64,000 nt of DNA from NCBI GenBank assembly GCA_963695555.1, contig CAVOGR010000001.1, positions 800,001 to 864,000 on the forward strand, written 5' to 3'. The notes beneath the pieces were generated by a model that was not told the origin of the DNA, made no database searches, and was given only the letters and a program-made list of their open reading frames with translations. Source of the DNA: an uncultured Gemmatimonadales bacterium. GTDB taxonomy: Bacteria > Gemmatimonadota > Gemmatimonadetes > Gemmatimonadales > GWC2-71-9. Shown here piece by piece: positions 1-64,000 of the stretch (the stretch's first letter is position 1; each line of letters starts with the position of its first letter). The position numbers were made by a program, and so were the translations under genes.

Positions 1-54
1 CCAGGCGGGAATGCCGAGCTATCAGGGGTCGACCACGCACACTAGCTTCTCGGC

Positions 55-95
55 TAGCCAATAGCCAATAGCCAATAGCCAATAGCCAATAGCCA
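55..95. repeat. Heptamer tandem repeat (TAGCCAA)x~6
   Basis: Five perfect TAGCCAA units at 55-89 plus TAGCCA at 90-95, just upstream of the RBS of the next gene. Confidence 0.95.
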
Positions 96-112
96 CCATT
101 ACCGGAGACCCG

Positions 113-1684
113 ATGCGTCCGTCTCGCCTAATTCTCTTCGTTGTTCTCGCCCTGCTCGGTCCGACGTCCGTCCTGGCCCAATCGGCGCCCGACGCGCTCC
201 CCCCAGGGCTCGACGACTATCTGGCGCAAGTCATGGAGGCCTTCGAGGTTCCCGGCGTGAGCCTGGCCATCGTCAAAGACGGGAAGCCGATCTTGACCAA
301 AGGCTACGGGGTCAGACGCTTGGGCGACAAGACCCCGGTCGACGCGCGGACGCTGTTTGGGATCGCCTCTAACACCAAGGCCTTTACGGCCACGGCCATT
401 GGCCTCTTGGTGGAGGAGGGTAAGCTGGAGTGGGACGCACCGGTCCGGCGCTATCTGCCGTGGTTCCAACTCTCCGACCCGTACGTGACGCGCGAGCTGA
501 CGGTGCGCGACCTCCTGGTTCACCGGAGCGGCCTCGGGCTCGGCGCCGGCGACCTGTTGTGGTGGCCGCCCTCAACATATAGCCGCAAGGAAATCGCGCG
601 TCGGCTGCAATACATCCCACTCACGACCAGCTTCCGCAGCGCGTACGCCTACGACAATGTGCTGTATTTGATTGCGGGCGAGCTCATCGAGGAGGTGAGC
701 GGGCTCACCTGGGAGGAGTTCGTCGCCTCGCGGATTCTGCAGCCGCTCGGCATGACCGGCAGCAACGTGCGACATGCCGAGGCGTCGGGCGGGGGCAACA
801 TCGGAACACCGCACGCCCGGGTCGAGGGGGTGGTCCGGCCGGTCAAACCCTTCGCGAGCGACAACACCAATCCGGCCGGCGGCATCAACGCAAGCGCGGT
901 CGACATGGCGAAGTGGCTGATCGTACAGCTGGATTCGGGACGCGTGGCCAAAGACAAACGGCTGTTCTCTCGGTTCACCACGCACCAGCTTTGGGCCATG
1001 GTCACGCCAATCCCCATTCGGAATCAGCCGCCGGAATTGGCGGCGCTCAGATCGAACTTCGAGGGCTACGCCCTGGGATTCCGGGTACACGACTATCGCG
1101 GCCGGAAGATCGTGACCCACACCGGAGGCCTGCCCGGCTATGTGTCGAAGGTCACGATGGTACCGGACCTGAAACTCGGCATCTCCGTCCTCACCAACCA
1201 GGAATCGGGCTCGGCGTTCCAAGCGATCACCTACCGCATTCTGGATCACTACCTCGGGGCACCGCCCACCGATTGGCTCGCAGGGTATCGGGCCGTGTCG
1301 GCCCGAAGCGACTTTATGGTCAAGGCGGCCGAGCAGCGTGCGGCATCGGCGCGGGACTCTACGTCACGCCCGTCGCTCCCGCTGGCCGGGTACACCGGGA
1401 CCTTCACCGATCCATGGTATGGGGATGTGAAAATCAGCCAGCAGGACGGAAAGCTGGTGATTCGCTTCGGCCACACGCCGTCGTTGGTCGGCGATCTGGT
1501 GCACTACCAATACGACACCTTCGTGGCCCGGTGGTGGGATCGCGAACTGCGGGCGGACGCCTACGTGACCTTCGCACTCAAACCCGACGGATCGATCGAC
1601 CGGGTCAAGATGCTGCCCGCGTCACCCGCCGTGGACTTTAGCTTCGATTTCCAGGATCTGTTGTTGTCGCCGGCTGATCGGTAG
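113..1684 (+). CDS. Serine hydrolase, beta-lactamase class C-like, with C-terminal DUF3471-type domain; signal peptide
   Basis: SxxK (ASNTKAF), YxN (YAYDN), HTGG motifs; LLxHxSGL; C-terminal 'YTGTFTDPWYG'; GGAG RBS. Confidence 0.9.
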   Translation: MRPSRLILFVVLALLGPTSVLAQSAPDALPPGLDDYLAQVMEAFEVPGVSLAIVKDGKPILTKGYGVRRLGDKTPVDARTLFGIASNTKAFTATAIGLLVEEGKLEWDAPVRRYLPWFQLSDPYVTRELTVRDLLVHRSGLGLGAGDLLWWPPSTYSRKEIARRLQYIPLTTSFRSAYAYDNVLYLIAGELIEEVSGLTWEEFVASRILQPLGMTGSNVRHAEASGGGNIGTPHARVEGVVRPVKPFASDNTNPAGGINASAVDMAKWLIVQLDSGRVAKDKRLFSRFTTHQLWAMVTPIPIRNQPPELAALRSNFEGYALGFRVHDYRGRKIVTHTGGLPGYVSKVTMVPDLKLGISVLTNQESGSAFQAITYRILDHYLGAPPTDWLAGYRAVSARSDFMVKAAEQRAASARDSTSRPSLPLAGYTGTFTDPWYGDVKISQQDGKLVIRFGHTPSLVGDLVHYQYDTFVARWWDRELRADAYVTFALKPDGSIDRVKMLPASPAVDFSFDFQDLLLSPADR

Positions 1685-1935
1685 CGGGGAGGCAGGCGTC
1701 ATGAGCCGGGGAGAGGGGGACAGCTACTGGGCAGGAGGTAAGGGGAGTAGGATCGTAGGCGACACCGTGGAGAAGGTGTATTGTCGTGCTCGCTTCGCCA
1801 GATCCTTCGACGCGTACCGTCACTTTAGTGACAGCCGCCGAGTCTCGGCTTTAGCCGAGGACCAGGCAGGAATGTCGACTACAGGTGCCGCTACCATCCC
1901 TCAGTTAGCCAATAGCTGTCTTGGACACCACGGCA

Positions 1936-2262
1936 ATGAAATACCATCACATCGGAATCCCGACGACGGTCCCGCGCGACGGCGAGACATATCTCGACGC
2001 ATACAAGGTGCGTGTCTCGGGGTTCGACACCAGCGAATACGGGATCGAATGGATGCGGTTCGATTCTGATTGCCCGTTGCCGGAGTTGGTGAAGACCGTG
2101 CCGCACGTCGCATTTCGTGTTCATGACCTGGATGGGGCGTTGGTCGGCAAGGAGATCTTGATAGCCCCGAACAGCCCCTCGCCGGGGGTCCGGGTGGCAT
2201 TCATTGTCGAGAACGGGGCTCCGGTCGAATTCCTGGAGCTTTCGGAGGACGAAACCGGCTGA
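1936..2262 (+). CDS. VOC/glyoxalase-like protein
   Basis: MKYHHIGIP...PHVAFRVHDLD...VAFI..NGAPVEFLE pattern; ATG at 1936 in the 1921 ORF. Confidence 0.7.
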   Translation: MKYHHIGIPTTVPRDGETYLDAYKVRVSGFDTSEYGIEWMRFDSDCPLPELVKTVPHVAFRVHDLDGALVGKEILIAPNSPSPGVRVAFIVENGAPVEFLELSEDETG

Positions 2263-2270
2263 CGCGTTCA

Positions 2271-2888
2271 GTGATTGACCCAATCGAGCACTTCAACGGC
2301 ATCGACATCTACTTGTTCGACCAACTGCAGCGGGGACGAATCGTGCCTGGTATGACCGTCCTCGATGCGGGCTCAGGCTCGGGCCGAAACCTCATCTACT
2401 TCATGCGGGCCGGCTACCGGGTATTGGCTGCCGACACGAGCGCCGACGCGATTGGCGCACTTCAGGCGTCGGCAGCCCAGTTCGCACCTAGGATACCGCC
2501 GGAGAATTTCCGCGTTGAACCCATCGAAGCCATGACCTTTCCGGACCAGATCGCCGACGTGGTGATCAGCAACGCGGTGCTTCACTTTGCTCGTGATGAT
2601 GAACATTTCTGGGCCATGCTCAGAGGGAGTTGGCGCGTGCTCCGACCGGGCGGGCTCTTCTTTTGCCGGCTCGCATCCAATATCGGGTCTGAGCACCTGC
2701 TGGATCCGATCGGAGGGCGACGCTACAGGTTGCCCGATGGGAGCGAGCGCTATCTGATGGACGAGGCCCTGCTGCTCGACGCGACCGAACGGCTGGGTGG
2801 AGAGCTCGCGGACCCGCTCAAGACCACCCTGGTGCATCACCAGCGATCCATGACGACCTGGGTAGTGCGGAAACAGACAGCCGGTTGA
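2271..2888 (+). CDS. Class I SAM-dependent methyltransferase
   Basis: VLDAGSGSGRN motif I, DVVISNAVLHF, VLRPGG. Confidence 0.9.
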   Translation: MIDPIEHFNGIDIYLFDQLQRGRIVPGMTVLDAGSGSGRNLIYFMRAGYRVLAADTSADAIGALQASAAQFAPRIPPENFRVEPIEAMTFPDQIADVVISNAVLHFARDDEHFWAMLRGSWRVLRPGGLFFCRLASNIGSEHLLDPIGGRRYRLPDGSERYLMDEALLLDATERLGGELADPLKTTLVHHQRSMTTWVVRKQTAG

Positions 2889-2900
2889 CCTGAGGCAGCC

Positions 2901-3356
2901 ATGCATACGACCGTACGCCGATACATCAAGACGGCCGTCGCTTTTCTCGCCGCCGGGCTGATCTCGGGGCTCTCCATGGTGGTGCGGCGAGAAGTGACCG
3001 GACGCTGGCCCTCGCCCTATCTGGTTGCGGCGCACACCCACGTTCTGTTGGTCGGATTCATGATGTTCATGATTCTGGGTGTGGCGCTCTGGATCTTTCC
3101 GCGGCCGGAGAGGGACGACACCCGCTACCGGCCGGGCCTGATCGATGCGGCCTACTGGTTGCTCTTATGCGGGACGGCGGGGCGGTTTCTCGGTGAGGTG
3201 GCCAAGGTATCCGTTGAAGCGGTCTGGCTCAGATGGGTGGTCGTGATGGCGAGCCTGGCCCAGGTCGCAGGCATTCTCCTTTTCATGTGGACCATCTGGT
3301 CGCGTATCCGTGCGGTCGGCAGCAAGGCGCGCGAGGCCCGCGGGGAGCGCTTCTAG
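2901..3356 (+). CDS. 4-TM membrane protein, fragment-like relative of heme-copper oxidase subunit I
   Basis: Four hydrophobic segments; AHTHVLLVGF...ILGVALWIFPRP motif. Confidence 0.6.
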   Translation: MHTTVRRYIKTAVAFLAAGLISGLSMVVRREVTGRWPSPYLVAAHTHVLLVGFMMFMILGVALWIFPRPERDDTRYRPGLIDAAYWLLLCGTAGRFLGEVAKVSVEAVWLRWVVVMASLAQVAGILLFMWTIWSRIRAVGSKAREARGERF

Positions 3357-3536
3357 GGAAGCCCGATGCGAGCCTCAGCGCCGCGGGTGTCGGCGAATCC
3401 GTCCGCCTCATTCTCGAACATTACCGACCATCCCTGTCCTGATTCTCGCTCTAAAGAAAGTTTCGCGAGGACTTCACGCTGGCTTCAACGATGGGGTGTG
3501 GGAGTACTAGCGTATTCTCACGTGCAGGAGGACCCC

Positions 3537-4658
3537 ATGCGAAGAATCTCTGCGCTCCTGACCGCGTTCAGCCTCGTTGTCGTGGCGGCATGTTCCGACA
3601 ACTCGGTCTTCGAGCCCTCACAGCAGAACCAAGGTGTCGATACCAGGGCCAGCGCGGCCTCGGATGGCGCGCTCCGCGTGACCGTGATGACGCGCAATCT
3701 GTACGTTGGCGCCGACGTCGATGCCGTGATTGCCGCACTCGCCAGCACCGATCCAGCCGACGACCTGCCGGCGCTGCTCACGGCGATCGAGATCATCCAG
3801 CGGACCGACTTTCCGACCCGGGCCCGCGCCATCGCCGAAGAAATCGATCGGGTACGCCCTCATGTCGTCGGACTTCAAGAGGTGTCGGAGATCGACATCG
3901 ATCTGACAGGCCTTGGTCTTCCCATCGTAATCCACCAGGACTTTCTCGCCAGCCTCGACGCCGCGCTGAGCGATCGAGGTCTCAACTATGTGCCGGCGGC
4001 CACGATCAAGAACATCGAGGCCGTGCCGCTTCCCGGCATCAGTCTGGTGGATTTCGATGTGATGTTGGTGGACCCAGCTCGCGTCGCGGTCACATCGGTG
4101 GTCGAACAGAGTTTCGCGGCCAACCTCGGGATCGTCGCTCCGGGACTGGATATCAAACGAGGGTGGGTAACCGTCACGGGCCTGGTTGATGGTGCCGCGT
4201 ACACTTTTGCCAGTACCCACCTCGAGTCCGGCTCCTTGCCCGGGTTCCCCGAATTGCGGGCCCTACAGGTCGGTGAGCTGGTTGCCTCCTTCGGCCCGAG
4301 TTCGCCCGCCGTGCTGATGGGTGACCTGAACGATATGCCGGGCTCGCCGATGTACGAGGTGCTGACCGGGGCGGGTCTCACCGATGTCTGGCGTGCCCTC
4401 AGGCCCGGTGTCGTGGGCTACACGTGCTGTCACGCTGATGACCTGTCCAACCACATCCCGGCGTTCGACCAGCGGCTGGACTACGTCTTCGTTCGCGGAG
4501 TCGGGCATGCCAACAAGGCGGTCATGGGACAGATCACGTTAGTTGGCGTGGTCCCGGCGGCACGACTGCCGGGGCCACTGGGTACGATTTGGCCATCGGA
4601 TCATGCCGGTATCGGGGTGGACTTCTTGATGCCGCCGGCCCGAGGTCGTTCTCCCTAG
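3537..4658 (+). CDS. Endonuclease/exonuclease/phosphatase-family lipoprotein
   Basis: Lipobox VVAAC; VMTRN, VGLQEV, STHLES, MGDLN, RLDYVF, PSDHAG motifs; AGGAGG RBS before ATG 3537. Confidence 0.88.
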   Translation: MRRISALLTAFSLVVVAACSDNSVFEPSQQNQGVDTRASAASDGALRVTVMTRNLYVGADVDAVIAALASTDPADDLPALLTAIEIIQRTDFPTRARAIAEEIDRVRPHVVGLQEVSEIDIDLTGLGLPIVIHQDFLASLDAALSDRGLNYVPAATIKNIEAVPLPGISLVDFDVMLVDPARVAVTSVVEQSFAANLGIVAPGLDIKRGWVTVTGLVDGAAYTFASTHLESGSLPGFPELRALQVGELVASFGPSSPAVLMGDLNDMPGSPMYEVLTGAGLTDVWRALRPGVVGYTCCHADDLSNHIPAFDQRLDYVFVRGVGHANKAVMGQITLVGVVPAARLPGPLGTIWPSDHAGIGVDFLMPPARGRSP

Positions 4659-4779
4659 ACCACTGGTGGAAGGCGGCCGAGTTTCTGGTGAGGCGGACCG
4701 CTTGCCCTTGTGGGCTTCAGACGTGATCATAGGGGGTCGTCATTTGTACGACGCCCCGATACTACTGCATGGAGGACCA

Positions 4780-5304
4780 ATGAAGCACGCATTGACAGCA
4801 GCGATTGCACTCGGCATGCTTGCCGGCCCCGCGATTGCCCAAGAGATGCCCGCGCCCGGCGCCGAGCAGGCGAGGATCGGCTACTACGAGGGGACGTGGG
4901 ACTACCAAGGCGAGGCCATGCCGTCGCCGATGGGGCCGGGTGGCAAGATTGCGATGACCGAGACCTGCCGCTGGTTCGAGGGTGGGTTCCATATGATCTG
5001 CGACTCGAAGGGCACCTCGCCGACGGGACCGGTGTCCGGCCATTCCGTCATAGGCTACGATCGGGCCGAGCAGATGTACGTCATGTATGGGCTGAACAGC
5101 CGGGGCGAAGGGTATTACGTCAAGGGCGGCATAGCCGGCGCCGTCTGGACCTGGACAGCCGAGATCATGATGGAGGGCACGCCCGTCAGGTTCCGGGCGA
5201 TCGCGACGGAGAAATCACCGACCTCCTATGATTTCCGGCTGGAGGCTTCGATGGGCGACGCGGACTGGGCGGTGCTCGAAGAGGGGAAGGCCACGAAGCA
5301 GTAG
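4780..5304 (+). CDS. Secreted DUF1579-like protein
   Basis: Signal peptide; 'YYEGTWDYQG', 'ETCRWFEGGF', 'IGYD' pattern; GGAGG RBS. Confidence 0.65.
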   Translation: MKHALTAAIALGMLAGPAIAQEMPAPGAEQARIGYYEGTWDYQGEAMPSPMGPGGKIAMTETCRWFEGGFHMICDSKGTSPTGPVSGHSVIGYDRAEQMYVMYGLNSRGEGYYVKGGIAGAVWTWTAEIMMEGTPVRFRAIATEKSPTSYDFRLEASMGDADWAVLEEGKATKQ

Positions 5305-5373
5305 CGCGCACGGCTTCCCCGCTGGTTGAGACTGGCTCTGTTTCTTCCGGGGATGTCGGTGTAATCTCCCCTC

Positions 5374-5868
5374 ATGAAGCGGAAACACCGCCGGACCCTC
5401 CAGGCCGTCATCGCGACCATTGGCGCGGTGATCGGCCTGGTGCTCTGGCTGGGCGGCCTGGGGTACCTCCGAGGCGTACGCGAGTTGCGGCTGCCTCGGA
5501 CCAGCCTCCTCGCCGCCACCATGTCTGAGCCGGACTACCTCGACTCCTATCATGTCGCGGTGCGGACCACGTCATTCAAGAACGCGGACGATCTTCGTGC
5601 GGCGGCCTTCCAGAAGGGTGAGGAGATTGCCCGGAGCCGGTGGGAGGTCGTGTACTCCGGTTCGTCGCCGGGCCTGGATTATCACGTCTCCTACATCCTC
5701 GAAGGCGGGCTTCCGGCGACCGGCCTCCGGGTGTCGACCGCGGTGAAGTACCGCAGTGGCATCGGGCGGCTCTACTTTGCGATCATTCGTCCATTTCACC
5801 GCCGGTTCACGCCTTTCATGCTGAGCCGAATGGCGAGGTGGCACCCAAAGGCGGACCCCATCGAGTAG
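5374..5868 (+). CDS. DUF2867-like membrane-anchored protein
   Basis: N-terminal TM; 'DYLDSY', 'STAVKY..GRLYFAIIRPFHR' C-terminal signature. Confidence 0.6.
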   Translation: MKRKHRRTLQAVIATIGAVIGLVLWLGGLGYLRGVRELRLPRTSLLAATMSEPDYLDSYHVAVRTTSFKNADDLRAAAFQKGEEIARSRWEVVYSGSSPGLDYHVSYILEGGLPATGLRVSTAVKYRSGIGRLYFAIIRPFHRRFTPFMLSRMARWHPKADPIE

Positions 5869-6024
5869 GTCGCACGAGCGGTTGGCGAGAAAGCCCGCGC
5901 GCCCGACCCGACACCCTGGTGGATGGGATCTGCTGAGGGGTTGCACGCCTCTCACTAGCATTTCATTCTTCCTTCAGGCGGCCCCGGCTATTGGTCCCAA
6001 TCGTCAAGGAAAGCGCAGGAGCCC

Positions 6025-6438
6025 ATGTCCAGCTCTATTCGTCGTGCCGACTACTTCTATGCCACCGTGACTGACCGTCCCGGCGAGGCCTACAAATTCC
6101 TCTCCACCTTGGCGGATCTGGGCATCAGTCTCTTGGCCTTTACGGCGGTGCCGACGGGACCGAATCAAACCCAGCTCGCCCTCTTTCCGGCCGATACCCT
6201 GAAGATGCAAGATGCCGCGAAGAAAGCCGGGCTCGAGCTCGACGGGCCGCATCGTGCCTTGTTGGTACAGGGTGATGACGAACTCGGTGCCCTGGCAGGC
6301 GTTCACGCCCGATTGTATGAGGCCAACGTCAACGTCTATGCGTCGAGCGGCGTGGCGGACGGCCATGGTAGCTACGGCTACGTCGTCTATGTCCGACCCG
6401 ACGAATACGAGCGCGCCGCATCCGCGCTCGGCGTCTAA
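6025..6438 (+). CDS. Tandem ACT-domain protein
   Basis: 'DRPGE..L..LADLGISL' and 'DELGALAGVHARLYEANVNV' ACT repeats; AGGAG RBS. Confidence 0.8.
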   Translation: MSSSIRRADYFYATVTDRPGEAYKFLSTLADLGISLLAFTAVPTGPNQTQLALFPADTLKMQDAAKKAGLELDGPHRALLVQGDDELGALAGVHARLYEANVNVYASSGVADGHGSYGYVVYVRPDEYERAASALGV

Positions 6439-6483
6439 TCGGCTGTCTTTGTCCCACTACGGGTCGAGGACCGAGGAGGAGTC

Positions 6484-6873
6484 TTGGCATTCGTGCCCGT
6501 TCCGCAGACCGATCGCGAGGTGTCAATCCGGGCCAGAGACCTGAGCCAGCGCTTGACGCAAACGATTCGCGAGTTCCAGCAGAATCATCCCGGAACAACG
6601 TCGGAGGATGTGCGTCAGGCGGTGCGGATGGCGGCGGAAGGATCCGGGGTGAGCCGTGGTGGCACCGGCCAACAACGCGCGGCGATCGCGGTGGTGCTGG
6701 GGATCTTCTTTGCCGGCCTTGGGGCGTTTGCCTTCCTGCAACGGGCCGGAGGAGGGGGGGCGGGAGAGGGAGGGGGAGGGGGAGCTTCGGTTTCGTGGAT
6801 GCTCGTCGGCATCGGCATCCTGACGGTGGTTCTCGCCCTCGTCGCCGTCCTCCGGCAGAACCGGGATCGGTAG
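6484..6873 (+). CDS. Hypothetical membrane protein (2 TM)
   Basis: GAGGAGG RBS, TTG start, two hydrophobic helices joined by a Gly-rich linker. Confidence 0.65.
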   Translation: MAFVPVPQTDREVSIRARDLSQRLTQTIREFQQNHPGTTSEDVRQAVRMAAEGSGVSRGGTGQQRAAIAVVLGIFFAGLGAFAFLQRAGGGGAGEGGGGGASVSWMLVGIGILTVVLALVAVLRQNRDR

Positions 6874-6876
6874 CCG

Positions 6877-7149
6877 ATGGAAGGGGTGCTCGCTCTCCTG
6901 ATTCCGCTGATTCCGGTCACGGTGTTCGGCGTCTGGATCTTGGGGAAGACCGACATCGGCCGCGCCATCGCGAGGCGAATCGAGGGAAGGGCAGGGATCG
7001 GCCGGGATCAGTTGACGGCCGTGCAGGAGGAACTCGACGCGCTTCACGACGAGATACTGCGACTCCAGCACGATCAGGCCGAAACCCACGAGCGGCTGGA
7101 TTTCACCGAGCGACTGCTGGCTCGGAAGACCGACGCGACGAACACCTAG
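6877..7149 (+). CDS. Hypothetical protein, TM plus coiled coil
   Basis: N-terminal TM, 'ETHERLDFTERLL' coiled-coil tail; 3 nt after previous stop. Confidence 0.7.
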   Translation: MEGVLALLIPLIPVTVFGVWILGKTDIGRAIARRIEGRAGIGRDQLTAVQEELDALHDEILRLQHDQAETHERLDFTERLLARKTDATNT

Positions 7150-7333
7150 CGCCGCCAAGCTGGCCACTGGATCCTCCCAATCCGCACCGTAGGGCTCACC
7201 TTGCACAGACCGATTGCCATTCGGCGCAATCCCGTCGATCATGCACCGTGTTCTGGAGCAGATCTACTTCCTCACTTGACGGGCGATCGTCACGGCGAAG
7301 AGGTAGTGAGGTATTTTTTTTGGAACGGGCGTC

Positions 7334-7840
7334 ATGAATCCGGACAGACAACTGCTCAAGCACTTCCTCGCAGCCTTGGCCTACCGGACCCAAAAGGCCC
7401 TGAAGGGCGCCCCGGCAGATTTCCCGGATTTCCGGGCCGCCCCGGGTCTCCGGACCCCGCACGAGCTCCTGCGTCACATGACCAGCGTCCTGGGCTACGC
7501 CCGCACGCACCTGATCGGTGGAACCTACCGGCCAAACCGCTTGCCCCGGTTCGAAGACGAGGTGGCTCGCTTCCACGAGATGTTACAGGCACTCGGGGTT
7601 GAGTTGGAACGAGGGACACCGTTCCGGGACACCACATCGGAACGGATGCTCCAGGGTCCCTTGTCCGATGCCATGACCCACGCCGGGCAGCTCGCGATGC
7701 TGCGCCGCCTGGCAGGATCGCCCATCCCGCCCGAGAACTTCATCGAGGCCGATATCGACTCCCAGAACCTGGGTCCGGACCAGCCGAAGCCGGTGAGCCC
7801 CGACGAGCACTGGAACCCGGCGGAAGAGGAACCGGGGTAG
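7334..7840 (+). CDS. DinB/YfiT-like four-helix protein
   Basis: 'RTPHELLRHM' and 'THAGQLAMLRRLAG' His motifs. Confidence 0.75.
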   Translation: MNPDRQLLKHFLAALAYRTQKALKGAPADFPDFRAAPGLRTPHELLRHMTSVLGYARTHLIGGTYRPNRLPRFEDEVARFHEMLQALGVELERGTPFRDTTSERMLQGPLSDAMTHAGQLAMLRRLAGSPIPPENFIEADIDSQNLGPDQPKPVSPDEHWNPAEEEPG

Positions 7841-7845
7841 TCCTC

Positions 7846-8457
7846 ATGCCCCCTCGGACCAAGCGATACGATCGCCGCTACTTCGACAAGTGGTACCGTG
7901 ACCCACGCCACCGGATCAGCTCCCCGGCAGGGCTGAGACGCAAGGTGCAGCTCATCGTGAGTCTCACCGAGTTCGTCCTCGAGCGCCCGATCCGGACGGT
8001 GCTCGACGTGGGGTGTGGCGAGGCACGGTGGCAACGCGTCCTGGCCACATTCCGCCCCAAGGCCGCCTACACCGGCATCGACCGAAGTCCGTACGTCGTG
8101 GAGCGCTATGGGCGCCATCGCAATATCCGGTTGGGGAGCTTCGACCAACTCGAGGCCTGCGGGCTCGACCGTCCGTTCGACCTGGTAGTGTGCTCCGATG
8201 TGCTGCATTACCTGCCCCGACGACAGCTGGTCCGCGGGCTCGACACCGTGGTGAAGTTGGTCGGCGGTGTCGCGTGCCTCGAGGCCTATACCAGAGCGGA
8301 CGAGATCGAGGGCGATCGCCAGGGGTTCCACCGCCGCACCGCTTCCGCTTACCGCCGGGTCTTTTGGGACGCCGGGCTCGTCCCGTGCGGCATGCAGTGT
8401 TACGTGCACAGGGATCGAGGCCGGGAAATGGTTGCGCTCGAGGTCTTTCCGGGATGA
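7846..8457 (+). CDS. Class I SAM-dependent methyltransferase
   Basis: VLDVGCGEA, FDLVVCSDVLHYL. Confidence 0.88.
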   Translation: MPPRTKRYDRRYFDKWYRDPRHRISSPAGLRRKVQLIVSLTEFVLERPIRTVLDVGCGEARWQRVLATFRPKAAYTGIDRSPYVVERYGRHRNIRLGSFDQLEACGLDRPFDLVVCSDVLHYLPRRQLVRGLDTVVKLVGGVACLEAYTRADEIEGDRQGFHRRTASAYRRVFWDAGLVPCGMQCYVHRDRGREMVALEVFPG

Positions 8458-8578
8458 AAGGGGTCTAGCGGATTTGAGATGGCACCATCGGCGGGTGGAT
8501 TCCTCGCCCTAGCCATGTTTGGGTACCGGATGCATCTTGCGGCCGCCGATCCTCAGCCTCGACCAGAGTGGAGGTCCC

Positions 8579-8962
8579 ATGAGTGGACGAGTTCGCCGAT
8601 TGCTCGACAGGCTCAAGGGCACGCCTCCGGCGCTCACCACCGAGGAACTCGTCCGGTTGGTGCTTGACCGCGCCGCCCGGCCCAGCGATCGCGACGACGC
8701 GGCCATCGAACTCGGCCGTCATGACGACCCCGCCGTCGAGGCCGCCTTGCTTCGCATCGTGCGCGATCCGCTGTCCGGTGCGGTGCTCCAGGAAGACTGC
8801 GGGCTCTCACTCGCCGAGATCTGGAGTCGGCGGGACCGGCTCGACGTGCCGCTGGCCGCGACCCTCCCTCCGCCGGTCCTGCGCATCGCGCTCTCGGTCC
8901 TCAAGGACCGCCGTCCCGAGTGGAAGGGCTCCCTGGTCGCGCTCGATTCCTCGGCGAACTGA
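8579..8962 (+). CDS. Hypothetical HEAT-repeat-like protein
   Basis: GGAGG RBS before ATG 8579; 'RDDAAIELG...VEAALL' helical repeat. Confidence 0.55.
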   Translation: MSGRVRRLLDRLKGTPPALTTEELVRLVLDRAARPSDRDDAAIELGRHDDPAVEAALLRIVRDPLSGAVLQEDCGLSLAEIWSRRDRLDVPLAATLPPPVLRIALSVLKDRRPEWKGSLVALDSSAN

Positions 8963-9075
8963 CCGAAACGCGGCCGCCCCGCGATATCTTTCCACCATCA
9001 TTGATCGTGTCGCCTCGGAGGCACCGGTGCCGAAGAGCGATTGGTCGTATCTACCCCTCGTTGCGGGAGTGTTCT

Positions 9076-9432
9076 ATGTGCTCGCCCAATAGGCAGTGTC
9101 GGTGGGGCAGTGGGAAGTTGGTCCTCATCGCGGCGCTCGCCGTCATGGCATCACCCGGGTTCGTGAGGGCGCAGGAAGCCGATCGGAAGACTGCGCAGGA
9201 GCAGGCACAATTCCAGGCGCAAATGGAGCAGATGGCCCCGATGCTGCGGCAGATGTCGCTGGGGGCGATTGATCTGACCCTGGAGGTGCTCAGCCAGAAG
9301 GAAACGGCCGACCGCCTGGCCGAGTTCACGCGGAATTACTACGAGGCCCTGCTCGCCAGGCGCTTCACCAAGGTGGAGGCCCTCGATATCGTGAAGGCCG
9401 TCGGCATACCGGCCCTCCCGGCGCTTCGGTAG
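9076..9432 (+). CDS. Hypothetical secreted helical protein
   Basis: Signal-peptide-like 'LVLIAALAVMA..VRA-Q'; start uncertain. Confidence 0.55.
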   Translation: MCSPNRQCRWGSGKLVLIAALAVMASPGFVRAQEADRKTAQEQAQFQAQMEQMAPMLRQMSLGAIDLTLEVLSQKETADRLAEFTRNYYEALLARRFTKVEALDIVKAVGIPALPALR

Positions 9433-9458
9433 GGCGCCGGGCCCTGGAGCGCGGCCCG

Positions 9459-9494
9459 GGGGCGGGAATGCCTGGTGTGGCCAGATTCCCGCCC
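9459..9494. other. Intergenic hairpin (terminator or REP-like)
   Basis: GGGCGGGAAT / ATTCCCGCCC arms with inner CTGG/CCAG pairing; no clear U tract. Confidence 0.5.
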
Positions 9495-9525
9495 TAGCGC
9501 CGGAAGGGGTTTCGGCGCATTGTAA

Positions 9526-9954
9526 TTGGCTCCGACATTCGACTCATCTCCAGGAGGCCGTATCTCGAGTCTGCCATGGTGGGCCTCGATGTACCTTGGC
9601 GCCCTCGGCACGGTTGCCGTGCTCTCTTCGATCCTCGATCTGGGCCGGCGGCGGCCATGGTGGCATCTGCTGGCGAGCCTCATGGCCATTGCCGCAGTGG
9701 CGCTGATGGTGGTGACGTTCTGGTCGGAGCCGACCTTCGCGTTCTTTGGTCGCTGGATCGTGGTGGTATTTCTTGGCGCCGGCGCCTGGCTCATGCTGTC
9801 ATTCGCACAACGCATCGGCGAGCTCCTCCCGAAAATGCGCTCCAGTGACAGCCCTGCCGCGTCGGCCGAGTATGTCTGGTTCCTGGTCGAGGCGCTCTTC
9901 CTCGTCCCGGGGGTCGTCATCGGCATCATCCAGGTGGTTCGCGCATGGCTCTAG
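9526..9954 (+). CDS. Hypothetical membrane protein (about 4 TM)
   Basis: Four hydrophobic segments; start uncertain. Confidence 0.55.
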   Translation: MAPTFDSSPGGRISSLPWWASMYLGALGTVAVLSSILDLGRRRPWWHLLASLMAIAAVALMVVTFWSEPTFAFFGRWIVVVFLGAGAWLMLSFAQRIGELLPKMRSSDSPAASAEYVWFLVEALFLVPGVVIGIIQVVRAWL

Positions 9955-10502
9955 TACCCAAGACGTTGCTCAATGACACGGCCGTTGGGCTTACCGATGG
10001 CGACTTGCGGCGGCTCGCTATCGTCGCGCAGATGGATCGGGAGCAGTTCTTCGCGACGTATGCCCGGTGGCGGCAGCTCTACGGCGACCGGCATATCTGC
10101 ACGGTGCTGTGTGACGAAGGCCCCGACGCCCGGGGCTACACCGTGTGGAGTTTCTTCCGCGAGCACCCCGATGCCCCGCTGCCCTATCGCCGAAAACGCG
10201 TGTGGCCGGTCGAGGATGCACGCTTCGGCCGGTGCCTGGACCACCCGGCCTTCGCGGAACGATCGGTCGCGGTGATCAGCCGCAGCATTCCCGCTGGCCT
10301 GTTGGATGAAGCCGGCGAGACACTCGGGCGCTATCTGCAGGCGGGTAGGTCCGCCAGCGCCCGGCTCCTTCGGGACCGTCGGCTAGTGCAACTCGAGCCC
10401 GCCGAGGGTCGCGGGGAGGCCGTCTGGCCCGAGCCCGAGTCCCGTGGGCTGGTGCCTCTCCCCACGGCCGGCCAGCCACGCAGTCGCTGGCGGAGGCCGT
10501 AG
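9945..10502 (+). CDS. Hypothetical protein
   Basis: 185-aa ORF overlapping the previous stop, GC3-rich codons; no motif recognised. Confidence 0.5.
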   Translation: MALVPKTLLNDTAVGLTDGDLRRLAIVAQMDREQFFATYARWRQLYGDRHICTVLCDEGPDARGYTVWSFFREHPDAPLPYRRKRVWPVEDARFGRCLDHPAFAERSVAVISRSIPAGLLDEAGETLGRYLQAGRSASARLLRDRRLVQLEPAEGRGEAVWPEPESRGLVPLPTAGQPRSRWRRP

Positions 10503-10568
10503 CGGATCCGCATCCGCGAGCCACCCCTTGAGTTGAGGCCTGGCTCGCTCTACTGTTTCGGGGGATCG

Positions 10569-10642
10569 GCGCCCGTAGCTCAATTGGATAGAGCATCGGA
10601 CTTCGGATCCGAGGGTTGGGGGTTCGAGTCCCTCCGGGCGCG
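10569..10642 (+). tRNA. tRNA-Arg, anticodon TCG (CCA not encoded)
   Basis: Acceptor GCGCCCG/CGGGCGC, D arm TAGCTCAATTGGATAGAGC, anticodon arm TCGGA-CTTCGGA-TCCGA, T loop GTTCGAGTC. Confidence 0.95.
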
Positions 10643-10644
10643 CT

Positions 10645-10686
10645 GGCTCGCGCTGGCTCTCGAGGCCAGCACGAGCCTTTCTTCTT
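10645..10686 (+). terminator. Intrinsic terminator after the tRNA
   Basis: GGCTCGCGCTGGC / GCCAGCACGAGCC stem followed by TTTCTTCTT. Confidence 0.75.
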
Positions 10687-10699
10687 CCATATGAAGGGT

Positions 10700-10790
10700 A
10701 GATCGGGGGAGCGGTGACCTCCTCCGTCCTTGCCGTCGGGCCGCTCTCACGAAATCTTCCAGGGCAGAAGCGTCCCGACTCCCGATGCCG
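10700..10790 (+). promoter_or_regulatory. Structured 5' leader, possible glycine-riboswitch-like variant
   Basis: GGGGGAG..GCCGTCGGG..GAAATCTTCCAGGGCAGAAG order resembles the glycine aptamer (GGAGA..CCGAAGG..AAUCUCUCAGG); several mutually exclusive helices. Confidence 0.3.
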
Positions 10791-10824
10791 AGCAGGAGCA
10801 CGGTCATGGACCCGAGGAGACGCC

Positions 10825-12285
10825 GTGAGCAGCACTGAAAACCCAGCCAGCACCACGTTACGCAGCCGCATCCTCGGGGTCGAGCAGGAAGTCCCGTTGC
10901 TCGACGGGCGGATGGGGCCGTACGTCAACTTCGACAACGCCGCGAGCACGCCGCCGCTGGTGGACGTCATGGATGCGCTGACGCGGTTCCTGCCTTTCTA
11001 TTCCAGCGTGCACCGGGGGACCGGTTTCAAGTCCCGCTTGAGCAGCGAAGCCTACGATGACGCGCACAGGATCCTCACCAGGTTCGTCGGGGCCGACCCG
11101 GCCAGCAACACTGTCATCTTTGGCAAGAACACCACCGAAGCGATCAACAAGCTGTCCTACCGGTTGGCGCTGTCCTCCGACGCGGTCGTGCTCTCGTCGC
11201 AGCTCGAGCACCACTCCAACGATCTCCCGTGGCGGCGTACGGCCCAAGTCGTCCACGTCCGGGCCACCCCGGATGGCCGATTCGATGAAGACGACTTCGA
11301 CCGGCAATTGGCGCAGTATGGGAACCGCGTCGCCCTGGTCTCGGTGACCGGGGCCTCGAACGTGAGCGGCCTCATCCCGCCCATCCATCGACTGGCCCGG
11401 AAAGCCCATGCGGCGGGCGCACGCATTCTGGTGGATGCCGCTCAGCTCGCGCCCCATCGGCGGATCGACATGAGGCCCGACAACGATCCGGAGCATCTCG
11501 ATTTTGTCGTCTTGTCGGCACATAAGATGTACGCGCCGTTCGGGACCGGGGCGTTGGTGGGGCCGAAAGAGGTGTTCCTCAGGAGCGCGCCCGAATACCA
11601 GGGTGGGGGCACTGTCGATGTGGTAACCCTGGACGAGGTGCATTGGGCGGATGTTCCCGACCGCGAGGAAGCCGGGAGCCCCAATGTGGTCGGTGCGGTG
11701 GCCATGGCCGCGGCCGCGGCGGCCCTGATGGATGTCGGGATGGACACGATCGCCGAGCATGAGACCCGGCTGGTGAGCCATTGTCTCGAGCGGCTTCGCG
11801 ACGTGCCAGGGGCGGTGGTCTACGGGGACCGAGATCCGGCGCTGGCACACACCAGGGTGGGCGCCATCCCGTTCAATCTCGAGGGCGTGTCGCACGCGCT
11901 CCTGGCGTCCATCCTTGGTTACGAGGCCGGGATTGGCGTCCGGCACGGCTGCTTCTGCGCCCATCCCTACGTGGTGCATCTGCTCCAGCTCAGCGAAGCG
12001 GACGCGGCATCCTGGCGCGCGCAGGTCCTGACCGGCGACAAGTCCAACATGCCCGGGATGGTTCGCGTGAGCTTCGGGTGCTACAACACCACCGAGGAGA
12101 TCGATCGCCTGATCGACATGCTGGGCCGGATTTCCCGCGGCCAATACCAGGGCCGCTACCGGCAGCTCGCCGGGAACGGCGAGTACGTGCCGGAAGGACA
12201 GTCCATGCGATTCGATGAATACTTCTCCCTCGAACCGGGCGCGGCCGGATCGGGCGGGCTTCCGGAGCGGCTCTGCGGCGGCTAA
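10825..12285 (+). CDS. Aminotransferase class V PLP enzyme (cysteine desulfurase/SufS-like)
   Basis: NFDNAAST, EHHSNDLPW, DAAQ, SAHKMYAPFGTG (PLP Lys), RHGCFCAHP (catalytic Cys); GAGGAG RBS before GTG 10825. Confidence 0.9.
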   Translation: MSSTENPASTTLRSRILGVEQEVPLLDGRMGPYVNFDNAASTPPLVDVMDALTRFLPFYSSVHRGTGFKSRLSSEAYDDAHRILTRFVGADPASNTVIFGKNTTEAINKLSYRLALSSDAVVLSSQLEHHSNDLPWRRTAQVVHVRATPDGRFDEDDFDRQLAQYGNRVALVSVTGASNVSGLIPPIHRLARKAHAAGARILVDAAQLAPHRRIDMRPDNDPEHLDFVVLSAHKMYAPFGTGALVGPKEVFLRSAPEYQGGGTVDVVTLDEVHWADVPDREEAGSPNVVGAVAMAAAAAALMDVGMDTIAEHETRLVSHCLERLRDVPGAVVYGDRDPALAHTRVGAIPFNLEGVSHALLASILGYEAGIGVRHGCFCAHPYVVHLLQLSEADAASWRAQVLTGDKSNMPGMVRVSFGCYNTTEEIDRLIDMLGRISRGQYQGRYRQLAGNGEYVPEGQSMRFDEYFSLEPGAAGSGGLPERLCGG

Positions 12286-12335
12286 GACCTCGCGTCATGC
12301 CCGTCTCGAGTCCTCAGCCGGGTGACAACCCCACA

Positions 12336-14123
12336 ATGACGAAATCCCTGCTCGTGATCGGCGGTGCCTCGCTCGATATCCTGCACTTCCGAGGACGAAC
12401 GGCACGCTCGGCCGGCGGGGCGGGGCTCTACACTGCGCTCGCGGCCCATCGGGCCGGAGTGCGGGTCACCATGATCGGCCCCCGGCCCAATCCGATGCCG
12501 CCAGAACTCGGCCCCGCGGCGGAACGGATTCAATGGATCGGGCCCCAGGTGACGCCTGAAGAGTTGCCCACGTTCGAAATCGCGCACCACGGGGCTGGAT
12601 ACTCCAATATCGAAAACATCTACTGGCGCTCCGAGGCAGCACTCTCGCCGGCGGATCTACCCGGGCTCGAACCGGGTCACGACTTGGTCTATTGCATCGG
12701 GCTGACCGACCCCCAAAGCCAACTCGCTTTCGTTACCTACCTGCGGTCCATTGGTCGGACGGTGGCGTGCGGTACCTATGGTTGCGCCGTGACCGATCAT
12801 GCGCCTGTCGTTCGCGAAATCATGGAATTGGCGGACATCTTCTTCTGCAATGAGTCGGAAGCCGTCGGTCTCTTCGGTTCCGTCGAGGGGGCCCGCACCC
12901 AGTCCGGCAAAGTCCTGTTCGTCACTCGTGGACCGCGAGGGGCCAGGGTGATTCTTGGCGACTATGCAACCGACATACCGGCAATCCCTGTCCGCGAGTT
13001 GGATCCGACCGGCGCCGGCGACACATTCTGCGGAACCGTGCTGGCCTTTCTGGCGCACAATGCTCATCCGGTCATTGCGGCGGAGCACGGTGTAGCCGCC
13101 GCGGCTGAGATGATTACCGGCGTGGGCCCTGAAACTCTGCTCCGCGCCGCGCCGACGCCGGCCCCGCCGGACGACCCGCGGGTTCGTGTAGATGAAGCGC
13201 AAGCGGGTCGGATCGGCCGTCTGATCGGTTCGCTTCCGGAGGTCGAACCGTTCGACTTCACAGGCGAGCTGTTTCCACCGCCGGGACACACGGCTGCGTT
13301 GGATTTCTTTTTCGCGGCCACACTCCAGCAATTTGGATTCTGGAACGAGCAGGGCGGGCGCTACACCGCGCCGATGGTCGCGAGCGTGGGTGGGATCGAG
13401 CGCAAAGGAAGTGACTATCTCTGGGCGGCCTACCGCCGCTGGATGGAGGACGATCCGGAGGGACTGACCCCCGCCGCGCAGGCGTCGCTCGATCGCCCCG
13501 CCCTCGCCGCTCACACCCGCTCGGATTCGGGGGCGAGCCCGCTTCCGGTTCTCGACCTTCGAGTCGAGGCGGCACGCTCGTTTGGGCGCGACATGACCGC
13601 GCTAGGGTGGACCCCGGCCTCGGTTCTTCAGCACGCCAACGCATGCCCTGCGCCGCTCGAGAGCTTCTTGTCCTCACTCGATCGGGTGGGCGGATACAAG
13701 GAGGACCCGCTCCGAAAAAAGTCCGCGCTGCTCGCCGTCATTCTCGAGCAGCGGCCCGAGCGCTTTCTGAAACACATCCCCGGCGAGACCACGCCGCCAA
13801 TCGTGGATTACCACGTCATGCGGAGCTGTCTTCGTATGGGACTGATCCGGATCGATGACGAGGAGCTGTTGCGCAAACTCGAAGGCAGGGAGACGGTGCC
13901 GGCCCCGGACGAGTGGGCCGTTCGGCACGCGTCGTATCGTGCAATGACCCGGCTGCAGGGAGTCAGTGGCCGGTCGATGGGGGCAGTCGACTACTTCTTC
14001 TTCCAGAACCGTCGGCGCTGCCCGGAAATGACGGCACCGGATTGCGGCCGATGCCCGGTCGATCCAGCCTGTGCCCACGCCATCGGGCTGTTTCAGCCGG
14101 TGGTTCGCACCACATTCTACTAG
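12336..14123 (+). CDS. Fusion: PfkB carbohydrate/nucleoside kinase + queuosine-salvage (Qng1/DUF2419)-like glycosylase domain with C-terminal 4-Cys motif
   Basis: AGGAG, CNESEA, TRGPRG, DPTGAGDTF (PfkB); QQFGFW, RKKSALL, IVDYHVMR..LRMGLI, DEWAVR (Qng1-like); C-x7-C-x2-C-x5-C tail. Confidence 0.75.
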   Translation: MTKSLLVIGGASLDILHFRGRTARSAGGAGLYTALAAHRAGVRVTMIGPRPNPMPPELGPAAERIQWIGPQVTPEELPTFEIAHHGAGYSNIENIYWRSEAALSPADLPGLEPGHDLVYCIGLTDPQSQLAFVTYLRSIGRTVACGTYGCAVTDHAPVVREIMELADIFFCNESEAVGLFGSVEGARTQSGKVLFVTRGPRGARVILGDYATDIPAIPVRELDPTGAGDTFCGTVLAFLAHNAHPVIAAEHGVAAAAEMITGVGPETLLRAAPTPAPPDDPRVRVDEAQAGRIGRLIGSLPEVEPFDFTGELFPPPGHTAALDFFFAATLQQFGFWNEQGGRYTAPMVASVGGIERKGSDYLWAAYRRWMEDDPEGLTPAAQASLDRPALAAHTRSDSGASPLPVLDLRVEAARSFGRDMTALGWTPASVLQHANACPAPLESFLSSLDRVGGYKEDPLRKKSALLAVILEQRPERFLKHIPGETTPPIVDYHVMRSCLRMGLIRIDDEELLRKLEGRETVPAPDEWAVRHASYRAMTRLQGVSGRSMGAVDYFFFQNRRRCPEMTAPDCGRCPVDPACAHAIGLFQPVVRTTFY

Positions 14124-14184
14124 ACGGCCTTCCTGCAAGGCTCGGCGGCCAGTGGGCACGGATCTTGATTAGCTTTCCACCATC

Positions 14185-14991
14185 ATGCCGTTCACCCTTG
14201 CACACCCCGCTGCCGCCATCCCCCTCCGACGCCTGCTTGGCGGGTCCGGGGTTCTCTCGGCCCTGGTCATCGGAAGCCTGACCCCGGATTTTGCCTACTT
14301 CGTGCCGTGGACCGTGAGCGTGATGGAAGCCCGCGGCGGAACGCACAGTTTTCTGGGGCTGCTCTGGTTCTGCCTACCGGTTGGGCTCGTCACCTACGTG
14401 GCCTTTCACGTCCTCGCGAAAGAGCCCGCCGTCGCCCTGTTGCCCGAACGGATAGCTCAGCGTCTCTGGCCGTTGGTGGACCGTGAGCCGGGCCTGCCGC
14501 GTGCCTCCGTTTGGGCCGTTGTCCTGTCGCTCATGGTCGGCGCCCTGACCCACCCGCTGTGGGATGCCTTTACCCACTTCGGCGGTCCAGCCATGGATAT
14601 CTTTCCCTTCTTGAACACCGCCGTTGGCCAGGTCTTTGGGCAGACGCTCCGGGTGTACAACGTGTTGCAGCATGCCAGCACAATCGGCGGGCTAGGCTTG
14701 TTGGCCTGGTGGACGATGCGCTGGATTCGTGCCGCGCCAGCTCCGGAGCTGACCCGACCCCGGCTCTCTCCACGTACCCGGACGCTCCTGATACTCATGG
14801 TCATGTTGGCGACGGCAGCCGGCGCAATTCTCGGTGGGTGGCGAGCCGCGCGAGTGGGAGAAGGGTGGTGGGCGGTCGAAACCTTCGTGTGGCACGGCGC
14901 CGTGTGGGGCATGGGGGCATTCGGCCTGACGTTGGTGCTGCTGGGTATCATCTGGCGAGGGACGGGGTGGCGCGCACTCGCGGAAACGTGA
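14185..14991 (+). CDS. DUF4184 family membrane protein
   Basis: MPFTLAHPAA, IGSLTPDFAYF, THPLWDAFTH, LQHAST. Confidence 0.88.
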   Translation: MPFTLAHPAAAIPLRRLLGGSGVLSALVIGSLTPDFAYFVPWTVSVMEARGGTHSFLGLLWFCLPVGLVTYVAFHVLAKEPAVALLPERIAQRLWPLVDREPGLPRASVWAVVLSLMVGALTHPLWDAFTHFGGPAMDIFPFLNTAVGQVFGQTLRVYNVLQHASTIGGLGLLAWWTMRWIRAAPAPELTRPRLSPRTRTLLILMVMLATAAGAILGGWRAARVGEGWWAVETFVWHGAVWGMGAFGLTLVLLGIIWRGTGWRALAET

Positions 14992-15055
14992 AACATTCCC
15001 CTACTATTCCAATGGGTTATACGCCACCCTGTGCCGCACCAATTGGAGGAGATCC

Positions 15056-15226
15056 GTGCAACTCAGCTTGACACCCGAAGAGGCGTCGATGCTCCACGAC
15101 GTCCTGGCGAACTACGTGTCGGAACTCCGGATGGAAATCTCCAACACCGACTCCATGGACTTCCGAGAGCGGCTCAAAGCCAAAGAGGTGTTCCTCAAGC
15201 GTCTGCTCAACGACCTCGGTGCCTGA
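15056..15226 (+). CDS. Small 56-aa helical protein (absent from ORF track)
   Basis: GGAGGAG RBS, GTG start; MQLSLTPEEASMLHDVLANYVSELRMEISNTDSMDFRERLKAKEVFLKRLLNDLGA. Confidence 0.75.
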   Translation: MQLSLTPEEASMLHDVLANYVSELRMEISNTDSMDFRERLKAKEVFLKRLLNDLGA

Positions 15227-15255
15227 GTCACTGGAACTCGATTCCGCGGCGTCCT

Positions 15256-15669
15256 GTGGTCACCGCGTCGGCTGAGCCGGCAGCGGGCCGCACCGTTGTT
15301 CTGCAACTCACGGAATGGGGTAGTGGGCCGATCGGTCCGGCCGAGGCCCACGTCGGTCATGTCACCCTCGGCCGTCGACTGATTCGAGGGGGCATCCCCG
15401 TGGCTGTCGCCGCCGTTCTTACGCTCTTGATCCTACCGGTACCCCTGATGCACCTGGCCGGTATTCCGCTCCTCGTCTTGGGCATCTATTTTGGCGTTCG
15501 AAATGCCCGGGCGCGAGAGGTGTTTCTCGATGCCTCAGGCACCTGTCCGAGTTGCCATAGTCAGACGAAGCTCTTCATCGGCTTCGGGAAGCCGCCATTC
15601 AAACTGCCGGTCAAGACGTCGTGCGGCTCCTGCGGGAGGAACCTGATGTTGAAGCAGGGTGGTGAGTAG
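15256..15669 (+). CDS. Membrane protein with C-terminal Zn-ribbon
   Basis: Two TMs then CPSC...CGSC; start uncertain. Confidence 0.6.
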   Translation: MVTASAEPAAGRTVVLQLTEWGSGPIGPAEAHVGHVTLGRRLIRGGIPVAVAAVLTLLILPVPLMHLAGIPLLVLGIYFGVRNARAREVFLDASGTCPSCHSQTKLFIGFGKPPFKLPVKTSCGSCGRNLMLKQGGE

Positions 15670-15689
15670 GGCAGTAGGCTGGTCGGGGT

Positions 15690-15860
15690 GTGGGTGTTGC
15701 AGGCGTGTCCCTCCGATGTTTGGGTAGCCGGGGGTCTGGTGGGCAGATTGACCGCTCTTCTGTACGATCGCTTTCTTCGTGGAACAGATGATTCGAGCCG
15801 AATTCCGTCCCGCACCCGCCCTGGTGCGGGCCAGGGTCCGGGGAGTCGCCCGGAAGGCGG
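15690..15860 (+). pseudogene. Possible decayed four-helix-bundle (TIGR02436/23S-IVP-like) gene remnant
   Basis: Across frames: DVW..LV..RLTA..DRF..EQMIRA..NSVP..EG, matching the family N-half; preceded by a degenerate G-rich heptamer tract. Confidence 0.35.
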
Positions 15861-15918
15861 GCACACCGTTCGGCAGTTGACGAGGCGCCTCGACTCGCGC
15901 CCGCGGCTCCAAGGGCCG

Positions 15919-15924
15919 TATAAT
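15919..15924 (+). promoter_or_regulatory. -10 box TATAAT, probable leaderless transcript
   Basis: TATAAT 6 nt before kinase ATG 15931; no SD sequence. Confidence 0.65.
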
Positions 15925-15930
15925 TAGCCG

Positions 15931-18481
15931 ATGCCCGACAACCCGGCCGACAACGATCCCCTCACGCGCCTCCGCACGGCGCTGGCCGAGCGATACGAGG
16001 TGCTTGACCAGATCGGGCAAGGTGGCATGGCCACCGTGTATCTGGCGCGCGACGTCAAGCACGAGCGGAACGTCGCTCTCAAGGTCCTTCGGCCCGAACT
16101 CAGCGCCTCGCTCGGCGCGGAGCGCTTCCTGCGAGAGATTCGGGTCGCGGCGAACCTCCAGCATCCCAACATCCTGGCACTGTACGACTCCGGCGACGCG
16201 GATGGCTCCCTCTACTACGTCATGCCGTTCGTGGAGGGCGAGTCGCTGCGCGATCGGCTCGATCGCGAGCGACAGCTCACCATTCCCGACGCCCTCAAGA
16301 TCATCCGGGAAGTGTCGGAAGCGCTGAGCTACGCCCACGCCCAGGGTGTCGTCCATCGCGATATCAAGCCCGAGAACATCATGCTCATGGCCGATCATGC
16401 GCTGGTGGCCGACTTCGGGATCGCGCGCGCCGTCGAGGAGGCCGGCGACGACAGGCTGACCCAATCGGGCATGGCCATCGGGACCCCGCTCTACATGAGC
16501 CCGGAACAGGCCGCCGGGGTCGAGCGGGTCGACGGCCGGAGCGACATCTACAGTCTCGGGTGCATGCTGTACGAGCTGCTGACCGGGGAGCCGCCCTATC
16601 TCGGCTCAACGCCGATCGCGCTCATGACCAAGCACTCGATGGAGGCCATCCCGAGCAGCAAGGTGCTTCGGAACACCGTTCCGGATGAGGTCGATGCCGC
16701 GATCGGGAAGGCCATGGCAAAGGTCCCGGCCGACCGGTTCCAGACCGCACTTCAACTCGCGGAGGCCTTGGGCTCTGTCGAGCACCGGATGAGCATGGGC
16801 GTTGCTCTTCCGGTCACGGTACCTGTGCCGGCCCGCCCCACGGTGGAGCTGCCGAAGAAGCGGGGGCTGTCGAAACTTGCCTTGGCCATGGGTGCCGGAG
16901 GGCTCCTCGTGATTCTGGGGGCCGTCGCCGCCTGGCAACTCGGCCTGTTCGGGGGCGGCGACGGGACGCTCTTCGAGGAGACCGGGCCCGACCCGCGGAA
17001 CATCGCGGTGCTCTACTTCGATGATCAAAGCGCCGACCGCAATCTGGGGTATCTGGCCGATCGGTTTCACCGAGGCGTTGATCGGCGAGTTGAGTCGGGT
17101 GCAGGGGCTCAAGGTGATCTCGCGGAACGGCGTCTTGCCCTACCAGGGTCAGCGGGTGTCTCCCGACAGCATCGCGCGGGCACTCGGCGTCGGGACCTTG
17201 GTCCAGGGCACCATTCAACAGTCGGGTGATCGCCTCCGGATCAACGTCTCGCTGGTCAATGCGGCCGACGGTGCCGAGATCGGCAAGACGACCCTCGAAC
17301 GGAACAAGGACGAGACCTTCGCCCTCCAGGATGACGTGAGCCGGGAGGTGTCGGCCTTCCTCCGACGCCGGCTGGGCGAAGAGGTCCAAATTCGCGAAAG
17401 CCGGCGCGGCACCGGCAATCTCGCCGCCTGGCAGAAGGCCCAGGAGGCCGAGCGGCTGGAGCGGGGGGTACAGGCGTTTCTGGATGCCGGAGACGTCGAG
17501 GCCGCGTCGCAGGAATTTTCCCGCGCCGACTCGCTCTTTGCGGAAGCTGCGTCGCTGGACGACAAGTGGGCGAGTCCGGAGATTGCGCGCGGCTGGATCG
17601 ACTACCGGCGGGCCCGAGAGCTGGCGCGAGGGTTCGACAAGGCGCACTACGCCGAGTGGATCGAGAAGGGTCTGGTCCACGCCGACCGTGCGCTTGCGCT
17701 GGCACCGAACGACCCTGACGCCCTCGAGCTTCGAGGCACGTTCCGGTATTTGAACTATCTCCTGAATCTCGTGCCCGATGCCGAGCAGGAATTGTCCCTG
17801 GCGGAGCAAGATCTCGTGGCGTCGGTGCGGGCCAATCCACAGCAGGCGTCGGCGCTGACCACCTTGAGCCATCTGCTCATGAACCAGGGCAAGACCGCCC
17901 AGGCCAAGGTCCAGGCCCAGCGTGCCTACGAAGCGGATCCCTACCTGAGCAACGTCGATCGCACCATCTGGCGGCTGTTCACCAGCTCACTCGATCTCGA
18001 TGAGGCGGTCGAGGCCACGCGATGGTGCGAGGAAGGAAGGCGCCGCTTTCCCGACGACCCGCGGTTCGTCGAGTGCCAAATCCGAGTGTTTGCCTTACGG
18101 GGCCAGACGCCGGATGTTCCCAAGCTCTGGCGATTGGTCGATGAGTACGTCGAGAAGAGCGCCGAAAATCTCCGCGAGTTCCGGCGCAAGCGGGCCGGCA
18201 TGTTCGTGGCGATGGCGTTGGTGCGCGCCGGCTTGCCGGACAGCGCGCGGGCGGTTGCGGTCCGGTCACGGGCGGACGCGGAAATCGATACGGCTCGGGA
18301 GCTGGCCTGGTTCGAGGCCATCGTCCGAACGTTCCTGGGCGAGAAAGACCAGGCCATCGACCTGCTTAGCGTGTACCTGGCATCCAATCCGGGGCAGCGC
18401 GCCTCCTGGGCCCGCGATTCGACGTGGTGGTTCAAGGATCTCCGGTCCGACCCTCGGTATCGGGATCTGGTAGGATCCTAG
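15931..18481 (+). CDS. Hanks-type Ser/Thr kinase with TM, TolB-N-like and TPR domains (frameshift near 17062)
   Basis: GQGGMATVY, VALK, HRDIKPEN, DFG, GTPLYMSPE; removing one C near 17062 joins 'IAVLYF..YLAD' to 'GFTEALIGELSRV'. Confidence 0.88.
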
Positions 18482-18582
18482 CTGCTCTAGCAAAACTCCG
18501 ACGACACCATACATTGGTAGGCAATAGCCCCTCGTACTGGGGAATCCCCTCGTTCATACCTGCGTCTACCTTGGAGGGCCGC

Positions 18583-19933
18583 ATGCGACGCGGAATGCAA
18601 ATTGTTGCAGCTGTACTCGTGGCGGGGGCCGTCGCTGCCTGTAGCGACGAGAGCCCGACGGTTCCACAGTTGTTGGAGCCACAGTTCGTCATTGCGCCAG
18701 GCACCGACGTGGCGTGTGACTTCAAGGATCTCCGCACCAAGGCGGCACCGGCCTACTTCAAGAACGGGTCGACCACGCTCCGGACGGTGAAGGGCCTGAT
18801 CCAAGAGATGGAGAGTGCCGGGGCAGGATCAAACGGGGCCAGGGCCATCGGCTTCCAGATCTTCGAGATCATCGAAGAGCCAGGTCGAGGCCAAGGTTGC
18901 CGGCAGCCCCTCCCATATCGATGGGGGAGCGGCGAATGGGTCGGATTTCATGAACAAGACCCTCGCCTGCATGGAGCCGGCACCCTTCAAAGCGGTCGAC
19001 TTCACCGCGGCGCTCGATGACGTCGTCGGTGGCGGTGGCGGTGCACTGTGCGTCCGCGGCGGGCCGAACGACGATCCGTCGGCCTGCGTGACCTTCAATG
19101 GCTTCTCCGGGCTCTCGCCGAATGCCGGCAGCAGCTTCACGACTTGGTTCGGAGGTCGGAGGCTGGTCTATGCCGCGCCGCTCAACATCTTCACCAGCAA
19201 CGAGGTGATCGTCGGCGGCCGATACGAGTGGTCCACGGTGCCCCATGCGGCTCTCGACAACACGCAACGGCAAGGGCGTCGTGGGGATGTGCGTGCCGAA
19301 TCCGGTGAACGCCCCGGTCAATCGGGTGCAGCACCGCGAGCAGGGTAATACGGCGACGATCTTCTTCTGGCAGACGCCGTCTTCTTGGACAGCTTCCTTC
19401 CCTGCGATGACTTCGCGGCACTCGACCGTGGGTCGACTTCTCCTCTGTTCGAGTTTGCGCGCAACGCGTTCGACTGGGCCAGCCCGCGGCCGCTCTACGC
19501 CTCGGCGCTCAAAGTCGGTGGCGGCACCGGCGGCTCGCTCGGCGACCTGAGCAAGTTCGCGGTGGTCAACGCGCAGGCAGTGAACCTGGCCTTCACGACG
19601 CAGCCAGTCGACGGGTTCCTGAATCAGCCGCTGAAAGACATCGTGGTACGGGCGTTCGGCAATGGGAATACCCCTTTCATCGACCTCAGCGTCACGGTCC
19701 AGATCAACGTGAACAACAGCGTCAACGCCACGTTGAGCGGCCCGTCATGCACCGTGGTTGGGCAGATCGGGACGTGCACTGGCACCACCGATGTGAATGG
19801 CGAGGTGACCTTCTCCGGCCTCACGATCGACAAGACCGGCGGCTACCGGTTGCTGGCGACGACGACCGACCTGCCGCTCAGCTCGCCCGATGCGGCCCAG
19901 GCGGTGTCCAACGGGTTCAACATCCGCCCGTAA
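18583..19933 (+). CDS. Surface lipoprotein with C-terminal Ig-like/invasin-like domain (about 3 frameshifts: near 18877, 19266, 19385)
   Basis: Lipobox VAAC; coding continues across ORFs 18424, 18815, 19245, 19385; 'LAFTTQP', 'TDVNGEVTFSGLTIDKTGGYRLLA'; GGAGG RBS. Confidence 0.7.
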
Positions 19934-19958
19934 CGCCACTGGAGTTCGACAGCGAATG

Positions 19959-19996
19959 AACGAAGGAGGGCTCTCTCAGGGCCCTTCTTCGTTTTG
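19959..19996 (+). terminator. Intrinsic terminator
   Basis: AACGAAGGAGGGC / GCCCTTCTTCGTT 13-bp stem ending in TTTT. Confidence 0.85.
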
Positions 19997-20057
19997 TGAC
20001 GATGCCTTGCGCGGTCTCGCGTCTCGATGAGATTGTCTCTAGGAGGCGCACACGATC

Positions 20058-20237
20058 ATGGCCATGACTAGAGAAGACCTGACTACCAGAATCGAAGTAC
20101 TGGAGGCCAAGCTTCGCGGCGTGGAGCAGGCCAACCCGCTGCTCTCACACTCCGGGCACCTCGCCATCAGTCGGAAATGGCTCGAGGAGTTGTCCGAACT
20201 GAAGGCCCAGCTCGCGAACCTCAACGACGGGACCTGA
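20058..20237 (+). CDS. Small 59-aa coiled-coil protein (absent from ORF track)
   Basis: AGGAGG RBS; MAMTREDLTTRIEVLEAKLRGVEQANPLLSHSGHLAISRKWLEELSELKAQLANLNDGT. Confidence 0.65.
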   Translation: MAMTREDLTTRIEVLEAKLRGVEQANPLLSHSGHLAISRKWLEELSELKAQLANLNDGT

Positions 20238-20247
20238 GGACTGACGA

Positions 20248-20562
20248 GTGGAGCCTCGGCTTTTCGTCGTCCTCTTCATCGTCTTTACCGTGCTGTCGGT
20301 CGAGGTGGTGCGTCGAGGCTATCAACGCTGGAAGAAGGAGCGGGACGTGCTGGCGGAGCTGGGTGGAGGTGCCCCGCCGGAGGCCGTACGGCGCCACCGC
20401 CAGGCGGGACGCCGGCTGGTGAGCCTCGCCGTGGCGCTGGCCGCAATGGTCGCGCTCGCGTTCCTGGCACCGCTCGGCGCACCGAGAGCGGCCATCGCCG
20501 CGTTCCAAGTCGTGGCGATCACCGCCCTTGGACTGGGTGTGTACTGGACCGTTCGATCGTAG
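20248..20562 (+). CDS. Hypothetical membrane protein (3 TM)
   Basis: GAGGA RBS, GTG start, three hydrophobic helices. Confidence 0.6.
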   Translation: MEPRLFVVLFIVFTVLSVEVVRRGYQRWKKERDVLAELGGGAPPEAVRRHRQAGRRLVSLAVALAAMVALAFLAPLGAPRAAIAAFQVVAITALGLGVYWTVRS

Positions 20563-20593
20563 CGTTCTGCAGGCGATGCCTCGAGGAGAGCGT

Positions 20594-21580
20594 ATGAACA
20601 CGATCCGCTTTGGACGAACCGGTCTCGACCTTCCCGCAATCGGGGTGGGTACGTGGCCCCACGGCGGACCGCTTACTCGTGATGGTGTCCCGGTCGGTTG
20701 GGGTGGGCACCATGACGCCCTCGCGCGCCAGGCGTTACTTCGCGCCCATGATCTGGGGCTCTTCCACTGGGATACGGCCGACGTGTACGGCGACGGGCAG
20801 TCCGAAACGATCATCGGGGCGCTGTGGGATGAGGTGCCGCGCGCCGACATCTTCCTGGCCTCGAAGGTGGGCTGGGATGCCGGACCGTACGGACACGCCT
20901 ACCACCCCGAGCAGATCCGGGCCCAGTTCGAGCGCTCACTCCGGAATCTCCGGGTGGACGTGATCGACCTCTATTACCTGCATCACTGTGACTTTGGCCC
21001 CGGCGACCGGTATCTGGATGACGCCATCGATCTGGTGCGGCGCTTCCGGGACGAAGGGAAGATCCGCTTCATCGGCCTGTCCGATCGGGACAACGCCAAG
21101 GTGGCCCGGCTGGCCGACCGGGTGGATCCGGACGCCGTCCAGATCTACCGGAACGTGGTGGACGACAGCTATCACAGCTCCGGACTCGCCGCCTGGGTGG
21201 ATAAGCACGACGCGGGGGTCGCCTTCTTTTCACCCCTCAAGCTCGGGCTCTTGCTCGGGAAGTATCGGTCACCCACGACGTTCGAGACGGGGGACGTCCG
21301 GAACCGGGTGGACGGATTCAATGATGCGGGCGTCATCGAGGCACTGATCGCCACCAGGGCGGCGGTGGAACGGCGGTTCGGCACCATGGCGGAGCCGGTG
21401 GAAAGTGCGGTCATCGCATCGATTCTCAGCGACACCACGACCGCGTGTGCATTGGTCGGTCTCAGGAATCCGGAACAGGTCGATGCGGCCGCCCGACTGA
21501 CCCTTGATCTGAGCGCCAACGACCTCGAGTGGGTGCGCCGACAGTTCCAACGCGTACCCCACGTCGGGGGAGACGAGTAA
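20594..21580 (+). CDS. Aldo/keto reductase
   Basis: IGVGTW, DTADVYGDGQSE, ASKVG, SLRNLRVDVIDLYYLH, GKIRFIGLS. Confidence 0.92.
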   Translation: MNTIRFGRTGLDLPAIGVGTWPHGGPLTRDGVPVGWGGHHDALARQALLRAHDLGLFHWDTADVYGDGQSETIIGALWDEVPRADIFLASKVGWDAGPYGHAYHPEQIRAQFERSLRNLRVDVIDLYYLHHCDFGPGDRYLDDAIDLVRRFRDEGKIRFIGLSDRDNAKVARLADRVDPDAVQIYRNVVDDSYHSSGLAAWVDKHDAGVAFFSPLKLGLLLGKYRSPTTFETGDVRNRVDGFNDAGVIEALIATRAAVERRFGTMAEPVESAVIASILSDTTTACALVGLRNPEQVDAAARLTLDLSANDLEWVRRQFQRVPHVGGDE

Positions 21581-21649
21581 GGAGCCGATGCGCTTGCCCG
21601 ACGGTTCGCAACGCCCCAACTGCTGTGTCGACTTTCGCCAGGATGACCA

Positions 21650-22305
21650 ATGAGTGGACAGATCCGGGACTACACGACAGAACACATCAAGGTCACCTAC
21701 GACCGACGGCGCTGCATTCACGCCGCCGAGTGCGTCCGGCGGCTCGGCACGGTGTTCGACCCGGACCGGCGGCCATGGATCCAGCCCGAGCATGCGTCTC
21801 CGGCGGAGGTGTCGGAGACCGTGTCGCATTGCCCAACCGGCGCGCTCCACTTCGAGCGTCTGGATGGAGGCCAGGACGAATGGCCCGATGCACCGAGAAC
21901 ACGATCTCGCTGGTGCCGGACGGGCCGCTGTATGCCCGCGGTCAGATTCAGATCGTGCGGCCGGACGGGAGCGTCATTCTCGAGGACACACGTGTCGCGT
22001 TCTGTCGCTGTGGCGCATCGAAGGAGAAACCGTTCTGCGATGGGTCGCATGCCGCGGCCGGATTCCACGACGAGGGAGCGCTCGGCCGCACGCCCATGCC
22101 CGCCGAGGCCGGGGACCACGCCCCGCTCACCGTGACCGTGAGCCCCAATGGCCCGCTGATTCTGCGGGGGCCCCATCACGTGGTGCCACATGGGGCGGAG
22201 GCCGAGATCGGGCTCGAAAAGTGTGCCCTCTGCCGCTGTGGCCATTCCGCCTACAAACCGTTTTGTGACGGGACGCACAATACGGTAGGATTCAAGGACG
22301 TCTGA
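21650..22305 (+). CDS. Divergent 4Fe-4S (YjdI-like) + two CDGSH Fe-S domain protein (frameshift near 21893)
   Basis: CIHAAEC..RPWI..CPTGAL in ORF 21650; CRCGAS..PFCDGSH and CRCGHS..PFCDGTH in ORF ending 22305. Confidence 0.85.
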
Positions 22306-22409
22306 ACAGGCCCCCATGGCCGATGCGCCGTACCGATCTCAGGTACGGAGATTCGCACCACTCGGCGTGGGGTGAACATGATCCGGGCCGACCAACGGAG
22401 TCAGAATCC

Positions 22410-22919
22410 ATGACCGATTTCGCTCATACGTTCATAGCCCGCTCACGCTATTACCTGAGTGAAGACTTCTTCCCGAAGATCGAACGCTGCCTCGACGAAC
22501 TGTCGGAAGAAGACGTGTGGTGGCGACCTAACGAAGCCTCGAACAGCGTCGGGAATCTGGTCCTCCATTTGGCGGGGAACGTGCGCCAATGGATCATCAG
22601 CGGCATCGGCGGGGCGCCCGACCTGCGCGACCGCGACCAGGAGTTTGCGCAGCGGGCTCCGATAGCCGTCGAGCGGTTGCTCGAGCGGCTGTCGGCCACG
22701 GTACGGGAGGCGGATGCGGTCCTGGCCGTGCTCGACACGTCGAGGCTGGTCGAGCCGCGGCGGATTCAGGGGTTCAACATGACCGTGGGGTCGGCCATCT
22801 ATCACGTGGTGGAACACTTCGGCATGCACACCGGGCAGATCGTGCTCCTGAGCAAACATCGACTGGGCAAGGACCTGAAGCTGACCCGCTTACCTGCGTC
22901 GGACGCGCCCGAAGAATGA
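22410..22919 (+). CDS. DinB family protein
   Basis: NSVGNLVLHLAGN, RDRDQEF, HVVEHFGMHTGQI. Confidence 0.85.
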   Translation: MTDFAHTFIARSRYYLSEDFFPKIERCLDELSEEDVWWRPNEASNSVGNLVLHLAGNVRQWIISGIGGAPDLRDRDQEFAQRAPIAVERLLERLSATVREADAVLAVLDTSRLVEPRRIQGFNMTVGSAIYHVVEHFGMHTGQIVLLSKHRLGKDLKLTRLPASDAPEE

Positions 22920-22938
22920 AACTCGCACGAGGGGATCG

Positions 22939-23352
22939 GTGACACGAGTCGCCTTCATCTGCGTCGAGAACTCCAACCGGAGCCAGATGGCCGAAGCCTT
23001 TGCCCGGATGCACGGGGTGGGGGTCATCGAGCCTTACAGCGCCGGCTCCCGGCCGTCGGGCCGGGTGAATCCGCGCGCCATCGCGGCAATGCAGGAGGTG
23101 GGGTACGACCTCTCGACGCACCGCTCTACCAGTGCCCAAGACCTTCCGCCCGGCGAATTTGCCTACGCGATTACCATGGGGTGCGGCGACGACTGCGCCT
23201 GGATCCCGGCGAGGCAGCGCGAGGACTGGCCGATTCCCGATCCCAAAGACCTCGAGCCCGACGCATTCAACACGGTGCGCGACGAGATCGAACGGCGGGT
23301 GGTTGATTTGCTTGCGCGGATTGGCCGACGCGAGCGGCAGGACACCGGCTGA
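22939..23352 (+). CDS. arsC: Arsenate reductase ArsC / LMW-PTP family
   Basis: CVENSNRSQMAE P-loop, SAGS, TMGCGDDC, DWPIPDP. Confidence 0.85.
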   Translation: MTRVAFICVENSNRSQMAEAFARMHGVGVIEPYSAGSRPSGRVNPRAIAAMQEVGYDLSTHRSTSAQDLPPGEFAYAITMGCGDDCAWIPARQREDWPIPDPKDLEPDAFNTVRDEIERRVVDLLARIGRRERQDTG

Positions 23353-23549
23353 TGTACAGCTACAAGGTGGTCGAGCAGAAGCACAAGAGTATCCTAGGCG
23401 GGCGGTTCAAACCGGTCGACCTCGAAGACCTCTTGAATCAACATGCCATGGACGGCTGGGAGTTCGACCGCATCATCGACGGCGAGATCGTCTCGACCAT
23501 GACCAGCGGGAAGGATGTGTTTTTGGTGGTGTTCAAACGGCGGGAGTAG
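23352..23549 (+). CDS. DUF4177 family small protein
   Basis: YSYKVV...LEDLLNQHAMDGWEF...VFKR; overlaps arsC stop by 1 nt. Confidence 0.8.
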   Translation: MYSYKVVEQKHKSILGGRFKPVDLEDLLNQHAMDGWEFDRIIDGEIVSTMTSGKDVFLVVFKRRE

Positions 23550-23612
23550 GGAGTAGGGAGTGGGGAGTAGGGTGCGCGCCATCCTACTCCCCACTCCCTA
23601 TTCCCTACTCCC
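23542..23612. repeat. Inverted pair of (GGGAGTA)n heptamer tracts forming a ~33-bp hairpin between convergent genes
   Basis: Left arm GGGAGTAGGGAGTAGGGAGTGGGGAGTAGG (23542-23571), right arm CCTACTCCCCACTCCCTATTCCCTACTCCC (23583-23612), one mismatch. Confidence 0.95.
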
Positions 23613-24035
23613 TCAGTCCTCGTCCACCGGCGGCGCCTGGCTGGCCGGCCCCAGGCCCATCCCAAGATGCTTGCCTTCGGAGTAGATCCAGCGGACTAAG
23701 AACGGCTCGTCCATCCCGCTGAACTTCGCCGTCCGCCAGTACTGCGTCTGTCCGTTCCGCTTCTTCCAACTCTCCTCGATCACTTCCATTTCGAACCCGG
23801 CGCGCTCGGCCACCATCAGAGAAATCTCCGCATATCTGGCGCGCCGTTCCGCGGGGTCGTCATCGCCGCCGTAGTAGGCCACGAGACTATCCACGTCGCC
23901 GGCGTAGAACCACATGGTCCATTGCTGGGCCAGCGCCAGGGAGTCGGGAGCGGTGTCCGCCTGAGCCGCCGCGGACGTGGGGATGGCCGCCAGACAGAAC
24001 GCGACCGCGGCCAGGATGAGCGACCTCGTGTTCAT
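23613..24035 (-). CDS. Hypothetical secreted protein
   Basis: Signal peptide with AAA-Q cleavage; GAGGA RBS. Confidence 0.7.
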   Translation of the reverse strand: MNTRSLILAAVAFCLAAIPTSAAAQADTAPDSLALAQQWTMWFYAGDVDSLVAYYGGDDDPAERRARYAEISLMVAERAGFEMEVIEESWKKRNGQTQYWRTAKFSGMDEPFLVRWIYSEGKHLGMGLGPASQAPPVDED

Positions 24036-24219
24036 TCGAATCCTCGGGCTAGGGGATGTATGGGCCTACGCAACGCACGTCGTATTAGTTTCAAGCTGTA
24101 ACGAGAAGGACCTTGCCATGGCCAGTGGAGCGGGTCAACGTTCTCCCTGGCATGCTGCGGGCGTTGTGTAGCGTCCCGTCCACCGTCGAAATCACCCGGC
24201 GCTTCCACCACGAGGCTCA

Positions 24220-25116
24220 ATGAAAGCTCAACGGATTCCACTGGCGCTTCGCTCCCTGGGTCCTGACGCTCCCGATGTCACATCGGTGGCATTCGGCGGG
24301 ATGCCCCTCTCGACCGAGGGCCGCCCGGAGGAGCCTACCTCCCTGTCCGTGATTCGGGGCGTGCTCGATGCGGGTGTGACCCTGATCGACACCGCCGATG
24401 TGTACTGCACCAGCCACAAGGACATCGGACACAACGAGCAACTCATCGCGAAGGCCCTCGCTTCGTGGCGGGGTCCGGCAGAGTCGGTCATCGTCGCCAC
24501 CAAGGGCGGCCTCACCAGGCCCGGGGGCCGGTGGGAGCGAAACGGTCGGCCCAAGCACCTGCGTAGGGCATGCGACCAGTCACTCCGGGCGCTGGGCGTC
24601 GAGCGGATCGATCTCTATCAGTTACATGCCCCGGATCCCGACGTGCCGTTCGCGGAAAGCGTCGAGGCCATCGCCGAGCTGCGTCGGGAAGGGAAGCTCC
24701 GGTGGGTGGGGCTCTCGAACGTGTCGGTGGCCGAGATCGACCAGGCGCGGGGCATCGTACCGATCCAGACCGTTCAGAACCGGCTGAATCCATTCTTTCG
24801 CGAGGCGTTGCGGGACGGGGTGGTGGAGTATTGCGGGAAGAACGGCATCGGGTTCCTGGCCTACAGCCCGGTCGGCGGCGGACGCCTCAACAAGAAGCTG
24901 CCGAGCCACGCCGCGCTTGAGCCCATCGCGGCGCACTACGGAGTTTCCGCACACGTGGTCACATTGGCCTGGGTCTTGGCTCAGGGCAGTTCGGTCATCG
25001 TGATTCCAGGAGGACGTACGGTGGCGCATGCGCTCGACAGCCTGGCGGCCTCGACGCTCGCGCTCGACCCGGACGACCTCGCCGCGATCGACCAGGCGGA
25101 GTTCTCAATCGCCTGA
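24220..25116 (+). CDS. Aldo/keto reductase
   Basis: DTADVY, HNE, ATKGG, SLRALGVERIDLYQLHAPD, GLSNV, AYSPVGGG. Confidence 0.92.
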   Translation: MKAQRIPLALRSLGPDAPDVTSVAFGGMPLSTEGRPEEPTSLSVIRGVLDAGVTLIDTADVYCTSHKDIGHNEQLIAKALASWRGPAESVIVATKGGLTRPGGRWERNGRPKHLRRACDQSLRALGVERIDLYQLHAPDPDVPFAESVEAIAELRREGKLRWVGLSNVSVAEIDQARGIVPIQTVQNRLNPFFREALRDGVVEYCGKNGIGFLAYSPVGGGRLNKKLPSHAALEPIAAHYGVSAHVVTLAWVLAQGSSVIVIPGGRTVAHALDSLAASTLALDPDDLAAIDQAEFSIA

Positions 25117-26181
25117 GCCGTTCGATTCCCGCTTCTGGCGGACGCTGAGCTCGTGCTCGAGCAGGAACCGCTTCCGCCAGAGACCCCCGCCGTAGCCGTG
25201 CAGCTTCCCTTGGCTGTTGATCACCCGGTGGCAGGGTATGACGACGGCCAGCCGGTTGTCGCCGTTGGCCTTGCCGACGGCACGCTGAGCTCCCGCTCGC
25301 CCGATGTCCGCCGCAACCGCGGCGTAGGTCGTGGTCTCGCCGAAGGGTATGGCGAGGAGACGCTCCCACACCGCTTGCTGGAACGGTGTGCCCGCAATCG
25401 CGATAGGCACGGTGAACCGTGTTCGCCGACCAGTGAAGTACTCGTCCAATTCTCGACGGAGCCGCTCGAGCGGGTCGTTGGTTCCGGGAACGACCGGCAG
25501 GTCGAACCAACGCGTGAGCGTCGCCGCCTGGGTCTTGAGCGCGGGCCGATCGCCGAATTCCAGCATGCAGACGGCTTCTGGCGTTGCCGCCGCGATGAAT
25601 GGACCAATGGGCGTCGTGACCAGGGAGGCGGAAATATGGCGCGCGCCCCGGGCCCGGCCCGGCGGCTGGCCGAACAGCTGACGGAACGCTTCACGGAACC
25701 CGCTGTTGGATTCGAACCCCGAGTTGAACGCGACATGCATGAGATCGCCGCCCTGGTTGATGGAGTCGAGCGCCATGCCCAGCCGGCGCGAACGCTGATA
25801 CGCGTGGAAGGTCATGGCAAAATGGTGCCGGAAGTAGCGGCGCGTCTTGACCGGATCGATGCCCATCGCCCGCAGATCGCGATCGGTGATCCGCTCGGCC
25901 GGGGTCCGTTCGAGCCGTTCGAGCAGTCCGGTGACCCACGCGGGATGTTCACCCGACACGTCTGTTGGCCGGCAGCGTTTGCATGGGCGATACCCCGCGG
26001 CCTGAGCGTCCTCTGCATGCCGGAAATACTCTACATTGGTCCGGAGCGGGGTGCGCGCCGGGCAGGTGGGACGGCAGAAGATGCCGGTCGTTCGCACGGC
26101 AACCACGAACAACCCCTCAAAGGAGCCGTCCCGCTCGGCCACCGCGCGGTATAAGGTCTGGGACGAGGGAAGCGCTGTCAT
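25105..26181 (-). CDS. ada: Bifunctional Ada: Zn-binding + AraC HTH + O6-methylguanine methyltransferase
   Basis: [18 protein letters not shown]; AraC '[13 protein letters not shown]'; IPCHRVI active site. Confidence 0.93.
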
Positions 26182-26265
26182 GGCGTCAAGCTAGAGTCCC
26201 GGCCCGGCTCGCGCTACCGAAAACCGGACACCGATATTTCTCGTGGCCGGGGTATATTTCCCGCC

Positions 26266-27534
26266 ATGCCTGCCATCACACGGCGTCAGACCGTGACCAC
26301 CAGGGTCGGGGACGTGCCCATCGGGTCCGACCACCCGGTGGTGGTCCAGTCGATGACCAACACCGATACCGCCGACGTGGCGACCACCGCGGGCCAGGTG
26401 GCGGCCTTGGCCGAAGCCGGCAGCGAGCTGGTGCGCGTAACGGTGAACACCGATGCGGCCGCCCAGGCGGTGCCGGCAATCGTCGGTGCACTGGCCCAGC
26501 AGGGGGTTTCGGTTCCCATCATCGGCGACTTCCACTACAACGGGCATCTCCTTCTGGCCAGGTATCCGGACTGCGCCCGGGCGCTCGCGAAGTACCGGAT
26601 CAATCCGGGCAATGTCGGGGGCAAACGCCGTGATGAGAATTTCCGGACCATCATCGAGGTGGCGCTCGCTAATGACAAGCCGATCCGAATTGGAGTGAAC
26701 TGGGGATCGCTCAATCAGGAGCTCCTGACCGAGCTCATGGACGCGAACGCCCGTCGGCCGGAGCCGCGCGATGCCCGGGCCGTCACCATGGACGCGATGA
26801 GCTTGAGCGCGCTCAGGTCGGCCGAGTTCGCTGAGGCGCTCGGCCTGCCGCACGATCGGATCATCTTGAGCGCCAAGGTATCCGGCGTCCAGGACCTCAT
26901 CAGCGTCTACCGCATCCTGGCGGGGCAATGCGACTATCCGCTCCATCTCGGCTTGACCGAGGCAGGGCTGGGCGCCAAGGGTGTCGTGGCCAGCACCGCC
27001 GCGCTGGCGGTGCTGCTCCAAGAGGGCATCGGCGATACGATCCGGATCTCGCTCACTCCAGCGCCGGGCGGCGATCGGACCGAAGAAGTGCGAGTGGGCC
27101 AGCAGATCCTGCAGTCACTGGGGCTCAGAAGCTTCACGCCACAGGTCACGGCCTGTCCGGGGTGCGGCCGAACGACCAGCACGTTCTTCCAGAAGATGGC
27201 CCAGGACATTCAAGAGTACCTGCGCCGCAAGATGCCGGTGTGGCGGAGCGAGCGACCGGGCGTCGAAGAGATGACGGTTGCCGTGATGGGATGCGTGGTG
27301 AATGGCCCGGGAGAATCGAAGCATGCCGATATCGGCATTTCGCTCCCGGGAACATTCGAGGACCCCAAGGCGCCGGTTTACGTGGACGGCGCGCTCACGG
27401 TCACGCTCAAGGGAGCCAACATCGTTCCCGAGTTTCTGGCGATTCTTGATGACTACGTGGCGACTCGGTACGCTACCGCCGCCGAGCCGGCTTCTGTGGC
27501 CCGGCCGCGCGAGCGAGCCGACGCCCGCGGGTAG
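26266..27534 (+). CDS. ispG: HMBPP synthase (flavodoxin-dependent)
   Basis: [58 protein letters not shown]. Confidence 0.97.
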
Positions 27535-27535
27535 C

Positions 27536-28066
27536 ATGGTTCCGGTACTCATGACGGGCTCCTCTCGGAATCGGCTCCTAATCCTGGTGGCCGCGGCACT
27601 TCCCCTCGCCGGCGTGGCCCGCGCGCAAGACATGACCGAGGTCGAGGCCGGCCAGCCGGCACCCGTTGTGAGCATCAACGATCTCGATGGCCGCCCGGTC
27701 AACTTGGGCGATTATGTGGGTCATGAGCCCGTCTTCCTCCTGTTCTGGGCCACCTGGTGCGAGCAGTGCCAGGCGCTGTTGCCGAAGGTGCGGGACGCAG
27801 CACGGGCATATGGCGATCGGATGAAGTTCTTTGGCATCAACGTGACCGTGGGCGAAACTCCGGCGAGAGTCCGGGAGTACGTGGCCAAGCACGATCCCCC
27901 GTATCAGGTTCTGTACGACACGGAAGGCGTGAGCCAGCGGGCGTACGGAGTCCTGGCGACCGCCTTCGTGGTGATCGTCGATCGGCGGGGGACCATCGTC
28001 TACACGGGATACGGGCCAGGCCAGCGGCTCGACGAGGCGCTGGCCCGGGCGATTGGGGGCTCATGA
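27536..28066 (+). CDS. TlpA/ResA-type thiol-disulfide oxidoreductase
   Basis: Signal/TM, FWATWCEQC, IVDRRG; start could be 27551. Confidence 0.85.
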   Translation: MVPVLMTGSSRNRLLILVAAALPLAGVARAQDMTEVEAGQPAPVVSINDLDGRPVNLGDYVGHEPVFLLFWATWCEQCQALLPKVRDAARAYGDRMKFFGINVTVGETPARVREYVAKHDPPYQVLYDTEGVSQRAYGVLATAFVVIVDRRGTIVYTGYGPGQRLDEALARAIGGS

Positions 28067-28911
28067 TGCGTTGGCGAGTCGGGGTAGGAGCGGCCGCCCT
28101 CGGGCTGATTGGTGTGGTTTCGGGCGTGGCTTTCAACCCGGGGAATTTGAGCGCACAAGGAGCCGACGGCCCTTCCGGCCCGGAATGGCGTCTCGAGGGT
28201 CTGGAGCTCAGTTTCTGCGTCGACTTTCTCATCGAACTCGCGTCGGCAGACAAACGGCTTCCCAAAGGATTTCAGCCGGTAGCTGCGGCTCGGTTTGCGC
28301 AACTCCATCCGGCACTTCGGAGCATGATCGATGCGGAGCCGGTCTACCGCGACTGGATTCCCTCGGCCCTCTGTACCTATGGCGCCGCGGTCGTCGAAGT
28401 GGACGGTCGTCGCTATGGCCAAAGTGGGTCCGGCTCTCGGCAAATGGTTGGGATGTGGGCCATCGCCGGAACCCCTGAGGAGAACGGGACCGATAGCCTG
28501 TGGGTCGTGTCGGAGTTCCTGACGGGCAACGACCGGATCAAACGAGCGGCCGAGGGGAGTCTGCTTCGCCTCCGGGAGATCGACGAGGTGGTGGGGGAAG
28601 ACTCCGAGAGTGGCGAGGACATGCACGGGCTCAAGATTGGAAAGACCAGGGTCACCTGGATTGGCCATCTCGGGGGAGACTCGACCAGGGCAGCGGAACC
28701 TGGGCACGAGGTGTGGTGGCTCAAAGGAAACCGCGGAACGACCTGGCTGGCCCGGCTCTCCAGAGAGCCGGTTTGGCGCCAGCCGATGGTTGGCGGACTC
28801 CGGATTGAGGGCAAGGACGACCTGGCCAAAGCACTCAAGTCCTCACCGATCAGGATGTTGGGTCCTGCCTTCTGGGGAGGTGGAGCAACACTGGTCTTCG
28901 AGCGCCAATAG
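28063..28911 (+). CDS. Hypothetical exported protein
   Basis: ATGA overlap with the TlpA stop, signal-peptide-like N-terminus; no family recognised with confidence. Confidence 0.65.
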   Translation: MMRWRVGVGAAALGLIGVVSGVAFNPGNLSAQGADGPSGPEWRLEGLELSFCVDFLIELASADKRLPKGFQPVAAARFAQLHPALRSMIDAEPVYRDWIPSALCTYGAAVVEVDGRRYGQSGSGSRQMVGMWAIAGTPEENGTDSLWVVSEFLTGNDRIKRAAEGSLLRLREIDEVVGEDSESGEDMHGLKIGKTRVTWIGHLGGDSTRAAEPGHEVWWLKGNRGTTWLARLSREPVWRQPMVGGLRIEGKDDLAKALKSSPIRMLGPAFWGGGATLVFERQ

Positions 28912-28967
28912 CGATGTGGACCCAGTGCCCTGATGGTCCAAGCCAACGCGACAGTGGCGTCACCGAG

Positions 28968-29199
28968 TTTTCAACATCAGACCGATTCCTCAACGCTTTG
29001 TGGAATAAGATGTTAGAGAACCCACTTCGAGTGGAAAACAAGATAGGACCGTAGGGCCTGTTCCTCAGCGGCTCAGCCTATGTTTTTCTGGTTTTCCAGA
29101 TCGTTCGCTGTGGAGAAAAATGGTTTTCCACATCATGTTGGCGGCCGATTTCGAGCCCGAAAATCCGGCCTCCAGCCAAGACGAATGGAATGTGGAAAA
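28968..29199. promoter_or_regulatory. Cluster of about 7 DnaA-box-like 9-mers in an AT-richer intergenic region
   Basis: Perfect TTTTCCACA at 29124 (+) and 29191 (-); one-mismatch copies at 28968, 28999, 29030, 29092, 29109. Confidence 0.7.
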
Positions 29200-29248
29200 G
29201 TTAAAGATCCCGCCCTGACCTCTGGCTAAGCTCCGTCTCACTTCCTTC

Positions 29249-30727
29249 ATGCGTGAGGATGGCTCATTGCCCAACCGTACCAATGTTCGGCGCACCAAAA
29301 TCGTTGCCACCCTGGGCCCGGCAACCTCCACGCCGGAGGCGATCACCGAGTTGCTGGAGCGTGGCGCCGACGTTTTTCGGGTCAACGCCTCCCACGGCAC
29401 CCCGGAATCCCGCCAGCGACTCATAGCCGACGCCCAGCGGATCATCGCCGCCAGAAAGGAAGCCGGGGCAATCCTGGTGGACCTTCACGGGCCCAGGATC
29501 CGGGTGGGGAGCCTGCCCGAGCCGATCCAGCTCGTGCCCGGCAGCACGGTGGTGTTCGGGTTCGAGGGCGAGGTGACCCAGGGCGAGATCCCTACCACCT
29601 ACCGCGAGCTGGCAGAGGATGTCCGGCCCGGCACGCGGATCCTCCTGAACGACGGACTGCTCGCGGTCGAGGTGACCCGGATCGTCGGCGACAAGGTCGA
29701 GGCCAAGGTCCGTCACGGTGGGGAGTTGTCCTCGAACAAGGGAATGAACCTGCCCGGGACCGAGGTGAGCACGCCCGCGGTCACGGACTCCGACCGGGAA
29801 GAGATCGCCCGCGCGGTGGCTTCCGGGGTCGACTACATCGGCATTTCCTTCGTGCGGCGGCCGCACGAGGTGGAGGAGATCAGGAGTGTGGTCCCGAGCA
29901 CCGTCAAGCTGGTCGCGAAGATCGAGAAGGACACCGCATTGGAACACATGTACGAAATCGTCGAAGCGTCCGATGTGGTGATGGTGGCCCGCGGGGATCT
30001 CGGCGTCGAGCTGGCCTACGAAGAGGTCCCCATGGTGCAGAAGCGCCTGATACGAGCCGCCAATCTCCAGGGCAAGCCGGTGATCACCGCCACGCAGATG
30101 CTGGAGTCGATGGTGCACGCCCCACGACCAACCAGAGCCGAGGCCTCGGATGTGGCCAATGCCATCCTCGATGGCACTGACGCCGTCATGCTCTCAGCCG
30201 AGACCGCCGTCGGCGAGTATCCGGCGCTGGCCGTCGAGGCCATGGACCGGATTGCCCGGGAGGTCGAGAGCTACCGGCAGGGTCGGAGTCCTGCCTTCGA
30301 CCTGGCGATCGGCCGCCGGGGCAGTGGAGAGGACCGGGCCCAGGTTCCGGTGGTCGCGGCCCGGACGTCGGCTGAAGATGCCATCGCGGTCGCCGTGGTC
30401 GCCGCGGCCGAGTTGCTCGGTGTCCCGCTCATCGTCTGCTTCACCAGCAGCGGCTTCACTGCCCGGACGGTGGCCCAGTACCGCCCCAAGGTCCCGATTG
30501 TCGCGGTGACACCCGAGGCCAGCACCTACCGCCAACTCGCCATGGTCTGGGGAGTCGTGCCGGTCCTGGTCGATCACTATCCAACCTACGACACCCTGCT
30601 TCCCGTGGCGCGCGAGCGCATTCTCGCTCGCGGACTCGCGCGCGAGGGTGATCAGGTGGTGGTGACGGCCGGGGTCCCGTTCGACATGCCGGGCACCACC
30701 AATCTCCTCAAGATCGAGTCGGTGTAA
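29249..30727 (+). CDS. pyk: Pyruvate kinase
   Basis: RRTKIVATLGPA, NASHG, AKIE, MVARGDLGVE, ATQMLESM, DAVMLSAETA. Confidence 0.97.
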   Translation: MREDGSLPNRTNVRRTKIVATLGPATSTPEAITELLERGADVFRVNASHGTPESRQRLIADAQRIIAARKEAGAILVDLHGPRIRVGSLPEPIQLVPGSTVVFGFEGEVTQGEIPTTYRELAEDVRPGTRILLNDGLLAVEVTRIVGDKVEAKVRHGGELSSNKGMNLPGTEVSTPAVTDSDREEIARAVASGVDYIGISFVRRPHEVEEIRSVVPSTVKLVAKIEKDTALEHMYEIVEASDVVMVARGDLGVELAYEEVPMVQKRLIRAANLQGKPVITATQMLESMVHAPRPTRAEASDVANAILDGTDAVMLSAETAVGEYPALAVEAMDRIAREVESYRQGRSPAFDLAIGRRGSGEDRAQVPVVAARTSAEDAIAVAVVAAAELLGVPLIVCFTSSGFTARTVAQYRPKVPIVAVTPEASTYRQLAMVWGVVPVLVDHYPTYDTLLPVARERILARGLAREGDQVVVTAGVPFDMPGTTNLLKIESV

Positions 30728-30734
30728 GGTGGGG

Positions 30735-31511
30735 ATGACGCTCACGTTCCTCGGTACCGGCACGTCCTTCGGCGTGCCACAGATCGGGTGTCGGTGCCCG
30801 GTGTGCTGCTCCGTCGATCCGCGTGACAAGCGCATGCGGGCCTCGGCGGTGATCCAGACGCCGCGGGCCACCATTCTGTTCGATACCCCGCCGGAACTAC
30901 GGCTCGAGCTCCTCGCTGCCGGACTGAACCACATCGACGCGGTCTGCTACACCCATGAGCATGCCGATCACGTGAGTGGGATCGATGATCTTCGGTTGTT
31001 CACCGTCCGCGACCGGAAGCCTATGCCGATCTTCGGACCGGCCGAGACGCTCGATCGCCTCCGCCAGGGCTTCCGCTACATCTTCGACGATTCGATGGAG
31101 GCGCACCCGGGCACGAGCAAGCCTCGGCTGATTCCCGAGGCCGTCGAACCGGGCCAGGCCTTCGAGGTCGCGGGCGAATCGATTCTTCCGCTGGTGTTCG
31201 CCCACGGCAACATGCGCGTCTTCGGGTACCGGATCGGTCGCGTGGCCTATGTGACCGATGTGAAGACGGTACCAACCCGTGAGCGGGCCGCGCTGCGGGA
31301 CCTCGACGTGCTGGTGTTGAACGCACTGTGGTGGCGCTCGCATCCGACCCATATGAGCATCGCCGAAGCCGTCAGCACCGCGCAAGACCTTGGCGCCGCC
31401 CACACCTATCTGACACATCTCACCCACGAGACCGGGCATGCCGAGCTCGAAGCGGCGTTGCCGCCCGGCATCTCACCGGCCTACGACGGACTGACGGTGG
31501 AGGTCAGCTGA
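30735..31511 (+). CDS. MBL-fold metallohydrolase (PhnP/LipB-like)
   Basis: FLGTGTSFGVP..CRCPVC, THEHADHVSG, YVTD, THLTH, AYDG. Confidence 0.9.
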   Translation: MTLTFLGTGTSFGVPQIGCRCPVCCSVDPRDKRMRASAVIQTPRATILFDTPPELRLELLAAGLNHIDAVCYTHEHADHVSGIDDLRLFTVRDRKPMPIFGPAETLDRLRQGFRYIFDDSMEAHPGTSKPRLIPEAVEPGQAFEVAGESILPLVFAHGNMRVFGYRIGRVAYVTDVKTVPTRERAALRDLDVLVLNALWWRSHPTHMSIAEAVSTAQDLGAAHTYLTHLTHETGHAELEAALPPGISPAYDGLTVEVS

Positions 31512-32890
31512 TGCGCATCTCTTACGGGCGGATGTTCGCGGATCGCCTGGACGGTCGCCACGGGTTGCCGCGACCACGGCTCAGCGAATTGGCCGCACGA
31601 TTCCCTGTGGTGCAGGCGGAACTCCGCGACCGCCGAAAGAATGGTGAGTACGGATTCTATGACTTGGTCGACCAGGGGTCGACCGTCACCCAAATCACCG
31701 AGTTCGCCGAGGGCCTCGGCCAGGCGTTCGATCACGTGTTGGTGCTCGGGATCGGGGGCTCAGCCCTCGGCGCTCGGGCGCTGCTCGAGGCGCTCAAGCC
31801 GGCCGGATGGAACGAGCTCGACGACGAGGCGCGTGAGTTCTACCCGAAGCTGACCGTGCTGGACAATATCGATCCGGATACGGTCGCGACCACGCTCGCG
31901 CGCATCGACCCCCGGCGCGTGTTGGTGAACGTGGTCTCCAAGTCGGGCGGCACGGCCGAGACGCTGGCCCAGTATCTGGTGGTCAGACGGTGGCTCGAAG
32001 ATGCTTTGGACGACGCCGCGTACCGCCACCTCGTCTTTACCACTGACGCCGACTCGGGTGCGCTCCGGCGCATTGCCACGGACGAGGGGATCCCGGCCTT
32101 GGCCGTTCCGGCCAACGTGGGCGGCCGCTTCAGCGTTCTGTCACCGGTCGGGCTCTTGCCGGCGGCACTGGTTGGTATCGACCCGTCGCAATTGATCGAG
32201 GGCGCGCGCCGGGCGGTGGAGCGGGCCGAGTCGGACGCACTCGAGACCAACCCGGCCGCGTTGTACGCGGCACTGCTCTGGGCGGCCGATCACGATCTGG
32301 GCGCCCGTATTCACGTCCTCATGCCGTATTCCGACCGGCTGCGCTGGTTTGCCGAATGGTTCAGGCAGCTCTGGGCGGAAAGCCTGGGCAAGCGGCTCAG
32401 TCGCGGTGGTCAGGACGTGTGGGCCGGTCCGACACCGCTGGGTGCGGTGGGTGCCACCGACCAGCACAGTCAGGTCCAACTCTTCATGGAAGGCCCGTTC
32501 GACAAGGCGATAAGCTTCATCGTGGTCGATCGGCCTCGATCCGACCTTCCCATCCCGGACCCGCCCGGTCTCCCTCCCGAGTTGGCCTATCTGGGCGGGC
32601 ACACCCTGGGCGAGCTCCTCGCGGTGGAGGCTCGGGCCACGGCGGGGGCGCTGGCGCAGGCGGGGCGGATGAGTCTCACGATCCGGGTGCCCGAGCTCTC
32701 GCCGAGTATCATGGGCGAGCTGCTCATGTTCTTTCAGCTGGCAACCGGATACGCCGGGATCTGGTACGGCGTCAATCCGTTCGATCAGCCCGGCGTCGAG
32801 TTGGGCAAACGGCTCACCTTCGGGGCCCTGGGCCGCGCCGGATACGACGCGGTCCAGGGTGACGCAATTCCTCCAGGGGATGAGGTTTAG
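31511..32890 (+). CDS. pgi: Glucose-6-phosphate isomerase
   Basis: GIGGS, SKSGGTAET, GGRFSV, QLWAESLGK, DQHSQVQ, FDQPGVELGK. Confidence 0.96.
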   Translation: MRISYGRMFADRLDGRHGLPRPRLSELAARFPVVQAELRDRRKNGEYGFYDLVDQGSTVTQITEFAEGLGQAFDHVLVLGIGGSALGARALLEALKPAGWNELDDEAREFYPKLTVLDNIDPDTVATTLARIDPRRVLVNVVSKSGGTAETLAQYLVVRRWLEDALDDAAYRHLVFTTDADSGALRRIATDEGIPALAVPANVGGRFSVLSPVGLLPAALVGIDPSQLIEGARRAVERAESDALETNPAALYAALLWAADHDLGARIHVLMPYSDRLRWFAEWFRQLWAESLGKRLSRGGQDVWAGPTPLGAVGATDQHSQVQLFMEGPFDKAISFIVVDRPRSDLPIPDPPGLPPELAYLGGHTLGELLAVEARATAGALAQAGRMSLTIRVPELSPSIMGELLMFFQLATGYAGIWYGVNPFDQPGVELGKRLTFGALGRAGYDAVQGDAIPPGDEV

Positions 32891-32965
32891 CTCGTTTGAC
32901 CGGGGTCCGTCCCCGGTCTAAATTTTGCACGATGGGTTGAGGATTCTTCCAAGGCAAGTGGCGAC

Positions 32966-34375
32966 ATGACCGATCCAATGCAGCAAGTCGTTGACCTGTA
33001 CGCTGGTGCAGTCTCGCTCGTTCCCGGTGGTGTGCGGCTGCGCGATGCGTCCAAGCTACAGTCCGAGGCCACGGATCGCGTGGTCTGGCAAGCGGTATTC
33101 GGCTCCGAATCGGAGCGTGAGGCGGCGCGGTGGCTGCTCTGGGAGCTGGGCCAGTCGACCGGCGCCCGCCCGGCCTCGATCAATGAGCTGTACATGGCCC
33201 GCGGCCGCGGGGAGTGCAGCGGGTTCACAGTGCCGGCCATCAACGTCCGGGCCATGACCTACGATGTGGCTCGGGCCGTCTTCCGGGCCGCCCGCCGCGG
33301 TCAAGCCGGCGCCATCATTCTCGAGATCGCGCGATCGGAAATCAGCTACACCGCCCAGCGTCCGTCCGAGTACGTGGCGGTGTTGATCGCGGCGGCCCTC
33401 CGGGAGGGGTATACCTCGCCGCTCTTCATCCAGGGCGATCATTGCCAGGTCAACGCCAAGAAGTACGCCCAGGATCCGGAGGGCGAGGTCGGTGAGGTCA
33501 AGAAGCTGATTGCCGAGGAGGTCGCCGCGGGCTTCTACAACATCGACGTCGACACCTCGACCCTGGTCGACCTGTCGAAGCCGACGCTGGAAGAGCAGCA
33601 ACGCACCAATTTCGAGCGCGCGGTCGAGATCACCCGCTTCATCCGCGAGCACGAGCCCGACGGCGTCACCGTGTCGGTCGGAGCGGAGATCGGTGAAGTC
33701 GGGCAGAAGAACAGCACGGTCGAGGAACTCCACGCCTTCATGCAGGGCTACAACCGCGCCTTGGGGGACGCGACCGAGGGGATCAGCAAGATCTCCGTCC
33801 AGACCGGAACCAGCCATGGCGGGGTCGTGCTGTCCGACGGGTCCATTGCCGACGTCAAGCTCGACATCGAGGCGCTCGAGGCGCTGTCCGAGGTGGCCCG
33901 GACGGAGTATGGCCTGGCCGGCGCGGTGCAGCATGGTGCCAGCACGCTGCCGAGTACCGCGTTCGGCAACTTCCCCCGGGTCGAGACCTGTGAAATCCAT
34001 CTCGCCACCAATTTCCAGAACATCATCTTCGACCATCCCAAGCTGCCGGCAGACCTGAGCAAACGGATCCACGAGTGGCTCGACGAGCACACTGCCGGCG
34101 AGCGCAAGCCGGAAGACTCCGATGCTCAGTTCTATTACAAGACCCGGAAGAAGGCGATCGGCCCGTTCAAGAAAGAGCTGTGGTCGCTTCCGGCCGATAT
34201 CCGTCAGGCGATAGCTGCAGATTTGGAGAAAACGTTTAGCTTTCTGTTCGACCAATTGAACGTGAACGGCACAGCCACGCTCGTCGATCGCCACATCCAT
34301 GCGCCGGTGCAGCACCATGCGGCGCTGAAGCCAGTTCTGGCCGTGGCCGTCGACGATCCAGACGCGGGAGAGTAG
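32966..34375 (+). CDS. Class II fructose-bisphosphate aldolase (long type)
   Basis: FTVPAIN, QGDH, GAEIGEVG, GTSHGG, VQHGAST; follows pyk and pgi. Confidence 0.88.
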   Translation: MTDPMQQVVDLYAGAVSLVPGGVRLRDASKLQSEATDRVVWQAVFGSESEREAARWLLWELGQSTGARPASINELYMARGRGECSGFTVPAINVRAMTYDVARAVFRAARRGQAGAIILEIARSEISYTAQRPSEYVAVLIAAALREGYTSPLFIQGDHCQVNAKKYAQDPEGEVGEVKKLIAEEVAAGFYNIDVDTSTLVDLSKPTLEEQQRTNFERAVEITRFIREHEPDGVTVSVGAEIGEVGQKNSTVEELHAFMQGYNRALGDATEGISKISVQTGTSHGGVVLSDGSIADVKLDIEALEALSEVARTEYGLAGAVQHGASTLPSTAFGNFPRVETCEIHLATNFQNIIFDHPKLPADLSKRIHEWLDEHTAGERKPEDSDAQFYYKTRKKAIGPFKKELWSLPADIRQAIAADLEKTFSFLFDQLNVNGTATLVDRHIHAPVQHHAALKPVLAVAVDDPDAGE

Positions 34376-34377
34376 GG

Positions 34378-34797
34378 ATGAAAGCCCAAGACGACCACGA
34401 CGACGTGGTGTACGTCGTTCGTGAACAGGAAGCGCCGCTCAAGTACTTGTTCTGGGGGGCCGCCATCGGCGCGGGTCTCGCCCTCCTCTTTGCGCCCAGC
34501 AGCGGCACGGAAACCCGCCGGCAGATTCGCAGCAAGGCTCGCCGGTTCCGCGCCCTGGCCGAAGAGAAATACGATGAGTTCGAGGATCGGCTGGCCGATG
34601 GCAGTTCCCGGGTCAAGGAGTATGTGGAAGACGGGGTCGAAGACCTGAAGATCCAGGCCGGCGAGCTGACCGACGCGGTCAAGGGTGCCGGGTCGACGGC
34701 ACGGGACGAGCTCGAGCGGCGGCTCAAGGACGCACGGGCGCGGCGCCGTGGTCAGCCCGAGGCCGAGTCGGCTGAGGAAGTGGAGCCGGTGACCTGA
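34378..34797 (+). CDS. YtxH domain-containing protein
   Basis: FWGAAIGAGLALLFAPSSGTETR. Confidence 0.88.
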   Translation: MKAQDDHDDVVYVVREQEAPLKYLFWGAAIGAGLALLFAPSSGTETRRQIRSKARRFRALAEEKYDEFEDRLADGSSRVKEYVEDGVEDLKIQAGELTDAVKGAGSTARDELERRLKDARARRRGQPEAESAEEVEPVT

Positions 34798-35732
34798 CCG
34801 AACTTCGCCTGGGGGGCTGGCACCGCACCGTCCGCGGCTACCTGCGCCGGACCCTCCAGGCGGCCGACGAAAACAACATCTTCTTTCTCTCCAGCGCGTT
34901 GAGCTTCGACGCGCTGCTCACCGCCGCACCGTTCATCCTCCTCCTCCTGATCATCCTGCCCATGATGATCCAGGTGCTGACCGGCGGCCCGGCCCCGCCG
35001 CTGGACCGCCTGGTCGAGCCGTTCATGCCGCCGCATCAGGCGGTGCAAGGCACTGACCCGTTCGAGGTCTTCGTCGAGCGGCTCCGGCTCGTCACTGCCT
35101 ACCGCGGCCAGATTTCGCTCTACGCCATTCCGTTGTTCATTTGGTTCAGCAGCCGCCTGTTTGCCGGCATGCGCACGGCGCTGAACCACATCTTCGACGT
35201 GTCGGGCCGGCGCACCTTCCGCGGCGGCATCATCCGGAGCTATCTGCTGGGCAAGGCCCGCGACGTCGTGATGGTGTTCGTGACCCTGGGCCTCTTCGTC
35301 GCCAACACCGCCTTCAGCGCTTGGCTTCGGGTCCTCGAGCTGCGGAGCCAGCAGGCGGTGCCCGATTTCCACTTCTTCGTGACCAGCGTGGGTCGCCTGC
35401 TCGCGCTGCTCTTGGCCTACGGCTTCTCACTCTCCCTCTTCTTCGTGCTGTACAAATTTGCGTCCAGCCGGCCGTTGGGGTGGCGGCCGGCGCTGGTGGC
35501 CGCCGCCTTTGCCGCGGTGGCGTTCGAGCTGGCCAAGCAGGTATTCGGGTGGTACATGCAGAACGGGGCCGCGGGACCCGAACGCCTCTCGGTCGGGTTC
35601 AACGTGGGTGCCATCATCCTGTTCGTGTTGTGGGTCTGGTATACCGCGCTGGTGTTCCTGCTCGGCGGGGTGGTGGCGGAGACCTGGAAGCTACGGGCGC
35701 TCCAGCGCGAGCAGCGCGCCATGCTGGCTTGA
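34794..35732 (+). CDS. YihY/BrkB family membrane protein (probable CTG start at 34794)
   Basis: 'DENNIFFLSSALSF', 'ALNHIF', 'FELAKQVFGWY', 'LWVWYTALVFLLG'; frame open upstream of 34899 back to a stop at 34773. Confidence 0.85.
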   Translation: MTELRLGGWHRTVRGYLRRTLQAADENNIFFLSSALSFDALLTAAPFILLLLIILPMMIQVLTGGPAPPLDRLVEPFMPPHQAVQGTDPFEVFVERLRLVTAYRGQISLYAIPLFIWFSSRLFAGMRTALNHIFDVSGRRTFRGGIIRSYLLGKARDVVMVFVTLGLFVANTAFSAWLRVLELRSQQAVPDFHFFVTSVGRLLALLLAYGFSLSLFFVLYKFASSRPLGWRPALVAAAFAAVAFELAKQVFGWYMQNGAAGPERLSVGFNVGAIILFVLWVWYTALVFLLGGVVAETWKLRALQREQRAMLA

Positions 35733-35879
35733 CCCTTCCCCCAACCGCCCCCCCGCCCGCTATCAGCTACCTCCCTACTCCCCACCCCCCGGTCGGGGTT
35801 CGCGTGACCGAGAAGATCTTCCCCACCGCGGCGGACTTCTGGCGCCAGCGGTTCAGACCGCTAACCAACCCGGTTCCTT

Positions 35880-35927
35880 CTATAGCACCGGTAGACCTGC
35901 CGGCTATAGCACCGGTAGACCTGCCGG
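35880..35927. repeat. Perfect 24-bp tandem duplication
   Basis: CTATAGCACCGGTAGACCTGCCGG twice (35880-35903, 35904-35927), abutting the stop of the minus-strand gene. Confidence 0.9.
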
Positions 35928-38900
35928 TCAGTCACGGCGTCGGATGATCAGCTCGATGCCTTGGAGGCTAGCCCCTCCGGAGGTCGGTTGGACCCGGAGC
36001 CGAATTGGCTCCGTGGTCTCTGCGGAGGCGTCCAGGAAACCCTCGCTCACGCTCATCTCGTACTCGCCTGGCCGTACACCCAAGGCATAGAACTCACCAT
36101 CGCTGAAGGTCGAGATTTCCCGGCGTTCGCCGGTCTTCAGGTTCGTGAGAAGGAGGATGAGGGAGCCGGCGGGCACGGTGACACCGTCGAAGTGACGGAG
36201 CACGCGTCCCTCGAGTACCCCCGCTTCGATGAGAGGAAGGTCCAACACCCGATAGGAATTCGGGCTTGGCACGATGCTGACCGCCTGGTACTGCGAGACG
36301 AAGAGGGGATTGGGCAGGCTCAGCGAGTCGATCTGGACGATGAGGGGCTCGAACGGCACCAGGTCCCATCGGTCGAAGCGGCCGGTCGAGTCGGTTCGTG
36401 CAATGCTCGACCCTACGATCACCCGCACGTTGGCAATGCCGTCTTCTCCTGGGTCCTGTAACCCGTTCGCATTTTCGTCGAGAACATTCTGCCCGAAGAG
36501 CCGCTACGGTCGACCGACAGGTTAGGAAAGAACTCCATCCGGTCTGCCGCTTGGTTCCAGACTGCCGATCCGCGCATGAGCTGGTAGCCCGTCATCTTGC
36601 CCCCCCCGGGTGCGCTGATTGCCGTGGATGAAGAATGGGAGGCTAACTCAGATGTGAGGGCCAGTGCGAACGTCGTTCCCATTCCGCCATGCTGCCGCCG
36701 GACGCCGCCTTCGATGTGGCTTCCCAACCCGAGGGACCGGGTCGCCGAGAGGCCGGCCCGCATCGGGCGAAGCGAGGTCTCAACCTCGAGGTCGGTCCGA
36801 ACCCAGAATCTTGCCGAGCGACCGGGCCCACGCCGAGGTTGGGGCAGCGAGGTGCGGTCGTGCGGCGAAGCCCTTCGAAGGGGCTGTGGGCTCGCGCTCG
36901 GCCGATCCCAGCTCCCGGCGACGAAGGGGGAGGAAGTGCACCCCATGCGCTCGCGCGGATGCGCCCAGGGTGGCGCGGGTGAGGTCCGCTCGCAGTGTGG
37001 GAGCCGATTGAGGGCTTCCCTCGGAAGTTACCAGGCGCGGTTCTCCCGGTTCGGGCGGTCGAGTTCTTCCGGAGGACTCCACTGGTCGATCCGTTCTGCC
37101 GACGACGTGGGGCGGCGGGGCGGTGGTGTGTAGGGCAAACCCACGACCTCGGCGGCATGCGAGATGAATTCGCCGACGGCTCCGTCACGGACCATGCCTC
37201 GCCCGAACGCCTCTGTTCGACCTCCACCTCCAGTGTCCATCCGTTGCTGGGCCTGCTGCAGCGAGAGGTCCGAGATCATGGAGGTTGCCCAGGGAGCGTG
37301 TCGCGCGAGCGGCAGCGGTGGGAGCACCGACCCGAAGGTGGGGGCGTTGGTGTCGCACCACGTGGCGGAGTCGACGTTGAGGTTCACCTGGCCCGCGCGA
37401 GCGCCCGCGCGTGCGCACGTGCCACCGTGCCACATTCCCCCACCGACCTTTCGGTAGGAGGGCTCCAAGGCTCACGCCACGGTGGGTGGGGTTTGAAACG
37501 CCGTATCCTCACCAGACCATGTGGCGACGCGGATCAATGACTGGGGTCTCTCCACCGTCTGAAGCCGGAGACTCAACCCGTCATCCCGTCTTCCGACGAG
37601 GAGCTGCAAGCAGCGACGAGGCGCCACCTGTTGGTATGCCTCGACCTGCCACCCGGATCGACCGGCCGTCGGTCGACGATGCTGCCCAGGATGAGGACGG
37701 AGGAACGGGGAAGTCGTGGTGCGCGAGGACACCGCGCAGCCCACGGAACCTCGGACCGGTCGCGATCCGTCCCCCACGCGGAGTTGTTGAGCCAGGGGTC
37801 GTCTTGCCGCACCCGGACCCGGGCCCGGACGCGAACACGACCTTCGCCCGCGCGGCCTTCACTTTCGGCCGTCAGGGCCAGTGATCCGCCGAAGGCATCG
37901 TTCCGAGGCCCATCCGATACTGGCTCCCGGCGAGCGGCTCGTCGCTCGGCAGGAGGCCACGATAGTCCATGACCGATCCATCCCACGGGTCCGCACGGTC
38001 CCAGCGTGAGGTCCGGCTCGAGGCCGTCATCGCGACGGAGCAGCGCATTGCGAGCGTGCTACCGCGTGTATCGCCGGGCAATGGGCAGTCCGTCAGCGTC
38101 CATCAACGTAACCCGCGACTCGGACCAGTCGACATCGAAGGCGAAGCCCCGGGCACCCCGGCGACCCGTTGCGTCGTAGTACTCGCCGTCTTGCACGAGA
38201 GCTGCGACGGGCCGGTTTGTATGAACGGTCCGCCATCTGCACTTTGTATCGCCGGGCGTCGATGAGAAAGTCGGTCCCACTCGGTTCGAACCTGGCTTCG
38301 AGCCGCCCGTCGTCATGGACTGGTAGCTCACCTCGGCCAGGTCGAGGAACTGGTCGCGGGTGAGCACGTCATCTCCACCCCGAAATCCCGACACGGTCCG
38401 GGACACCAGTAGTCCCAGGCGGAGACTCGATGATGACCGGCTCGGCACTGGGCAGGCCGCGGCGGACTCGCGCTCGATGGCGATGGACCCGGCGATTGTC
38501 CAACCGAGCGCCACCAGAACCGGTCGATGCCCGTTGGAGACTCGCATGCGTCGGCGTGGGGCTCGGTGGATAACCGTGAGGACGACCGTACCGGTGTAAG
38601 ACCGTCGCCTGGGCTGGGCACGGTGTCAGGTCCCGCCGAGCCACACGTACGTGAACGGTAGATGGCGGCGGACCCAGGCGCCCGACCGTGACAACCGATG
38701 GATCGAGGGGATGCCGGCGGCGGGGTCGTTCTGCTGCCTAGCCACGGGCCGAGGTTGGTCCAGAACTGATGGGGGAGCGTGGTGCCGGGCGGGCCCGTGG
38801 TGCTTGGCAGCACTGTCGGCAGGGTGGAGGTCATCGTCATGAAGCGTGGGATTGCCCGTCACCGGGGGAGGGGTCCGGCGGCTCGCATCCGTAGGGGGAG

Positions 38901-39102
38901 CACGGTCGTGGCGGGAGACGCCGCCCGGCGCGGTTCCAAGTCGAGGTGGGACAGTCCCCATCTCACTGTGATGCTCAAGCGTGACGACGGTGGCACGTGC
39001 GGTTGCCACGCGCAGGGAGGAGCCCTGGCACGCGGACAGGCGTGGCAGCATCAATGCCCCCGTGCACACCCACAGCCGGGCCAGCCCCTCGGGTCGGATC
39101 AC
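35928..39102 (-). pseudogene. Large usher-like outer-membrane protein with C-terminal SdrD-B/carboxypeptidase-regulatory-like domains; many indels
   Basis: Intact C-terminus 'DENANGLQDPGEDGIANVRVIVG...LEGRV...TFSDGEFYALGVRPGEY'; upstream 2.6 kb fragmented; GTGA overlap at 39099-39102; indels may be sequencing errors. Confidence 0.5.
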
Positions 39103-39934
39103 GGCACGACGACGACGACTACGGTGCGGCGGCTCAATCGGCGGCGGCACCGTATTTCCGACGAAGGTCGTCTCGCTCGCTCACCAGTTCGGTCGCGAGG
39201 GTGTAGCGACCTGCTGGGAGCTTACCTACGGAAGAGCGAAGCCTCGGGGCCGGCGTGTGGTGACGGCGAGCGGCACCGTCGGACTCCGCCTCGGTTTGGC
39301 CCTCGGCGTTCTGGAGCTGCCACTTGAGCGTTCCGATGAACACGCCCTCGCCCTGGCGTTCGAGGTTCATCCCGATCTCGAGCGGGAGGTCGATCCCAGG
39401 CACCTGGGCCCGCGAGTCCGACACGGCGAGGCCAGTCGTCACGTTTCCCTTCCGGTAGCTCAGCGCGATGACCGTCCGCACCTCGAGCGTGGACCGACCT
39501 GGATACCGAGGTCGCTTCCCCCGCGACACCGGACACAGGCACCTGTCCTCCCTTGGCGGCGATGATCGCCGCGTCCAGGTACTTCCCGTCCTCGAGATTC
39601 TGGGGCGGGCGAGCCAGCAGCCGGATGGTCTCGGCACCGTCGCGGCGGCGATCGTGACACGGCGGGGAAAGGCTTGGATCACGTCCGAGCGCCGAGGGGT
39701 GGGTGAGTCGGGTGATTCGATCATGCGGAGCGTCGGTGGCCGGTTGAGTCGGTGACCGGGAATCCGAACGTCGTCGAGCCGGACCTCGACAGGCTCAGTC
39801 CGGGTTGTAGGCCTGGAGCGGTTCGCTTCCGTGTCTGGTCGTCGTCTAGGTGGCATGCGCGCCACCAGCACCCTTGGGCCCGAGCACGCGGGGCGGGCAC
39901 GCGGTACGACTGCGAGTATCAAGAGGTCTCTCAT
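39099..39934 (-). pseudogene. Putative periplasmic pilus chaperone (PapD-like), frameshifted
   Basis: Fragments 'PVEV', 'IQAFPRRVT', 'LEVRTVIALSYRKG', 'LERQGEGVFIGTL', 'LPAGRYTL'; lies between pilin-like and usher-like genes. Confidence 0.45.
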
Positions 39935-40401
39935 GTCCCGGGACCGCAACGATGAGGGTGACCGTCGCCGGTAGTTCCCGGCGGGCTGGCTCGACACGTG
40001 GCTGGGCCGTCCCACCGATGAACACCGGGCCGTCCCGTTGTGGGGAGGATCGCCGTGTAGGGAGCGCTGGGATCGGATCCCTGTTCGCTGCCCGTCGCTG
40101 GGATCCGGCAAAGCCAGCGTCGTCGGGGCCGATACAAGGGGTATGACCGCCCCATTGGGGCCCGTTCATCTCCTGAGGCTTCCGGACTCGATCATCAGCT
40201 GCGCATTCTTCGCGCCCCGAATCTCTAACTGACCGCTTCTCGCAGGGTCGGTTCTGTGGAACCTGCTCGGGCACGCCGGGAGCAACGTGTAAGTGCGAGC
40301 GATTGCTGTCCCTTCACTCGTAGTGGGGGGCCGCGTCCCTGGAGCGCCGAGCTGTTCGGCGGCAGGAGGGAAAGGGCGGCAGCGACCGCGAGCATCTTCA
40401 C
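39931..40401 (-). pseudogene. Second DUF4402-like pilin subunit, frameshifted
   Basis: GGAG RBS + GTG; signal peptide then 'LRVKGQQSLA'; C-terminal 'QPAGNY..TVTLIVAV'. Confidence 0.45.
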
Positions 40402-40429
40402 GGGATCGGTCTCCGAGAACCTAGCGGGG

Positions 40430-40464
40430 ACCGATGGAGGCCCCAGCTTCGGGCCTCCACCGAT
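40430..40464 (-). terminator. Hairpin after the first pilin-like gene (terminator or mRNA stabiliser)
   Basis: Minus strand ATCGGTGGAGGCCC-GAAGCTG-GGGCCTCCATCGGT, fully paired allowing G-U. Confidence 0.6.
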
Positions 40465-40484
40465 CTTGGTGTCAGATGGAACCG

Positions 40485-41008
40485 CTGCGGTCCCGTTGTA
40501 GACCACCGTCATCGTGACCGGGGCCGTGTAGATCGCTCGGCGGGCTGGCTGGCGCACGGGGCTCACGGTACGCCAACGAAGACGTGAGCTCCGCCGGGGG
40601 TCGCACCGGTGCTCAACCGGAGACCTAACGGCCGCGGATGGCGTGAATGCCGTGCCGCCGGCCGCAGAGTCGTGGTGTGTGCACACCGGTCCGCCTGCGA
40701 TCGGGAGCACGTTGGCCGCGAAGACCAAGTCCGTCGGAGGCGCAAAGGTGATGTCCAGCACCCACGTTATCTGTTCACGGTGACGGGAAAGTGTCCTGCG
40801 GTCGGATCGGTGACGGCCACGTCACGGGCACGCCCGGAAACACATTGCCGAAGTCGAGGTCCGCGTCCCCTACCACCGCCAGCGGCGTGAGCACCGTCGC
40901 TCGGGCGGTGATGAAATCGGAGTTCTGGGCCTGCGCGGTGGCCGTGGCAAAGCCTGCAACGAGCGCCAGGGCCAAAGCGGCCTTGCAGAAGGTCCTCATG
41001 CTGGTCAT
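40485..41008 (-). pseudogene. DUF4402-like major pilin subunit, frameshifted
   Basis: Signal peptide; 'ITARATVLTPLAVVGDADLDFGNV'; C-terminal 'YTAPVTMTVVYN'; end approximate. Confidence 0.6.
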
Positions 41009-41176
41009 CCTCTCTCGTGGTTCAGGTAATCATGATGGGGTACTAGGGTGTCCCCACCTAGGCACTTCCCTAGCTCCTGAGCAATCCATATGCCAGGTGC
41101 CTCACACCCCTCATGAAATGTCGAATTACTTGATAGTAGTTGGCAGGAAAAATGCTCTAAGTCATTGTACTATATA

Positions 41177-41196
41177 GACTAGGGTAAACCCTAGTC
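41177..41196. promoter_or_regulatory. Palindromic operator-like site GACTAGGGT-AA-ACCCTAGTC
   Basis: Perfect 9-bp inverted repeat in the AT-rich divergent promoter region; related copies at 41044 and 41059. Confidence 0.6.
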
Positions 41197-41352
41197 AGCG
41201 TATTGGCTTTCGTCGGTTGTTCCTGTTGGCCTGTCGGTAATAGGAGGCGATTTATCGCCTTGGGTGGTAATGAGTTAGCTCGAGGCCTTCTCAGGAGACC
41301 TGGGAGAACGACGCCCGTCGGCTGGGGCTGAATCCTTCGCCTTGGAGGATGG

Positions 41353-41679
41353 ATGGCCACTCGTACCGCAGTTTGCCACGGCTTCGCGGTCCTGACCTTG
41401 GGCATGCTCCTGCTGTTGGCCCCAACGGCACTCGAGGCCCAGGAGAAGCGCTCGGTGACGGTGGGTGCCGCAATCGTCGAGTGTCCCAACCGGCAGGCCC
41501 TCGAGACGGCCATGCGGCTCCTTGCCGATCGACCGATTGCGTTGCTCAATCTCGAAGCGGTGGTCGTCGAGGACACACCCCTGGTCAACGTCACCGTGCT
41601 GGTTCGCCCTCTCGAGCAGAGACCATCGACCGACGCCGAGGCGGAGATCGTGGCGACGATTCACTTCCCGAGGAACTGA
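41353..41679 (+). CDS. Hypothetical secreted protein divergent from the pilus-like locus
   Basis: GGAGG RBS; signal peptide ending LEA-Q. Confidence 0.65.
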
Positions 41680-41771
41680 CTCGGGGCCTCGCTGCCGTTC
41701 GTCCCCTCGAGAGCCCTTGGGGGCGTCCAGTTCAGCATCTTTCCCTCGTTGCACCAGCGGGTTATATTCCC

Positions 41772-41874
41772 GGTGCCTCAGGTCCGAAGGGCGCCGGCGC
41801 GTGAACCGCGTCAGGACCTCGCCGGTAGCAGCGCTAAGCGATGTCCGGTGTCGCTTCGGGGTGCCTGAGGCATT
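41772..41874 (+). ncRNA. ffs: Bacterial small SRP RNA (4.5S)
   Basis: Closing stem GGTGCCTCAGG/CCTGAGGCATT; GTGAACC..TCAGG..AGCAGC..TAAGCG core; -10 TATATT at 41763; directly upstream of dnaX. Confidence 0.88.
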
Positions 41875-41905
41875 TCCTCATCATCCCGAGTCGCCGCTCG
41901 CGCCC

Positions 41906-43572
41906 ATGACCATCGCGCTCGCCCGTCGCTACCGCCCCAAACAGTTCAGCGATCTCCTGGTCCAAGACCACGTCGCGGCCGTGCTGCGCGGTGCGGTCGA
42001 GCACCGCCGGGTCGGCCACGGCTACCTCCTCACCGGCCCGCGCGGCGTCGGGAAGACCACCGCCGCCCGGCTCCTCGCCATGGCCCTCAACTGCGAGCGG
42101 CCCGATGCGGCGCGCCGCCCCCGGCGAGCCCTGCGGAGAGTGCGACGGCTGCCGCCGCATCTGGACCGGTTCCACCAGCCTGGATGTGGTCGAGATCGAT
42201 GCCGCGAGCAACCGCGGGGTCGATGACGCCCGCGATCTCCGGGAGCGGGCCATGTATGCCTCCTCGAAGGAGGGCGGCTACAAGATCTACATCGTGGACG
42301 AAGCGCACATGCTGACCCGCGAGGCTTGGAACGCGCTCTTGAAGATCCTCGAAGAGCCGCCGCCGCGCGTGGTGTTCGTCTTCGCCACCACCGATCCGCA
42401 GAAGATCGCGTCGACGGCGGCACCGGTCCTGTCTCGGCTGCAGCGGTTCGACTTCCGTCGCATCGGCCCGGCGGCCATTCGGCAGCGGCTACGTGAGGTG
42501 GTCGATGCCGAGGGCATCGCGGCCGAGGACGACGCGCTGACCCTGATCGCCCGTCGGGCGGATGGCGGCATGCGCGACGCGCTGTCGGTGCTGGACCAGT
42601 GCTTGAGCCTGGGAGAAGGCGCCGTCACGACGGAGCGGGTGCGGGATGTGTTGGGCGCGGTGGATGACGAGCTCTATGCCGAGTTGCTCGACGCGGTCGC
42701 GGATCGTCGACCGGGCCTCGTCTTTCCCCTGGTCGACCGGCTCATGGACGCGGGCGTCGATCTCGGGGAGTTCATGGCCGGAGCCGCCGACACGCTCCGT
42801 GCCCTGCTCATGGTCAAACTCGGCGCAACGCCGAACGAGCTGACCGACGCCATGCGAGACACGCTCGACCCGGTTCGCGCCGCGGTTCGAGGCGGGCGAC
42901 CTGATCCGGATGCTCAAGCTGCTCGCGGACGACGAAACCAGCATCCGGCGAAGCGTCAATCCGCGCCTCATCGTGGAGACCCTCCTGCTGCGCTGGGCTC
43001 TGCTGGATCGCATCGTCGATCTGGCCCAGGTCCTGTCCGGAGAGTCGGGTTCCACGGCCCCGCAGCATCCTCGGCCAGACACGGGGTCGGCCAAGCCGGC
43101 GCCAATCCCCGCCGTCGACCCGGGCACTGTCGACCCGGACGCTCCTCCCACGGGCCAGCTGAGCGAGGAATGGTTGTCGGGCCACTGGAGCGACTTGGTC
43201 GCCACCGCGCGGACCAAGAGCCCGTTTCTGGGCGAAGCGCTCGCCTCGGCGCGGCCGGTTGCGGTATCGGGGTCCCGCGTGACGCTGGAGATGGCCGACA
43301 TCAATCCCATTTTCCAAGAGACGCTCGAGCGCCAAGTGCGGCAGGTCGAAGCGCTCCTGGCGGCCCACGTGGGGAAGGCCGTGACGGTCGCGGTCACGGC
43401 CGGTGGCACGGAGGCCGCGCCGGCGGGTTCGAAGCCACAGGCAGGGCAGGGTGCACGGCCTCGGCGGCTGTCCGATGCCCAGCTCAAGGCCGAACGACTC
43501 AAGGCCACCCGGGCCGCAGATGCCGCCCTGGATGCGGCGGCCGATGCATTAGATTTAGAGATTGTAGACTAG
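41906..43572 (+). CDS. dnaX: DNA polymerase III subunit gamma/tau (frameshifts near 42110 and 42870)
   Basis: [61 protein letters not shown]. Confidence 0.93.
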
Positions 43573-43654
43573 CCGACCTTCTGGCACCCGGTTTGCTTGT
43601 CCGGGCTGGTGTGCCGGCCTACTTTTGTCCGTTCAGCGTGAAACGACGAGACCA

Positions 43655-43963
43655 ATGGCAGATCTTCAGCAGCTTCTCCAGCTCGGCCAACAGATGCAGG
43701 GTAAGCTCCAGCAGCTCCAGACCGAGCTTGCCGACCGGACCATCGAAGCCTCGGCCGGAGGCGGCATGGTACGGGTGACGGCGGACGGCAGAGGAATGAT
43801 CCGCACGCTCGACATCGATCAAACAGTGTTTGCCGATCACGACGCGGAATTCCTGGCTGACCTGGTGCTGGCCGCCATGTCCGAGGTACAGCGGCGCGCC
43901 GCCGACATCCTCCAGGCGGAAATGCGGAAGGCGCAGTCGTTGCCCATCGCACCGCAACTTTGA
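43655..43963 (+). CDS. ybaB: YbaB/EbfC nucleoid-associated protein
   Basis: QQMQ..ASAGGGMVRVTADG..LADLVLAA; dnaX-ybaB-recR synteny. Confidence 0.92.
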   Translation: MADLQQLLQLGQQMQGKLQQLQTELADRTIEASAGGGMVRVTADGRGMIRTLDIDQTVFADHDAEFLADLVLAAMSEVQRRAADILQAEMRKAQSLPIAPQL

Positions 43964-43966
43964 GCT

Positions 43967-44560
43967 GTGAGCGTCATCGAGGATCTCATCACCGAACTGG
44001 CGAGGCTGCCGGGCATCGGCCGGAAGACGGCCCAGCGGTTGACCTACCATCTGTTGCGGCAGCCGGGCGAACAGACGGTGCGGCTGGCCGAGTGCCTCCA
44101 GACGGTGGCCGAGCGGGTGGCGCCCTGTTCTGAGTGCGGGATGCCCACCGAGCACGAACGCTGCGGATACTGCAGCGACCCGCGACGGGATGACGGGCTT
44201 CTCTGCGTGGTCGAGGAACCCTCGGGGGTGGAAGTAGTGGAGCGGAGCACTGAATTCCGTGGGCGCTACCACGTCCTTGGCGGCCATTTGTCACCGCTCG
44301 ATGGGATCGGCCCGGATGCGCTCCGGCTCGATCCCCTCGTCCAGCGCGTACGAGGCGGCCGGGTCCAAGAAGTGATCCTGGCGACGAACCCCTCGATGGA
44401 GGGAGAGGCAACGGCAACCTACATCCAGCAGTTGTTGGCGGGCTCAGATGTGAAGGTCACTCGGTTGGCGCGAGGGCTGCCCATGGGCGGCGATCTCGAG
44501 TACGTCGATGGCGTGACCCTGTCACACGCGCTCTTGGCCCGCGAGGAAGTCCGGTCGTGA
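43967..44560 (+). CDS. recR: Recombination mediator RecR
   Basis: LPGIGRKTAQRL, C4 Zn finger, YHVLGGHLSPLDGIGP, ATNPSMEGEATA. Confidence 0.97.
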   Translation: MSVIEDLITELARLPGIGRKTAQRLTYHLLRQPGEQTVRLAECLQTVAERVAPCSECGMPTEHERCGYCSDPRRDDGLLCVVEEPSGVEVVERSTEFRGRYHVLGGHLSPLDGIGPDALRLDPLVQRVRGGRVQEVILATNPSMEGEATATYIQQLLAGSDVKVTRLARGLPMGGDLEYVDGVTLSHALLAREEVRS

Positions 44561-44826
44561 GACCGCGTGCGGCATTCGTCGCCGCCGGGGCAGTGGCCGG
44601 CATCGCCACCGGGTGGCTGTTCGCGCGGCAGCACCTCGTGCGCCACCGACGCGACCTGTTCCACCCCAGTCCACTTCGGCGGCTGGCCGCCATCGGGTTC
44701 CTCGCCGGCCACCCGGGGGTGGATGCATTGGCGACGCTTCGGGACTACCTGCGATGGGAACCCCAACTCTTGCTGCGCCGCCGCGCGGGCTACGTGCTGC
44801 GACGCATGGAAGCGCGACTCGGGTGA
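44557..44826 (+). CDS. Hypothetical TM + HEAT-like protein
   Basis: GTGA overlaps with both recR and mglB; N-terminal TM, 'RRLAAIGFLA'. Confidence 0.7.
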   Translation: MRPRAAFVAAGAVAGIATGWLFARQHLVRHRRDLFHPSPLRRLAAIGFLAGHPGVDALATLRDYLRWEPQLLLRRRAGYVLRRMEARLG

Positions 44827-45329
44827 CGGGTCAAGACAGAACGGGCGCCTCGAGTTGGTCGTTCCGGGAGGAAGATTCCCGCCGGATTACGAGCATCCTC
44901 AACGAATTCTTGCAGGTATCGCGGGCCCGGACCGCGCTCATCGTCGACCGAAACGGGCAGATGATCGCGACGGTCGGTGAGCAGACCGCCTTCGATCCGC
45001 TCGCGTTTGCGTCCCTCACAGCGGCGGACTTCAGTGCGAACGACCAACTGGCGCGCCTGATCGGCGAGCCGGAGTTCGGGTCCCTCTTTCACCAGGGCGA
45101 GAAGGACTCGATGTACCTGGCTGACATTGCCCGCCGTGTGATCCTGGTGGTGCTCTTCGACAATCAAACCACGTTGGGATTGGTGAAGTTGCGGGTCAAA
45201 TCGGCCGTCGGGTCGCTCAATCACGTGTTCATCGAAATGCAGGCGCGGGAGGAAGCCGGTGCCAATCGGGTCGAGTCTGGATTTGTCGGCGATGCAGAAG
45301 ACGAAATCGACAGGCTCTTCGGAGAATAG
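44823..45329 (+). CDS. mglB: Roadblock/LC7 protein MglB
   Basis: ALIVDRNGQ, ASLTAADFSA..LARLIGEPEF..LFHQGE, TLGLVKLR; upstream of mglA. Confidence 0.92.
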   Translation: MTGQDRTGASSWSFREEDSRRITSILNEFLQVSRARTALIVDRNGQMIATVGEQTAFDPLAFASLTAADFSANDQLARLIGEPEFGSLFHQGEKDSMYLADIARRVILVVLFDNQTTLGLVKLRVKSAVGSLNHVFIEMQAREEAGANRVESGFVGDAEDEIDRLFGE

Positions 45330-45344
45330 GGAGACGAGCCGCTC

Positions 45345-46019
45345 ATGTCGATGATCAACTACGCGTCCCGCGAGATCAACTGCAAGCTCGTCTACTACGG
45401 CCCCGGGCTGGGCGGGAAGACGACGAACTTGGAGCACGTGTTCTCGAAGATCGCGCCGACGGCCAAGGGGAAGATGATCTCGCTCGCCACCGAAACCGAG
45501 CGAACCCTCTTCTTCGATTTCCTCCCGGTCGATCTCGGAACCATCCGCGGCTTCAAGACGCGGTTCCACCTGTATACGGTGCCCGGGCAGGTCTACTACA
45601 ATGCATCGCGGAAGTTGATTCTCAAAGGCGTCGATGGCGTCGCGTTCGTGGCCGACAGCCAGATCGAGCGCATGGAGGCCAACATCGAGTCGATGCAGAA
45701 TCTCTATTCCAATCTGGCGGAGCATGGCTACGACCTCACGCAGATTCCGTTCGTCATCCAGTACAACAAACGGGACTTGCCGAACGCCGCTCCAATCCAG
45801 GAGCTCCAGGCGGCGATCAACCCGGGCTGGCCGGTGGAGGACGTTACCCGCCAGCGACTGACGCCGGATCCGCTGCACGAAGGCGAGTTCTTCATCGAGC
45901 AGGTCGATGGTCACTGGGTCGAGCGGGCTCCCTATTTCGAATCGGTCGCAACCAGTGGCGACGGCGTGTTCGACACCCTCAAAGCGCTGAGCAAGCTTGT
46001 CATCAAGACTCTAGGGTAA
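45345..46019 (+). CDS. mglA: Gliding-motility Ras-like GTPase MglA
   Basis: [43 protein letters not shown]. Confidence 0.95.
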
Positions 46020-46029
46020 GGGGTTCCCC

Positions 46030-46668
46030 ATGTGGACCCTGCCGAACATCATCACCATCATCCGCATCGCGATGACACCGGTCATCGCCCTGCTCCCCTT
46101 CATTGACGGATACTGGCCCAAGCTCATCGCCTTCGTGGTGTTCATCTTGGTCGCGGTGACCGATGTGTGGGATGGGTACCTGGCTCGCTCCAGAAATCAG
46201 GTCACCGATCTCGGTAAAGTGCTGGATCCGCTCGCAGACAAATTGCTCCTGGTCGCGGCCCTCGTTCCCATCTACTGGATATCCAAGCACCGGCAAGATC
46301 TCTATGGCATCCCGATCTGGGGTAGCATCCCGCTCTGGGTCTGCTTCCTTCTGCTCGGCCGCGAGTTTGCCATGACCGGATTCCGCGCCTGGGCCCAACG
46401 CCGAGGCGTGGTCATCGCCGCCGGGCCGGCCGGCAAGCTCAAGACCACGTTTCAGAATATCTTCATCGGGGCCATGATGGCCTGGTTCGCCTTTCGCGAT
46501 GCCCGCCGCCCGCTGGGGTGGGAAGGCAACAGCGTGGCCAACTTCTGGAACGAATTTCATGGGGGCTTCGTTGCCATTACGCTCGGGACGGCGGCACTCC
46601 TGACCGTATACTCATTCGTGGTCTACGTCTTCCGCTACCGCGCCCTCTTCTCCTCACGCCCGCACTAG
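46030..46668 (+). CDS. pgsA: CDP-alcohol phosphatidyltransferase (PgsA-like)
   Basis: LPNIITIIRI, TDVWDGYLAR..TDLGKVLDPLADKLL. Confidence 0.88.
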   Translation: MWTLPNIITIIRIAMTPVIALLPFIDGYWPKLIAFVVFILVAVTDVWDGYLARSRNQVTDLGKVLDPLADKLLLVAALVPIYWISKHRQDLYGIPIWGSIPLWVCFLLLGREFAMTGFRAWAQRRGVVIAAGPAGKLKTTFQNIFIGAMMAWFAFRDARRPLGWEGNSVANFWNEFHGGFVAITLGTAALLTVYSFVVYVFRYRALFSSRPH

Positions 46669-46673
46669 CGCTC

Positions 46674-47912
46674 TTGGACCTCGAACTCGTTACCATCGGC
46701 ACCGAGCTCCTGCTCGGCCTGACCGTCGATAGCAACACCGCGGACCTCGCCCAGATCCTCGCGCCGCACGGAATCCGGATCGTGCGACGAACCACCGTGC
46801 CAGACACGGTGACGAGCATTCACGATGCGGTGCATGAGGCGCTCGGGCGAACCGGCCGAGTGATCACCGTCGGCGGACTGGGCCCCACGAAGGACGACCT
46901 GACCCGGGACGTCGTGGCCCGGCTGTTCGACGCGCCGGTCACGTTCGACGAGCACGTGTGGAACGACCTCCTCACGCGATATCGCCGCGTCGGCCGTGAG
47001 CCGTCCGGCAGTAATCGCTCCCAAGCGATGATTCCGCGGGGCGCGACCGTGCTGCCGAACCGCTGGGGCACCGCCCCCGGTCTCTGGCTCGAGGGTCCCC
47101 TCGGGCTCGTGGTGATGCTGCCCGGCGTCCCGCACGAGATGCGGAAGCTGGCCAAGCACGAAGTCGGTCCACGCTTGGCCCCAGAAGATGGAGCTCAGGC
47201 GCCGATTGTGTCGCACGTGCTTCGGACCGCCGGCATCGCGGAATCCATGCTGGCTGACCGGCTCGGCGACATCGAGGACGTCATTCGGCCCGTCACCCTG
47301 GCGTATCTGCCACAAGTTGCCGGCGTGGACCTGCGCCTCACCTCCTGGAACGCGCCCCGGGCCCAAGCGGAGCAACGGTTTCGCGATGCCGCAGTGGAGG
47401 TCCGGAGGCGTGCCGGCGACCACTGCTACGGCGAGGGCGCGACCGACCTCGCCGCGGTAGTGCTCGACCGCGCGCGCCGGGCCGGGCTGACCATCGCCGT
47501 GGCGGAGTCCTGTACGGGTGGCTTGCTCGCCGGCCGCCTGACCGCGGTACCGGGGAGTTCCGATGTGTTCATCGGCGGTGTCGTCGCCTATCACAATCGG
47601 GTGAAGACCGACTTCCTCGGGGTCACTGAGGAGCTGATCGCCGACCACGGGGCGGTGAGTGAGGCCGTGGCACGAGCCATGGTCCAGGGCACCCGGGCGC
47701 GGTTCCTGCCCGACATTGCGCTCAGTATCACCGGTATCGCCGGCCCGGACGGCGGCTCGGCCGAGAAACCGGTCGGGACGGTGTGGATCGGGCTCTCCGT
47801 CGGGGCGGAGGAAGGCGCACTCCATCGCATCTACCATGGCAGCCGCTGGCAGATCCGGGAGCGGGCGGTGGCAGGAACACTGTACGAACTGCTCCTCCGC
47901 CTGCCAGTGTGA
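46674..47912 (+). CDS. cinA: Competence/damage-inducible protein CinA (MoCF domain + PncC)
   Basis: IGTELLLG..DSN, GGLGPTKDDLT, LPGVP, AESCTGG, GAVSE, ITGIAGP..KPVGTV. Confidence 0.93.
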   Translation: MDLELVTIGTELLLGLTVDSNTADLAQILAPHGIRIVRRTTVPDTVTSIHDAVHEALGRTGRVITVGGLGPTKDDLTRDVVARLFDAPVTFDEHVWNDLLTRYRRVGREPSGSNRSQAMIPRGATVLPNRWGTAPGLWLEGPLGLVVMLPGVPHEMRKLAKHEVGPRLAPEDGAQAPIVSHVLRTAGIAESMLADRLGDIEDVIRPVTLAYLPQVAGVDLRLTSWNAPRAQAEQRFRDAAVEVRRRAGDHCYGEGATDLAAVVLDRARRAGLTIAVAESCTGGLLAGRLTAVPGSSDVFIGGVVAYHNRVKTDFLGVTEELIADHGAVSEAVARAMVQGTRARFLPDIALSITGIAGPDGGSAEKPVGTVWIGLSVGAEEGALHRIYHGSRWQIRERAVAGTLYELLLRLPV

Positions 47913-47982
47913 CCGGCATTCCTGGTATGTGGTTTGCCATTATCTTCCTGAGTCCATTTGATACATCAGGAGAAGACGACTA

Positions 47983-48642
47983 GTGACCAAGAAACGCCGC
48001 CCCCATCCGCCCCACGACCCGCCTGCCTACGACGCGGACGGCCCGGACGCCGCGCTCGACGAGGGGCCAGTGGCTGAAGACCTGCTGGCACCAGACGAAC
48101 TGGTAATGAGCCCGGATGCGGAGGCCCCGCCGAGGTCGGAGCATGGCGAGCCGGCGGACGGTGTGCCGTTCGAGATGCCACTCGCGGCGGTCAAGCGCCT
48201 CCAGGAAACGCTAGATGAGCTCCAGGACCGCCACGCGCGCCTGGCGGCCGAGTTCGATAATTACCGGAAGCGGGTCAATCGGGAGAAGCTCGAATTGGGC
48301 GATCGCGCCCAAGGTGCCTTCGCCAATCGGCTGCTCGAGGTGCTGGACGATCTGGATCGGTTGCTGGCGGAATCGGAAACCGCAAAGCCGGCGCATACCC
48401 TGCACGAGGCTCTGGTGCTGGTGGATCGGAAGCTCAGGAAGGAGCTGGAAGGGGCAGGCCTCGAGCGGATCCATTCGGATGGCGCCCCGTTCGACCCGAG
48501 CCAGCATGAAGCGGTGGCCGCGCTTCCACCGCCCGAGCCCGAACTCGACCATCACGTTGCCGCGACGTTTCAGGCCGGCTATCGCTTCAAAGGCAACCTG
48601 ATCCGGCCGGCTCGCGTTCAAGTCTACACGGATCAAGGTTAG
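47983..48642 (+). CDS. grpE: Nucleotide exchange factor GrpE
   Basis: RLAAEFDNYRKR, FDPSQHEAV, GY..LIRPARV. Confidence 0.95.
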   Translation: MTKKRRPHPPHDPPAYDADGPDAALDEGPVAEDLLAPDELVMSPDAEAPPRSEHGEPADGVPFEMPLAAVKRLQETLDELQDRHARLAAEFDNYRKRVNREKLELGDRAQGAFANRLLEVLDDLDRLLAESETAKPAHTLHEALVLVDRKLRKELEGAGLERIHSDGAPFDPSQHEAVAALPPPEPELDHHVAATFQAGYRFKGNLIRPARVQVYTDQG

Positions 48643-48650
48643 AGGCGGGC

Positions 48651-49739
48651 GTGGCCGCGAAGGATTATTACCAGGTACTCGGCGTCTCGAGCAGCGCCTC
48701 GCAGGACGAGATCAAGAAGGCCTACCGGCGCCTGGCCAAGCAGTTCCACCCGGACGCGAACCTGGGCAATCCCACGGTGGGCGAGCGCTTCAAGGAGGTA
48801 TCGGAAGCGCACGCGGTTCTGTCCGATCCCGAGAAGCGCAAACAGTACGATCGCATGCGTCGGTTCGGCGCGTTCACCGGGGCCGGCGGCCGGGCCCAGC
48901 CTGGGTTTGGCGGGACTGCGCGAGGCCAGGGGGTCGAGTACGAAGATTTCGACTTTGGTGGCCTGGGCGGCCTCGGGGACATCTTCTCGTCGATCTTCGG
49001 CCGTGGCCGACCCAAGGAACGTCGCGGCGAGAACATCGAGACCGTGCTCGAGGTTCCGTTCCGGGTGGCGGCGCTCGGTGGGAAGATCCCGATTACCCTG
49101 CCGATGACCGAGAATTGCCCCACCTGTGGTGGGAGCGGCGCCGCCCCCGGCAGCAAGGTGAGCACCTGCCAGGAATGCGGCGGCCGCGGAACGGTTTCAT
49201 TCGGTCAGGGTGGCTTTGCCGTGAACCGGCCATGCCCCGCATGCCGGGGACGGGGCAAGCTGCCAGCCCAGCCCTGTCCCAAATGTCAGGGCGCGGGTGA
49301 GACGCGCGTCGAGCGCAAGATCATGATCACCGTGCCGCCCGCCACCGACACCGGAACCAAGGTCCGCCTCAAGGGCCACGGCAACCCGGCGGCGGGCGGA
49401 GGCGGTCAGGCCGGAGACCTCTACGTCACGTTCCAGGTCCAACCGGACCGGTTTTTCCAGCGTGACGGGCTCGATGTGACCTGCGAGATCCCGGTGGACA
49501 TGGTGCAGGCCATCCTCGGCACCAAGCTCCGGGTGCGCACGCTAGCCGGGAAGAAGATCGTGCTCAGGATCCCTCCGGGCACACAACCTGGCCGGAAGTT
49601 CCGGATCAAGGGGATGGGAATCGAGAAGAACGGGCGGAAGGGTGACCAGCTCGTCCAGATTCGGGTCCGGTTGCCGGAGAAGGTCACCGAAGAGCAGGCG
49701 GCGCTGCTACAGCAATTCGAGCAATCACCCGACAGCTGA
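48651..49739 (+). CDS. dnaJ: Chaperone DnaJ
   Basis: J domain with HPD, G/F region, four CxxCxGxG repeats. Confidence 0.95.
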   Translation: MAAKDYYQVLGVSSSASQDEIKKAYRRLAKQFHPDANLGNPTVGERFKEVSEAHAVLSDPEKRKQYDRMRRFGAFTGAGGRAQPGFGGTARGQGVEYEDFDFGGLGGLGDIFSSIFGRGRPKERRGENIETVLEVPFRVAALGGKIPITLPMTENCPTCGGSGAAPGSKVSTCQECGGRGTVSFGQGGFAVNRPCPACRGRGKLPAQPCPKCQGAGETRVERKIMITVPPATDTGTKVRLKGHGNPAAGGGGQAGDLYVTFQVQPDRFFQRDGLDVTCEIPVDMVQAILGTKLRVRTLAGKKIVLRIPPGTQPGRKFRIKGMGIEKNGRKGDQLVQIRVRLPEKVTEEQAALLQQFEQSPDS

Positions 49740-49741
49740 CG

Positions 49742-51877
49742 CTACGCGAAGGGATCTTCCGCCTGCGCCGCGCGGTGCCGTTCCAATAACATCCGGTGGG
49801 TGGCGCGCTCCTCCTCGGGGCGCGGCGGGCGCCGTTGGCGGTAGGTCCCATCGGCCTGAAGATCCCAGGCCTGCCGGTTGTCCTGCAGCATCAGCTCCAA
49901 CAAGTCCCGGACGGCACGACGGTGCTGCGGCGTATCGAGGGGAACCACCGCCTCGATGCGCCGGTCGAGATTGCGCGGCATCCAATCGGCCGACCCGATG
50001 TAGACCTCCTCCCGGCCGGCATTGTGGAAATAGAAGGCGCGGGAGTGCTCGAGGAATCGGCCGAGGATGCTGATGACACGAATCGTGTCACTCACGTCCG
50101 GGATGCCGGGACGCAGACAACAGATGCCCCGAATAATGAGGTCGATCTCGACCCCGGCCCGGGATGCTTCGTACAGGGCGACGATCAACTCGGCGTCCAC
50201 CAACGCGTTCATCTTCGCGATGATCCGCGCCTTGCGTCCGCTCTTCGCATGATGGATCTCCCGACGGATCATGGACACAAACCGCTCCCGCATGCCGCGG
50301 GGCGCCACCAACAGCTTGCGGTAGCTCGTGGGCTGGCCGAACCCGGTCAGGACGTTGAACAGGTCTGTCAGGTCCGCCCCGAGATCGGGGTCGTCGGACA
50401 GGAGTCCGAAGTCGGTATAGAGGCGCGCAGTGCGAGCGTTGTAGTTCCCGGTTCCGATGTGCAAATAACGTTGGATCGTTTGGCCCTCACGCCGCACCAC
50501 CAACAAGATCTTGGTGTGGGTCTTGAGCCCGGCGACGCCATACGACACGTGGACGCCGACGTCCTCCAGCCGTTGCGCCCAGCTGATGTTGTTCTCTTCA
50601 TCGAACCGGGCCTGGAGCTCGATCAGGACCGCGACCTGCTTCCCCTGCTCGGCGGCGTGTGCCAGGAGCCGCGGAATGCCCGAGTCGTTTCCCGTCCGAT
50701 AGAGCGTCAGCTTGATGGCCAACACGTCCGGATCGTCCGCTGCCTGCTGGATGAAGCGCTCGATCGAGCTGGTGAAGCTGTCGTACGGATGGTGCAGGAA
50801 GAGATCGCCGTCTCGAATGATGTCGAAGATGCTGCGGGGGTCGGCGAGTCGGGCCTGGGTTGTCGGGAAATACGGCGGGTCGTGCAACTCCGGAATGCCA
50901 ATCGCTCCCGCCAGTTCCATGAGATCCGCCGCGTCGAGCAGACCCGGCACCTCGTAGATGTCGTCGGTGTTGGGGAGCAGGATGCCGGGGTCCTGCTCCT
51001 CGCTGAACTCACGCAGCAGGAGGGTGCGTAGATTCTGCGGCATGGTCGGCGACACCTCGATCCGAACCACCTCGGCAAAACGCTGATTGCGGACTTCTTC
51101 CTGGATCAAGCTCAGGAGATCCTCCGCCTCATCGTGATCAATTTGCAGATCGGTATTGCGGGTGATCCGGAAGAGGTGCCACGTGAGGATCTCGACACCC
51201 GGGAACAGCGCGGGCAGGTTCTCGCCGATGATGTACTCGAGCGGGATGAAGTCGTGCGGTGTGGTGAGCGGTACCCAGCGTGGCAGGATTTTGGGAACCT
51301 TCACGCGCGCAAAACGTTCCTCGCCGGTCGGTCCCCTGAGCGTGACGGCAATCGACAGGCTCAGGTTGGAGATGTAGGGAAACGGGTGTGCGGGATCGAC
51401 CGCCAACGGGGTCAGCACGGGGAAGACCACCTGCCGGAAATGCTGGTCCACATGAGCGCGCTCGCGGCTCGACAGCTCCGAGAGGTCCGTGATGAGCCGG
51501 ATCCCATGGCTCTCCAACGCCGGCAGGAGGTGGGTGCGCAGATGGCCGAGCTGTTGGCGCTGGAGGTCGTGCACGACGCGGGAAATGGCCTGGAGTTGCT
51601 CGCCCGGCGTCAAGCCATCCGCGGTCCGCTCGGTGTACCCGGCCGCCACCTGTTGCCGCAGGCCTGCCACCCGCACCTGGAAGAACTCGTCCAGGTTGCT
51701 GCTGAAGATGGCGATGAACTTGAGCTGCTCGAGCAGCGGGGTGCGGGGATCCATCGCTTCATGGAGCACGCGACGGTTGAATTCGAGCCAGGACAACTCC
51801 CGATTGGCGAACAGCGTGGGGTCGCGGAGATCGATCTGGCCAACCTCACCCAATGCCTGCGGGCGAACATCGGTCAT
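49742..51877 (-). CDS. ppk1: Polyphosphate kinase 1
   Basis: NRELSWLEFN, SNLDEFFQVRVAG, HHPYDSF, ARFDEENNI, GTGNYN, GRFLEHSR, SADWMPRNLDRR. Confidence 0.97.
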   Translation of the reverse strand: MTDVRPQALGEVGQIDLRDPTLFANRELSWLEFNRRVLHEAMDPRTPLLEQLKFIAIFSSNLDEFFQVRVAGLRQQVAAGYTERTADGLTPGEQLQAISRVVHDLQRQQLGHLRTHLLPALESHGIRLITDLSELSSRERAHVDQHFRQVVFPVLTPLAVDPAHPFPYISNLSLSIAVTLRGPTGEERFARVKVPKILPRWVPLTTPHDFIPLEYIIGENLPALFPGVEILTWHLFRITRNTDLQIDHDEAEDLLSLIQEEVRNQRFAEVVRIEVSPTMPQNLRTLLLREFSEEQDPGILLPNTDDIYEVPGLLDAADLMELAGAIGIPELHDPPYFPTTQARLADPRSIFDIIRDGDLFLHHPYDSFTSSIERFIQQAADDPDVLAIKLTLYRTGNDSGIPRLLAHAAEQGKQVAVLIELQARFDEENNISWAQRLEDVGVHVSYGVAGLKTHTKILLVVRREGQTIQRYLHIGTGNYNARTARLYTDFGLLSDDPDLGADLTDLFNVLTGFGQPTSYRKLLVAPRGMRERFVSMIRREIHHAKSGRKARIIAKMNALVDAELIVALYEASRAGVEIDLIIRGICCLRPGIPDVSDTIRVISILGRFLEHSRAFYFHNAGREEVYIGSADWMPRNLDRRIEAVVPLDTPQHRRAVRDLLELMLQDNRQAWDLQADGTYRQRRPPRPEEERATHRMLLERHRAAQAEDPFA

Positions 51878-51908
51878 CCGGTCAACCCTCCACCATCGGT
51901 CGCGCTCG

Positions 51909-52304
51909 TCATGAGTGCCAGGAGTGGGTCCGCACCGTAACCTTCCGGGGCCCACCCACGAACAGCGACAGCAAGGTGCTCACGAAGGAGATCACCAGCG
52001 CCCCCCAGAAGGCCGCCCAGAAGCCGGCAACGTGGAAGCCCAACCCCAGCTGATCGGAGAGCCACGCCGTCAGCTGAAGCAGCACCGCGTTGATGACGAT
52101 GGTAAACAGTCCTAGCGTCACGAGGACCAAGGGGCAGGTGAGGACGGCCAGCACCGGGCGCAGCAGGCTGTTCACCATGCCGAGCAGGGCCGCCACCGCC
52201 AAGAACCTGAGTGGCCCACGGTCGAAATCGATGCCCGGGAGCAGGCTCACCGCCGCGAAGATCGCGACGGTGTTGACCAGGAGTCGCAGGATGACGCCCC
52301 TCAT
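51909..52304 (-). CDS. YvlD/DUF360 (4-TM 'phage holin' family) membrane protein
   Basis: LGMVNSLLRPVL..LTCPLVLVTLGLF..VINA, GFWAAFWGAL. Confidence 0.85.
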   Translation of the reverse strand: MRGVILRLLVNTVAIFAAVSLLPGIDFDRGPLRFLAVAALLGMVNSLLRPVLAVLTCPLVLVTLGLFTIVINAVLLQLTAWLSDQLGLGFHVAGFWAAFWGALVISFVSTLLSLFVGGPRKVTVRTHSWHS

Positions 52305-52331
52305 GTCCGGGGGCCCTCTGGTACACGTTGC

Positions 52332-53396
52332 TCAGGCAATGATCCCTCCACCAAGGACGCGCCCACCGTCGGCCTCGTCATACAGGACACCGGATTGGCC
52401 CGGCGCTATCGCTCGCGCCGGCGCGCCGAGTGCGAGCGATAGCGAGTGATCCACGCGGGAAAGCACCGTCGCCGGAACCGGACGGGACCGATACCGGATC
52501 TGGACGTGGCACTCCGCTCCGGGCTCGAGCGGCGGCGCGAGCCAGTTGACCTCCTCCAATGTGACGCGCTGTCCCGCCAAATCTTCGGCGCTCCCAATCA
52601 CGACGGCGCGATCCTCCGGCCGGATGGCCACGACGTAGCGTGGCTCCGAGTGCCCTCCGGGCAGCCCGCGTCGCTGGCCGATGGTGTACCGGGCGTACCC
52701 GTCGTGCTGGCCCACCGTCTGCCCCCCGGTCGTCACGAAGGGGCCCGGGGCCAACGCCGGTGCGTCAGCGGGCAGATGTTGCTCCAACACTCGGGCGTAG
52801 TCGCCGTCGGGGACGAAGCAGATCTCGACCGACTCCACCTTATCCGCGGTGCCGAGGCCCAATTTGCGTGCGTAGGCTCGGGTTTCCTCCTTCGTCATCC
52901 GACCGACCGGGGTGCGCATCCTGGGCAGCACCTGGCGATCAATGCCCCAGAGGAAATAGCTCTGATCCTTGTTGGGGTCGTCGCCGCGGTAGAGCGCACC
53001 CCGGTCTGCGACGACGTAGTGCCCGGTGGCGATCGCATCGCATCCCATGGCATCGGCGTGGGCGAGCAAGTCGCGGAACTTCGTGAACGAATTGCACCGC
53101 ACGCAGGGAATCGGAGTCCGGCCGCGGGAATACTCGTCCACGAAATTCTGGATGACGAATTGACTGAACCGATCCTCGAGATTCAGCACGTAATGCGGAA
53201 TGCCGAGCAGGTGCGCGACATCTCGGGCGTCAGTGATCGAATCGAGCGAACAACATGGCCGGTCGGGCACCGTGTCGCCGTAGCAGAACAGCTTCATTGT
53301 GGCGCCGATGACCTCGTGGCCTTCCTCGACCAGCCGGGCGGCGGCAACCGAGCTGTCGACCCCGCCGGACATGGCAACGAGCACGCGCTCAGGCAT
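52332..53396 (-). CDS. mnmA: tRNA 2-thiouridylase MnmA
   Basis: AMSGGVDSS, TPIPCVRCN, ATGHY, KDQSYFL, EICF, TIGQRRGL, IAPGQ. Confidence 0.96.
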   Translation of the reverse strand: MPERVLVAMSGGVDSSVAAARLVEEGHEVIGATMKLFCYGDTVPDRPCCSLDSITDARDVAHLLGIPHYVLNLEDRFSQFVIQNFVDEYSRGRTPIPCVRCNSFTKFRDLLAHADAMGCDAIATGHYVVADRGALYRGDDPNKDQSYFLWGIDRQVLPRMRTPVGRMTKEETRAYARKLGLGTADKVESVEICFVPDGDYARVLEQHLPADAPALAPGPFVTTGGQTVGQHDGYARYTIGQRRGLPGGHSEPRYVVAIRPEDRAVVIGSAEDLAGQRVTLEEVNWLAPPLEPGAECHVQIRYRSRPVPATVLSRVDHSLSLALGAPARAIAPGQSGVLYDEADGGRVLGGGIIA

Positions 53397-54567
53397 GCCC
53401 GAGCACCCCGGCCAAACGCCGGACTTTGCCAACGCACCCGGGAAACACGGCTGCGGCGCGGGCGATATCGTCGTCGGTCGACTCATGGCCAAGACTGAAT
53501 CGGATGGCGGCACGGGCGAGCGGCGTCGGCACGCCCATCGCCGACAACACATGTGACGGCTCCACCGACCCCGTGGTACAGGCCGATCCACTGGACACGG
53601 CGACGCCGGCCAGGTCGAGGTGCATCAGCATCGCCTCGCTGTCGGTGCCCGGGACCGCGACCTGGAGAATGTGCGGTGCACGCGGGCCGGCCTGAGCGAG
53701 GATGACGAGGTCGGGGGTCGACGCCCGGAGGCGCGCTTCGAGCTCATCACGCAGCTTCTCGATGCGGCTCGCCTCGGCGGCCTGTTCCGTCACGGCAAGC
53801 GCGACGGCGCTCCCGAGCCCGACGATGCCGACCACGTTTTCCGTACCCGGTCGGATACCCGACTGCTGACCGCCGCCATGAATCAGGGGGTGAATATCCG
53901 GTTGGCCGCGGACGATCAGCGCGCCTACGCCCTTTGGAGCGCCCAGCTTGTGCCCGGAGAGAGCCAGGAGGATGGAACTGAATCCCGCCAACGCAACCGG
54001 AAGCTTCCCGATGGCTTGGACCGCGTCGGTGTGAAACCAGACATCACGGGCCTGGCAGCGTTGGGCCACCGGCTCGACCGGTTGAATGACGCCCGTCTCG
54101 TTGTTCACCCACATGATGGACATCACGGCCGGGCGCTGCTCGAGGGCCCGGTCGAGCGCGTCGAGATCGACGACGCCGTCGCGGCCGGTTGGCACGAGGT
54201 CACAGGTGCCGCCGAGCCGTTCGACCTCGTGTGCGGCTGCGAGAACGGCCTTGTGCTCGATGGCTGACACCGCAACCCGCATGGCCTTCCCGCGTGCGGC
54301 CGCTGCCTGCGCCGTACCCAGGATTGCCAGATTGTCCGCCTCCGTCCCGCCGGAGGTGAACACCACCTCTCGCGGGTCGGCGCCGAGCGCGTCGGCTACC
54401 TGGCGCCGGGCCCGCTCGACCCCCGCGCGGGCCTGCCGCCCGAAGCGGTGGGCGCTCGAGGGATTGCCGAAGGCCTCGCGGCCGAGGTAGGGCAGCATGG
54501 CCTCGAGCACCTCGGGCCGGACCGGCGTTGTGGCGGCGTGATCGAGGTAAACGGGTGTCTCAGGCAT
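53389..54567 (-). CDS. iscS: Cysteine desulfurase (IscS/NifS type)
   Basis: YLDHAATTP, GNPSS, SGGTEADN, HTDAVQ, SGHK, SSGSAC; overlaps mnmA start. Confidence 0.92.
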   Translation of the reverse strand: MPETPVYLDHAATTPVRPEVLEAMLPYLGREAFGNPSSAHRFGRQARAGVERARRQVADALGADPREVVFTSGGTEADNLAILGTAQAAAARGKAMRVAVSAIEHKAVLAAAHEVERLGGTCDLVPTGRDGVVDLDALDRALEQRPAVMSIMWVNNETGVIQPVEPVAQRCQARDVWFHTDAVQAIGKLPVALAGFSSILLALSGHKLGAPKGVGALIVRGQPDIHPLIHGGGQQSGIRPGTENVVGIVGLGSAVALAVTEQAAEASRIEKLRDELEARLRASTPDLVILAQAGPRAPHILQVAVPGTDSEAMLMHLDLAGVAVSSGSACTTGSVEPSHVLSAMGVPTPLARAAIRFSLGHESTDDDIARAAAVFPGCVGKVRRLAGVLGHA

Positions 54568-54595
54568 AACAAAGAAAGATAACCCGCGTGCGGCG

Positions 54596-55333
54596 TTACA
54601 TGCTCTGCACGTCGAGCCGCACCACGTCGTCGACCGCCATGGTCTCGTCGGTCACGAAGGGTTCGCCGTAGCGAGTCCGAATGAGGGACCCGTAGTGCTC
54701 GTTTTGGGTCTCGATGAGGGAGTAGAGATCCTGCCCGGTGGGGAAGATCTCGCCCGCCGCGACGGCGCCGTCGAACTGGCTCGCGTAGCAGCGGATGGCG
54801 GCCATCTTGCGCTCGAACTGGTCGGTGATGTCCACCACGAAGGTGGGCTTTACAGGGTCCTCGCGGTAGGCGAGGGCGTACAGGATCTTGAACGGCCGAT
54901 GCGGCGTGCCCGTGGCATCGTAGCGGCTGAGCCCGGCTAAGTAGCAGGCGTCGCGCCCGAGTTCGGACGCCACGCGGTGGTCGGGATGCCGCCCGACCGG
55001 ATAGGGGAGAATGACCACCCGTGGGGCGAAGTGACGGATGGCCTCGACCACGATGCGCCGGGATTCCTCCGTGTTGTGAAGGCCCGCATCCGGAAGCCCG
55101 GCATTGCGGCGCTCGGTCAGCCCGAGAATGGTGGTGGCGCGGTCGGCCTCTTGGCCGCGGATGGCGGCGGTGCCGCTGGTTCCCGTCTCTCCCGCCGTGA
55201 GGTCCAGGATGCCGGTGCAATACCCCTGGTCGGCCGCGCGCAGCAGGGTGCCGGCGCAGGTCAGCTCGACGTCGTCCCGGTGCGCGGCGATCGCGAGAAT
55301 GTCGACAGGCATGGCGTTCTGGTCCTCACTCAT
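54596..55333 (-). CDS. bshB1: Bacillithiol biosynthesis deacetylase BshB1 (PIG-L family)
   Basis: AHRDDVELTCAG, DLTAGETGT.G, RHPDH, ACYLAGL, YASQF, YGEPF. Confidence 0.85.
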   Translation of the reverse strand: MSEDQNAMPVDILAIAAHRDDVELTCAGTLLRAADQGYCTGILDLTAGETGTSGTAAIRGQEADRATTILGLTERRNAGLPDAGLHNTEESRRIVVEAIRHFAPRVVILPYPVGRHPDHRVASELGRDACYLAGLSRYDATGTPHRPFKILYALAYREDPVKPTFVVDITDQFERKMAAIRCYASQFDGAVAAGEIFPTGQDLYSLIETQNEHYGSLIRTRYGEPFVTDETMAVDDVVRLDVQSM

Positions 55334-56564
55334 GACGTAGAGCCTCCACCGGATCCATTCGTGCGGCACGGTTTGCCGGGTACATGCCGAAGATCAACCC
55401 GATGGCGACGCTCACACCCGTCGCGAGCACGGCGCTCCAGAGTGGGACTTCCGCCGAAATCCCGAGCGTGTGCTTGAGCAGGGCCCCGGCCGAAAGGCCG
55501 AGGGCGATGCCGAGCAGCCCACCGACCAAGGTCAAGGTGGCCGCCTCGACCAGGAATTGCCACAAGATCTCCCGGCGGGTCGCGCCAACCGCCTTGCGGA
55601 TTCCGATTTCTCGGGTCCGGTCCGTCACGGACACCATCATGATGGCCATGACCCCGATGCCGCCCACCATGAGGGCCACGCTGGAGAGGGCGACCATAAT
55701 GAGGAAGAACACCGAGGTGAGGTCGTTGACCATTTCCAGGATCTGGTCCTGCGAGATGAGGTCGAAGGTGTTGGGGATGCCCGGCCGGAGCTGTCGCGCG
55801 CGGCGGAGCGCCACCGTCACCAGATCCTGCGCGCGGTCGGCCGGCACTCCCGGTTTCGGCCTGACGGCGATGAAGAGGGCGTTGGTCTCGTCGTAGCGGA
55901 ATTTGGCGCGCCCCGTTTCGTACGGGATGATCCCGGCGGTCTCCTGGCTGGGAGGCTCGAAGATATTCTCCGGCTTCTGGTACACCCCGATCACGGTCAG
56001 CGCCTTGCCACCGATCCGGATGACCTCGCCGAGCGGGTCGCGGCTGCCGAACAGCCGCTCGGCGGCCAGCGTCTCGAGTACCACCACGTCGCGCCCCGCC
56101 AACTCGGCGCGCGAGAAGAACCGGCCGCTGAGGAGCGTGCCGCCCTGGATGTCCATGTAGCGGTCGTCCGCGGCGAATATGGTCATGGTCTGGGTCCTGA
56201 CCCCGCGGTACTCCAGCCGTTCGAACAGCTGAATCCAGAGGCCGGCATACCCGATCTCGGACACCCGCTTGACGGCGTCGAGATCGTCGCGGTCGAGCAC
56301 CGGACGGATGCGGACCTCGTAGGGCAGGTTGTCGGGGTTGAGCGGTGTCTGGGAGAAGTACCGCACGACATAGAAAGTCGTGGGACCTGCCACTTCGATG
56401 GTATTGAAGATCTGCGACCGCACGCCTTGGACGATCGACGCCATGGCCATCACGGTGGTGACCCCGATCACGACACCGAGGATGGTCAGCGCGGAGCGGA
56501 GCTTGTTGGTGCGGAGGGCGTCCAGCGCGAGGCGGACGCCTTCGTCGAGGTTATGGAAGATCAT
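55326..56564 (-). CDS. ABC transporter permease (MacB/FtsX type) 4
   Basis: LRSALTILGVVIG, GGIGVMAIMMVSVTDRTREIGIRKAVGA, PANRAARMDPVEALRHE. Confidence 0.93.
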   Translation of the reverse strand: MIFHNLDEGVRLALDALRTNKLRSALTILGVVIGVTTVMAMASIVQGVRSQIFNTIEVAGPTTFYVVRYFSQTPLNPDNLPYEVRIRPVLDRDDLDAVKRVSEIGYAGLWIQLFERLEYRGVRTQTMTIFAADDRYMDIQGGTLLSGRFFSRAELAGRDVVVLETLAAERLFGSRDPLGEVIRIGGKALTVIGVYQKPENIFEPPSQETAGIIPYETGRAKFRYDETNALFIAVRPKPGVPADRAQDLVTVALRRARQLRPGIPNTFDLISQDQILEMVNDLTSVFFLIMVALSSVALMVGGIGVMAIMMVSVTDRTREIGIRKAVGATRREILWQFLVEAATLTLVGGLLGIALGLSAGALLKHTLGISAEVPLWSAVLATGVSVAIGLIFGMYPANRAARMDPVEALRHE

Positions 56565-56567
56565 GGC

Positions 56568-57812
56568 CTATTCCCGCCGCAACGCCGTGATCGGGTCGAG
56601 TCGGGCGGCGCGGGTTGCGGGGTACACACCGAACAGGATGCCGGTTGCCGCACCGAGGCTGAGCGCCACCGCTACCGACCAGAGCGTGATCCTGGCCGGC
56701 AGGGGACTGACGGTGGACACCACGGTGGCGAGCCCCCAGCCGGCCATCACCCCGAGCGCGCCGCCGAGTGTCGACAGGGTGATGGCCTCGACCAGAAACT
56801 GGCGCCGGATGTCGGCCCGGGTGGCGCCGAGCGACTTGCGGATGCCGATCTCCCGGGTCCGTTCGTTGACGCTCATCAACATGATGTTCATGATGACGAT
56901 CCCGCCCACGACGATGCCGATGGCGACGACCGCCGGGATGACGGTGAACAGCACGCGCGTCAGGTTCCGCCAAAACTCGACCAGCGCGTCGGCCTTGTCC
57001 ACCGTGAAGTCGTTGTCCTCACCTGGTCTGAGCCGGTGGGCCAGACGCATCGCCTCCTCGGCCCGGGCCATGGCGGGCTCCACCGCCTCGGCATCGGCCA
57101 TCTTGACCGAGATCACCGTGGTCTTCCGCCGGCCGTAGATCGACTCGAAGGTCGACAGCGGCAAGAGGACGAACCCGTCGAACGACTGACCCAGCACCCG
57201 TCCCTTCTTGGCGATCACGCCCTTGACCGTCACCTCCCGGCCGGCCACGCGCACCTTCCGGCCGATGGCCATGGCCGGATCGCCAAACAGCTTGTCCGCC
57301 ACGTCGTGCCCCAGGGCGCAGACGTAGCGTCGTTCGCTGATGTCGGGGTCGGTGAGCGGCGTGCCGGCGGCGAACACGTAATCCTGCACGATCTGATACG
57401 GCGGGGTCACCCCAAACACCAGCACATCGCCGACGGTTTGGTTGCGATACCGCACATCGCTTGCCGGCGTCGGCCATCCGGACTGCAGCGCCACCGCGCG
57501 CGCCTCCGGGAGTGCCCGGCCGACGGCGACGGCATCGCGTTGGGTAATGCGGGGGCGGCGCTGGATGGCTCGCACCTGGTCGTCGTCGAGCAGCCCGACC
57601 GTGATGGGGGTGCGGCGCACCTGGAACGCATTCGTGCCGATCACGGCGCCGGCGATGTTTTCCTTGACGTACGCGTTCATGCCCTGGATGATGGCGACCA
57701 CGGCCACCAGGAACCCGACGGACACGATGATCCCGAGCAGGGTGAAGAATGAGCGGAGCTTATTGCTCAGGATGACTTGGAAGGCGAGGCGCCAGGCTTC
57801 GAAGAAGGGCAT
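56568..57812 (-). CDS. ABC transporter permease (MacB/FtsX type) 3
   Basis: LRSFFTLLGII, GGIVIMNIMLMSVNERTREIG, AARLDPITALRRE. Confidence 0.93.
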   Translation of the reverse strand: MPFFEAWRLAFQVILSNKLRSFFTLLGIIVSVGFLVAVVAIIQGMNAYVKENIAGAVIGTNAFQVRRTPITVGLLDDDQVRAIQRRPRITQRDAVAVGRALPEARAVALQSGWPTPASDVRYRNQTVGDVLVFGVTPPYQIVQDYVFAAGTPLTDPDISERRYVCALGHDVADKLFGDPAMAIGRKVRVAGREVTVKGVIAKKGRVLGQSFDGFVLLPLSTFESIYGRRKTTVISVKMADAEAVEPAMARAEEAMRLAHRLRPGEDNDFTVDKADALVEFWRNLTRVLFTVIPAVVAIGIVVGGIVIMNIMLMSVNERTREIGIRKSLGATRADIRRQFLVEAITLSTLGGALGVMAGWGLATVVSTVSPLPARITLWSVAVALSLGAATGILFGVYPATRAARLDPITALRRE

Positions 57813-57836
57813 GAGATGGTGAAGCTTGGCGCCGGC

Positions 57837-59078
57837 TCACTCGTATCGCAACGCCTCGATCGGGTCGAGCTTGGAGGCCCGCAGTGCCGGGTAGAGCCCG
57901 AAGCACACGCCCGTGATGACCGAGGCGGAGAGCGCCAGGACGATGGACCAAAGCGGAATGGCGGCCGGAATCGGGGTGAAGTGGCGAATCCCGCTCGCGA
58001 GCAACGCGCCTAACGCCAGCCCGAAGATGCCGCCGACCAGGGTCAGGGTGGCGGCCTCGACCAGGAACTGGAACATGATTTCCCGGCGCGTGGCACCGAG
58101 CGCCTTGCGCACGCCGATCTCCCGGGTCCGCTCCGTGACCGAGATGAGCATGATGGCCACGACCCCGACCCCCCCCACCATGAGGGCCACGGCGGAGAGC
58201 GCGAACATGACCAGGAAGAAGCCCTGGGTGATGTTGTTGAAGGCGTCGAGGAAGCGATCCTGGGTCACAACGGCGAAATTATTGTCCTCCTGCGGCTTGA
58301 GTCCGCGCACGCTTCGCATGGCGGAAATGACCTGGTCTTGCGCTTCGAGGACCGTGGCTTCCTCGGTCGGCATGACGGCCATCTCCATCCATCCCTTCCA
58401 GTAGTCGGCCACCTTGGTGAAGGTGGTGTGCGGCATGGCGAGGCGCGCCTGACCTCCGCCTCCGAACAACGACGAGGCCTCGATATGCAGGCCGATGACC
58501 TCGAACGGCTGACCGAAGATTTTGATCTTCCGTCCGAGGGGGTCGAGGCCGGGGAACAGCGTTTCGGCCAGCTTATCGTTGATCACCGCGACGCGCGCGG
58601 ACGCCGCGTACTCGAGCTGGGTGAAACTCCGGCCGGCGCGGATTTCCCCACCGGTCACGTAGATCCAGCTGGGGCTGAAGCCCGCGATGCTCACGTCGGT
58701 CAAGTTGGTCGTGCCATAGCTGACCGGCCCCGAGGTACCCTCCTGGACCGTCACGTCGCGGATCAGCGGAAGCTGTCGCACCGCGTCGGCTTCGTCGACC
58801 GTGATCCACGGATTGCGACGCCACGGCGACAATTCATCCGAGCCGTCCGAGATCGTGATCCCGCCTGACCAGAAGCGCGTCACGAAGAAGGTCTTGGGTC
58901 CGGCCGACTCGAGCATGCTGGTGACGCTTTGGTTGATGCCGGTAATGGCCGAGGCCATGCCGATCACCACCGTCACACCGATCCCGATGCCCAGGATGGT
59001 GAGCGAAGCGCGGATCTTGTTGCTCCAGATCGAAGTCAGCGCGATCCCGACGCCTTCGAAGAGCCGAAAGAAGGACAT
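57837..59078 (-). CDS. ABC transporter permease (MacB/FtsX type) 2
   Basis: IRASLTILGIGIG, GGVGVVAIMLISVTERTREIG, ASKLDPIEALRYE. Confidence 0.93.
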   Translation of the reverse strand: MSFFRLFEGVGIALTSIWSNKIRASLTILGIGIGVTVVIGMASAITGINQSVTSMLESAGPKTFFVTRFWSGGITISDGSDELSPWRRNPWITVDEADAVRQLPLIRDVTVQEGTSGPVSYGTTNLTDVSIAGFSPSWIYVTGGEIRAGRSFTQLEYAASARVAVINDKLAETLFPGLDPLGRKIKIFGQPFEVIGLHIEASSLFGGGGQARLAMPHTTFTKVADYWKGWMEMAVMPTEEATVLEAQDQVISAMRSVRGLKPQEDNNFAVVTQDRFLDAFNNITQGFFLVMFALSAVALMVGGVGVVAIMLISVTERTREIGVRKALGATRREIMFQFLVEAATLTLVGGIFGLALGALLASGIRHFTPIPAAIPLWSIVLALSASVITGVCFGLYPALRASKLDPIEALRYE

Positions 59079-59090
59079 GGCGTCTCGTTC

Positions 59091-60332
59091 CTATTCCGCC
59101 CGCAGGGCCACGATCGGGTCGAGCCTGGCCGCCCGGTAGGCCGGGTAGACACCGGCCACGATCCCGACCAGCATGCCAAGGCTCACGCCGAGCACGATCG
59201 ACATGGGGACGACCACGGCGGGCAGCGGGCTCAAGGCCCGGACCACCATGGCAAGGGTGATCCCGAGCACGATGCCGAAGGCCGCGCCGACAGTGGAGAC
59301 CGTGGCGGCCTCGACGAGGAACTGACTGAGAATGTCGGACCGCTTGGCGCCCAGGGCTTTTCTGATGCCGATTTCCCGGGTGCGTTCCGTGACCGACATC
59401 AGCATGATGTTCATGATGACGATGCCGCCCACCACCAGGCTGATCCCCACCAGGAGCGGCAATCCGATCGAGAGATATTGTGAGACTTTGTTCCAGCCCT
59501 CGAGGGCACCCTCGGCCGTCTGGAGGAAGAAGTTGTTCTCTTGGTCCGGCTTGAGTCGCCGCCGGCCCCGCATCAACGCCTCGACCTCATTCATCGCCAC
59601 CACCATGCTGGCCGGGTTGTCGGCCTTGACCAGCAGCTCGTCGAGCACGTTGATCGGGCAGATCAGCCGACGACCCTGCGAGGTGTACGGCATGATGGCG
59701 AACTTGTCCATCGAGATTCCGAACGCCGTGCCCTGCTTCTCCACCACGCCGATCACGCGGTAGTGAATGCCGCCCACGTTCACGGCCTTCCCGATCGGGT
59801 CCGCCCCCTCGAACAGACGTTCGGCGAGAAGGTCGCCGATCACCAAGACCGGACGCGCCGCGCGCATCTCCTGCACGGTGAAGGCACGCCCGGAGGTGAT
59901 CGCGTAGTCGCGGATATTGAAGTACTCGGGCTCGGTCCCGATGAGATCGATGTCCTTGGCGGTCTTCCCGCCATAGCTGATGTTGACCCGATCCTGGCAG
60001 AATTTGGCGGTGCGGACCGGCGTCTGGATGCGGGCGGCGACGTACTCGGCGTCGGCGACGGTTACCCGGGGCCGGCGCCGCCAGGAGAGCCACTCCTCAC
60101 GGGTGATGTTGCCGGTGGTGATGCTGGGTCGCTGGCGCAATTGAAAGGAGTTGGCCCCGATCAGTCGGTTGGCGATGCGGTCTTCGACGTAGTCGTTCAT
60201 GCCCGATACGATTGACCAGACTGCGATCAGGAACATGACGCCAATGAGCACGCCGATCAGGGAAAAGAAGCTCTTGAGCTTTTGCGCTCGGATCATCTGG
60301 AAGGCCATGCGGATGGCCTCGATGAGGCGCAT
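59091..60332 (-). CDS. ABC transporter permease (MacB/FtsX type) 1
   Basis: LKSFFSLIGVLIG, GGIVIMNIMLMSVTERTREIG, AARLDPIVALRAE. Confidence 0.93.
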   Translation of the reverse strand: MRLIEAIRMAFQMIRAQKLKSFFSLIGVLIGVMFLIAVWSIVSGMNDYVEDRIANRLIGANSFQLRQRPSITTGNITREEWLSWRRRPRVTVADAEYVAARIQTPVRTAKFCQDRVNISYGGKTAKDIDLIGTEPEYFNIRDYAITSGRAFTVQEMRAARPVLVIGDLLAERLFEGADPIGKAVNVGGIHYRVIGVVEKQGTAFGISMDKFAIMPYTSQGRRLICPINVLDELLVKADNPASMVVAMNEVEALMRGRRRLKPDQENNFFLQTAEGALEGWNKVSQYLSIGLPLLVGISLVVGGIVIMNIMLMSVTERTREIGIRKALGAKRSDILSQFLVEAATVSTVGAAFGIVLGITLAMVVRALSPLPAVVVPMSIVLGVSLGMLVGIVAGVYPAYRAARLDPIVALRAE

Positions 60333-61039
60333 TAGGCGGCGCTCCGCGTACGCTCGTCGGTGGCAACACGACCATCCCGGAGCGTCACCACCCGTTCGGC
60401 GTGGGCGGCGATGTCGAGTTCATGTGTCACCAGGACGATCGTTTGACCGTCCGCGTGCAGCCGGTGGAAGACCTGCATGATCTCGTGGCTGGTTCCGCTA
60501 TCGAGGTTCCCGGTGGGTTCATCGGCCAACAGGATAGACGGCCGGCTGACCAGCGCGCGGGCGATGGCCACGCGTTGCCGCTGCCCGCCGGACAGCTCGT
60601 TGGGCCGGTGATCCATGCGATCGGCCAGGCCCACGCGCTCGAGGGCCTCCCCCGCGCGGTGGCGCCGCTCACGCGACGTGTTGCCCCCGTACACCAAGGG
60701 CAGCTCGACGTTGTGCAGCGCCGTGGCCCGGGGCAGCAGGTTGAAGGTCTGGAAGACAAAGCCGATCTCGCGATTCCGGACCCGGGCCAGCGCCAGGTCC
60801 CCCATGCGCGACACCTCCTGCCCGTTGAGCCAGTATTCGCCGGCAGTCGGCGAATCGAGGCAGCCGATCACATTGAGCAGGGTCGACTTGCCCGAGCCGG
60901 ACGGTCCCATGATGGCGACGTACTCGTTGCGCCGGATCGCGAGGGTCACGTCACGCAGGGCGTGAATCCGCTCGGACCCGAGCACGTATTCGCGGGTGAG
61001 ATCCAGCGTCTGGATCACGCAGTCCGACATCGCGCTCAC
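60332..61039 (-). CDS. ABC transporter ATP-binding protein (LolD/MacB type)
   Basis: [32 protein letters not shown]. Confidence 0.96.
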
Positions 61040-62295
61040 TCGGCCCGGGCGCCGGTTGGGGTATTCCGGACCTTCGTGCTGTCCTTCATGTCGCGGATCG
61101 CCTGAAACGGGCCGGCCACGATGGTGTCGCCCTCGCGCAGGCCTTCCAGCACTTCGAAGTGCTCCTCGCCCGCGATCCCCACTTTGACCGGCACGAACTG
61201 GGCGAGGTCATCGTGGATGACGAACACCCCCTCGGTGTCCTTCTTCTTCCCGGTACCCGTGGTGTCCCGATCGACCGACTCGTTGGGCACCACCTCATGT
61301 TCGCGGACCGTCAAGGCAATGATAGGAACGCTCAACGCCTCGTCACGGATATTGGTGACGATCCGGGCCGTACAACTCAAGTCGGGACGGATGTCCGGCG
61401 GAGGATTGGTGAGCGTGATTTCGACCTCGAAATCCACCGCGCGATCGGACGATCCCGCGGCCGTTTGTGTGGCCGTCAAGAGGGCGCTGTTGCTGATCTT
61501 GGTGACGCGCCCGACGAATGTTGTGTCGGGATAGGCGTCGATGGTGACTTCCACCGAGTCGCCCATCTCCAGCCGGATGACGTCGGTCTCGTCCACCTTG
61601 ATCGTCGCGAGGATGACCGACAAGTCCGCGACCGTCATCAACAGGCCGGTCTCGCGGGAGAAGGTGCCGGGAACGGCCACCTCGCCCTCCTCGACGGCCA
61701 ATCGCACGACGCGGCCGTCGATCGGCGACGTGAGTCGGGTCTTGGCCAGCTGGTCCTTCGACTCGCGGAGGCCGGCCCGGTATTGCTCGACCTGGGCACG
61801 GCTCGCGTTGTGATTGGCCACCGCGACGTCATAGGACGTCTGCGCGATTTCCACATCCTGGTCGGAGATCAAGGAGTTTCCCGCCGCCTTGAGGCTCTTG
61901 GCCCGCTGGAGGGCGCGATCGGCCTGATCCAGGTTGGCTTTGGCCTGCACCATGGAGGCCTGGCCCGTGGCCAAGAGCGCCTCCCCGCGGGCCACCGCCG
62001 CCTCGTATTGGGACGGATCGATTCGGATCAGGAAGTCGCCCTTCTTGACGGCATCGCCTTCCCGCACCGCGATCCGGGTGATGCGTCCGGTGATGTCGGC
62101 GCTGATGTCGACCTTGGTCTTGGCCTCGATATTCCCGCTGGCCGTAACCGTGGCGACGAGATTGCGCTTGGTCACCTCTTCATAGCGAACCTCGGTCCCC
62201 CGACTGCCGCGTTTCGCAGCGCTCAGGGCGAAGATGCCGCCGACAACGACCAGAAGGACGATGCCGATAATTCCCAGCTTGGCACGACGGGACAT
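61036..62295 (-). CDS. Efflux periplasmic adaptor (MacA/HlyD family)
   Basis: N-terminal TM, lipoyl halves '[10 protein letters not shown]' and 'SPIDGRV', VDETD. Confidence 0.92.
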
Positions 62296-62305
62296 GATGT
62301 TCCTC

Positions 62306-63844
62306 TTAGCGGAGCGGCCGTCCCACCGCGGCTTCAAGCGCGGCGAGGGCCCGGTGGTAAGCGTACACGGCGTTTACGTAATCTCCTTCGGCTCGCTGGA
62401 CCGCGTTCTGCGCATCGGATAACTCGAGCGATGTGCCGCTGCCGAGTCGGTAGCGATCCTGGGCCAGCCTGAGCTGCTCCCGCGCGGCGACGCGGCTCTT
62501 TTCCTGGACCGCGATGGCTTGATACGCGGTCTTCAAGGCAAGGAACCTGGTATTGACCTGGGCCCGAACCTGCAGCGCGCCGGCCCGGAGACTCTCGTCG
62601 GCGTCTTGTTGCGCTGCCTTGGCCTGCGACAGCTGGAGCGACCGGCCGAACCCGGTGAAGATGGGGAGCGAGATCGAGATGCTGGCCTGGAACGGCTGGG
62701 CCGTAAAATCGAATGGGAACACGTCGTTCGCATCCACGATCTGCTGCTCGAGCGCCGGGTCCAATGCCGTGCCGCCGGCATTGAGCCCCGTGGCGCCATT
62801 GCAGTCGGGCACTGTGCCCGCCGGGTGCGGCGACGTGAGCCGGGTCAGGATGTCGTTTTGGTACTGGCAATCGGCCGCGGCGCCTTGGGCGCCCAAGAGG
62901 GTCGATTGAATGAGCGCATTGCGATCGGTCAACTCCTGGGAGAACCCGCTCCAGCCGGCCTGCGCAAACAGGGACGGTAGGAACGCCGACTTGGCCGATC
63001 GGACCGACCAGGCCGCCGCCCGCTCGCGTGCTTCCAGGGCGCGAAGCGCCGGGTTCTGTTCCCCGGCGATCTCCAGAAGTTCGTCCAGCTGGTACTCCGG
63101 CGGAACCACGGGAAACGGATCCGTCAACCCAACCTGGTCGACCGGCACGGGAGGCGTGACGCCCATTCGTCGATACAGCTCGATCTTGGCGGCATTCTCG
63201 CTTTGAATATTCTCGAGCAGCGCCACCTCAGACTGACCCTGGGTCACCTCCGCTTGGCGAACGTCCAACAGGGTCGCCTGTCCCACCGCAAGTCTGGCCT
63301 GCGCCAGCTCCAGGAATACCCGATTGCGCGCGACCTGCTGCCGCGCCACCTCGACCTGGGCGGCTGCCTGGAGCGCCGCGAGGTACTGATCCGTGATGTC
63401 GTTTTCGAGCAACACCCCGGCGTTGTTGATGTCTTCCTCGACCGCACGCCGGTTGGCCTTCTGAAGCCCGGGGCCAGAAATGACGCGCCCGTCGAGCTGC
63501 CACTGAAGTCCCACGGTGTAGCTCGAGCTCAGGATCGAGGGCGTCGCGTTCGTGAGATTGCCGCCGAATCGTGAGGATCCCGTTCCGGTATATCCGATGC
63601 CGCTCGAAACGCTGGCTGACGGCAGCAAGCTGCCCCAGGCATTCCGGACCGCCCAGGAGGCGGGCGAGGCATCATTCAACACCTGCCGGTAGCCGGGGCT
63701 GTTCGCACGGGCTTCTGCCAAGGCCTCGGCCAGGGTAAGGGAGGCGAGGACCGGAGGACGCTCCGGGATGACCAGCGTATCCTGGGCGAGGGCCCCTCCG
63801 GGCAAGGCGATGACGAGGGCAAACGAGAGCTGCCAGCGGCACAT
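62306..63844 (-). CDS. TolC family outer membrane protein
   Basis: Signal peptide, 'LTLAEALAEA', 'SLPIFTGF', 'DRYRLGSGTSLELSDAQ', 'ALEAAVG'. Confidence 0.9.
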   Translation of the reverse strand: MCRWQLSFALVIALPGGALAQDTLVIPERPPVLASLTLAEALAEARANSPGYRQVLNDASPASWAVRNAWGSLLPSASVSSGIGYTGTGSSRFGGNLTNATPSILSSSYTVGLQWQLDGRVISGPGLQKANRRAVEEDINNAGVLLENDITDQYLAALQAAAQVEVARQQVARNRVFLELAQARLAVGQATLLDVRQAEVTQGQSEVALLENIQSENAAKIELYRRMGVTPPVPVDQVGLTDPFPVVPPEYQLDELLEIAGEQNPALRALEARERAAAWSVRSAKSAFLPSLFAQAGWSGFSQELTDRNALIQSTLLGAQGAAADCQYQNDILTRLTSPHPAGTVPDCNGATGLNAGGTALDPALEQQIVDANDVFPFDFTAQPFQASISISLPIFTGFGRSLQLSQAKAAQQDADESLRAGALQVRAQVNTRFLALKTAYQAIAVQEKSRVAAREQLRLAQDRYRLGSGTSLELSDAQNAVQRAEGDYVNAVYAYHRALAALEAAVGRPLR

Positions 63845-64000
63845 GGATCGGGTTCCCCTAGGTGGGTGGATGCTCGGTGAGCCACCGACTCATACGGCCG
63901 AATTCGGACCCAAGTTTCACCTTGGGACACGGAGCGGCACCAGTCTGGCCAGGCCGGGGCTCGAGGAAGGTAGCGATCCCGAGTGTGTCTGGCTTAATCG

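Follow-up and report, generated by a model that had tools for sequence, protein, structure and literature searches.

A conserved fusion of a PfkB-family kinase with a Qng1-like N-glycosylase domain, a candidate enzyme for the salvage of 7-deazaguanine nucleosides

The window analyzed here, a stretch of 64,000 nucleotides from an uncultured Gemmatimonadales bacterium, contains a gene whose 595-residue product joins a PfkB-family kinase to a domain with the fold of the N-glycosylase Qng1. This protein very probably carries out a two-step chemistry, in which an imported nucleoside is phosphorylated at its 5' position and the product then undergoes Qng1-type hydrolysis. Our preferred reading, which we put at roughly even odds (about 0.5), is that the pair of activities salvages a 7-deazaguanine nucleoside for TGT. 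In this scheme, a 7-deazaguanine ribonucleoside would be imported; the PfkB domain, as predicted, would 5'-phosphorylate it with ATP; the Qng1-like domain, as predicted, would hydrolyze the monophosphate via Asp491 to ribose-5-phosphate and a free base; and TGT would use that base, most likely preQ1 or preQ0 and not queuine. The features of the gene are collected in Table 1.

Table 1. Features of the fusion gene, with positions in the window and residue numbers of the 595-residue product
Feature	Position	Strand	Remark
Whole fusion gene	12336..14123	+	Open frame; full-length model pLDDT 94.5, pTM 0.94
PfkB/ribokinase-family kinase domain (residues 1-270)	12336..13145	+	Short-lid type; nearest PDB entry 3kd6
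PfkB anion-hole motif DPTGAGDTF (223-231)	13002..13028	+	D229 in 93/94 fused homologues
Pro-rich linker (271-281)	13146..13178	+	Spanned by independent contigs
Predicted Qng1/DUF2419-fold N-glycosylase domain (279-595)	13170..14120	+	Profile, Foldseek, VIA
QQFGFW (331-336)	13326..13343	+	StQng1 V71-W76; N72 replaced by Q332; ribose-stacking F75 kept
KGSDYLW	13404..13424	+	StQng1 G92-Y93-W94; 7-substituent pocket altered (S359, D360)
RKKSALL (460-466)	13713..13733	+	K461 = HhH lysine K199; L465 = I203
IVDYHVMR (489-496)	13800..13823	+	D491 = catalytic D231; Y492 = Y232; H493 in place of K233
DEWAVR	Residues 525-530	+	Translation
Four-cysteine loop C562/C570/C573/C579, predicted EndoIII-type [4Fe-4S] site	14019..14072	+	Sits before the tail
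C-terminal tail, last residue Tyr595	14091..14120	+	Catalytic terminal Y323 of StQng1; Tyr in 94/94

An earlier note, made from the sequence alone, had described one uninterrupted ORF with a complete PfkB domain, and both points are borne out by the open frame and a match to PF00294 (E = 3.6e-20); the motifs it listed (DPTGAGDTF, the Pro-rich linker, QQFGFW, GSDYLW, RKKSALL, IVDYHVMR, and DEWAVR) are all present in the translation. An alternative ATG upstream, at 12297, would give a product of 608 aa; most homologues have about 595 aa. The match of the second domain to PF10343 (Q_salvage; E = 1.4e-4, 22 bits) lies below the Pfam gathering score of 25 bits, which some homologues do pass. Searching with residues 280 to 595 yielded 1,165 proteins among 7,997 candidates scored, the best 120 of which are mostly about 595 aa long and carry PfkB. 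Both domains lie within one ORF at 64 of 75 related loci (with a frameshift in 4 of these), the remainder being 8 stand-alone glycosylase genes and 3 truncated by contig ends. By record title, the loci belong to Anaerolineae, Gemmatimonadota, Acidobacteriota, and Woeseiaceae, the groups in which fused forms occur, and stand-alone relatives are found in Patescibacteria. A misjoin is ruled out by the 64 loci with a single ORF and by independent contigs, from two public runs (records 15 and 28), that bridge the linker, so the survey of domain architecture suggested in the note leaves a fusion that is real and conserved in several phyla. Its distribution in its own phylum is patchy (5 of 121 Gemmatimonadota genomes). 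Contigs from RNA libraries cover the gene, although coverage of that kind cannot show transcription. No promoter-like site was found, and terminator-like matches are at chance level; IMG/VR, INPHARED, and PLSDB yielded no relative, and PADLOC returned no match.

A PDB search with the single sequence was weak (QNG1 at E = 1.7 only), so the C-terminal domain was compared by means of a 98-row profile, which aligns with almost the whole of StQng1 and human QNG1 (E = 2-3e-14). The AlphaFold model of the domain (pLDDT 97.9) gives Foldseek TM scores of 0.74 to 0.80 against Qng1 and at most 0.52 against DNA glycosylases, and VIA gives Z scores of 28 to 30 and of no more than 14.9, respectively. Compared with Qng1/QNG1 (DUF2419, PF10343; StQng1 7uk3/7u91 and human 7ugk), the full-length folds are alike (Z of 29, rmsd of 2.4 to 2.6 Å over about 290 residues) at 17 to 19% identity, and the termini superpose, with the last model residue, 317, paired with StQng1 Tyr323. 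The likeness to Qng1/DUF2419 that the note had read from short motifs thus holds at the level of structure and profile (Z of 29, E = 2e-14). It is scarcely credible that the domain is instead an EndoIII- or AGOG-like DNA or RNA repair glycosylase: the HhH Lys/Asp pair, the four-cysteine loop, Z scores of 13 to 15 to EndoIII, MutY, and AGOG, and the location of stand-alone relatives near topA, gyrA, and parAB would suit such an enzyme, but the model shows four of the five insertions by which Qng1 closes off the DNA cleft (the β4-β5 hairpin alone is shortened), Z to Qng1 is 29, and the fusion partner is a small-molecule kinase. The open DNA-binding cleft of EndoIII-type glycosylases is accordingly lacking in the model, and both Foldseek and VIA favor Qng1 over the DNA-repair glycosylases, a match to which the note had named as evidence against its view.

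Residue roles as given in the accessible part of Hung et al. 2023 (PMC9881137) were mapped through the profile alignment, that is, at the sequence level only. Invariant in all 94 fused homologues (StQng1 numbering) are F75, W76, K199, I203 (as Leu), D231, Y232, E267, R271, D298, and Y323, with K461, D491, F335, Y492, Y595, E526, D552, and L465 among the counterparts in the query; the HhH Lys/Asp pair, F75, Y232, E267, D298, the terminal Tyr, and the cleft-blocking insertions are features common to the fusion protein and Qng1/QNG1. Of these, F75 and Y232 stack on the ribose, and E267 anchors the terminal Tyr. Within the guanine-face set (D298, I203, W302), D552 and L465 are invariant and W302 is Phe in 94/94 fused homologues (Trp in 32/55 stand-alone ones), and because D552 matches D298, the base would be guanine-faced. 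At the phosphate site (R80, K233, Q306, Y232), H493 (His for K233 in 94/94) and Y492 are invariant, and R559/R560 and K357 may substitute for the remainder. The cyclopentenediol pocket (W48, Y93, W94, W299, P46, H53) appears not to be kept, its positions aligning with F308, S359, D360, Y/W553, F306, and F313 (Y93 to Ser in 90/94 and W94 to Asp in 86/94), nor does the proton relay (D69, N72, D207), which aligns with T329, Q332, and I469 in the query (Thr in 81/94, Gln in 94/94, and Ile in 87/94). These alignments suggest that the domain retains what it needs to cleave a guanine-faced nucleotide and that the part recognizing the queuine side chain has been rebuilt. Given the replacements of Y93, W94, D69, and D207, this is not an ordinary Qng1, and since two defining Qng1 features fail, we do not file the fusion protein as a member of Qng1, though it would work like one. 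It differs from Qng1/QNG1 in its sub-cut-off Pfam score, its replaced queuine pocket and proton relay, the Phe at W302, the four-cysteine loop before the tail, and the N-terminal kinase.

The four cysteines are invariant in 94/94 fused and 54-55/55 stand-alone relatives, and the C-x7-C-x2-C-x5-C spacing recurs in 121/121 proteins (the best 120 of the 1,165 relatives plus the query). The note had the protein ending in this motif; C562-x7-C570-x2-C573-x5-C579 is present, but a 16-residue tail to Tyr595 follows it. The loop starts where the tail of StQng1 starts, and its likeness to EndoIII, also proposed in the note, agrees with the spacing and with weak matches of the profile's tail to EndoIII/ROS1 tails (E = 0.07-0.35). 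With Endonuclease III, MutY, and AGOG, the fusion protein shares the HhH fold and a cysteine loop after the last helix (R-x-x-C and P-x-C); it differs in that its first gap has seven residues (six in EndoIII-type enzymes), Z is only 13 to 15, the DNA cleft is predicted to be blocked, and the fused clade has no repair context. By analogy with EndoIII (PMC9266487, accessible portion), the loop probably binds [4Fe-4S], a cluster that would be structural, would anchor the catalytic tail, and would go back to an EndoIII-type ancestor, Qng1 having since lost it; the loop may instead hold Zn or no metal. A gene for a SufS-like cysteine desulfurase (window 10714-12285) precedes the fusion gene, and SufS and SufE genes follow it in two Anaerolineaceae loci (L049, L054), a weak hint of a need for Fe-S.

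The kinase keeps the PfkB features D14, G27-G28, N172-x-x-E175, the predicted catalytic D229, and the GAGD anion hole, and no characterized PfkB subfamily fits it, all NCBIfam scores being far under their cut-offs. Its best profile match is the Chlorobium tepidum PfkB "nucleoside kinase" PDB 3kd6 (TM 0.76, rmsd 3.0 Å, 24% identity), which, unlike the fusion, is stand-alone, and whose label is the depositors' own, since we found no paper naming it. The pTM of the full-length model (0.94) points to a fixed arrangement of the two domains. Phosphorylation would come first because Qng1 prefers 5'-monophosphates and the phosphate site is still basic (H493, Y492, K357, R559/R560). The reverse order, in which the glycosylase hydrolyzes the nucleoside and a ribokinase traps the freed ribose, is very unlikely: the best Foldseek matches of the kinase are mostly ribokinases (with structure scores similar to that of 3kd6), the phosphate-site residues R80 and K233 are not kept as such, and the preference of StQng1 for Q-5'-MP over Q is just 1.7-fold in the accessible text of PMC9881137, but the kinase sequence is nearest to 3kd6 (E = 3e-22, versus 3e-13 for E. 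coli ribokinase), its NCBIfam ribokinase score is 47 against a cut-off of 300, and the basic residues on the phosphate side are invariant. Of the two kinase roles that the note left open, phosphorylation before deglycosylation is thus the likelier, and phosphorylation of released ribose loses ground. Two observations count against our preferred reading, namely, that no close kinase was found in the five genomes with a stand-alone glycosylase (0/5) and that the kinase motif looks degenerate and dead in two members of the more remote fused clades, whose kinase is otherwise of this type. Stand-alone sister kinases (P0387-P0506; 45 to 57% identity, named mostly from Chloroflexota) form a large subfamily (length about 280 aa) that shares the residues on the substrate side, and they are candidate partners of canonical Qng1 in Chloroflexota.

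In the window, the fusion gene lies between the SufS-like desulfurase gene and a DUF4184 gene, an order found only in the two closest loci. A tRNA-Arg(TCG) (10569-10643) sits just upstream of the desulfurase gene, and a Ser/Thr kinase-TPR gene (15931-18481) and the next gene (18424-19933) are split by apparent frameshifts, the former being one ORF in the relative locus L001. Our neighbor scan took in 149 proteins, namely, most of the 169 cluster representatives and a few chosen by hand, and 20 of the 75 loci, from about six lineages, proved to hold a gene for nucleoside transport or catabolism; such genes occur in about 2% of random windows, drawn from the own genome only. A NupC nucleoside transporter adjoins the fusion gene in 7 loci, and other neighbors include members of the phosphorylase family (9 loci), NCS2 permease (5), phosphopentomutase (5), NUP (4), deaminase (2), nucleoside hydrolase (1), and APRT (1). 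A 190-aa gene without annotation or Pfam match recurs in the Woeseiaceae nucleoside cluster (L009:2598-3197, L016:3580-4152), next to aldehyde dehydrogenase and 2OG-Fe(II) oxygenase genes. Loci with stand-alone, Patescibacteria-like forms have no informative neighbors. Against a deazaguanine substrate, tgt, queA, queC, queE, and QPTR occur in none of the 75 loci; queG is present in 5, some 4 to 5 kb off on the opposite strand.

These neighbors, general nucleoside catabolism genes without que genes, bear on an alternative that we consider possible but unlikely. Here, the two-step chemistry would be unchanged but directed at a different modified or damaged guanosine (7-methyl, 8-oxo, or ring-opened), either to obtain ribose-5-phosphate or to clean up, and the QueC pattern described below would reflect lifestyle. 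Loss of the D69/D207 relay and gain of D360 would suit a cationic or pre-activated base, GTP cyclohydrolase II, which yields ring-opened GMP, is a fusion partner or neighbor of remote relatives, and an archaeal look-alike cluster has AGOG hits in 25% of its members. Conversely, QueC is depleted in two separate lineages, the structure is far nearer Qng1 than AGOG, 7-methylguanosine is already a phosphorylase substrate, and the cyclohydrolase-linked proteins form a separate long branch. That distant branch of the same fold is either fused to GTP cyclohydrolase II (P0224, PF00925 E = 4.5e-38) or encoded directly behind one (L175:4360-5875), within an integrase island that also holds genes for a DNA methylase, a dCTP-deaminase-like protein, and an AAA kinase. 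Ring-opened GMP may be its substrate, and it possibly belongs to a defence or nucleotide-modifying module. The look-alike cluster in the ESM Atlas (345 members, mostly archaeal, "iron-sulfur cluster loop," with AGOG and Q_salvage hits) resembles the C-terminal domain and has a possible link to archaeosine turnover.

Our preferred reading, salvage of a 7-deazaguanine nucleoside, draws on the queuosine pathway of the carriers, for which we tested the own genome together with 50 genomes from the set of 75 loci, picked for larger contigs and spread. The survey of tgt/que genes that the note had called for returned, in these 51 carriers, TGT in 49, QueA in 48, QueF in 25, and QueC in only 11, and QueG was present in 5/5 carriers tested. 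Neither QueC nor QueF is found in 25/51 carriers, including 21/46 of those with TGT and QueA, which would consequently need an outside source of preQ1. PF06508 matches in the own genome are 20- to 22-bit fragments, not QueC. In the own genome, tgt and queA are frameshifted (L076/L078, G000:C1:201696-203870); the sister genome G121 has both genes intact, which makes sequencing errors the probable cause.

Group samples served as controls for the loss of QueC, the Anaerolineae carriers adding little to the pattern. QueC is present in 87/101 Woeseiaceae genomes and absent from 5/5 carriers and 9/96 non-carriers (Fisher p = 2.5e-5; 1.4e-3 without two carriers known beforehand); in Thermoanaerobaculia it is present in 146/201 and absent from 3/3 carriers and 52/198 non-carriers (p = 0.02; 0.07 without the centre genome); and in Gemmatimonadota it is present in 87/121, with no association (three carriers with and two without it; Fisher p = 0.62). 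These p values overstate the case, since kin are not independent: in a quick family tree without bootstrap, the copies from Woeseiaceae fall into a single branch nested within those of Chloroflexota, so that group is probably one event. Of the handles used, G023/G121, G080/G163, and G098/G139 are each the same genome, and the unpublished genomes G055, G195, G273, G372, G403, G443, and G447 enter only the three group tallies, as QueC-positive non-carriers. An aspartokinase gene follows cpoB with no queE-queC between them in 3/5 Woeseiaceae carriers (the other two end at a contig edge), and queE-queC follows cpoB in 4/5 QueC-positive relatives. QueD (PF01242) is missing in 5/5 carriers and 5/5 QueC-lacking non-carriers but also in 4/5 QueC-positive relatives.

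Because QueC is lost while TGT, QueA, and QueG are kept and because ordinary phosphorylases and hydrolases need N7, the substrate would belong to the 7-deaza class; nucleosides that ordinary enzymes cannot cleave need a dedicated route, and 7-deazapurines fit. Several points count against salvage: 11/51 carriers do have QueC (Palauibacter-type carriers have both it and the fusion gene), the Qng1 proton relay, important by complementation, is not kept, and preQ1 riboside is not, to our knowledge, abundant. Most QueC-lacking genomes are without the family (9/14 in Woeseiaceae, 52/55 in Thermoanaerobaculia, 32/34 in Gemmatimonadota), so uptake of the free base can suffice, and a scavenging lifestyle could account for both gain of the fusion and loss of QueC.

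The type of TGT narrows the product. Among 45 TGTs read, the residue at Z. mobilis position 233 is Val in 42 and Ile in one, with one unreadable and one divergent; the accessible parts of two papers state that queuine-inserting TGTs have GG[LS][AS]G in this region (PMC11570991) and that Val233 bars use of queuine (PMC3660597). To judge from these residues, nearly all of the carriers' TGTs are of the preQ1 type, whence the useful product would be preQ1, or preQ0 where QueF is kept, and, together with D360/S359, a small or charged 7-substituent (preQ1, preQ0, or archaeosine) is suggested. TGTs of the own and sister genomes combine Val233 with Val at position 158, a eukaryote-like residue, and three Anaerolineae genomes (L171-L173) have a second, divergent TGT-like gene, each followed by similar unidentified genes.

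The same data make it improbable that the protein has the function of Qng1 and brings its own queuosine kinase, converting Q via Q-5'-MP to queuine, which a relaxed TGT would use directly or which would be used by way of an unknown lyase. Among the nucleosides of its class, Q is the one that is naturally abundant, S359/D360 could hydrogen-bond the diol, one Patescibacteria-like carrier that was checked has only a TGT with a divergent pocket and no QueA, and some stand-alone relatives bear the automatic NCBI name "queuosine salvage family protein." Canonical Qng1, too, was found in none of the 51 carriers, where PF10343 matches are all weak (best 5e-11) and look like the fusion family itself; in the own genome, this search lacks a positive control, and elsewhere the same model picks up the fusion family weakly. 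However, Y93, W94, D69, and D207 are replaced, the Val233 kept in 42/45 TGTs blocks use of queuine (PMC3660597, as accessible), and TIGR01212, the family to which QueL belongs, was not matched above cut-off in any of 62 genomes (54 carriers among them). Queuosine as the substrate, the first suggestion of the note, therefore fares poorly, as queuine-pocket and relay residues are replaced and the carriers' TGTs are of the preQ1-inserting type; its second suggestion, another modified nucleoside, fits better and is narrowed by the QueC pattern to 7-deazaguanine nucleosides.

In the literature and supplements searched, we found neither the fusion nor an Fe-S Qng1 described, though subscription reviews may mention either. 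The accessible text of PMC11130926 names only QueK and Qng1 as characterized hydrolases. Salvage by the fusion protein would resemble indirect salvage through QueK and QueL and direct salvage of queuine (PMC11570991 and PMC11130926, as far as accessible) in feeding TGT without de novo synthesis, whereas QueK and QueL have unrelated folds (nucleoside hydrolase and radical SAM) and involve no kinase step. The accessible parts of PMC9881137 and, still in 2025, of PMC12207525 describe as unidentified the kinase that supplies QNG1 with Q-5'-monophosphate. The conserved fusion of a specific PfkB subfamily with a Qng1-fold hydrolase offers a single gene in which to test for that step, and a candidate source of preQ1 for carriers without QueC and QueF. 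The family, mislabeled in databases as "carbohydrate kinase" or "queuosine salvage family protein," also links Qng1 to the iron-sulfur DNA glycosylases. More doubtfully, it may represent an unrecognized third bacterial route of queuosine salvage. A single polypeptide would then phosphorylate queuosine or one of its relatives and supply canonical TGT with preQ1, bypassing QueK and QueL and perhaps stripping off the cyclopentenediol as well. In that case, its kinase domain would be the first one identified that acts on a nucleoside of the queuosine family and could lead to the eukaryotic kinase still being sought, and the iron-sulfur loop would record the transition from glycosylases of DNA repair to Qng1.
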